From: Antedon mediterranea
Lineage: Eukaryota; Animalia; Echinodermata
Assembly (NCBI RefSeq): GCF_964355755.1
Contig: NC_092678.1
Location: 264,422-328,421, forward strand
DNA: 64,000 nucleotides
Reading direction: 5' to 3'
A program made the position numbers and the translations under genes. Of the stretch, positions 1 to 64,000 are shown piece after piece (position 1 is the stretch's first letter; every line of letters begins with the position of its first letter). The notes under the pieces are model-generated. The model was given only the letters and a program-made list of their open reading frames with translations, was not told the DNA's origin and did not search any database.

Positions 1-862
1 TCATGTTCGTGTTTCTTCAAATGCTTTTTGAAATTACTACTATCATTAAATCGTTTACCACAAAACTCACAACCGTAAGGTTTCTCTCCCGTGTGTAGCC
101 TCAAATGCACCGTTAAATGACCCCTTTGTTTAAACTTTTTGTCACAATATTCGCAATTAAACGGCTCCTCTCCCGTGTGAAGCATCACATGCGCTTTTAA
201 ATTCCCTTTTTGATTAAACGTCTTGTAACAATATTTGCATGTAAATGGGCTTTCACCGGTATGTACCAGTAAATGTCTTTTTAATGCGCTACCGTCATGA
301 AATAACTTGCTGCAATGTTCACATTCGAATATCTTATCTATTTCATGTTTAGCGATGTGAATGACCAATTCATCTTGACCGTCAAATGTACGTCCGCATT
401 GTTCACATTGAACATCTTTAATGTTTGAATGTGCTTCTTCTAAATGTTTGTTAAGGTCGCTTAAATCAAACTTTTCTTTACAATGTTCACATTTAAATTT
501 CTTAAGTATTTCTGAATCTTCATTTCTTCTTGCTTCAAACACGTTACTTTCGCTTCTTTCATCTTCAGTTGGTAAATAAACCCATTTGTCTTCATCTGTA
601 TTTTCTTCTTCACAATACTCAACTGTAAATAAAAATAGTTTCAATTGCCTTATTATTTCATTTGGTAGCATTTATTCTAAATTTGAATGGTAAAACGTTA
701 AAAAAAACTAAAAGATAAATGGAAAAGTAAAATATTCTCAATCGAAAACGCCAACATTAAAATTTATTAATAAAAATCACCTTTACCTATTTCAACCTTT
801 ACATCAGAGATGACTTCTGAGTTGAATTCCATTGCCATTTTATTTTCATTTATATCTGCCAT
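1..862 (-). CDS. C2H2 zinc-finger gene A (3' end runs off the window)
   Basis: Exon 787..862 (ATG at 862, MADINENK...SDVKVEI) splices GT-AG in phase 1 to exon 1..622 (VEYCEEENTDEDKWVYLP...CEHCKEKFDLSDLNKH...HTGESPF). It is a close paralog of the 1676..2935 ORF. Confidence 0.9.
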
Positions 863-1675
863 TTTAGATCTTTCATTCACAATATCTGAAAAAAAATTAA
901 GCACAAACTATTAATAATGTTTTAATACTGGTATTTTTAAATTTTTTGCTTTTTTAATATATTAGAATAAATTTATTTAATATAGGCATTCTAATTTATT
1001 TAATACATTTTGGAAAATAATGAAATCGGTCAAATGGACTTACAGCCAAACTGTTCAGGGTCGAATCGACTTGGTTAGAATTAAAACCTTAAAAAACACC
1101 GATCTTCAAACGTCTATTGCACCAAAAGTATTGTACCTAGCCTCTAGCCTATCATGTTGTCAAGCCATCAAACCCCCACAAACCATAACATGCCTAAATT
1201 CAGTTTACTTTATAATTAAGACATAAAATCACATATCTGATAGTAGTTGATATTTCTTTATTATTACCGAATATAGCATATAATCAGAGAGAAATTAAAA
1301 TTATTGAATTTAGGCTTAGGCCTACCTCATCTCCCCCCGCCGCCGTGAGCAGCTCAAAATATCTCGTCGTCGAAGGAAAAAGCTTTCTCGTTACGCATCA
1401 TTGATTTCCTGCATATGGCACAACAAAGGAGCAAAAATACACAGTCCAATAACACGAAACATTGGCAAAAATAAAAAGCAATACAATTATGTATACATCT
1501 TCATTTAATGTTAATGCAAACATATATAAATAAACAGAGAGATTAATAATCAACCTTTGAAATCTGCTAATATCATTTATTCTCCTTTTTATCATTACTA
1601 TTTTACGGACAGCTAAGCCTAAGTACAATGTTGATATCTATAATATTCATCAAGTTTAGTAATGCATTCAAAAAG

Positions 1676-3173
1676 TTAAATTTTTTTATTAATTTCTTCA
1701 TGTGTTTTTAATAAATGTCGCTTTAAATGACCATTATGACTAAACATTTTACCACAATGTTCACATTCATGTACTGTTTCGCCTGATGCGTGTATTTTCA
1801 TATGACGTTGATAAGTACTATTATAGCTAAACTTTTTTCCGCAATGTTCACATTCAAATGGTTGATCTTCTAAATGGTTTTTCATGTGATTTCGATAATT
1901 ACCACAGCCGGCAAATTTCTTTCCACAATGTTCACATTCATACGGAGTTTCTCCGCTGTGAATTCTCGCATGGATTCGCAAGTGCCCACGGTGATTAAAT
2001 TTCTTTCCGCAAATTTCGCATACAAATTGTGTTTCTCCTGTATGGATTTTCATATGAATTTTAAGAGATCTACTATAACTAAATGTTTTCCCACAGACGT
2101 CACATTCATGTGTCTCTCCTGAATGTAAATGCATATGCTGTTTTAAATTGCCGCCATCATTAAATGTTTTTCCGCAATGTTCACATTCGTACGGTTTTTC
2201 CCCGGTGTGAGTTCTCAGATGCGTTTTCAAATGTCCACGATGAGTAAATTTCTTTCTACAAATTTCGCATTCAAATTGCGTTTCTCCCGTGTGTATTTTC
2301 ATATGAGTTTTAAGATTGCCACGATAATTAAAAGGCTTGCCGCAAACTTCGCATTCGTATGTCTCTCCCAAGTGCAAATTCACATGTTTTTTTAAACTAC
2401 CTGTGTCATTAAACTTCTTCCCACAATGTTCACAGCTATAAGGCTTTTCTCCAGTGTGAATTCTTAAATGTGTTTTTAAAATTCTACTTTGTTTGAATAT
2501 TTTTCCACAATGTTTACACTCAAATTGTTTTTCTTTGATGGAAACATTTTGGTTGCTATTTTTACAAAATTCCTCTTCAAAGCCACTATCTGTGTGTGTC
2601 TTCATGTGCATCTGTATACCAGTTTGTTCCTCAAATGATGCCTCACAAAGTGCACATTCAAAAACCTCTTTTCTTAAATGTGTCTTAATGTGAATGACCA
2701 ATTCATCTTGACTGTCAAGTATACGTCCACATTGTTCACATTGAAAATCTTTAATGTTTGAATGTGTTTCTAAGTGTTTGTTAAAGTCACTTAAGTCAAA
2801 CTTTTCTCCGCAATGTTCACATTTATGTTTCTGAAGTATTTCTTGATTTGACCTTTCTTCTTCTAACATGTTATCTTCGCTACATTCAGCTTCGTACTCA
2901 GGTGGCACATAGATCCATTTTCCTTCATCTTTCATTATTTCTTCGTCAGAACATTCAACTGCAAATAAAATTCGTATTTTGTTATAAATTAAAACATGGC
3001 TAGATATGGAGCTTTTGTCTACTGAAATTTTATTTTTTAAGGAAAGTAATCTACACTTTTTAATTTGTCAAATTACTGTACACTTGATAACTTTATAACT
3101 AACCAATTTCCACCTTTACATCTGGTGGTTGTTCAACCTCCAATTGTGCTACTGCTGTCTTTTTATTGGCCAT
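1676..3173 (-). CDS. C2H2 zinc-finger gene B, 13 fingers, ~450 aa
   Basis: ORF 1676..2935 has TGEKPY-type linkers. It extends through an acceptor at 2959/2960 to exon 3104..3173 (MANKKTAVAQLEVEQPPDVKVEI), phase 1. Confidence 0.92.
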
Positions 3174-3384
3174 TGTCGACAAAAGATCTAAAAATAAAAT
3201 ATAAATAAAAACATAATTTTATAATATAATACTTAATATTAAAACACAATTACTGAGTACACGTACATAATATATTGACCCGAAAAAAGCGCACAATTAA
3301 TAGTTATACTAATAGTACAGTAATTAGCTAGGCCTAGGCTGGTTTAGTAGGCTAGGCTGGCGCTAACCTACAACTGGGTATCTG

Positions 3385-4183
3385 TGTTATGCGCGATTTG
3401 AACGATTTGCGCAATTTGAAATTGCGCAAAAAAAATCCTTGCGCAATTTGAATTGAAACATGTGTTTCAAATTGCGCAAGCAACGTATTAAATTGCGCAA
3501 GTAATCTGCAAATTGCGCAAGGTTTTTCGACAGATTGTGAAATCATGCACACCCATATTTTTATAGTAATTTCTAAGAATGATTCAAAATTAAAGATAAA
3601 TATCGCATTTCCTTATTTTAGTAGTGCAAATATTGTTATAAGTTAGCATACCGTCGAAGAACCGACGAAGGAAAACGAAGCGGTGGTGTTCCACCAGGCG
3701 GGCGCGGCGCGGGCGGCCGGCTATACTACTCTAGCCTAGCTAGGGTCTGGACTATTGATACTGACTAGGTTACATGGCCTAGCTTAAACTAATATTAAAA
3801 ACTTAAAAAGTGAGTATTAAACATTATCTTCATTGAAATGGTCTTATTTATATAATAAAATACTAAATTTTAAACTCCTCTGCCTAGGCCTAGCCTAGCC
3901 ATGTATGGGAAAATTTACACTTCGTTTTCAAATTGCGCAAAGGTGTCATATTGCGCAAGAACTATCTTGCGCAATTTACAAATTGTGCAGCGCAATTTAA
4001 AATTGCGCAAAGATTTTCTTGCGCAATTTGAAATTGCGCAAGTTGATTGCGCAATTTGAAATTGCGCAAAAAAATCTTTGCGCAATTTAAAATTGCGCAA
4101 GAATTCTTTGCGCAATTTCAAATTGCGCAAGGATTTTTTTGCGCAATTTCAAATTGCGCAAATCGTTCAAATCGCGCATAACA
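3385..4183. mobile_element. Non-autonomous TIR DNA transposon (Ginger-like termini) with ~20 TTGCGCAA palindromes
   Basis: Terminal inverted repeats of ~65 bp (TGTTATGCGCGATTTGAACG... / ...CGTTCAAATCGCGCATAACA). The 4-bp direct repeat TCTG flanks both ends (3381-3384, 4184-4187). No transposase ORF. TGT..ACA ends with a 4-bp TSD fit Ginger (family call is inference). Confidence 0.85.
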
Positions 4184-4993
4184 TCTGGTTTCTAGGCCTC
4201 CTCCTAGCCCGACTTTGTGGTGCCAGATTAAACTTAAAGTCTAAAAAAAATACTTAGCCACCACCAGCAAATGTGGCACTGTCAGTGTCAGTGTAAAACA
4301 AATTACTCATCATACTCATACTATAATATTAATATAGGCCTAGGCCTAGTCATACTGGCAGGCCTGACATTGACAAGAGGAGGAGATTACCATCAAATTC
4401 AAAGAAAACAAACACAATGCATCACTGACTGGTAGTAGGATGATCGTCAGAATTATTGACGAAAATATAACATATAAATATGTCAAAGGGAAGGACATTT
4501 AAAGTATTTTGTAAGGCTAGGCCAACAGCGGAGTGCTAGGCCGCTAGTCCTAGTTTTCCAAACTCTTAAGCCCGCGACCACTGCGTCGTCGCCGCGTCGG
4601 TCGTCAGCTTTGCTGTTGTTGCGCATCAATGATTTTTAACAAATATGGCAAACCAAAAGAGCAATAATACAGTAGAAATTTGTATAATGTAATAACAAAA
4701 AAAATCAAAAAAGATATAAATTTCACTCATTTTATTTGTCACATGTCTTACAAGGTCATCTTTATATAAAAAATAATTATTCCACTTTTAGAAATTTGAT
4801 TATAGTAAGTACAGTAGAAGATTATCATGTAAAGAAATTATAATTGACATTCATTAGACAAGTTCTTTGTATTGCGATAAAAGAAGACATTGAATCATTT
4901 ACTATGCAGTGATTTTTTTCTTGAATCATATCTTTTTGAAGATGCTAATCTTATTAATAATAATTAGTCAATAACAAAGATAGGCATCTACAT

Positions 4994-7396
4994 TTACTGC
5001 TGCTGTACTGGGTTGAAGGAGAGAGCGTGTATCTTCAAATGTGCTTTTAAAGAGCCACTTTGGTTAAATTTCTTGCCACAAATGTCACATTGAAAAGGAG
5101 TGTCCCCTGTGTGTGTCCTGATGTGTATCTTCAAACTACCATTTTGGGTAAATTTCTTTCCACAATAATTACATTCAAACGGCATTTCACCGGTATGAAT
5201 TCTCAAATGAACTTTAAGAACCTTTAAGTCTTTAAACCGCTTTTTGCAAACCTTACATTCATAGGGTTTCTCTCCTGTGTGTATTCTTAAATGCGTTTTT
5301 ATAGAGTTGTTATGGTTGAATTGTTTACCACAATACTCGCAAATGTACGGCGTCTCTCCCGTATGTATTCTCACATGCCGCTTTAATGCGCTACTATGTG
5401 TAAATTTCTTTTTGCAGTATTCACATTCGTACGGCTTCTCTCCGGTATGGATTCGTAGATGTGTCCTCCAGTTGCCACGATCCCGAAATTCATTTCCGCA
5501 ATACGCACAATTGTACGGTTTTTCTCCAGTGTGTATCATTATGTGTTTCTTTAGAGTATATTTATCATTGAATTTCTTTCCACAATATTCACATTCAAAA
5601 GGCATCTCCCCTGTGTGTATAATCAAATGTGTTTTTAAATTACCACTTTGTCTAAATTTCTTGCCACAATGTTCACATTGATACGGTCTTTCTCCCGTGT
5701 GTATTCTCAAGTGCGTTTTTAACGTACCATTGTGGTTAAATTTTTTACCACAATGTTCGCATTGATATGGCATTTCTCCTGTGTGTGCCATTAAATGTGT
5801 TTTTAAATTTTCAGAATTGATGAATTTCTTTCCGCAATGTTTACATACATATGGCGTCTCACCGGTGTGTTTTCTCAAATGTCTTTTTAAACTAGAATTT
5901 TCATTAAATTTTTTCCCGCAATGTTCACATGCATACGGTCGATTTCCAGAATGAATTCGTATATGTACCTTCCAGGTACTTTTTCTTTTAAACGTCTTTT
6001 CACACTGTTCACATTTGAATGGTCGTTCTCCTGCGTGTGTTTTCAAGTGTAATTTTAAAGACCCACTACTGCTAAATTTGTCATCACAATATTTACATTC
6101 ATATGGAGTCTCTCCAGTATGCAGTTGCAAATGTTTTTTCATTATTTCGTTATTTTTACAAATTTTTCCACAAAATTCGCATTCGTTTTGCTCTTTCTTT
6201 TGTTGTATTCTCAAATGAGTTATTAAATTAAGATTTTCGCTTAATTTCTGTTCTTTTTTATGAATTATTAAGTGTTTGAATAGTGTTTCAATATCATTAC
6301 AATTATGTCCACAATGTTCACATTCATACTGTGTCTGTTTGTCTGCGTGTCCTGTAAAATCATCTTCCAAAGCAATAATGTCATTGTCATTTGAATGTGT
6401 TATTAAATGTTCTTTTAAATCATCATCTTCTTTGAAATGCAGCTGACAATGTTCACATTCATACTGTGTCTGTTTGTCTGCGTGTCCTGTAAAATCATCT
6501 TGCATAGTACTAATGTTATTAACATGATTATCATTTAAATGCGTCTTTAAATGTTCTTTTAAATCATCACCTTCTTTGAAATCAAGTTCACAATGTGCAC
6601 ATTTGTAAATAATTTCCTCAGCATGTTTCATCAAATGTTCTTTCAAAGAGCCGTTCCGATTGAATGTTTTCCCGCAATGTTCACACACGTAAGGCGTTTG
6701 TCCGGTATGTATTCTTAAATGTCGTTTCAAAGCACTGCTATGTGTAAATTTTTTCTCACAATGTTCACATTCGTACGGTTTTTCTCCGGTATGTATTCTT
6801 AGATGAGTTGCCCAGTTGCCACGATCCCTAAATGCTTTCCCACAATATTTGCATTCATATGGTCTTTCTGCCGTGTGTATTCGTAAATGCACTTTAAAAC
6901 TGTTACGATCGCTGAATTTCTTTCCGCAGTGTTCACATTCGTATGGTGTCTCTCCGGTGTGTATTCTTAAATGTCTTTTTAAAGCTCCAGTCTGCCTAAA
7001 TCTTTTGCCGCAATGTTCACATTCGTATGGCCTTTCTCCTGTATGTGTTCTTAGATGGATTTTTAAGCCGTTACTTTGGCTAAATTTCTTCTGACAATGT
7101 TCACATTCATGCTGTCTAATTGAATGCACTTTGAGATGTTCCTTCAATTTGATTGCGACATCAAATTTCTTCTGACAATGTTCACATTCATGTTTGTGTG
7201 TTTTCACATGCATCGTTAAATCATTTATGTCATTAAATATCGTCCCACATTGTTCACATTGAAACTTCTCAAGTTCTGTATGCATTTCCAAATGTAGTTT
7301 GAAAGAATCCAACTCAAAATTCTCATCACAATGTTCACATTTATATCGTCGTGTTACTTCGTCTGATTCGTCGTTTATGCATTTCGTCTTGTCCAT
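4994..7396 (-). CDS. C2H2 zinc-finger gene C, ~26 fingers, 800 aa
   Basis: Single long ORF with canonical CxxC-x12-HxxxH repeats and HTGE(K/R/T)PY linkers. Two finger arrays are separated by acidic degenerate fingers. Confidence 0.93.
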   Translation of the reverse strand: MDKTKCINDESDEVTRRYKCEHCDENFELDSFKLHLEMHTELEKFQCEQCGTIFNDINDLTMHVKTHKHECEHCQKKFDVAIKLKEHLKVHSIRQHECEHCQKKFSQSNGLKIHLRTHTGERPYECEHCGKRFRQTGALKRHLRIHTGETPYECEHCGKKFSDRNSFKVHLRIHTAERPYECKYCGKAFRDRGNWATHLRIHTGEKPYECEHCEKKFTHSSALKRHLRIHTGQTPYVCEHCGKTFNRNGSLKEHLMKHAEEIIYKCAHCELDFKEGDDLKEHLKTHLNDNHVNNISTMQDDFTGHADKQTQYECEHCQLHFKEDDDLKEHLITHSNDNDIIALEDDFTGHADKQTQYECEHCGHNCNDIETLFKHLIIHKKEQKLSENLNLITHLRIQQKKEQNECEFCGKICKNNEIMKKHLQLHTGETPYECKYCDDKFSSSGSLKLHLKTHAGERPFKCEQCEKTFKRKSTWKVHIRIHSGNRPYACEHCGKKFNENSSLKRHLRKHTGETPYVCKHCGKKFINSENLKTHLMAHTGEMPYQCEHCGKKFNHNGTLKTHLRIHTGERPYQCEHCGKKFRQSGNLKTHLIIHTGEMPFECEYCGKKFNDKYTLKKHIMIHTGEKPYNCAYCGNEFRDRGNWRTHLRIHTGEKPYECEYCKKKFTHSSALKRHVRIHTGETPYICEYCGKQFNHNNSIKTHLRIHTGEKPYECKVCKKRFKDLKVLKVHLRIHTGEMPFECNYCGKKFTQNGSLKIHIRTHTGDTPFQCDICGKKFNQSGSLKAHLKIHALSFNPVQQQ

Positions 7397-8137
7397 CGTT
7401 GTAAAATGTTGTATCCCTCTATCAAAAGTTTGAGAAGAAAAAAATACAATGAAATATTAATTAAAATAATGCAAAGACAGTCTATGCATTGAGGGATAAA
7501 ATTTTAGAATTATATATATAGAATTTTTTCTCTATGGTCCATGGTCATCATATAGGCCAATAGACTGGCTACTAGGTGTGAAACCAAGCTAAAACAGGCT
7601 TGTTGTTGGTTCACACACACTCTAGCTGGACAAAACAAAGCAGTGTAAATCAAATCTATAGGCCCTGAAGAAAAACATAATACTCTGTTCAGAAGAAACT
7701 AACGCATACTAGTACATTCATCAAAATTATTCAACTTACCTTAAACTAGGCCTAACTAGGGCCTGAACTAATTTTAATATTTCTTAGGAAAACAAAAACT
7801 AAGCATCCTCCATCGTCGATTCCTAATTCGTAATTAAAAAGAGAGCTTGTAATATAGAGGGCAGCAGACCGAAAAGTGGAAATCACACATTTGATTGTTG
7901 ATGTATTTTTGGATTTTCCAAGTTCTCTCTCCTCTTACATTTCTTTTAGACATAACATATGACAAATACAAATATACATTAAATATAGAAAACAAGTTTA
8001 TTGTACATACAATATTTATACAAAGTATTTAATTTGATGAGTGGTAAGCCATACAGAACTTCATAACATTTTTTGTTAAAAGGTTAAAAATTAAATATAT
8101 TAAAATTATTCATTTGCAAACTATGTTTTATCTGACA

Positions 8138-9698
8138 TCATTGCCAATTATTAAGCTCCATTTGATGGATTAAATCATCTTCCTTGTGCATTTTTAAATG
8201 TCTTTTTAAACTAGAAATTTCACTGAGTTTTTTGCCACAATGTTCACATTCATGTGATGGTCGATTATTTGAGTGAATTCTTAAATGCACTTTCCAAGTG
8301 CCCCTTCTTTTAAATTTCTTTCCACATTCTTCGCATTCAAATGGCCGTTCTCCCGTGTGTGTTCTTAAGTGTAATTTTAATGATCCACTTTGGATAAACT
8401 TTTTCTTGCAATATTCACATTTATATGGTTTTATCCCAGTATGAATTCTCAAATGCGTTTTAAAAGTAGTTCCTTGTCTAAATTGCTTCCCACAATGCTC
8501 ACACTTGTACGGTTTTTCTCCAGTGTGAATACGCATGTGACCTTTTCTAGAACTGCTATCTTTAAACTTCTTCCCACAATGTTCACATTCATACGGTGCT
8601 TCCCCTGTATGTGTTCGTAAGTGCCGTTTCAATGATCCACTTTGCCTGAACTTTTTCTCACAAAGTTCACATTTGAAAGGCGTCTCTCCTGAATGCGTTG
8701 ATAAATGTTTTATCAATTCACACTTGTGAATAAATCTTCTTCCACAAGCATCACATTCATGCGGTCTATCGCCTGTGTGTATTTTCACATGCGACTTTAA
8801 ATGACCACGTTCACGAAATCGTTTTCCACATTGCTCGCATTCATACGGCTTTTCTCCAGTGTGAATCCTAACATGTTTCGTCAGACCGCCATTTTCTCTG
8901 AATGCCTTCCCACAATGCTCACACTTGTACGGTTTTTCTCCCGTATGTATCCGCACATGAATATTTTTAGAACTAATAGTTTTGAATTTCTTTTCACAAT
9001 GTTCACATTCATAAGACGACTCCATCGTGTGTATTCTCAAGTGTTTTTTAAAAGCTCCAAATTGACTGAATATTTTCTGACAATGTTCGCATTCATAATG
9101 TTTATCGTCAGGTATTTCGCTCTTTTTTAAATGAGTTGCAAAGTGTAATTCCAAATGTTTTTCATCATCAAACATTATTTGACAATATTCACATTGATTA
9201 CATGAATGTGTCTTAATAACATGCTCATCTAAGTCGTCCTCATTCTCAAATATCTGTCCACAATGTTCACATTGAATTTGTTCAACTTCTGCATGTTTTT
9301 TGAAATGTGTTTTTAATTCATGCAATTCAAACTTTTCTCCACAGTGTTCACATTTATATTTGATTTGATTTCCATAGTTTAAAATTATTTCTCTATTTTC
9401 TTCTGATTGCAAATGCTCATTTTCTTGGCTTTCACTATAATTTATCTCGTCTTCTGTCGATGAACTGTTTCCCAATATTTCTCCAAAGTTTTCTAAAATA
9501 GAAATTATAACAACTACGGTATATAATTTTAAAAAGAATCAAAATGAAATTAAAATTATTTACATATTTCAAGTTTTATTTATAACATTTAATTAATTAA
9601 TTAATAGGCCTAATTATTTACTTCTTGAAAATATTTATTAAAAACTCACCTATTTTAACTTCTGGAATCATTATAAAGTCATTTTCATATTCTGCCAT
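8138..9698 (-). CDS. C2H2 zinc-finger gene D, 14 fingers, ~467 aa
   Basis: Exon 9650..9698 (MAEYENDFIMIPEVKI) joins exon 8138..9492, GT-AG, phase 1, in frame with ORF 8138..9475. A probable non-coding first exon has its donor at ~9998. Confidence 0.92.
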
Positions 9699-10724
9699 TC
9701 CTAAGAATAGTTTGCAATCAATATTGAAACTGCAAAAGAACAAACAAAAACAAAGTATTATTCCAGGGACGAACCGACCTCAAAATGTCTAAGTCCAGGA
9801 CAAAACGAAGGATCCGCCTGTTCAGTCAACACATTAGGCCATGGACAAGCTAAAAAAAGGAGGCCGCACTCAGTGCGTTCTCAAGATTTAAACATTATTT
9901 TTATAATGTAATAATTATAATAAAGCAATTATAAAAACGCGAATTTTATATTTACGATTGTTATTTTTGTATACAAGTCAAATGAACAAATCTCTTACCA
10001 TGTAGGGCCTAGCTAGGCCAGGCCTTTTTACTTGAATATTTTTTGCTGAAAAAATTATTACAGAGGGCGGCAAACAAGTTTCAGCAACAACAGTAAACAA
10101 AGATCAACTCGGTACCAAATGTCATGCTTTGCTTTTATTAGAACTATATAGCTGTATACTATTACTACATTATTAAGAAATCCAATACAAGAACAATGAT
10201 ATTTCAAACTGTTTAAGTTGGCGATACAAAGCTGCCGTTATCCAATCAAAAGCTTAATTCAACCCACAATGCAGTTAAATAAAAGATATGGTATGCATAA
10301 TACCTGAACAAAATAAACTACATCGTATCTATCCTACATGCACTACCCTTTAACTGCTATCAGTACCCTTCAACTGCTATCTTATTTTAACATTGATTAC
10401 ACTACTAATGACATAGGCCAGTCAATGTATAGAATCTGTCAACAGATATCTACATCATTATCATTAATAGTAGTACTTTTTTGTTCTGTGACTGAATACA
10501 AATAATCAGGATTCATATCAATGATTATTATTACAAATTGGGAGAAGATTGTGTAGATCTGCACGTGTAGTTACAGTATGTGTCATAGTTAGTTGATATA
10601 CCATAGGCCAGGCAGGTGTAGTGACGTATTATAGTTCAGACTGGAGTAGTGACGAACTTTAGACCAGCCTGGATGTCTCAGAGCCTTGGTTTGTTATAGT
10701 TGAATAAGGAACTTCATTGTTGTG

Positions 10725-13700
10725 TCACAAAAGATCTACCCAGTTAGGCAGTTTACAGCAATAATCCATGTGGTCCATCAGATTCTTATCTGTAGAGGAC
10801 AAAAGCGCCCAGGCGTAGATTTTCACACATTAAACATTCCATGAAATACACAAACCTTTTTAATGGAAAGATCATGTCATTATATTATAAAAGATGTTTA
10901 CATGGTATCGTGTATGTGTGGTCTCTGTGAGCATCCCCTTGTTCTGACGATGTTTCACTGTGTTTACGTTTACGTGATGGTGGCCCTATATACACCATTT
11001 CATCCTCCTCTCTTGAATTTGGGCAGTACATACTCCGCCGTGATAGCTAAAACAAACAATACATAATAAATGCTTGGTTTCTACTAGAGATGCAGCGCTA
11101 AGACATAAACGCAAGAGATGCAGCGCTAAGACATAAACACAAGAGATGCAGCGCTAAGACGTAAACACAAGAGATGCAGCGCTAAGACGTAAACACAAGA
11201 GATGCAGCGCTAAGACATAAACGCAAGAGATGCAGCGCTAAAACATAAACGCAAGAGATGCAGCGCTAAGACATAAACGCAAGAGATGCAGCGCTAAGAC
11301 ATAAACACAAGAGATGCAGCGCTAAGACATAAACACAAGAGATGCAGCGCTAAGACGTAAACACAAGAGATGCAGCGCTAAGACATAAACGCAAGAGATG
11401 CAGCGCTAAGACATAAACACAAGAGATGCAGCGCTAAGACATAAACGCAAGAGATGCAGCGCTAAGACGTAAACACTAGAGATGCAGCGCTAAGACATAA
11501 ACGCAAGAGATGCAGCGCTAAGACATAAACGCAAGAGATGCAGCGCTAAGACGTAAACGCAAGAGATGCAGCGCTAAGACATAAACGCAAGAGATGCAGC
11601 GCTAAGACATAAACACAAGAGATGCAGCGCTAAGACATAAACACTAGAGATGCAGCGCTAAGACATAAACGCAAGAGATGCAGCGCTAAGACATAAACGC
11701 AAGAGATGCAGCGCTAAGACGTAAACGCAAGAGATGCAGCGCTAAGACATAAACGCAAGAGATGCAGCGCTAAGACATAAACGCAAGAGATGCAGCGCTA
11801 AGACATAAACGCAATGCAAGTCATTTGACCAACTACAAGCGATGGATTATTCAAACTCGCTTGTGTTGGTTTACGTCCTTGTGTTGCCTCTCTAGTGGGA
11901 ACTAAGCTTAAGCAAGTTATTAATGAAAGTTAAGTAAGAGGAGATAAATTGCTTAATTAAGTAGAGAACTTACCAAAGACAATCGAATACATTGCTTTAA
12001 CCTGCATTTCTGCCTAATCCTGTTTGGTCCGCCAAATTTCTTCATATCCTGAAAAAAACATTCATAATAATAATTAAAAAAAATGAAATTAGCAAAAAAT
12101 ATTTGTGCAAACATATACATATAAAGTGACATGGGGTTAATTTGCCACGCATTTTATTATACTGAAACAATCTATTTACCATGCAGTAGTCACATTCCCC
12201 GCAATCGTCTTGACGATAGCAAGCATCACAGTCTCCGCATCTCCGACTTGATCGCTGAAAAAAAATACAAACAAACTTTAAGTTTATGTTCTAAAACCAC
12301 ACAGTTATTAGCTAAAGCTAATTACTGACCACTTTGTGTAATTTATTGCAATGTCTATGGTATCTCTGTACACTTAAAAGTAGCATTAATCTAAATCCCA
12401 ACTTTATATCAATGGCTACCAGATGTCTCTATGTATACCGTTACCTGAACCAGTACTAAAGTGTGTGACTGTATTATAACCACAGTATGAGTTTTGACTG
12501 CTTAAACAAAAGAGCCTATGTTAAGTGTATTATTCTAGAGTGTTTGTTAGACTTATATACTGTACTGACTCCCAAGTATAAACCTAGAAATATAATAATA
12601 CTTTAAATGGATAATGCTTAGGAGATGCATGTATACAGGAGGACCACTTCAGTACACTACAAAGAAATTAGCAGACTAATACCCCAGGGTGGGCTTATAC
12701 ATGAATCAGAAATGGTAATCACAAATCAATGAATAACAAAATTGCAGGTAATGAGCTTACCACAAGTGGTAACTTAACATTATTGGCGTATTCATTACTA
12801 GAACCTTCTGTACCAGATTTCTTCTCTTCGTACGCTTTTAAAAGTTTATCACAAAAACTAGTATCCACTTTATCATCTGCACGTTTCTTTTTTTTCTTTG
12901 ATTTCTTTGATTTCTTCTTTCTATATTTAAATCTCTTCCCACAATGTCCTCCGCCTGTATGTGTTCGTAAGTGCCGTTTCAATGATCCACCTTGCCTGAA
13001 CTTTTTCTCACAAAGTTCACATTTGAAAGGCGTCTCTCCTGAATGCATTGATAAATGTTTTACCAATTCACACTTGTGAATAAATCTTCTTCCACAAGCA
13101 TCACATTCATGTGGTCTATCGCCTGTTTGTATTTTCGACTTTAAATGATCACAAACATGAACATTTTTAGAACTAATAGTCTTGAATTTCTTTCCACAAT
13201 GTTCGGATTCATAATATTTATCCTCATGTATTTCATTCTTTTTTAAATGAGTTGCAAAATGTAATTCCAAATGTTTTTCATCATCAAAAATTAGTTGACA
13301 ATAATCACATTGATTACATGAATGTGTCTTAATAACATGCTCATCTAAGTCGTCCTCATTCACAAATATCTGGCCACAATGTTCACATTGAACTTCTGTG
13401 TGTATATTTAAATGTGTTTTTAAATCATGCAACACAAACTTTTCTCCACAGTGTTCACATTTAAATTTTATTAGATTTTCATTGTTTAAAATGATTTCTC
13501 TTTTTTCTTCTGATTGCAAATGCTCATTTTTTTGTCTTTCACTATAATTTATCTTGTCTTCTTTTCCAAAGTTTTCTAAAATAGAAATAATAACAAATAT
13601 ATAATTTTAAAAAGAATTAAATATTTACATATTTCAAGTTTTATAATTAGGGGCCTATAAAATATTTAATAAATATTTATAAGTATTTATTAAAAACTCA

Positions 13701-13750
13701 CCTATTTTAACTTCTGGAATCATTGTACAGTCGTTTTCATATTCTGCCAT
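10725..13750 (-). CDS. Chimeric C2H2-ZNF / CXXC-domain gene (ZNF-D 5' part fused to CXXC1 middle exons), ~407 aa
   Basis: join(13702..13750, 12761..13575, 12180..12254, 11974..12048, 10902..11046, 10725..10789), all GT-AG and open. It encodes 5 intact C2H2 fingers, a Lys-rich linker, the full CXXC (CGDCDACYRQDDCGECDYCMDMKKFGGPNRIRQKCRLKQC) and ends LMDHMDYCCKLPNWVDLL*. If the last intron is not spliced it stops at 10885 (391 aa). Minus-strand AATAAA at 10134..10139. Confidence 0.75.
11072..11910. mobile_element. MITE (GCTTGGTTYCYACTAG...CTAGTGGGAACYAAGC family) with internal 28-bp minisatellite x ~26
   Basis: Inverted termini at ~11072 and ~11891-11908. Unit AGAGATGCAGCGCTAAGACATAAACGCA spans 11086..11813. 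Related copies lie at ~18975-19110, 19443-19563, 24836-25350 and 32470-32600. Confidence 0.75.
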
Positions 13751-14838
13751 TCCTAAGAATAGTTTCTAAAGTGTAATCAATATACTACACAAGAACAAAA
13801 AAAAACAAAGTAATGACATGTTATAACAACATCCAAGGACGAACCGACCCCAAAATATCTAAGTCTAGGACCAAACGAAGGATCCGCCTGTTCAGTCAAT
13901 CAGGCCATGGACAAGCTAAAAAAAAGAAGACCACATTCAGTGCGTTCTCAGGATTTAAACATTATTTTTATAATAGGATATAATAAAGAAATTATAAAAA
14001 CGCGAATTTTATATTTTCGACTATTATTGTTTTATACAATTACAAGTCAAAGGAAAAAATCTCTTACCGTAGTAGGCCGGCCACCATGAATTAACTAGGC
14101 TACTAGGAGGAGGCTAGCCTGGAAAAATGATTAGAGAGGGCGGCAAACAAGTTTTTCTTATAATCATAAAAAAAAAGCTCAGCAAATAAAAACTAGTAAC
14201 AAATGTCATGCTTTGTTTTTATTAGAACTACATAGCTGCATACTACAGTATTAGGAAATTCAATACAAGAACAATGATATTTCAAACTGTTTTAGTTGGC
14301 GATACAAAGCTACATTTACATCTCCCTGATTCAACCCACAAGATATGGCAGGGATATAACCTGAACAAAATAAACTGCATATCGTATCAGGTCTATCCTG
14401 CATCCTTCACATGCTACTGACTTGAGTAGATCATTTGTCATGGACACAATATTCTATTTCAATCAACATGTGTTTATCTTACTTTTAACACTTATTACTC
14501 TACTGTAATTAATTATTTTGTTAAACTTTGTAACAAATTTTTAAAACAATTTTTATTTACTTATAAAAAAGCTTCAGAAATGATCTAGATTTGTACAAAG
14601 ATTATTTGATACTTAGTTGTATACTTAGTTGACAATAAGAACATACTTGGAGAACAATTACAGTTTCTCCTTTCTATAAAATTCATTAAAATTAAAAGAA
14701 AATATTGACATTACATAAAATGACCTAAAGAAGAAGTCATGACTGGCAACTTATAAGACTTTGAAACACAGTTAACGGCAAACAACTTAGGGTCAATTGA
14801 GGTTTCAAACCAACCATCTACAATATAAGTTACAAATA

Positions 14839-17800
14839 TTAAACAGTTTGTGCGACACCGATTGGCATTGCAGGTACTCCACCTACACCCCCTGAAACAC
14901 TTTCTGCCACTTTTGCAGATACATCTAGTCCACCTCCACCCCCTGAAACATTTGCTGTCTCCTGTGTATTTTCTTGAATCCTTTCTGCTGGCTTTTCTTT
15001 ACAAGTTGCTTCTTCAGTTGGCTGCGGTATTCCAATATTCATCTGGGTGTTCACTCCTGTGTTGAACCCAGACTGCATGTGCACCTGGGCCAGCATGTCA
15101 TGATCTATGGTCTGATGCAACATGAGGCCTAGAACACCCGCCCTCTCAGACATCGCCGTACGAATGTTACGCTCTTGCTCAAATAAATCATCCAATTTTA
15201 GCCACTAAAATTTAAAAAAAAATCAAGCTCAGTTCTAAACTAAGAAAGTACTTATTGAATTAATAATAATACAGATTTCTGGAGCATACTACACCACTAA
15301 AGGTGCTCAAGGGGCTGGAAGTATTAAATCAAGAACGTACTTAAATTAATCTTAGCTCTAGTAGTAATCAAAAATCACTATCAATCTCAGTTGTAAACTA
15401 AGAAAGTACTTATTGAATTAAAAGTAGTAAACTAAGAACGTACTTAAATTAATCTTATCTCTAGTAGTAATCACTTACCCAATGAACTCTTTGTAAATCG
15501 ATCTCAGCTCTACGGAGTTTCTCCCAATGAAAGTGTTTGTTGCATTTCTTTTTAGCCATCAGACAGAACTGGTCAGTTTCTTTTAGAATGTTACCCTTTG
15601 TGAGTGGACATCCACAAACCTCGTTGTCACTCACCTGTGGGTCAGAAATATGTCAATCATTAAATGTAACAACTCATTTAGGATTCCCCCTCCTTTGAGA
15701 CAACGATAAGGGGACACTTGAAGGTTCTACTTTAACTTAATACACAGACTACCACTAATTAAACTAGACCAACTGGCGAGGTTTGGTACCAGTAGTCTTT
15801 TAAAGCGAGTGAGGAGTGGCCGAACAGTTAAGACAGTGGAACCATAATTAGCGAGTGAGGAGTGGCCGAACAGTTAAGACAGTGGAACCATAATTAGCGA
15901 GTGAGGAGTGGCCGAACAGTTAAGACAGTGGAACCATAATTAGCGAGTGAGGAGTGGCCGAACAGTTAAGACAGTGGAACCATAATTAGCGAGTGAGGAG
16001 TGGCCGAACAGTTAAGACAGTGGAACCATAATTAGCGAGTGAGGAGTGGCCGAACAGTTAAGACAGTGGAACCATAATTATATAGCCATGACATCGGCAA
16101 GGGTTCGAGGCTGATGCATGGTTCTGGTGGTACGCCGGTGTATTAGTACACACACACTGATCATAACTGGGCCCTCTGGTATTTGACTGAAGAGGCTACA
16201 AAGTATAAAGAATTGATAATAATAAAGTGTTGGTAGAATAAGGAAGGATCCAGTGAACGCTGACTTGGTAATGAGACACTTACCTTTGGGTCTTTAGTGT
16301 GCTCTGGACAAAGTACTTTCAATCGTTTACAGTATGTACTCTGCTGCGGATTGAAATAGTCACAAAACATGGATTCTCTGTAAAAAAGAAAAACGCACTT
16401 AGATATTATAGACAGATTATATAAATCTCTGTCCACACTATCAAAACAAATGTGATGTGCCCAAATATGGTAGTAATATGACATCATTAGACAATAGTGA
16501 AAAAAAATGTTGATATATATTTACCCAGCAATTCTTGTTGGGTAAGCTGACCCATAAGATGTCTGACTCTCCAACTGAAATTAAAATTAAAATGATCGAA
16601 TTTAAACAGTTTTAGCCAAAAGTAATCAAGTTTGATTTACAATGTATTAATTTTAGCGAATATAGAACATTTTCTGATAAACAACATCAAATATAAACAA
16701 TGTTAATAGAATTGTAAATGTATGAATTTTAACAATTTTAATCTGTTTGAGAATTTATAACTTTAATGAATCCTCTTGTACCTTCATGTTTGAATGTTGT
16801 CTGTATATCTTTGAATTGTTTTTAATAGGGCCACTTCAAGTCAGCTGTACTGCTGTAGTACAGTTGTTAAGTTACCCTTGTGAAATGAAGTTGAATAAAT
16901 AAATAAATTGTTCGTTTTAGCCATACCTTACTGAAGCACCTTTGAAAGTGTCTAATAGCTCTGGTTAGGTTCACTGGCATTCCACAAGACACACAGTATA
17001 TACTGAGTTCTGCCTCTTCATCCTCTGTGTTCTAATAAAAAGAGGATGGTTACATTAAAGATGAGCAAAGAATAACAAAGTGACAAGATATGAGAACCAA
17101 CCCATGATCATAACATACATATTTTGATCTTATCACGGATGGTACCACAAAGAAATATAGCTTCTATATCTTTCCGATAATTTACTGGCATTACCAAATT
17201 ACAGACAGGAAGCTGGGGACAGAAGTAAGTTACCCTTTATTTAATTTTGATTTTATTAATTTCAGCAATATTTTAGAGGTGTCCATCCAGCCAAAGCTGA
17301 TCATTAGGGACCCTCACAAAAATACAATATGGCAAGAAATAAACATGTAACAATAAAAATTAAAAAGATAAATAAAATAATGCACAAAAAAATTAAAAGG
17401 AAGATCAAATAAAAAAACAATTAAATTAAATTGGCCATCTTAGAGAGAAGATGGGAAATAGGAAACAATAAACTTCCAAATTGGAGCCTATATCTCACCT
17501 CTTGATCCTGATCAATGGTACAACGTTTGGCCTTCTCAACAATCTTCTTCAATTGGTCAATCTGTTTATCAAGGTCTGCTATGTTTTTCTTTGCGTTCTC
17601 CATGTTTGTCCGAACAACTTCCAGTTCTTTTTTATTTTTCTCTTCCGCTATACAAGGACTCTCCTGCCACTGTTTGATGCGTTGCGGCAGAAACTCAAAG
17701 ATACGACTGTAAACGAACATAATTGTATTCATAGGTAGATTTAAGTATGAGGGTTGGGGTGACTTATTCAAAGAGGGGAGGGACACGTGGTAAATTGCAA

Positions 17801-20800
17801 TGCAAAAGCACTTTTTACAACAATTGTAAGTCCTACATAGGTCACACATATTTCAAAATCTTGGATACGTCACTAGTAAGCGCTCTGATCTTTATGAAAT
17901 AGCGCTATATAAATGTCGCATAGATAGATAGAATGTTTTCATAAGAGTATTTATAAACAGAAATAAAGCAATGGATACAGGGTAGACAGATATACAAAAT
18001 AGCATGTGCACTAATACGAGATATAATTATACAGTAGTTGTAACGGCTATGAGAACTCACTGGCAAGCTTATGGGGCAGAGCAGTGCCCAGAGCAACAAT
18101 AAGCATTACCATATGTCGAAAAGGGCTAAAAATGTCTGAGGCCTCCAGCGTTGGAGGGCCACTTAGAGTTCCTAAACCAGGGGCCTCAAGCCTCTGCGTT
18201 ACACCACTGGATAGATGCTTACTTAGTTGCAAGTTTAAGTCCACACTCATCACTGCAATACTTGCTGTTGGTTCTTGCAACCTTTGTACAGCCAGGTCCA
18301 TTACATTGTTTGGGGATATTTTTTTGTCTTTTTAGTCTTTCATCTCGGTCATCTTTTTGACTGAGTTTTCTCTTCTTTTCCTTCGTCTGGTTAAAAATAA
18401 ATAAACTCAATTAGAACTAGCATCATTACAAGAATGAAAATCACAATTTAAAAGACATGTTAGACTAACAGTTGTGTGTCCATTGGTATGTATATCATAT
18501 TTCAATTACATATTTTGATAATACTTAAATAAACTAAAATATAAACAGTAAAACATACATGTACTTGATATCTTTATAGTTTCAGAGTTCTTCTAAATAC
18601 AGTAAAATAGATCAGTATTCTACAAACAGGCATTTTATAATTAGTAAATATTCTATGCATTTACAAACCTTTTTGTCTTTGCCTTTCACATGCTTAGATT
18701 TCTTGTGTTTCTTAGATAAGCGCTTATCTTTTGCTGGTCTCATCACATAATCAAAGTGGTCTAATAAACTGGGGTCAACATCCTAAAGGTCAAAATGAAA
18801 ATAATAATTTATATGAAAAATAAGTAAATTAATTATTATGAAGAATTATTTTGAAATCTTTTTACAATTATATGTGATCACACACTACCTGAATTTTTAG
18901 ACAAGTCTGTTACGGTTGGCCATTATTTGACCTCTCCACAGTTCATGTGTAGAAGGCAGTAGCAACATTATTGTTTGGTTCCCACTAGGATGCAAAGCAA
19001 GGACGTCAGCACTATGCAACCGAATTGACCAATGACAAGCAACAGTTCAGATAAGTTACTTACATTGTGCTTACGTCCTTGCGTTGCGTCCTAGTGGGAA
19101 CCAAGGTTTAATCTTTATACTAGTTTGAACACTAGCCTAATGTACCTTATGAACTGACCAACTTGCACAAGTAAAACATCACCAATAAATTAACATTAGT
19201 AAAAACACTGTATAGTTTGTAAGAGTAGATTTATTGCACAAACTTAAATACAAGAGATGGTATTAAGAACACTAAATATAAATCAACAACAAATTCTAAC
19301 AAAGAATGAAAAACCAAAACTATAAATTAAGTCTATGTTTGTTTATTTAAATATTTACAAGTATAAAGAACAATTGATTTTGTACAAGTTTACAGCTATT
19401 TTTTTGGGCAAATACAAGATATTTCAATTGAATCATTTTAAAAGCTTGGTTCCCATTCGACACAATTCAGTGACATAGGCACAACGCAGTGATTTGACCA
19501 ATCACGTTGGATGATCTATCGCATCTTGATTGGTCAAATGACCTATTGTTGTGGGAACCAAGTGAAATTGATCTTGTCACTGAAAATGAAAAAAGGATTA
19601 AAACAACTACGACCTTTGACATCATCCATCAAAATATGTCATAAGTGAATTAAAAAAAAACACTGAAAATATATTTTAATTATACAGTATTATCATATTA
19701 TGTATAAGATGGATTTTATAATGTACAAAAATACCATTTTAAGTTGATTGTTAAAATAAATTTGAGATTTATTTACAGAGTTTTCAAATATTGTTAATAT
19801 ATATTCTATCGTAATTGTGTAGTTTTTGTGGACCTTTCTGATTGTTGTGAGCATATCACATAATATACCCAATATTCACAACCAATCTAAAATACTGTAT
19901 GCAACATGCCTTCTTCATTTATACAACAATATACACATTAAAAACAATTAGAAACAATATAGATTAAGATTTTTGGATATCCTCTCATTTCAAATTGAAT
20001 CGAAAAAAATTATAAGCTATATATAAGATATATATTATGCTTGTAGAACATGAATCTTAATAACAAATACAAAAACACAGGCTGCACTTGTTCATCTGTT
20101 GGCAAACTCTGAAGACTGCGTAGAAAATGCATTTTCAAATAATATACAAAAACACAGGCTTTAAACTGCTGTCTGCCATAACTTTACAACAATGCCCTTT
20201 CAGTTTAAATGATTAAAAAATGGAAGAAAAAAACTTATTTAATATGAAATACTGATAAACCTGATTAAATAATGTAGTATACAAATATTGACTGGAAACA
20301 GAGTACTGTATCGTACATGAATTTGTGCATTAAAACACGCACCCAGTTAGAAATTTAATCACTTATTACTATATTTTATCAATAAGCTACAAAAACTGAA
20401 AATTATTTTATTTGTTTAAATTTTAAAAATGGTCCAATGAAATATAAATAACAATCTGCCAAAGACATCCAAAACATTAATCATATTTACGACATACTGT
20501 ATACAATATTTGTTGACAAAAAAGTGTAACAAAACCCATAAAAATAAATATCTTTGGCACAAATGTTATATAAAATCAATAAGGTTTAAACCTCTGTTTA
20601 CACTATTGAACTTGTCTGAGAGTGTGATGTGCCCAAATATGGTAGTGATATGATGTCATATGTCCATATGGGCACATCACATAAAGTTTAATAGTGTAGA
20701 CTGAGCTTAAGTTGTGAAAATAACCTTTTTTAATTGTTTTTAGTGTACCAACATCATGGTAGCACAGTATTAACTATTTACTAGTGTACCAACATCATGG

Positions 20801-23800
20801 TAGCACAGTATTAACTATTTACTAGTGTACCAACATCATGGTAGCACAGTATTAACTATTTACTAGTGTACCAACATCATGGTAGCACAGTATTAACTTT
20901 TTACTAGTGTACCAACATCATGGTAGCACAGTATTAACTATTTACTAGTGTACCAACATCATGGTAGCACAGTATTAACTTTTTACTATTGTACCAACAT
21001 CATGGTAGCACAGTATTAACTATTTACAAGTCTTTTCTAATACAAACCAATAAACATTTTATATACAGATAATTTACAAAATGCTGTTCAAAGATTGAAA
21101 TAATGCATAAAACTATGTCAGACAGGATCCTTGTCAAAACAGACTGGCTTCTGTCAAACTTTATTACAGACTGGCTTCTGTCAAAACTCTATTAAAGACT
21201 GGCTTCTGTCAAACTTTATTACAGACTGGCTTCTGTCAAAACTTTATTAAAGACTGGTTTCTGTCAAACTTTATTACAGACTGGCTTCTGTCAAAACTTT
21301 ATTAAAGACTGGTTTCTGTCAAAATCTATTAGACTGGCTTCTGTCAAACCATTATTACAGACTAGCTACTGTCAAAACTCTATTACAGACTAGCTTCTGT
21401 CAAACTCAATTACAGACAGGATTCTGTCAAACTATTAATACAGACTGGCTTCTTTACAATTTTTCTGCAAATATTAAGCAGATTCTTTAACTCATATAAC
21501 AAAAAGAATAATCATTGGTTTAATATGTTAAAAATGTCTTGTACAATGTATAGAATAACCTTTATCCAATCGTACTGATTGCTTAGCAGGATCATGAAAA
21601 TGAATCCAGGTTGAATGACATAAGCCAGTCTTAATTAAACAATGTATAGAATAACCTTTATCCAATAGTAATGATTGCTTAGCAGGATCATGAAAATGAA
21701 TCCAGGTTGAATGACATAAGCCAGTCTTAATTAAACAATGTATAGAATAACCTTTATCCAATAGTAATGATTGCTTAGCAGGATCATGAAAATGAATCCA
21801 GGTTGAATGACATAAGCCAGTCTTAATTAAACAATGTATAGAATAACCTTTATCCAATAGTAATGATTGCTTAGCAGGATCATGAAAATGAATCCAGGTT
21901 GAATGACATAAGCCAGTCTTAATTAAACAATGTATAGAATAACCTTTATCCAATAGTAATTATTGCTTAGCAGGATCATGAAAATGAATCCAGGTTGAAT
22001 GACATAAGCCAGTCTTAATTAAACAATGTATAGAATAACCTTTATCCAATAGTAATGATTGCTTAGCAGGATCATGAAAATGAATCCAGGTTGAATGACA
22101 TAAGCCAGTCTTAATTAAACAATGTATAGAATAACCTTTATCCAATCGTAATGATTGCTTAGCAGGATCATGAAAATGAATCCAGGTTGAATGACATAAG
22201 CCAGTCTTAATTAAACAATGTATAGAATAACCTTTATCCAATAGTAATGATTGCTTAGCAGGATCATGAAAATGAATCCAGGTTGAATGACATAAGCCAG
22301 TCTTAATTAAACAATGTATAGAATAACCTTTATACAATCGTAATGATTGCTTAGCAGGATCATGAGAATGAATCCAGGTTGAATGACATAAGCCAGTCTT
22401 AATTAAACAATGTATAGAATAACCTTTATCCAATAGTAATGATTGCTTAGCAGGATCATGAAAATGAATCCAGGTTGAATGACATAAGCCAGTCTTAATT
22501 AAACAATGTATAGAATAACCTTTATCCAATCGTAATGATTGCTTAGCAGGATCATGAGAATGAATCCAGGTTGAATGACATAAGCCAGTCTTAATTAAAC
22601 AATGTATAGAATAACCTTTATCCAATCGTAATGATTGCTTAGCAGGATCATGAAAATGAATCCAGGTTGAATGACATAAGCCAGTCTTAATTAAACAATG
22701 TATAGAATAACCTTTATCCAATCGTAATGATTGCTTAGCAGGATCATGAAAATGAATCCAGGTTGAATGACATAAGCCAGTCTTACTTTAACATTGATTA
22801 CACTACTAATGACATAAGCCAGTCTTACTTTAACATTGATTACACTACTAATGACATAAGCCAGTCTTAATTAAACAATGTATAGAATAACCTTTATCCA
22901 ATCGTAATGATTGCTTAGCAGGATCATGAAAATGAATCCAGGTTGAATGACATAAGCCAGTCTTACTTTAACATTGATTACACTACTAATGACATAAGCC
23001 AGTCTTAATTAAACAATGTATAGAATCTGTCAACAGATATTCTACATCATTATTATTAGTAGTACTTTTGTTCTGTGACTGAATACAAATAATCAGGATT
23101 CATATCAATGATTATTATTACAAATTTGGAGAAGATTGTGTAGATCTGCACGTATAGTTATGTGTCATAGTTAGTTGATGTACCATAGGCCAGGCTGCAG
23201 TAGTGATATATTATAGTTCAGGCTGGTGTGGTGATGTACTATCGTCTAGGCTGGCGCATACCATAGTTCAGGCTGGTGTAGTGATGTACCATAGGCCAGG
23301 CTGGTGTAGTGATGTACCATAGTTCAGGCTGGTGTAGCGATGTAGCATAGTTCAGGCTGGTGTAGTGATGTACCATAGGCCAGGCTGGTGTAGTGATGTA
23401 CCATAGTTCAGGCTGGTGTAGTGATGTACCATAGTTCAGGCTGGTGTAGTGATGTACCATAGTTCAGGCTGGTGTAGTGATGTACCATAGGCCAGGCTGG
23501 TGTAGTGATGTACCATAGTTCAGGCTGTTGTAGTGATGTACCATAGTTCAGGCTGGTGTAGTGATGTACCATAGGTCAGGCTGGTGTAGTGATGTACTAT
23601 AGTTCAGCCTGGAGTAGTGACGTACCATAGATCAGGCTTGAGTGATGATGCACCATGAGTCAGGGATATGCTTTCTGAGATAACAATGTTCACAAATTGT
23701 AACTTTGCTGGAGACCAATATCACTGCTATTAGAACAAACTGGTCCCACTAATTCTTACTAACTTCCAAATGTTCTTTAGTACTCAACCAACTTTTGACA

Positions 23801-26800
23801 ACAGATCAGAAGGTCACCAGGTCACCAGATCCTGAGAAAGCTCTCCTCTATCCACTGTAGCACCAGTGCACCAGATCCTGAGAAAGCTCTCCTCTATCCA
23901 CTGTAGCACCAGTGCACCAGATCCTGAGAAAGCTCTCCTCTATCCACTGTAGCACCAGTGCACCAGATCCTGAGAAAGCTCTCCATTGTCCAACGTAGCG
24001 TGTAGCATTTTCCACATTAATGACGCTGTTCAAGACAATCTACTCATGCAGATGTATTCTTCTTAATGCCAGACAAGCACAGATTTCAGAATTCTTACTA
24101 GCATACTCTGCAACAACCAGGTCCAAATAACCATCACTTCTCTCTTCTCTCCAAGTAGTACTCACTCAGATATTTCAGGAATCAACGTCTCAAAGCCTTG
24201 GTGTGTCTTACTGTAGTTGAGGAAGGAACTGGTAGTTGTTGTGTCATGATAGATCCACCCAGTTAGGCAGTTTACGGCAGTAATCCATGTGGTCCATCAG
24301 CCACCAGAATCTTGTCTGTAGAGGACAAAAGCGCACAGGTGAACAGGCGTAGATCTTCATGCTGGGGAACTGGACAAATATACTTAGGGGAAGGCATAGT
24401 TTAACACTTACAGTATATTCAAACCTGATTAATACATTGTCTAAGAATTGCGTGATAAATGTTTCCACAACACAAATATTACATATTACATTTGGCCTTA
24501 ATTAATTTACATTTTTTAACATACAACGCTACAGTGTGCAAGTCTGCACTTTAAACTAATAACATTCACACATTAAACATTACATGAAATACACAAACCT
24601 TTTAAATGGAAATATGTGATAATATTAAAAAAGTATTGTGAAAAGAAATTGGTTCTTACCCTTGGTATCATGTACGTGTGATCTCTGTGAGCATCCCCTT
24701 GTTCTGACGATGTCTCACTGTGTTTACGTTTACGCGATGGTGGCCCTATATACACCATTTCATCCTCTTCTCCTGAATTTGGGTAGTACATGCTCCGCCG
24801 TGATAGCTAAAATAAATAAAACAATACAAAATAAATGCTTGGTTTCCACTAGAGACACAGCGCAGGAGTGTAACTGCAGCGCAGGGACGCAAGGACAGCG
24901 CAGGGATGTAAGCACAGCAGCGCAGGGACATAAGCACAGCAGCGCAGGGACGTAAGCACATCAGCGCAGGGACGTAAGCACAGCAGCGCAGGGACATAAG
25001 CACAGCAGCGCAGGGACGTAAGCACATCAGCGCAGGGACATAAGCACAGCAGCGCAGGGACATAAGCACAGCGCAGGGACGTAAGCACAGCAGGGCAGGG
25101 ACATAAGCACAGCAGCGCAGGGATGTAAGCACAGCAGCGCAGGGATGTAAGCACAGCAGCGCAGGGACGTAAGCACAGCAGCGCAGGGACGCAAGCACAG
25201 CAGCGCAGGGATGTAAGCACAGCGTAGGGATGTAAGCACAGCGTAAGAAAGTAACCGCAACACAAACAATGGACTATGCAAATTGTTGGTAAACTTGCTT
25301 ATGTTGGGTTTACGTCTTTATGTTGCCTCTCTAGTGGGAACTAAGCTTAAGCAAGTTATTAATGAAAGTTAAGTAAGAGGAGAGAAATTGCTTAATTGAG
25401 TAGAGAACTTACCAAAGACAATCGAATACATTGCTTTAACCTGCACTTCTGCCTAATCCTGTTTGGTCCGCCAAATTTCTTCATATCCTGAAAAAACATC
25501 CCATAATAACGATTAAAAAATATGAAATTAGCAAGAAATATTTTAGAGTATAATACTCAATTAAAAGGGTAGCCATCATGTGATAGGGTATTGCTAAACT
25601 GTGCAAACACAATGGACATTCTAACACCTTGAGACATCAAATCATCTGTAGGGTTAATTTTAGCGCATTTTATTATACTGAAACAATCTACTTACCATGC
25701 AGTAGTCACATTCCCCGCAATCGTCTTGACGATAGCAAGCATCACAGTCTCCGCATCTCCGATTTGATCGCTGAAAAAAAGATAAAACAAATTTTAAGTT
25801 TATGTCCTAAAGCCACACAGTAAAGTAGCAGAGTTTATTAGCTAAGTAGAGTGTGTGACTGTATTAAGAAGTATGCGTTTTGACTGCATAAAAAAAATAG
25901 ACAGTAGTAAATGTTTTATCTATTTGTATCATGTCTGTTTCTATGTGTGTGTGCCCAAATATGGTAGTGATATGTCATCATGTCTGTTTGTTTGTACTTA
26001 ATATATACTGTACTGACTTACGTATCAAGTTCTGTGTGTGTGTGCCCAAATATGGTAGTGATATGATGTCATCATGTCCATATATGGGCACATCACATTT
26101 TGTTGTCACATAGAGTTTGATAGTGTAGACAGAGCTTAAGGCTAGCTACAATAATAAATGGATAATGCTTAAGAGATGATTGTATACAGGAGGACCAAAC
26201 ATGAGAACATTACAAAGAAATTAGCAGACTAATACCCCAGGGTGGGCTTATACATGGATCAGTACGTTAATCATAAATGAATAAAAAAAAGGTTGTAATT
26301 ACAGGTAGTGAGCTTACCACAAGTGGTAACTTAACATTATTTGCGTATTCATCACTAGAACCTTCTGTACCAGATTTCTTCTCTTCGTACGCTTTTAAAA
26401 GTTTATCACAAAAACTAGTATCCACTTTATCATCTGCAGGTTTCATTTTCTTTGATGTTTTCTTCTTTCTATCTTTGTCTTTTGAGTGTTTCTTTTTCTT
26501 TTTGTCCTTGTGTTTTTTCTTGTGTTTATCTTTCACCTTGTTTCTATCTCGGTCTCTCGTTCTTGATTTTTTCTTCGCTTTCATTTTTTTTTCAATTTTG
26601 CGGTATATTACATTATTGAAAGGATCTTTTGCTATTTAAAAAACAAACCAGAAAATATGAATAAATATTACATGAATAAAAATTCTTTCTACATCCCATT
26701 AAAAAAAATTTGTACCAAACTAGGTTAATATCAAGTGTAAACCTAATGTTAACAGAATTGTTAATTTAATTAAGTAAATATGTTGTTACATAGTACTGTA

Positions 26801-29800
26801 CTTAGTACTGTACTTAGTACTGTACTTAGTACTGTACTTAGTACTGTAGTACTTGAGAAGGAACTTCTCCCATTCCCTTTACATTTCCTTAATTTCCCCT
26901 TCCTTCTTCACTTCTAAATTAGATCAACAATAAGATAACTCTATACAGCATTGTGTACTTACTGCGACATGGCGGACAGGCATATTTTCTGATATTCTTT
27001 GACGATGATTCTTTTAAATTAACGCAATCACCATGGTACCACTCATTACAGTAGTCACAGCATCTGAAAATGAATTAACAAACTTTTACAAACATTTATT
27101 AAAATGGTTTAAAATCAAGATATATTTTAGAGCATTGAAATTAAAAGGATAGCCATACATTCTTTATTGGTAATGGAAATACTACAGTAATTCTCTGTAA
27201 ATACATCAATCGAATAACACCTTTTATGATGAAGAATGTGTGCCATGAAATCATGTTAAGGGGTAATTTTCCCTGCATTATTCAGGATTAAATCAATAAA
27301 TATAGGCGTCACCATTTTTAGTGAACACTTTTGAGTAACTTAAAAAGCAGTAAATTACACAAAAAGTATGTTACTGTACTGTACACACAAAACCAAATCA
27401 TAATGATGAACACAGACACATAATGTGTTTTTTTATAATGGATGAATTTACGCAAAATCAAATGCAATTATCAATGGCCTGACTGTGACCTCTAAGGAAG
27501 TTTCTAGAGTACAGAATGTCAAAACCAATTGTACGTGCTTAGATAGGATACTCTAATTGACAGATTATGTTCATTACCGTGTAAAGTTTATCAACAAAGA
27601 AACAGAAATACTTGGACGTTATCATGATTTAAACAAAATTACTTTAAATATCAGAAACACTAGCTCGATAATTATGTATTAAGTCAGGGGGAAAAGTGGC
27701 AAAAGGCTTCCTAATTTAAAATAGTTTTATGTGGTTATCATCAGAGGCAGTAGTCTAAAGTATAACTGTATTATCTGTCACAAGTAAATAGACATCTGCC
27801 ACGGAATAAAGTAGCTTTCCAAAATAAAATATACAGTAGTTGCTACAAAACGACATAGAACAGTAAACACATGCTTGATAATCCTGTATTCTGTGTCAAG
27901 AGTAAATATAGGCTTCTGACACGGAATACAAAAATAAAAAATACATAATTTGCTACACGTTTGTAATACAAGTTAGACACATCATGATTGTTTACGAGAT
28001 GATTTTTGCAAGACGTGTCCAGATCGCTTGAGGTAGATTGATTTCTTTCCCAGTCAGTGAATCACTGGAAACGTTTTGAATGTAAAATTAACATAACTGT
28101 CTGAGACAATGCAAATGGTTAATGCAGGAAGCCAGAATGAAATCTGTTGGGATTTGTGTGTGTGTGGCTGGCATGTTACTACAGTAGCATGATTATTGTC
28201 ATGCTTGAATGAATCCTGCTTAAATTCTAAGAATTTAAATTGAAAACAAAGAAACTGATTGCTACTTCTTATAAAATTATAGTTATACCATGATGCAAAA
28301 AAAGTTGAAAGAAAAATAATGCATTTCTATGTGAATTAAATGATAAGATTATTTATCTAAATTCAATTTACATCAAGGGCCGTTGCCAGCTTGAGGCAGA
28401 CGAGGCATTCACCTCATCTGAAATTGTTAATTTTCTCACAACCCACCCCAATTCACCAGTAGAGATAATCGTGTTGTATATTAATAATTATATTTTAAGC
28501 ATCTTTATCTTGTCTGTTTTTAACGTTTACGGCATTGTAAATGCAATAATTCATTAATAACTTTCTATTTAAAGACTTAATTTTGTATTGTTTTGATACT
28601 CACATCATAAATCGTGAGGCATCAGTACTCTGACAAACACAATACAGCTCTGGTGTACTTCTGCTGTTATCTTTGACTGCTGGACCCTTGTCTTTTGCCC
28701 CCTTTTCCATAAATGTCATCAAGCCAGTTACCTTTGCAGCTCTTTCAGGCAACTTGTTGAAGGCCTTAGCAACTTCCTCCTGCTGCTGAAAATAAAATAC
28801 AACAACATATTATTTTCGCGTCTGTACGTCTGCTAAAGTACAGCGCTTAATTTGATGCACCTTTTTGCTTGATGTCATTGATTATCTTTCATAATCAATT
28901 CAATCTGCCGCTAAGTAAAGCTCAACACTATCAAACTTTATGTGTCAAAAAAATGTGATGTGCCCATATATGGACATGATGATGTCATATCACTACCATA
29001 TGTAAGCATAGTTCTACCATATTTGGGCACATCAAACTTTTTTGACAAATAAAGTTTGATAGTGTAGACAAGGCTTTATGTATATATTATCAATTTGATT
29101 CAAATAACATATAATCTTGCATTGTAAAAAGTAATATCATCTGTGTATTTTTTGTTCATCACCACTTTTGCTTTGCAAGAACTAATCATCTCGGATTTCT
29201 CTATGTCTAGATACAGTATGTGTTTAATAAAAATACCAATCTTAACGAACATTCTGAGAAACATAAATGTTTTCACCTCAACTTTATGAATGAAATTATA
29301 CGCAAAAGAATTTTGCTTTGATTTTGAATACTGTACTTAAATAAATGAAAAAAAGTTTGTTGTTTGAGATGCAGTTAAGAAATATGCAAATACAATGATA
29401 GTGTTAGAGTGCACGTAATCAACGCTGTAAAGAATCTGAAGTCTTCCTTCCCTACTGCAGTTAATTCACTAGGATACAATCTATAGATTTTCTTACACGT
29501 ACTAGGACACAATTGATTAAAGCAGGAACTTGATTGTTTTTGCATTTCCTTTTGATTTCTGTCTTATAATTTCAGAGACTTAGTTAGTTCAAGTCTGAAT
29601 TAAGTCTGAAGTATAAAAGATTAGGAAAAGCTCCAGAGTGGAATATAAATAATACACTTTTAATTGTTTTTGTCTATTGCATTGTTAAACAATTAAAAAG
29701 TACTATAATTTGGTCTAATATTTTTTAACAGATCTGTGTCATGTCACATTATTATTATTGAATGAATTACTGTACAGTAGCTTGCATGTCTACACAACTA

Positions 29801-31402
29801 ATAAATTGCTATTAAATGCTTTGATGATAAAGAGGATGTATCACCCTACACAGACGACGGATGATAAAGAGGATGTATCACCCTGCACAGACGACGGATG
29901 ATAAAGAGGATGTATCACCCTACACAGACGACGGATGATAAAGAGGATGTATCACCCTACACAGACAACGGATGATAAAGAGGATGTATCACCCTACACA
30001 GACGACGGATGATAAAGAGGATGTATCACCCTACACAGACGACGGATGATAAAGAGGATGTATCACCCTACACAGACGACGGAAAACATATCGGTAAAGA
30101 GGATGTATCACCCTACACAGACGACGGAAAACATATCGGTAAATGCAGAATAGGAAGTGCAATGCTCTGATGCTGCTGTCAACTTATGGGTTTGCACATG
30201 TGCAGTGCGTTGTCAGTTTATGATCTGCACATGTTGTCAGTTTTATGATTTGCACATGTGCAGTGCGTTGTCAGTTTATGATTTGCACATGTGCAGTATG
30301 CTAGCAAGAAACAAAGGACACTGAGAATGTGATGTGAACTTTTGTCTGCACATGAGCACAAATATGACGTTGGTATTTTTTTTAAAGTGCTGATACATAC
30401 TGAAAAGTAGTGTAATGATGTTTGGTTTGAATATGCTTTAAAATAAAACTTTTAAAATGAATAGGCTTTGAACTAGCTAGTATGTAGGACAGTAATGGTA
30501 TGATGATACAGTAGCAGAAAATGGTTGAATTTTTACTTACATCACTATCTGATGACATATAGTCAAGAGACTGAAAAAATCAACATTTTAAATAAAAATA
30601 TTTGTATAGGTTTATAATTGTAATAGCAGTTTTAGGCCTAAAAACATTTCTGAGCAATTCCTCCAGCTACTGTAGGCTCAACCAGTTCCTACTTATTTAG
30701 GCCTAAAATATTATTTATTTATTAATATAAAATATTTTGTCATTATTTATTAATTAATGACAAAATGGAGAGACACACCGTACCGGTGACAGCGTTTTGT
30801 TTAATGCTTTTGTCTCTCCTCGGCTTCGTGTCTTGTACAGTACTTCATATATATATATATTTCTATGTTTTGTAATTATTATTTCATGTTTATTGCCGAA
30901 ATGAATAAAATAAAAATAAAATAAAACTTTGTATTTGCAAAGACATGTTTACAAAACAACTCAATACACAGGGAACAGAGAAGATATTAATAATATTTTA
31001 AAGCAACAACAAATCTATAAACAAAAGTCAAAATAACTTTAAAAGTTCATAAAATATACATCAAATAATCATTTAATTTATTTGAATTATTATAGTATAG
31101 TCAAACAATTATAATTGATCAATAAACAAAGCCAGGCATTTAGTTCGTTAATTGTAAATAAAGTCCTAGGCCCCTAAAGTGTGGACTACTAAATTGTGAC
31201 ACGACAAAAATCCAGGTCAGTCCAGTTGGAATTAGCGTTACTTTATCGCGCAGACTCATAAATTTCCGACGAAGCGGGCCTAGAAAAACAAGACAATTGA
31301 CGCTGTTCATATCTCAATATTAAACAAATAAAATATTATTTTATTACCACCAAAACATAATCAATCACTTACAGATTTATTTGCTGAATCACTATCACTC
31401 AT
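14839..31402 (-). CDS. CXXC1: CXXC-type zinc finger protein 1 (CFP1, SET1/COMPASS subunit), 16 coding exons, ~736 aa
   Basis: Exons 31373..31402, 30541..30570, 28604..28785, 26963..27063, 26318..26631, 25696..25770, 25413..25487, 24660..24806, 18669..18782, 18223..18386, 17499..17706, 16927..17031, 16525..16574, 16284..16377, 15479..15634, 14839..15204. All are GT-AG and phase-compatible. Motifs: PHD (LYCVC...FMICCDYCNEWYHGDC), CXXC (DMKKFGGPNRIRQKC), QCNGPGC...SKYCSDECG, RIFEFLPQRIKQWQESPCIAEE, YCKRLKVLCPEH, WEKLRRAEIDL, KLDDLFEQERNIRTAM. Confidence 0.96.
15804..16225 (+). mobile_element. tRNA-headed SINE with 46-bp head tandemly repeated x6
   Basis: A-box-like AGTGGCCGAACAG in each 46-bp unit (15804..16079) and a single B-box GGTTCGAGGC. 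The 3' part matches the copy at 36235..36503. Confidence 0.75.
17720..17935 (+). mobile_element. Possible LINE (L2/CR1 group) 3' tail remnant
   Basis: AAGCGCTCTGA...ATAGCGCTATATAAAT followed by (TAGA)n resembles L2-type 3' stem-loop tails. Confidence 0.3.
20740..21025. repeat. ~41-bp tandem repeat x ~7
   Basis: TAGTGTACCAACATCATGGTAGCACAGTATTAACTATTTAC repeated. Confidence 0.9.
21140..21455. repeat. 27-28-bp tandem repeat x ~11
   Basis: ACAGACTGGCTTCTGTCAAACTTTATT variants. Confidence 0.9.
21543..23025. repeat. 96-bp tandem repeat x ~14
   Basis: Near-identical units ACAATGTATAGAATAACCTTTATCC...GACATAAGCCAGTCTTAATTAA. These produce the repetitive ORFs at 21528..22721. Confidence 0.95.
23180..23640. 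repeat. 28-bp tandem repeat x ~16
   Basis: GATGTACCATAGTTCAGGCTGGTGTAGT variants. Confidence 0.92.
23823..23985. repeat. 46-bp tandem repeat x ~3.5
   Basis: CACCAGATCCTGAGAAAGCTCTCCTCTATCCACTGTAGCACCAGTG. Confidence 0.9.
24244..24315 (-). CDS. CXXC1: Probable alternative terminal exon of CXXC1 (short PHD+CXXC isoform, ~341 aa)
   Basis: Strong acceptor GCTTTTGTCCTCTACAG in phase 0 with exon 24660..24806. Encodes TRFWWLMDHMDYCRKLPNWVDLS*. It is retained in frame in the duplicate at 10725..10789. Confidence 0.6.
   Translation of the reverse strand, partial: TRFWWLMDHMDYCRKLPNWVDLS
24836..25350. mobile_element. MITE (same insertion as 11072..11910) with internal 22-bp minisatellite x ~17
   Basis: Termini GCTTGGTTTCCACTAG / CTAGTGGGAACTAAGC. 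Unit GCACAGCAGCGCAGGGACRTAA. Confidence 0.75.
29823..30140. repeat. 37-bp tandem repeat x ~8
   Basis: GATGATAAAGAGGATGTATCACCCTACACAGACGACG repeated without unique spacers. Confidence 0.92.
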
Positions 31403-31783
31403 TTTTAACTAAATTCAGGTAAAATTGACATAAAATAGCAACAACTAACGCGAAAAACAAGACGCCATTTCAGCAACTTTGACCTTAATTTGCATTTTTA
31501 ATGAACTGTAACATTTATAATTTCTTTTCATCAAAATAATTGTTCAATGCTACATTACTTATTCATTTGAAAACAAATAATAAATAAAATGATATTTATA
31601 TTTATTAAACATTGAATTACATAAGTAACAATGTATTCTACATTGTTGTAGTATATACGTACCCAAAATTGTTTGTAAGAATCACCTAGTTCCCGTACGT
31701 TAGCTCAATGTTGTGAATCGTATGCGACACTGATTCACAACAACTCGGGAACCAGAATGAGATCGAAAAATATGAAAACAAAG
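31403..31783. promoter_or_regulatory. Bidirectional promoter region CXXC1 / MRPL46
   Basis: Divergent start codons ~380 bp apart. YY1-like AAATGGCG on the minus strand at ~31462-31469. Confidence 0.7.
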
Positions 31784-33686
31784 ATGGCAACCCTCGTAAA
31801 GCATGCGAAACTGTTTTGTAGATTAAATACACAAATATATCCACCAACATCAATTTTAGATTCATTTAAGTCACAGATAAAGATATGTAAGTGAATTCGA
31901 ATATTAATGTAGGCCTAAATTACATTCATAGACAATTTATGCGTTTATAATAAGCTAAATAAAGTCGAGGTTCAACAATAAACATCCTCTTTCGTTAAAA
32001 AAGTCGGACCGACTCCTGATCTCATTGTTAGCTGGTCGGTTCGTCCTTGTTTGGTACGCCCCCTTTAGTCTGTTGTGTTACACACATACAGTAGTTTAAA
32101 CTTTGATTTTCCCCTAAAATCAGTCTGATTTGAAGTAAATTTATGTATGAAGTAGGCCTATGACGAAATTATGTTATTTGACAAAAGAACCCTCTTTATT
32201 TATTTTTGTACAGGTAAACGTTGTCATTTATCATCCCAACCAACTATGTACCGAAAGTATAGCCAACATGTCAACGCAGATCATGGAGAAGAAACAATTC
32301 CACGCCTTACATGGAAGCTAATGGGAGCAGTTTGCCTTGAACGTCCCCCAATTATTACAACAGATATGAGTAAGATTGAACAAGATTACATGAAAATGGT
32401 GGATGAGTTGGAATATGAGGCTAGTGTGTTATCTGATCACGAAATCCAACTAAATAAAGACAGGTTTGTAAAGCTTGCTTCTCATTGGATGCAATGTAAC
32501 GACGTAGGTAGGAGTTGCCAATCACAAGCGACACTTTGGATGATCCATTGCACCATGATTGTTCAATTTGCATCATTAATAGTGTGTCTTAAATATTAAC
32601 TGGTATAATTTCAGCGATTTATTGTTTATTTTTCAGAGAACAAATGAAGCAGAAACAACAAGGTGAACTAGACGACGAAGACTCATCAAACTTACTAACA
32701 GCGCAAGATATTGAGGATTTAGCGACAGAAGAGTACAACAGATTCAAAACAGCCAATAAACATACAGGTGTCAAAATATGCAAATTAACTTGTCATTCAT
32801 AATTTTGTCCAAATATGTCATTTAAAACACTAAATTATATTATTTAATTGGTTTATTAGAAGCAGATAAAACAGGAGGCATGACAACATCACATCGCAAA
32901 CTTGATGAGAATTTAATACTGTTTGTAAAGAATGAAATAGGAAATCAATCGGTGTGGATGCTGCCCCAAACGGAACACTTACCAGGAGAATCTTTATGTC
33001 AGGTAGTGTCTCTTATCACATACCTTGGCTTCAGTGGCCCTGAATGTATCATCATCTCTTATACAAACACTACTGCAGTTTAGATAAAATCTACTAACAA
33101 GTGTTTCATTGCTTTTACCAAATCTAGACTGCGGAACGGGCAGCCATGCAAGTTGGATCTGGCGCTAATGTAACGTTTTTTGGCAATGCGCCAATTGGTT
33201 TTTACAAGTACAAATTCCCTAATAAGGTTAAAAGTGAAACGGGTGCAATAGGAGCAAAGGTACTTGGGTAATATTATCACTATTTTGTAATATCACGAAC
33301 TTGTGTAAAAACAATCAATTGTTGTGTTGTGCTGTATACACCAGTCTTGTGAATAAATAAAGTTTATATATTATATCACCAGTCTATACAGTGGATTGTA
33401 GTTTGAAAATTGATTGACGACAATATGAAATTGTTAAAATTAAAAAACTCTATTTTAAATGGTCTTATAAAAGTACCTATATTTAATAATTAAAAATGTA
33501 CTATAAATAAACCATAAGTCTATACTTTTACATTCACAGGTATTTATCTTCAGAGCTAAAGTATTAAAAGGTCAATTTTCTGTCCTTGAAGGAGCAGTAG
33601 GTCAACACGCATGGGTCAACAAAGACGAAATGAAGGAATATCTTGTACCTGCATATCTAGAATCCATCCTTAGATTCATTCGGTAA
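31784..33686 (+). CDS. MRPL46: Mitochondrial ribosomal protein L46 (mL46), 6 exons, ~301 aa
   Basis: Exons 31784..31886, 32214..32463, 32637..32767, 32860..33002, 33128..33259, 33540..33686. Motifs WKLMGAVCLERPP, SDHEI, RKLDENLILFVK, WMLPQ...PGESL, GNAPIGFYKYKFP, GAKVFIFRA and HAWVNKDEMKEYL match MRPL46. In-frame upstream ATGs at 31757 and 31772 are possible starts. Confidence 0.94.
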
Positions 33687-34065
33687 TCTTGTGAACATTT
33701 AATGAGGATAACATATTGACCTTTGACCTAAAATACATGGAATTGTTAATCTAAGAACATTGAGCAAGCTTGAACTTTACATAATAAAAGAAATAAATAA
33801 AAGCATTTATGAAAAATGATTTTAATTGTGTTTTCATAATAAGTATTGTACATTAAACAACTAATAACAATTTCTAGAAAATTAAACGGTTACATCAAAC
33901 AGAACTATAGAGGGCAGTACAGTTCATTAGAAAAACAGGGTGGTATAACGTACCACTCATTTCAGTAGCAATAAATTACAAAATTAGTAATTTTTCTCAT
34001 TTTATCTGGTAAACAAATAAAGTACATTTCTCCCATTTCTTAAATTATTAAACTAAAGATCTTGC

Positions 34066-49645
<15,580 letters not shown>

Positions 49646-49750
49646 TTGGTTAAAATTATTCCTATATTATAAAAGAAAAACAATTTTTAATTCATTAATT
49701 TTTTTTACTTATTCTTATGTATTAAAACGCATCAGACATAGAACATTAAT

Positions 49751-50104
49751 TCTAAACCGACCGGTGATATACTGAAATTTAATTAATTATTTTGAAACGA
49801 TAAAGATGAGGAAATCTGTGAGAATGAGAAAAAGTCGCCCCAACCGAGACTCGAACCCGGAACCTTTTGCTTGATATGCAGATGTCCTAACCATTAGACC
49901 ACTGGGGCTTTCATTGTATTGCTCCAACTCAATTGGATAGCGACTCTTTTAACACTCTCGGCGTGGTACGGCGGAAAAGCACTACCAGTCCCTCAATTGT
50001 ACGCACGCGCACCACAGATCAAGTTGATACACCCTCATCTTTCAGTATTTTATTCACGAAGTGGGATCTTCAAAGATATATATCTTTATATAGGCCTATA
50101 AACA
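49751..50104 (-). mobile_element. Dispersed repeat carrying an internal tRNA-like gene
   Basis: Flanked by a 21-bp direct repeat CATCAGRCATAGAACATTAAT (49730..49750, 50105..50125). A second, more degenerate copy lies at ~55480..55712 (+). Confidence 0.65.
49836..49908 (-). tRNA. tRNA-like cloverleaf, anticodon ATC (Asp-type; probably pseudo/repeat-borne)
   Basis: GCCCCAG/TTGGGGC acceptor, D arm GTCT..GGAC with A box, anticodon stem TCTGC/GCAAA (1 mismatch) with loop ATATCAA, T arm CCGGG TTCGAGT CTCGG, followed by TTTTT. Confidence 0.55.
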
Positions 50105-50369
50105 CATCAGGCATAGAACATTAATGTATTTATATAGGTCTAGGCCTATAGGGCCTAGGCTAGCAACTAGCAAAACCGCTAGAGGGCAGCAGACATCTTT
50201 AGGGAATAGAAAAGTGCGATACGTATGTTCATAAAATGTATTTATATGTGCTTTAGTAGTATTTTCACCCAGTGACTATTTAAAGTTTAAAATGCTTATG
50301 ATTATATACAAACTCAAACAGAACACTATTCAAATGCTGAAAGATAAATTGAAAAATATATGCAAGTCC

Positions 50370-51324
50370 TAGTCTGGGCTCCAGACGGAGTTTTGTCTTA
50401 ATATTAGTAAAAATATATATATTTTTGCACATATGGTGTTTCATACGTGTATTACTTGAGTTTGGATACTCCGTCTGGGGAAACACGCACAAGTCACGTG
50501 GTTTGACACCAAGAATTCTTGGTGCATAAATTATCCAGTTGACTAGTTTAAGTCGCATGCCATTGGCTACTCATTCGTACGCAGTTTTAATATTCATATT
50601 TCAGAATTCCAAAGACTCAACATCTAGCATGCGCTATGTTACGTTTAGACAATGTGTACTTGGGTACATTGATGAAAGTTTCTGAAGGCTAGAAATGATT
50701 TTATATGCCAAGTAGTCTGGTAAACATTTGATGGGATTTTTCACAAGACACATGAAAACTCGTCTTGATATGATAGGCTAGCTTCTCCGCCAAATCAAAC
50801 ATTGAATGGATCATTTATTATGCGGAGATAATTTGATTTAATTCCCACCCAGACCCTGTCCTGTTATGCGTGGTGGTGTAGTCCTGTTGTGTGCCGGTCG
50901 GTGGTGGTATAGGCCTACCTTATTGGCGTTTTATTTGGCATTTCATACGTACGAGTTGAGTAGGAGGCCTAGGCCAGGACTGAACAATTAATAAACAAAA
51001 CAACTTGGCAACACGATTTTATATTTCAACAGTTGTTCAGTCTCGATCGTACATTCAGCACTGTACTACGTACGTTTCTCGATCTTTTTTCATTTTGAAA
51101 CAAAATGATCATTGGTTGATTCGAAATCCATATTTACATACCGCTCACCCCATATAGCCAAATACGGTATGATAACCTACGTCATTCTTATCGGATGTTT
51201 GCGGTCTGCAAATCGATTTCTATACGTGTTTCACAAGTCTGTATTTTCAGACAAAAATCGCCGTCGAAATAAAAACAAATAAATAAAAAAAAAAGACAAT
51301 AAATACAGACTTGGGGCAAGTCTA
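50370..51324. mobile_element. Non-autonomous DNA transposon, TAG..CTA termini, 10-bp TSD (AcademH- or MULE-like)
   Basis: ATGCAAGTCC is duplicated at 50360..50369 and 51325..51334. Ends are TAGTCTGGGCTCCAGAC / CAGACTTGGGGCAAGTCTA. Confidence 0.6.
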
Positions 51325-51456
51325 ATGCAAGTCCCTACCTAGGCCTTATTTTTATACTTTTTATTTTAGGCCGCTGGAAATACATTACATGGTTCTCGTC
51401 AGCGCCCGCTCGCAATTTTAGGCCCCGCACCCAAAAAGTACTTTGTGTATTGTTAA

Positions 51457-53029
51457 AGGGGGGTTCCGGGTTTAAAATGAATAGTAAAAAATGTAAAATA
51501 TATTTGTTTGTCTCTTGAACGGTAAAAGTTTCAATTTATATAAGCGCCCAGTGAAGCAGAACGAAGGCTGTGAAATCAGGCCAGATTACAAGTGCAGCTA
51601 CGGCAAAATCACACTGTGGTTACAAAATAGGAAATTCGTGAAATGGTCCATCTTCCGACGACTCGTTATCATAAACCATATCAATTAATTGTGTAAAATT
51701 ATACTTATCTGATGTAATTTTAGTCGGTCTTCCCATTTATAAAGTCAATTTTTTATGAAAATTCATCAAAACAGTGAAAAATTAGATATGTTTGCACTTT
51801 ACGTTTGCCGATTTTCGCACCGACTTAGGGAAAAATCAAAATCAATACGTAACGTATACTGTACATTCCTGCTGAGGATCGAGCGAGACGACGATACACA
51901 TGCTCTCTCTGCTGCCCATGCCTGGCATCGTCACGTGATAAGCAGATACAACAATACCAAACTGGTCGGGTCGAGTATACCCCGTCTATAATCACAACAT
52001 GAACGATGTACAGTATTTGATTGAAGGTCGACTCGACCTACCGGAATGGTATAGATAATATACTGTAGCTCGAATGAGAGAGTTGGAATATTTGTGTAGT
52101 GCAGCCTATAGTAAAAGGCCTGGTAGTATCAATTCGCATAGGGTCTACTACACTAGCTAGCTCAATTTTTAACTGGGCCGGATCGGCTAGGTCTCCTTCC
52201 TACTACCTGGTCTACTTGCTTGATGCATGAGTATCCGCTTTTTTGGAGAGTAAACAAAACCTATTTATTTTAGGCCTACAGTACTTAGACGATCGGGACA
52301 CCATACGTGTGGACGGCGATCGGACCTTGTTTTGCTTCAATATTTACAGCCGATTTTGTAGAATGTTTTAGGTTTAGATTGTTTAGGAGTTTGGTTGATA
52401 GGATGGGTTTTGTTATTTATGGGCCAATCGTCTAGTAGTAGGCTAGCTAGGCCCATGGGCCCCATTGTTTTAACGTAGCCATCGTGGCATGGAATCCCTA
52501 GTCAGAATGGCTCTCGCCCATATTATTATTAGGCTAGGCCTAGAGTAGTATTGTACGTGAAGCCGATAATACGATCTGTACTATAGAGGTATAAAAATAG
52601 TATAATTTATGACTCCGTATCTGTACTAAATTTTGTATTTCATTAAATGTATGCTACTACTGTTATTATTACACTTTAGGCCTAGCTTAGAAAATCTACA
52701 AAAAAATGTATTTCACAATGATCACAATGGTGGTCGTCGTTTGACAGGGGAGAGAGATGTAAATTAGTTGACAAACACAACGTACATGATGTCGCGAGTT
52801 TGGAATCCACTGGTGACGTGATTTTGTGAATATCTCATGAATATTAATGAGCTTCCCTAAGCTGCTAAAAAACAGACTTTCCATGAATTTACCCTAAAAT
52901 GTATATGAAATTTAATTTTTTTAATTTCTCGTTATTACTTCTTCATTCTGAAATGTCTATATTGTTATAATATTTTTTATTTAATAAATAAACGATATTT
53001 AAAAGCAATTTTAAACCCAGAATCCCCCT
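51457..53029. mobile_element. Kolobok-like non-autonomous DNA transposon
   Basis: TTAA at 51453-51456 and 53030-53033. Imperfect TIR AGGGGGGTTCCGGGTTTAAAAT / ATTTTAAACCCAGAATCCCCCT. No ORF. Confidence 0.7.
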
Positions 53030-53507
53030 TTAAGAAAAAACAGGGGTAAATATGGGAAAAGTACAAATTTTTTTATATTTTCATGAAAATCCGACTCGCC
53101 TCCCGTCGATCGTGAACGCTCAAAGCATTGTGTATGTAATCGCAAGATTTCGCAACATAAAGTGTGTATATTAATCGTTGCGGACCGCCATCAATCTGTA
53201 TTTTGAGCCTCATTCTGAAACCAAGTATTCTAGTCCGGGCGGTGAGCGTGTGTTTGTCATATCCACACGCGATATCCATACCTTGCATCAGAACGAGGTC
53301 TACCACGGTTTTTTTGGTCTGCTGGTCTCGTACATTTCGCGATCGATCGTCGTGCCTAGTTACCTCTCTGCCTACGGCATTATTGCATTCAAGGTTTATT
53401 TCACTTAATTAAAATACTGTGATGAAAGATGAACGTTGACAAAAATCCCTCACCAAATTTTTGATAAGTGCCGACGAGAACCATGTAGGCCTAGGCCTAA
53501 TAGAATA

Positions 53508-54451
53508 CAGATCACTCCGGCCGCGCTTCACTCCGGCCGCGCTTCAAATCCGGCCGCGCTTCATTCCGGCCGCGATTCATTCCGGCCGCAGCTATGGAGC
53601 GCCCAATGAGTCTTTTACAACCGAGACACGTTTTTTGTAGAGAATCAAAATAAACATTTGTAATAATACAGTATATTTTTTCTCTTTCAGGATCACAACA
53701 ACATCGCAAGTGTTTTAAATTAGGTCTAATGCTAGAACAAAATAATTTATGTGTTTTATCCAATGTAATAGGCTAGTATATTAATTGTAATGTGATTAAT
53801 TAATGTAATTTATTGCAATGTACCCTATATGTCATATTATTTTTATCATATATAAATTAAAATATAAAATCATTGTAAATTGGACTGTACAAAAATGATA
53901 TATTAATTCTTGATACAATTCCAGGTAACATTAATTAGACGGATATTTGATTATTTGAAATAAATTAATTAATATTGTAAATATTGTTATTAACTATAAT
54001 TAGTAAGTATGGGTACTGGCAAGATAAAGTGTTATAAAAATAAGGGTTTTAACTAATTTTTAATGTTAATAAATGTAAAGCTATAAAAATAAATGTACAT
54101 AGAAAGAAATTAAATATTGTTATTCAAGCATTAATTAGACGGGTATTTGATTATTATTTTATTATTGAATTTAATTAAGTTAAGTTTAGTTTGAAAGAAA
54201 AAGCAGTTCCAACTTCTTTGAATGTTATTGTTAATGAAACAAGTAAAATTGTTGCTAATAAATATTCAACTAGTTCCATTTAAATTCACCAAGAATTTGT
54301 TATAACACTGAACAGTATAGAAAACGTAGATATGGGCGCTCCATACTAACGGCCCCTTTGCACAGGAAGTCGAATTGAATAGCGGCCGGAGTGCATAACA
54401 TCGCGCTAAACTGATACGGCGGCCGGAGTGAAGCACGGCCGGAGTGATCGG
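53508..54451. mobile_element. Foldback element with CCGGCCGC sub-terminal repeats
   Basis: GATCACTCCGGCCGCGCTTCACTCCGGCCGC is inverted as GCGGCCGGAGTGAAGCACGGCCGGAGTGATC. Inner IR TATGGAGCGCCCA/TGGGCGCTCCATA. AT-rich core; no clear TSD. Confidence 0.7.
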
Positions 54452-54790
54452 CTACCTTCTCCAGCGGCCTTAATTAATAATATTGATTGTTAATTCATTA
54501 TCAAACGGATCACATACCCAACAACACAACCCCTGTCCGTCAACCCTCAGCCTATGTATGCCTAGGCTATATTATACCTTCATATATAACTACCTTGCCA
54601 TGCTCTAAACACCGTTATTGTCTGTACGTCGTCGTATATGACCTTGCTTGTCTTATCTAAAAAAAGCTAGGCCTAGGCCTAGATAGATAGGCTAGGCTAG
54701 GCCCCTAGCGTTACCAAAAATAGGCAAAATTTACAGTTAAGCCTAGGGCATTACAACGTAATTATTTAAAAAATTACAAACAAAGATTAC

Positions 54791-54930
54791 CTATCCATTA
54801 TCCCTTGCCTTTGTTAGTTATTAACCACAGAAAACTGTTAAAATTAGTTTTATTTTCGCAGTTGTTAACTTAAAAACGCCATTACATTATTGAAAGAAGA
54901 CGAAGAAAAACATTTACAAAATGGCGGATA
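54791..54930 (-). promoter_or_regulatory. Probable non-coding first exon / TSS region of RBM5/10
   Basis: Donor AG|GTAATC at 54790 and YY1-type CCGCCATTTT at ~54918-54927. The first coding exon has an acceptor at 49662/49663 just upstream of the ATG. Confidence 0.45.
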
Positions 54931-55479
54931 GCGTTTTCATCATATTAATTGGCAGGATAATTTGAGAATAAAAAAATGTGAACATCAGTTTACAGATTTT
55001 TTGATGAAAAATGGTTAAAATAATTTATATTCAATCAATTCATATTTCCAAATTGTGAATCAAAGAATATAGCGTAACATTCCTGAACAAAATAAAAAAT
55101 AAATAAAAATACAGTTTTTCTAATTCTGGCAATACCGATAACCAGGTTCATTAATATTCATGAGGAGGAAACATGAATATTCAATTAGTTTCGCGATAAC
55201 GAGGCTCTACTAATAAAAGGCTATAAAGTTTAATCTGCATGTAAACTTTGTTTTACTTCTTCAATCCATGGTTTCATTATTGTTCAATATTTCTGTTGTT
55301 TAATCAATATTATGTATAGAAATACAAGATTTCAAAAGGGGAATTGTGTATGTATTTTTCATATGTATTGCTTTGAGATGGCACACATTATATTATAACG
55401 TGTAGGCTAGATCCAAATAAATACAATTTTTAAATAACGCAAGCATGACTTCAGTTGTACACATAATGTTTTCAAATAT

Positions 55480-55712
55480 ATACATGTGAAGGCGTATCAA
55501 TTTGATCTCCGATGCGCGTGCGTACAATTGGGGGACTAGTGCTGTCTCGCTGTACCACGCTATCCAATCAAGTTTGAACAATACCCCTAATGGTAAGGAC
55601 ATATCAAGCAGAAGGTTCGAGTTCGAATCTCAATTGGGGGACTTTATTCTCATTCTCACAGATTCAAATTAATGAATTAAATTTCAGTACATCGCCAGCC
55701 AGGCGGTTTAGA
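55480..55712 (+). mobile_element. Second, deleted copy of the tRNA-containing repeat
   Basis: Shares GCGCGTGCGTACAATTG, CGCTATCCAAT, CATATCAAGCAGAAGGTTC and TTCTCATTCTCACAGATT...GGTTTAGAA with 49751..50104. Confidence 0.7.
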
Positions 55713-56574
55713 ATTTACCCGTTGTTTTTTCAAGCTCTGCGTTTCATTGCTGGAATCCCGTCATATTGTGTGAACACGATCAGTAAACTCGTTCATAAGA
55801 GGGGAAGACGCGTTATGGACTTTTTTGTGAAAAAAAAATCAATTTAATAATTGGTTATTTTTCCATTTTTTACAAAATATTTTCAACATTCAGCAAAACA
55901 ATTAACAAAATACTAATTTCTATAGAAATGTCGTGATTCGATTCGAGGATGATCCGCTATTGATTAGGTTAGCTTCAACCAAGCAGATTTGAGCGTGTGA
56001 GGCCCGCCTCTATGAAGGGATAACCGACGCAGAAATTATTCAGACACACTGTGTTGGTTGCCACAGAAAACTTTATTGTTTATTATCTCCTTCCGTATGT
56101 GCATATATTCACCTATGTTATTCTTACAAGAACAAAAAACCCTGAATCGAATAACTATGTTAACTTGTACATGTACATCATAAGTACCTTCCAACCATTA
56201 TAATCGACGATTATAATGGTATAACATGTTCATTCATAACAAGAATCATCGTAACATTGATATATAGAATTAAATACTTCTTAGACTTAATACATAACTT
56301 TCTGAAAATAAAATGTCTTCTACCAACGGCAACAAACAACAAGCCTTATAACGGAAGAGACTCATGGTATGCAAATTAAGTTTACATTCCAACGCGCGCC
56401 ACCAACCGATTCTAATATAGCAGACAGAATCGAACCGTGACAGAAAGATGAAAATTATTCCTATGATTATATTCACACATATTCATATTTACACGATTCA
56501 TGTACACACATCTATATACAAATCAAATTTTTTTTAAATTATATATAATTATAGTATATATATATATATATTCT

Positions 56575-56862
56575 ACTTACATAGGACTTACATACCTGGA
56601 CTTACTTACATACATGGACTTACTTACATACATGACTTACTTACATACCTGGGACTTACATACATGACTTACTTACATAGAACTTACATACATGACTTAC
56701 ATACCTGGGACTTACATACCTGGGACTTACATACATGACTTACTTACATACCTGGACTTACTTACATACCTGGGACTTACATACATGACTTACTTACATA
56801 GAACTTACATACATGACTTACATACCTGGGACTTACATACATAGGACTTGCATACATGACTT
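56575..56862. repeat. ACTTACATAC-based degenerate minisatellite
   Basis: GACTTACATACATG / ACTTACATACCTGGG variants, related to 58223..58585. Confidence 0.85.
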
Positions 56863-57189
56863 GAAACTGATTTGCTAATTTATATTTGTGTTAATTTTAG
56901 TATAGATCACCATTTTTTACATAAGTCAATTTATCATCAAAACAATGAAACATAAAATCTAATAACAGGACAGTATAAATTATTACGACATACTGTTCAT
57001 ACTACAGTACTATATCATTTTAATTTCGTTTGTACCTAGAGTGATTCCAGCTTTAAGTATGACACGCCATGTGTGCAATAGCTACCTAACTTTGTACAAA
57101 TATAAAGCTGGATCACCAATTTACTATTCTTTTGCAGTAGATTGTTAAAATATTATACATCAGATCCGTTTAGCATCAAACCATCGTTA

Positions 57190-57322
57190 TTATTTTTGTT
57201 GCCATTCACTGATTTTTAAATGTACGCCATTCACTTGTTGAAGGCTGGTGCATTTTACAAGTGTTGAAGTGCCCACATAATGAGACGCAAGAATACGATC
57301 ACCAACATGAATTGCACCGGTC
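57190..57322 (-). pseudogene. Isolated PDZ-domain exon fragment (GRIP1-like)
   Basis: An acceptor TTTTTCTTTGATAG is followed by TGAIHVGDRILA...QVNGVHLK and an early stop. TGAIH(I/V)GDRILA is the GRIP PDZ6 signature. Confidence 0.45.
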
Positions 57323-57396
57323 CTATCAAAGAAAAAAAAACACCATGAAACCAATGATTTTATGCTAATTTATTGTTTTTATTGATTGCTGTATAA

Positions 57397-57538
57397 AGCT
57401 CTGTCTACACTATCAAACTCTATATGACACAAAACTGTGATAATAAATAATAAAAATAATGTCATATCACGAACATATTTCAGCAGATCACTACCATATT
57501 TGGGCACATCACACTTTTTTGATAGTGTAGACAGAGCT
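57397..57538. mobile_element. Harbinger/Tourist-like MITE (multi-copy family)
   Basis: TIR AGCTCTGTCTACACTATCAAA with TAA on both sides. Further copies at ~16426-16490, 20592-20708, 25950-26137, 28915-29075, 38372-38465 and 48522-48760. Confidence 0.85.
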
Positions 57539-57859
57539 TAATTGATAAGGGTAGAGGTGAGTAATACGCCAAACAAAGATAAGCCTCTGATTTAAGTCTT
57601 AGTTAAAAACCAAAAGACAATGTCCAACATAAGATAAACCTCTGACCAGGGAGTTGTTAATTAGACTTAGGTTTCTGCAACATATGTATGTATACAGTTA
57701 AGACATTTAATAATCTTAAACTTACATGCTATATTAAACTCAACTGTGTCACGAGGTATTGCAGTAATTGTAACAGTCAGCAATCCCATAAGTCACCACT
57801 GGCCGGTCGATATGTCATTGTTAGGCTCACAAGCATCCTTCATACTGCAACACTCTAGT

Positions 57860-60530
57860 TGATTTAAATGTACCTCCTCCTCCGCCACCTCGTCCACCGC
57901 CACCATGACCTCCATCTCCTCCTCCTCCACTATTATCCATTTCATCTCTAGGGATAGCTTTCTTTCCAACTTAACATTGCATCACCTCCAGTGTTTCTAC
58001 ATCCACCTGCTAAAGAAAACAAGATAATGAATTTTAAGAATCATTGTAATGTATTAATTACTTTGTGAATTGAAAATGAGCAAGTTCTACATATTTTTTA
58101 GTGAAATAGTGATAGAGGGTTACTTACCGGTATTGTATGGTGTACCACCTCGGTTAATGTACTGCTGATCACCTTTCATTGGTCTGAATGCGAATTGAGT
58201 TCCCTGGTAATTCCCGCCTCTGCTTACATACATAGAACTTACATACATAGAACTTACATACATAGAACTTACATACATAGAACTTACATACATAGAACTT
58301 ACATACATAGAACTTACATACATAGAACTTACATACATAGAACTTACATACATAGAACTTACATACATAGAACTTACATACATAGAACTTACATACATAG
58401 AACTTACATACATAGAACTTACATACATAGAACTTACATACATAGAACTTACATACATAGAACTTACATACATAGAACTTACTTACATAGAACTTACTTA
58501 CATAGAACTTACATACATACATGACCTACTTACATACATGACCTACTTACATACCTGGGATTTGCATACATAGAACTAACATACATTTTAATTTTAGTAT
58601 AGATCAATAACCTAACAATATTAAAAGCGAAAATATTTTGCTATGTATGCTAAAACTACAATCTGCAAAATATTGATTTGGGTACATTATTTTTATCTAG
58701 AGAGAATTGTTCCTTACACCATGATGGATCTTTGTGTACCGCCTCCAGCACCACCAAAACCACTTCCAATGTTTCCAGCCATATTCTGTCATGTTTCCTC
58801 TATATCCTCCTTGGCCGCCACCATACTTGCTTTATATTGAAATGCAAATAACTAAAGATTTAAATGTACCTCGTCCGCCACCACTACCACCTCGTCCGCC
58901 ACCACTACCACCACCACTACCACCTCGTCCGTCACCACTACCACCTCGTCCGCCACCACTAACACCTTGTCCGCCACCACTACCACCTTCACCGCCAAAT
59001 TCTTTTTTCGCCCCTAAATGTTTGTCCCGGATTTGATGAAATTTCGTAATTTTTGGATCAATTCTTCTTCTTCCTCTGTAATTTCTAATAAAAAAAGTTA
59101 TAATTGTAAAGTTAATAAAGACTATTCTTATACTTATTCTATTAAGCGTGCACCAGTTGCTGTGTAGGTTACAATTAAAAAACAGAGCATAAATAAGTTT
59201 ATAAATAACTAAAGATTTAAATGTACCTCCTCCTCCGCCACCACCACCACCACCTCGTCCGCCGCCACCATGACCTCCATCTCCTCCTCCTCCACTATTA
59301 TTCATTTCATCTCTAGGGATAGCTTTCTTTGCCTCAAAACATTCGTCACATACAGTACTGTATGAATTTTCTTAACTGCAAATAAAAAATTGGACACTAG
59401 ACCTAACAAATTTAAATTATCTATTTCATCTTTAGGGATAGCTTTCGTAGACCTACTATAATGAATAAAACTCCAATGATGATATTAACTATAGTAACAG
59501 TTAAATGTGTTACTTGACAAATATGGCAACATATTTGAAGATTCATATGAAGGTATAAAACGTGAGCTGCTCACATAAATATCAAAGAAAATGTCACCCG
59601 TGTCTATGTGAAAAAGAGGCCTTGCAAAAAGATCATCCTCTGCAGCAAGAAATTACAGAGGAAAGTTAAAAGAATATTGAGACAAATTACGGAAAGGTTA
59701 GTCTGTGGACATTCCACTTGAGAAAATATCCGGAAAGAAGCGTGGGTTCGCTTCTTGGTTTTGCTAACTTCCAAAAATCAACCATGGTAGACAATATGCA
59801 TTGTTTTTTTAAGCCAGCATGCAACGCCATTAGACGTGCTGCATTTTTGCTAGTCGGGTGAGAGGAAGTGTCACCCAAATTCAGGTATATTCCATATTAC
59901 TAAGGAATTGATTCCCTAAAAATGGCGACTACACGGCAAGAATAAAAATAAAATCACTGATTTTACTACGAAAGGAAGAAATATCAAAGAAAATGTCACC
60001 CCTGTCTATGTGAAAGCAAGGTTTGTCCCCTATGCTAACAAATTGAAAGTTGAAAGAGTTAAATAAGTTGGAAGAAAATAGTGTAATACTGTACACAAAG
60101 TAAAACAAAGTGAATGGGCAACCCCAATTGGGCCTAAAATCAGATGGCACAGAATCTGTGGCAATTATAGTGTAACAAAAGTAACAAAGAATTACCAGGG
60201 AACTCAATCCGCATTCAGACTAATGAAAGGTGGTCATCACTGCATGAACAGAGGTGGTATTTGCACAGAATCAGACACTAACATACAAAGATCTAGAGGT
60301 TTTGTATTTGTAACGTTTCAAAAAGGAAAGCATGGTAGATAAATGCATCCAGGATTACCATACGAGGGCACACTTCATTGACAAACGGAAAGTACAAGTC
60401 AAAAGAGCAGTATCAAGAGAGGCGATTTTAAAAATATAAATCTCGTACAAGTTTTAAAAAATCTACCATGAGACCCTACGAAAATATTTTTCAAAATATG
60501 GTGAAATTACGGACTATGTTAATTTTTTTC
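57860..60530. pseudogene. Scrambled hnRNP A/B-family gene fragments (both strands)
   Basis: Minus strand: three Gly-rich exon ends with the shared donor GTACATTTAAATC (~57872, 58870, 59226), KKAIPRDEM, and M9-like GNYQGTQFAFRPMKG...RGGTPY (58127-58222). Plus strand: frameshifted GKKRGFA (~59735), an M9-like copy (~60190), RSRGFVFVTF...VKRAVSRE (60283-60422) and LRKYFSKYGEITDY (~60475). Confidence 0.75.
58223..58585. repeat. 15-bp tandem repeat x ~20
   Basis: CTTACATACATAGAA repeated; gives spurious ORFs in several frames. Confidence 0.95.
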
Positions 60531-60706
60531 AGAGGTACGATGTTACTACTACTACACATTATGCCTAATTGCTATTGCAGAATTGCAGTTAACATTAAAT
60601 ACAATTAAATACAAATACTGTAGTGCATATATCACAAATTTTGGGTTTATCACTTCCCTATATGTTCATACCATCTACTACATTAGGTAGTTTCAATTTC
60701 AATTTC

Positions 60707-62885
60707 TGTTACGACCACTTTTGGCCTAGGCCGAAATACCTAAATAAATAGCAACAACGAGGCTTGGAACAAACAATAGTCGACACTCAGAGTATTATGC
60801 AAAGAGCACGAGCTCCATTTATTTCCTTTCACGAAGCACAAAATACATAACAACACAATTATAGATACGTATGATACCGAGTGGTTGGTTTGCCTGGCCA
60901 TCCGTACACATCACAACCTCCCCATTCTTATCGTCCTGCCTCGCTTCCAGTCTCAAGCACAGTTCTAACCGCAAGCGTCCTTAGCTGGCCCTGTCTCCTG
61001 AGTGACTCCCTTCTTTTTCACACACCCAGAACAGCTTTCCAAAATACCGCGCACCACCATGCTCCATTCTGATTTGTCCACTTGACCACCGGCGACTTGA
61101 TTCATTTGCATGTGACATGTGACACCTGACTCTACATTTAAGGAAGTGTCGCACTTTGTCTTTTTGATATCTTCACCTGGGTTATAAAATTCTAGATTTG
61201 ACATGAATGTCCCCTCTAAATCTAATCCATCGTTATCGGACATTCTATCTTCAATTTTCTGTGTCATTGCACGTGTTACAGCGCAGGCGGGGTATTCCCA
61301 ACCATTGTCGGGCGTACCAGTTTCACATAGCATATTAGACTTTTGTAGTGTGGAAGTTAAATTATCGTTAATCATTAATTCAGGTAACACCCTACCGCCA
61401 GCCAAATCATTACCCAAAAGCATATCAATTCCCTCTACTGGAAGCTCCGGTACAACACCTATTATCGCTTCCCCTTTAACTAATTCAGAATCAATTATTA
61501 CTTTGTGTAACGGGACATTAATAACATTCATCCCCACACCTCGAATTAACGCGGTCATACTCGTAGAACTACTTTTACCGAAAGAAAGAGCTCCCTCCAA
61601 CATCATAGATTTGGCACAGCATGTATCTCGCATGACCTTAATGCGTTTAAAGCAATCATCACCTTTTAGCGATACCCGTGCCTCTGACATAAATGGTGCA
61701 AAATTTTCATTAGTTTTATTACATTCAATTTGCTTATTTACTTTTGAAATGTTGTTGGTGTCCCCTTTTAATGTACTGTAGCACATCCTACTGGAAGAGA
61801 AGATTTGTTACTATAGTTATTTGAGTTACGTTTGAGAAAATAACATTGAGACATAACATGTCCTGGTTTTTTGCAATGGTAACATGTTAATACCTTAGGC
61901 TTATCCCAACGCTTACTCTTAAACGGACTCTGTCTCTTAGTATCAGATACCCGTTTGTAATCACTTGGTTTATCCTCATGGTTAGGATTATTTATGTTTA
62001 TCGCACTTAATTTATGAGTCAATGCATAGTCATCGGCATATACTGCTGCGTCTTTTAATGTATCAATTTTACGTTCATCAAGGTGAATTTTAATATCAAC
62101 ATGAATGCACCTTTTAAATTCTTCTATTAACATCATTTGCTTTAAATTATCATAATTCAATTCTACATCTTTAGAACTAACCCATCTATCAAACATTTGC
62201 TCTTTAACTCTGGCAAACTCCACATGCGTTTGTTCACACTGTATCCTCGCATCTCTAAATCTTTGTCGATAAGTGTTGAAAATATTTATCAACTTCGGTT
62301 TCCTGAAATTTTGGAACAAGCCTAATGTGTTTAGACGCATTGAAAGCATCAGGCGCACTAGCAACATTTACTTTTCCTTCTCTCTCTCTCTCAATAATGT
62401 CTCTTTCAATTTGGTACTGCAATTTCGCAAGCTCTAACTCTACATCTGCTTTTTGCTTTGCCCTCTCCATTTCCATTTCCATCATCATTCTCTCTTTATC
62501 AATTTCCATCTTAGCCATTTGTAACTCTAATCCTTTCAATTTTACAGCTTCACTCTCTACTTCCTCAACCACAATCACTTCCTTTAAACATGATTCTTCT
62601 AAGTATTCTTCTCTTACAAGGGTTTCAATTAAATTATTTTTAACAACTTGTTTTCTCGTAGACTGTTTTAAATGCAGATCAAAATACCTTCCCAACGCCA
62701 ACAAATCTGGCTTTTTTAACGTATTAAATTTTTCCCAGGAAACACACTCTGCAAGGTATTTTTCAGCCTCAAACTCCATTATAAACAAATGGTTAAGAAA
62801 AAATTACAATAGTGTAGCAGTGATTGTTTGTTCCAAACCCCGAGTGAGTCTAACAACTCCGGTTTTCCCGGACGAGCCCCCAATT
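60707..62885 (-). mobile_element. Defective Ty3/gypsy LTR retrotransposon (gag-protease + partial LTR), Gmr1-like
   Basis: PBS TGGGGGCTCGTCCGGG (tRNA-Pro) at ~62867-62882. Gag is split over ORFs 62255..62788 and 61768..62367 (KHIRLVPKFQETEVDKYF, CYHCKKPGHVMSQC knuckle). Protease-like MRDTCC...MLLGNDLAGG. RT/RH/IN are absent. LTR-like end ...GGTCGTAACA at 60707. Confidence 0.88.
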
Positions 62886-62892
62886 TCTGTAC

Positions 62893-63194
62893 TTAAAGGC
62901 TCTCTTTTTCTACTTTTGGGTTCACACATTCCTCTCGAGAGACCGCTCTCTTAACATGAACCGTTTTACTGTTCAGACAATGTCCTGTCGTTTGGGAATC
63001 CTCCATGCACTTATCCACCATGCTTGCTTTTCTTAACGATACAAACCCAAATCCTCGGCTTTTTTTTGTATGGGGATATCTCACGATGAAATAATCAATA
63101 ATTTCCCCATATTTGGAGAAATACTGTCTCGACGTCATCATTTGTTTCATAATCAAGACCTCCAACAAATATTTTTTTGAGTTGTGGGTTGTGA
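62893..63194 (-). pseudogene. hnRNP A/B-like RRM1, frameshifted
   Basis: PQLKKIFVGGLDYET (RNP2) is in a different frame from QYFSKYGEIIDY...KKSRGFGFV...VKRAVSRE (RNP1). It is bounded by two LTR elements. Confidence 0.8.
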
Positions 63195-64000
63195 TGTTAT
63201 GTCTTTGTTTGTACACAACAATATAATATATAAATGAACGAAGACGTTAGTTTGGTTTGGTAGATGTTTATTGTAGCTCAGCAATATAGCAAGTGGTTAT
63301 GAAACATTAGTTATCATTACTAATACCTCTGGTATGTGGTTGTCATGGCTATGAGGATAGCTAACCTAGATACCAGTAAGGTGTGTGGACCTGTTGAACC
63401 TGTAAGTTCAGTCACTTGTAATGTAATATCATTACATCTTCCCTCTTTTGAAAGTTAAAATATTTTTCTTAGTATTCTTTTAAATCCGTTATTTATGTAT
63501 CCATAGTTCATGCATAAGATTTCAAGAGTATTATACTTAGATTTTTTTTTTAAAATATTTTTATCTTGTTATTTAAATTTATTTATGTACATGCTAGCAT
63601 TATTCATAAGTCGTTGCATAATTGTCTATACATTATATTTTGTCTGTAACATAGTCGTCTAAGTATGCTGGTCGTCGGGCTTGACGTCGTGGTCGGTTTT
63701 GATCGATAGTTTTACCATTTCTGTCATTTGTAACCGGTACGTCGTCATCCGAGTCATAGTCGTCATTGTCATATCTGTCAATGGATGGTATTGGCATGAT
63801 GTGCCTTCTGTTCCGTCTATAGATATCATTTCCACATTTCACAAGATAAGATTTATGAGGTAGTGATTTGTGAATTGTTCCAACTTTGTTCCACAACTTA
63901 GATGTTGTATCATATACAGTACTTTAACTTTCTGTCCGTATTGTATGGTTTCTAGAGTTTTTGAATGTTTGTTATAGTTCTGCGCTTGTTTTTGCTTTAG
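63195..64000 (-). mobile_element. Ty3/gypsy LTR retrotransposon 3' end (integrase C-terminus, PPT, 3' LTR)
   Basis: KSYLVKCGNDIYRRNRRHI...PRRQARRPAYLDDYV ORF end. PPT AAAAGAGGGAAGA at ~63437-63449. 242-bp LTR TGTAAT...ATAACA (63195..63436) with AATAAA. Confidence 0.85.

Follow-up and report, generated by a model that had tools for sequence, protein, structure and literature searches.

A transcribed C2H2 zinc-finger/CXXC1 fusion gene in the feather star Antedon mediterranea retains an intact type-1 CXXC domain

The window analysed here, 64,000 nt of Antedon mediterranea DNA, contains a transcribed gene in which the 5' half of a C2H2 zinc-finger gene, ZNF D, is joined in frame to CXXC1 exons 5-8. 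Judged from its sequence, the fusion likely specifies a nuclear protein of 391 aa that is predicted to recognise unmethylated CpG without recruiting SET1/COMPASS, and by its domain content it is neither a CFP1 orthologue nor a typical C2H2 factor. The fusion is well supported as a gene and moderately supported as a selected one. Signs of selection, which an initial annotation of the locus had proposed, are found on the reading frame and on the CXXC1-derived half; the codons of the ZNF half are close to neutral.

The minus strand of the window carries, in order, an intact CXXC1 (31402-14839), the fusion gene (13750 to about 10140), ZNF D (9698-8138) and further C2H2 genes. ZNF D, the first parent, encodes 467 aa with 14 C2H2-pattern fingers. 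The second parent, CXXC1/CFP1, retains PHD, CXXC and CpG_bind_C. Its model minus exon 30570-30541 is letter-for-letter RefSeq XP_071960277.1 of Antedon mediterranea, and a Pfam domain search places the PHD at residues 59-103 and CpG_bind_C at 399-633 of the protein. The stretch 30541-30570 is a 30-nt in-frame candidate CXXC1 exon, missing from both RefSeq isoforms examined; an Anneissia protein has similar residues at its position. The further minus-strand C2H2 genes form a cluster at 1-9700 with the same N-terminal finger type, and CpG observed/expected is 0.8-1.1 in this cluster versus 0.1-0.6 over most of the CXXC1 body. A multi-exon minus-strand gene at 34050-39200, with a long CAG repeat near 37670-37725, presumably resembles RBM5/RBM10, going by its motifs.

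Self-comparison of the window relates ZNF D and its upstream DNA to copies at 13183-14388 and 12946-13152, and CXXC1 22961-26476 to a copy at 10380-12928. The fusion point, at 12921-12928 on the minus strand, is an 8-nt microhomology between ZNF D 8556-8563 and CXXC1 26469-26476 that the two parents read in one and the same frame, with one later substitution. Near 10385 the aligned copy of CXXC1 intron 8 abuts a copy of the CXXC1 3' end, and the chimera has no counterpart of CXXC1 exons 9-16. The chimera's presumed promoter and 5' UTR lie at 13760-14390 (minus strand), a copy of the CXXC1 3' end/ZNF D upstream region (10330-9705) in which 43 of 418 ungapped columns, about 10%, differ from the ZNF D upstream region. 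In non-coding sequence the copies differ from their parents by 8.6%, with many indels in addition. Parts of two neighbours are joined at one breakpoint with intact parents on either side, the arrangement of a tandem-duplication chimera, and the fusion likely formed in this way. About 18 kb, from CXXC1 exon 5 to ZNF D finger 10, would have been duplicated in tandem first, and a stretch of about 8.5 kb with CXXC1 exons 9-16 would then have dropped out of the second copy, before a related species split off.

Five of ten sequencing runs, none of the ten recorded as RNA, were aligned (X3, X5, X7, X9 and X10), and the small-share runs X6 and X8 were left out; X1-X4 are possibly the source of the window and are not treated as independent. 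X3 and X7 are DNA runs. X5 is Antedon mediterranea from another sample and study. It is not recorded as RNA and is taken as RNA because it shows GT-AG joints that X3 and X7 lack, namely three listed joints with CT..AC ends: 12047>12179 (cut +1), 12254>12761 and 15204>15479. Spliced contigs, the lack of which would have counted against the initial proposal, are present in X5. Contig 17 of X5 (12852-12983, one other letter) shows transcription across the breakpoint, extending 55 letters to one side and 69 to the other, and a DNA contig (contig 12) also bridges 12921-12928. The deletions specific to the chimera are spanned by contig 19 of X5, and for exon 5 the run has both a chimera-type contig (contig 9) and a CXXC1-type one. 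The X5 contig with the CXXC splices shows chimera letters at 12796 and 12007, to be read with the merging of near-identical paralogues in Logan contigs, where the CXXC splices are not assignable per molecule and no contig covers the whole mRNA. Compared with the window, the X5 allele has four replacement differences and one silent difference. X5 contigs also carry CXXC1 intron 8 sequence at 24613-24628, which hints at CXXC1 transcripts that retain the intron or end early and would likewise be without the C-terminal half.

The initial annotation proposed six exons on the minus strand (13750-13702, 13575-12761, 12254-12180, 12048-11974, 11046-10902 and 10789-10725). GT-AG ends throughout and an open 407-aa frame agree with this model, but the sixth exon is not confirmed, the X5 contig being unspliced there, and the RNA-supported product is 391 aa from five coding exons rather than 407 aa from six. 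Coding exon 1 (13702-13750) is ZNF D-derived and has its ATG at 13750. Its proposed joint to exon 2, 13702>13575, fits X5 contig 21, which starts with 16 letters from outside the exon, though it does not appear among the listed joints. Coding exon 2 (12761-13575), tiled by X5 RNA contigs 21, 19, 18, 17 and 16, encodes from 5' to 3' an acidic N-terminus, three N-terminal fingers, a wrecked middle and two canonical C2H2 fingers, and continues past the fusion point into a Lys-rich linker from CXXC1 exon 5. The next joint, 12761>12254, appears in X5 as a listed CT..AC joint, as predicted. Coding exon 3 (12180-12254) holds the first half of the CXXC domain with six Cys, with an N>S change before the first, and coding exon 4 (11974-12048) the second half, with KFGG, RQ, the last two Cys and one silent change. 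The splice 11974>11046 is inferred from two mismatches that fit the end of exon 4; its intron holds a 730-nt tandem repeat. An alternative donor lies 15 nt downstream before the CXXC domain, at 26303-26317 in CXXC1 (RefSeq isoform X1) and 12746-12760 in the chimera, and adds five residues; the related species uses a GC donor here, and the chimera likewise has GC.

Terminal exon 5 (coding part 10885-11046) is a copy of CXXC1 exon 8 that reads through a decayed donor, AGG/GTAAGA having become CAT/GTAAAC, to a TAA at 10887-10885. Contig 3 of X5 (770 nt, with six other letters and an insertion of 3 nt) covers 10951 to 10185 without a splice and crosses the 10385 junction. The proposed joint 10902>10789 is absent from the listed joints, and since the observed transcript keeps this last intron the product terminates at 10885. 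A minor form spliced 10902>10789 may exist, as contigs drop rare variants. The 3' UTR (10139-10884) comprises a copy of CXXC1 intron 8, the junction near 10385 and a copy of the CXXC1 3' end with AATAAA. That AATAAA, at 10139, is the only one on the minus strand in 9900-10900 and lies about 590 nt beyond the previously proposed stop, so that the poly(A) signal reported earlier for the model is not confirmed; it is the paralogue of AATAAA at 14223, and the end of contig 3 at 10185 fits its use. The proposed sixth exon (10725-10789) is itself a copy of CXXC1 intron 8. The corresponding stretch of CXXC1 intron 8, 24244-24315, is open for 24 codons after an AG; in the chimera copy the frame is restored (-2 and -7 nt) with four silent and two replacement differences, and a 38-nt match to this stretch persists in DNA of the related species. 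No spliced use of 24244-24315 or 10725-10789 is seen in the runs, and a conserved alternative terminal exon was rejected for want of a spliced contig.

The CXXC domain encoded by exons 3-4 is intact, with eight Cys in two clusters, KFGG and RQ. The parental CXXC passes PF02008 and aligns to the human CFP1 CXXC (PDB 3QMB); PMC3685328 gives eight Cys, a KFGG linker and a KQ/RQ motif as features of type-1 CXXC domains, the class that binds unmethylated CpG. As first described, neither the PHD nor the C-terminal CpG_bind_C region is present, the breakpoint being downstream of the PHD exons, and the SET1-interacting region and the C-terminal RbBP5-binding zinc finger (PF12269) are likewise absent. 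CFP1 binds COMPASS via a central SID and the C-terminal zinc finger, according to PMC7145517. On the ZNF side, five of the 14 C2H2-pattern fingers of ZNF D survive with all zinc ligands, and fingers 4-7 are deleted or wrecked. PF00096 passes its cut-off in the chimera, but only two of the 11 canonical tandem fingers of ZNF D are left intact, a tandem pair rather than an array of at least three canonical linked fingers under constraint. This pair shows three replacements and one silent change (omega 0.96). The proposal of a lineage-restricted reader free of COMPASS therefore survives in part: the gene is transcribed and spliced, its type-1 CXXC is intact and the SET1 and RbBP5 regions are gone. 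The coupling of ZNF sequence specificity to CpG reading is not supported, given a near-neutral ZNF half and the loss of most canonical fingers.

Constraint is most evident in the reading frame. The indels relative to ZNF D measure 24, 9, 84, 137+7 (net 144), 6 and 15 nt and keep the frame, as had been noted, and further indels of 6 and 3 nt in the CXXC1-derived linker are also net in frame. The 84-nt deletion of a finger unit is in frame by mechanism and was set aside, leaving five to seven non-repeat-mediated events, all multiples of three, versus 20 of 66 non-coding indels (P 0.0026 to 0.0002; the counts come from the aligner and are crude). Contigs of the related species share the parental state at the 24-, 15-, 9-, 6- and 3-nt events, which places these on the chimera lineage. 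Had the gene drifted neutrally, it would have stayed free of stops with a probability of 0.075. The X5 allele carries one more in-frame 3-nt insertion, in the tail.

At the codon level the two halves of the gene differ. Codon comparison of the CXXC exons with CXXC1 returns just the N>S and the one silent change, and exon 11046-10902 has six silent and three replacement changes, both as first reported. The CXXC1-derived part as a whole (138 codons) has five replacements and eight silent changes, a pairwise omega of 0.17; 13.8 replacements are expected from half of the 8.6% non-coding divergence versus five observed (P 0.006). Outgroups place all five replacements on the chimera lineage. Silent changes at 12785 and 10954 fall on the parent branch and those at 12007 and 11008 on the chimera branch; 10975, a homoplastic CpG site, is probably on the chimera branch as well, and 11032, 10921 and 10915 are assigned by mismatch accounting, the related species' contig having exactly four unlisted mismatches. 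Only two of the eight silent changes thus map to the parental branch; silent changes falling there had been named as an outcome that would weigh against selection, and this is not what is seen. The best assignment on the chimera branch gives 5N/6S, an omega of about 0.25 and P of about 0.025 on small counts; table-listed sites only give 3N/3S (P 0.14). Silent divergence is uneven, with two changes in the linker and CXXC versus six in exon 5 (Fisher P 0.049), and site 10981 groups the paralogues by species; on these two observations gene conversion is a possible contributor to CXXC conservation, and it may account for part of the likeness of the CXXC exons. The ZNF part (220 codons) has 33 replacements and 11 silent changes (Fisher P 0.021 versus the CXXC1 part). 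Its omega ranges from 0.62 to 0.96 across four sub-regions, the three N-terminal fingers being lowest at 0.62, and on these counts the ZNF half appears close to neutral.

Runs of one study, including the spliced run X10, supply the related species. Exon 5, the ZNF 5' region and segments of CXXC1 introns each occur in two versions in this species. One exon 5 version is that of its 5091-nt CXXC1 transcript, and the other has the chimera's letter at 11024; the second ZNF version has the chimera's two-letter change at 13235-13236. These shared chimera-derived changes indicate that the duplicate likely predates the split of the two species, as far as contig letters can tell. Alleles are an unlikely explanation for the two versions given the shared derived letters, and contig depth, weak evidence in itself, agrees. 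In the second ZNF version 420 nt of ZNF D are left out in frame, a length of five finger units, which appears to remove one of the two canonical fingers, and the second exon 5 has four private replacements and one silent change and looks relaxed, as under neutral drift. X10 has CXXC1-type and ZNF D-type contigs and leaves the second exon 5 version and the chimera 3' UTR uncovered, a gap not counted as evidence. The fusion junction is absent from the related-species contig rows listed.

The reading that fits these observations best, held at somewhat better than an even chance, is that the gene, driven by a borrowed promoter, makes a CpG reader free of COMPASS which buffers CFP1 or competes with it. 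The frame would be kept open by selection so that translation reaches the CXXC module, with ZNF D mainly contributing promoter and start codon along with an N-terminus under loose constraint, and the Lys-rich linker would act in nuclear import. The predicted protein would sit on unmethylated CpG-rich promoters in the expression pattern of ZNF D, with a putative dilution or buffering of full-length CFP1 at those promoters. A cited review describes mouse CFP1 as able to set H3K4me3 without its CXXC domain, so competition effects might be mild. A bolder form, for which the chances are distinctly poor, is a natural CFP1 antagonist born at the breakpoint, kept across speciation and under ZNF control, in which the N-terminal fingers would tether it to partners from the neighbouring ZNF family, so that it would reshape H3K4me3 at unmethylated promoters in an invertebrate.

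A transcribed but decaying duplicate could give much the same picture, its protein dispensable and its CXXC conserved by conversion and small numbers. The promoter and splice sites are inherited, the ZNF half is near neutral with four fingers lost or wrecked, the exon 5 donor has decayed, the X5 allele brings many replacement polymorphisms, and the neutral-looking exon 5 of the related species and the uneven silent divergence point the same way. However, conversion cannot account for the five to seven frame-preserving indels that the chimera alone carries (P no higher than 0.003), and exon 5, with six silent differences and hence not recently converted, has yet just three replacements; a decaying duplicate is accordingly unlikely, if still a serious contender. 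Rather improbable is a dual reader in which the C2H2 fingers add DNA-sequence or partner specificity and target a subset of unmethylated CpG. Five fingers do keep all zinc ligands, two canonical ones stand in tandem directly before the linker, their three replacements miss helix positions -1, 2, 3 and 6, and omega within the ZNF part is lowest over the three N-terminal fingers, but the canonical pair evolves at an omega of 0.96, the related species' second version is apparently without one of its members through the 420-nt skip, and two fingers alone confer little specificity.

A role for the locus as RNA or regulatory spacer (shared 3' UTR, read-through, CXXC1/ZNF D insulation), with the open frame only avoiding transcript decay, would suit the 3' UTR copied from the CXXC1 3' end and the intron-8-derived 10725-10781, which is conserved (four silent, two replacement) though unspliced as an exon; it leaves the replacement deficit in the CXXC1-derived codons unaccounted for and is quite improbable. 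The window is rich in repeats, as an assembly artefact or mis-joined haplotype pair would call for, yet contigs span the fusion both in a DNA run and in RNA from another sample, an RNA contig likewise crosses the 10385 junction, and divergence between the copies amounts to 8.6% with many indels on top, which largely refutes this origin and leaves it barely any probability.

A COMPASS-free reader of this kind would be a new chromatin-reader architecture caught at birth, for which both parental genes, the breakpoint, a second allele and a related species can all be inspected. Should the chimera prove functional, it offers a natural test, in an invertebrate, of the CFP1 CXXC role apart from COMPASS, and of whether a fragment of an essential gene is tolerated or serves as a competitor; should one species retain it while the other loses it to decay, the fate of a chimera is seen in mid-course. 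Protein searches returned no fusion protein (334 matches from 608 candidates for exon 2, 2 from 10 for exon 5 and 1 from 69 for the N-terminal fingers), and since they also missed ZNF D itself this blank is uninformative. A literature search, with subscription papers and supplements outside its scope, found no paper on a ZNF/CXXC1 fusion gene.

Among known proteins, CFP1/CXXC1 is the direct parent of the chimera's linker, CXXC domain and next exon, with the type-1 motifs intact in both, whereas the N-terminus and promoter of the chimera come from a C2H2 gene and its PHD, SET1 and RbBP5 regions are gone. IDAX/CXXC4, FBXL19 and short KDM2A/KDM2B also have a CXXC that rearrangement or alternative starts have parted from its catalytic partner, as described in PMC3685328; those are vertebrate and TET- or KDM2-derived, whereas the chimera is young, CFP1-derived and fitted with C2H2 fingers of a neighbour gene. 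C2H2-pattern fingers and a CXXC occur in one chain in 16 of the best 150 of 1752 CXXC matches; all 16 pass Pfam zf-CXXC and none a Pfam C2H2 cut-off, so the precedent is of pattern only. Among them, a scorpion protein (XP_067144144.1), oomycete INO80-like proteins and a brittle star protein (XP_072043951.1) have both finger types but in unrelated architectures (chromo, SNF2, FHA, RING). The brittle star protein, of 1239 aa, has five zf-CXXC stretches, RING fingers and RAG1 importin-binding matches. The mechanism of origin is ordinary and already well described: in Drosophila yakuba, tandem-duplication chimeras join a 5' gene part to a neighbour part at the breakpoint and shuffle regulatory ends (PMC5460883). 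The D. yakuba chimeras are polymorphic and very young, whereas the feather-star chimera has about 9% non-coding divergence and a later deletion, and is seemingly common to two species.
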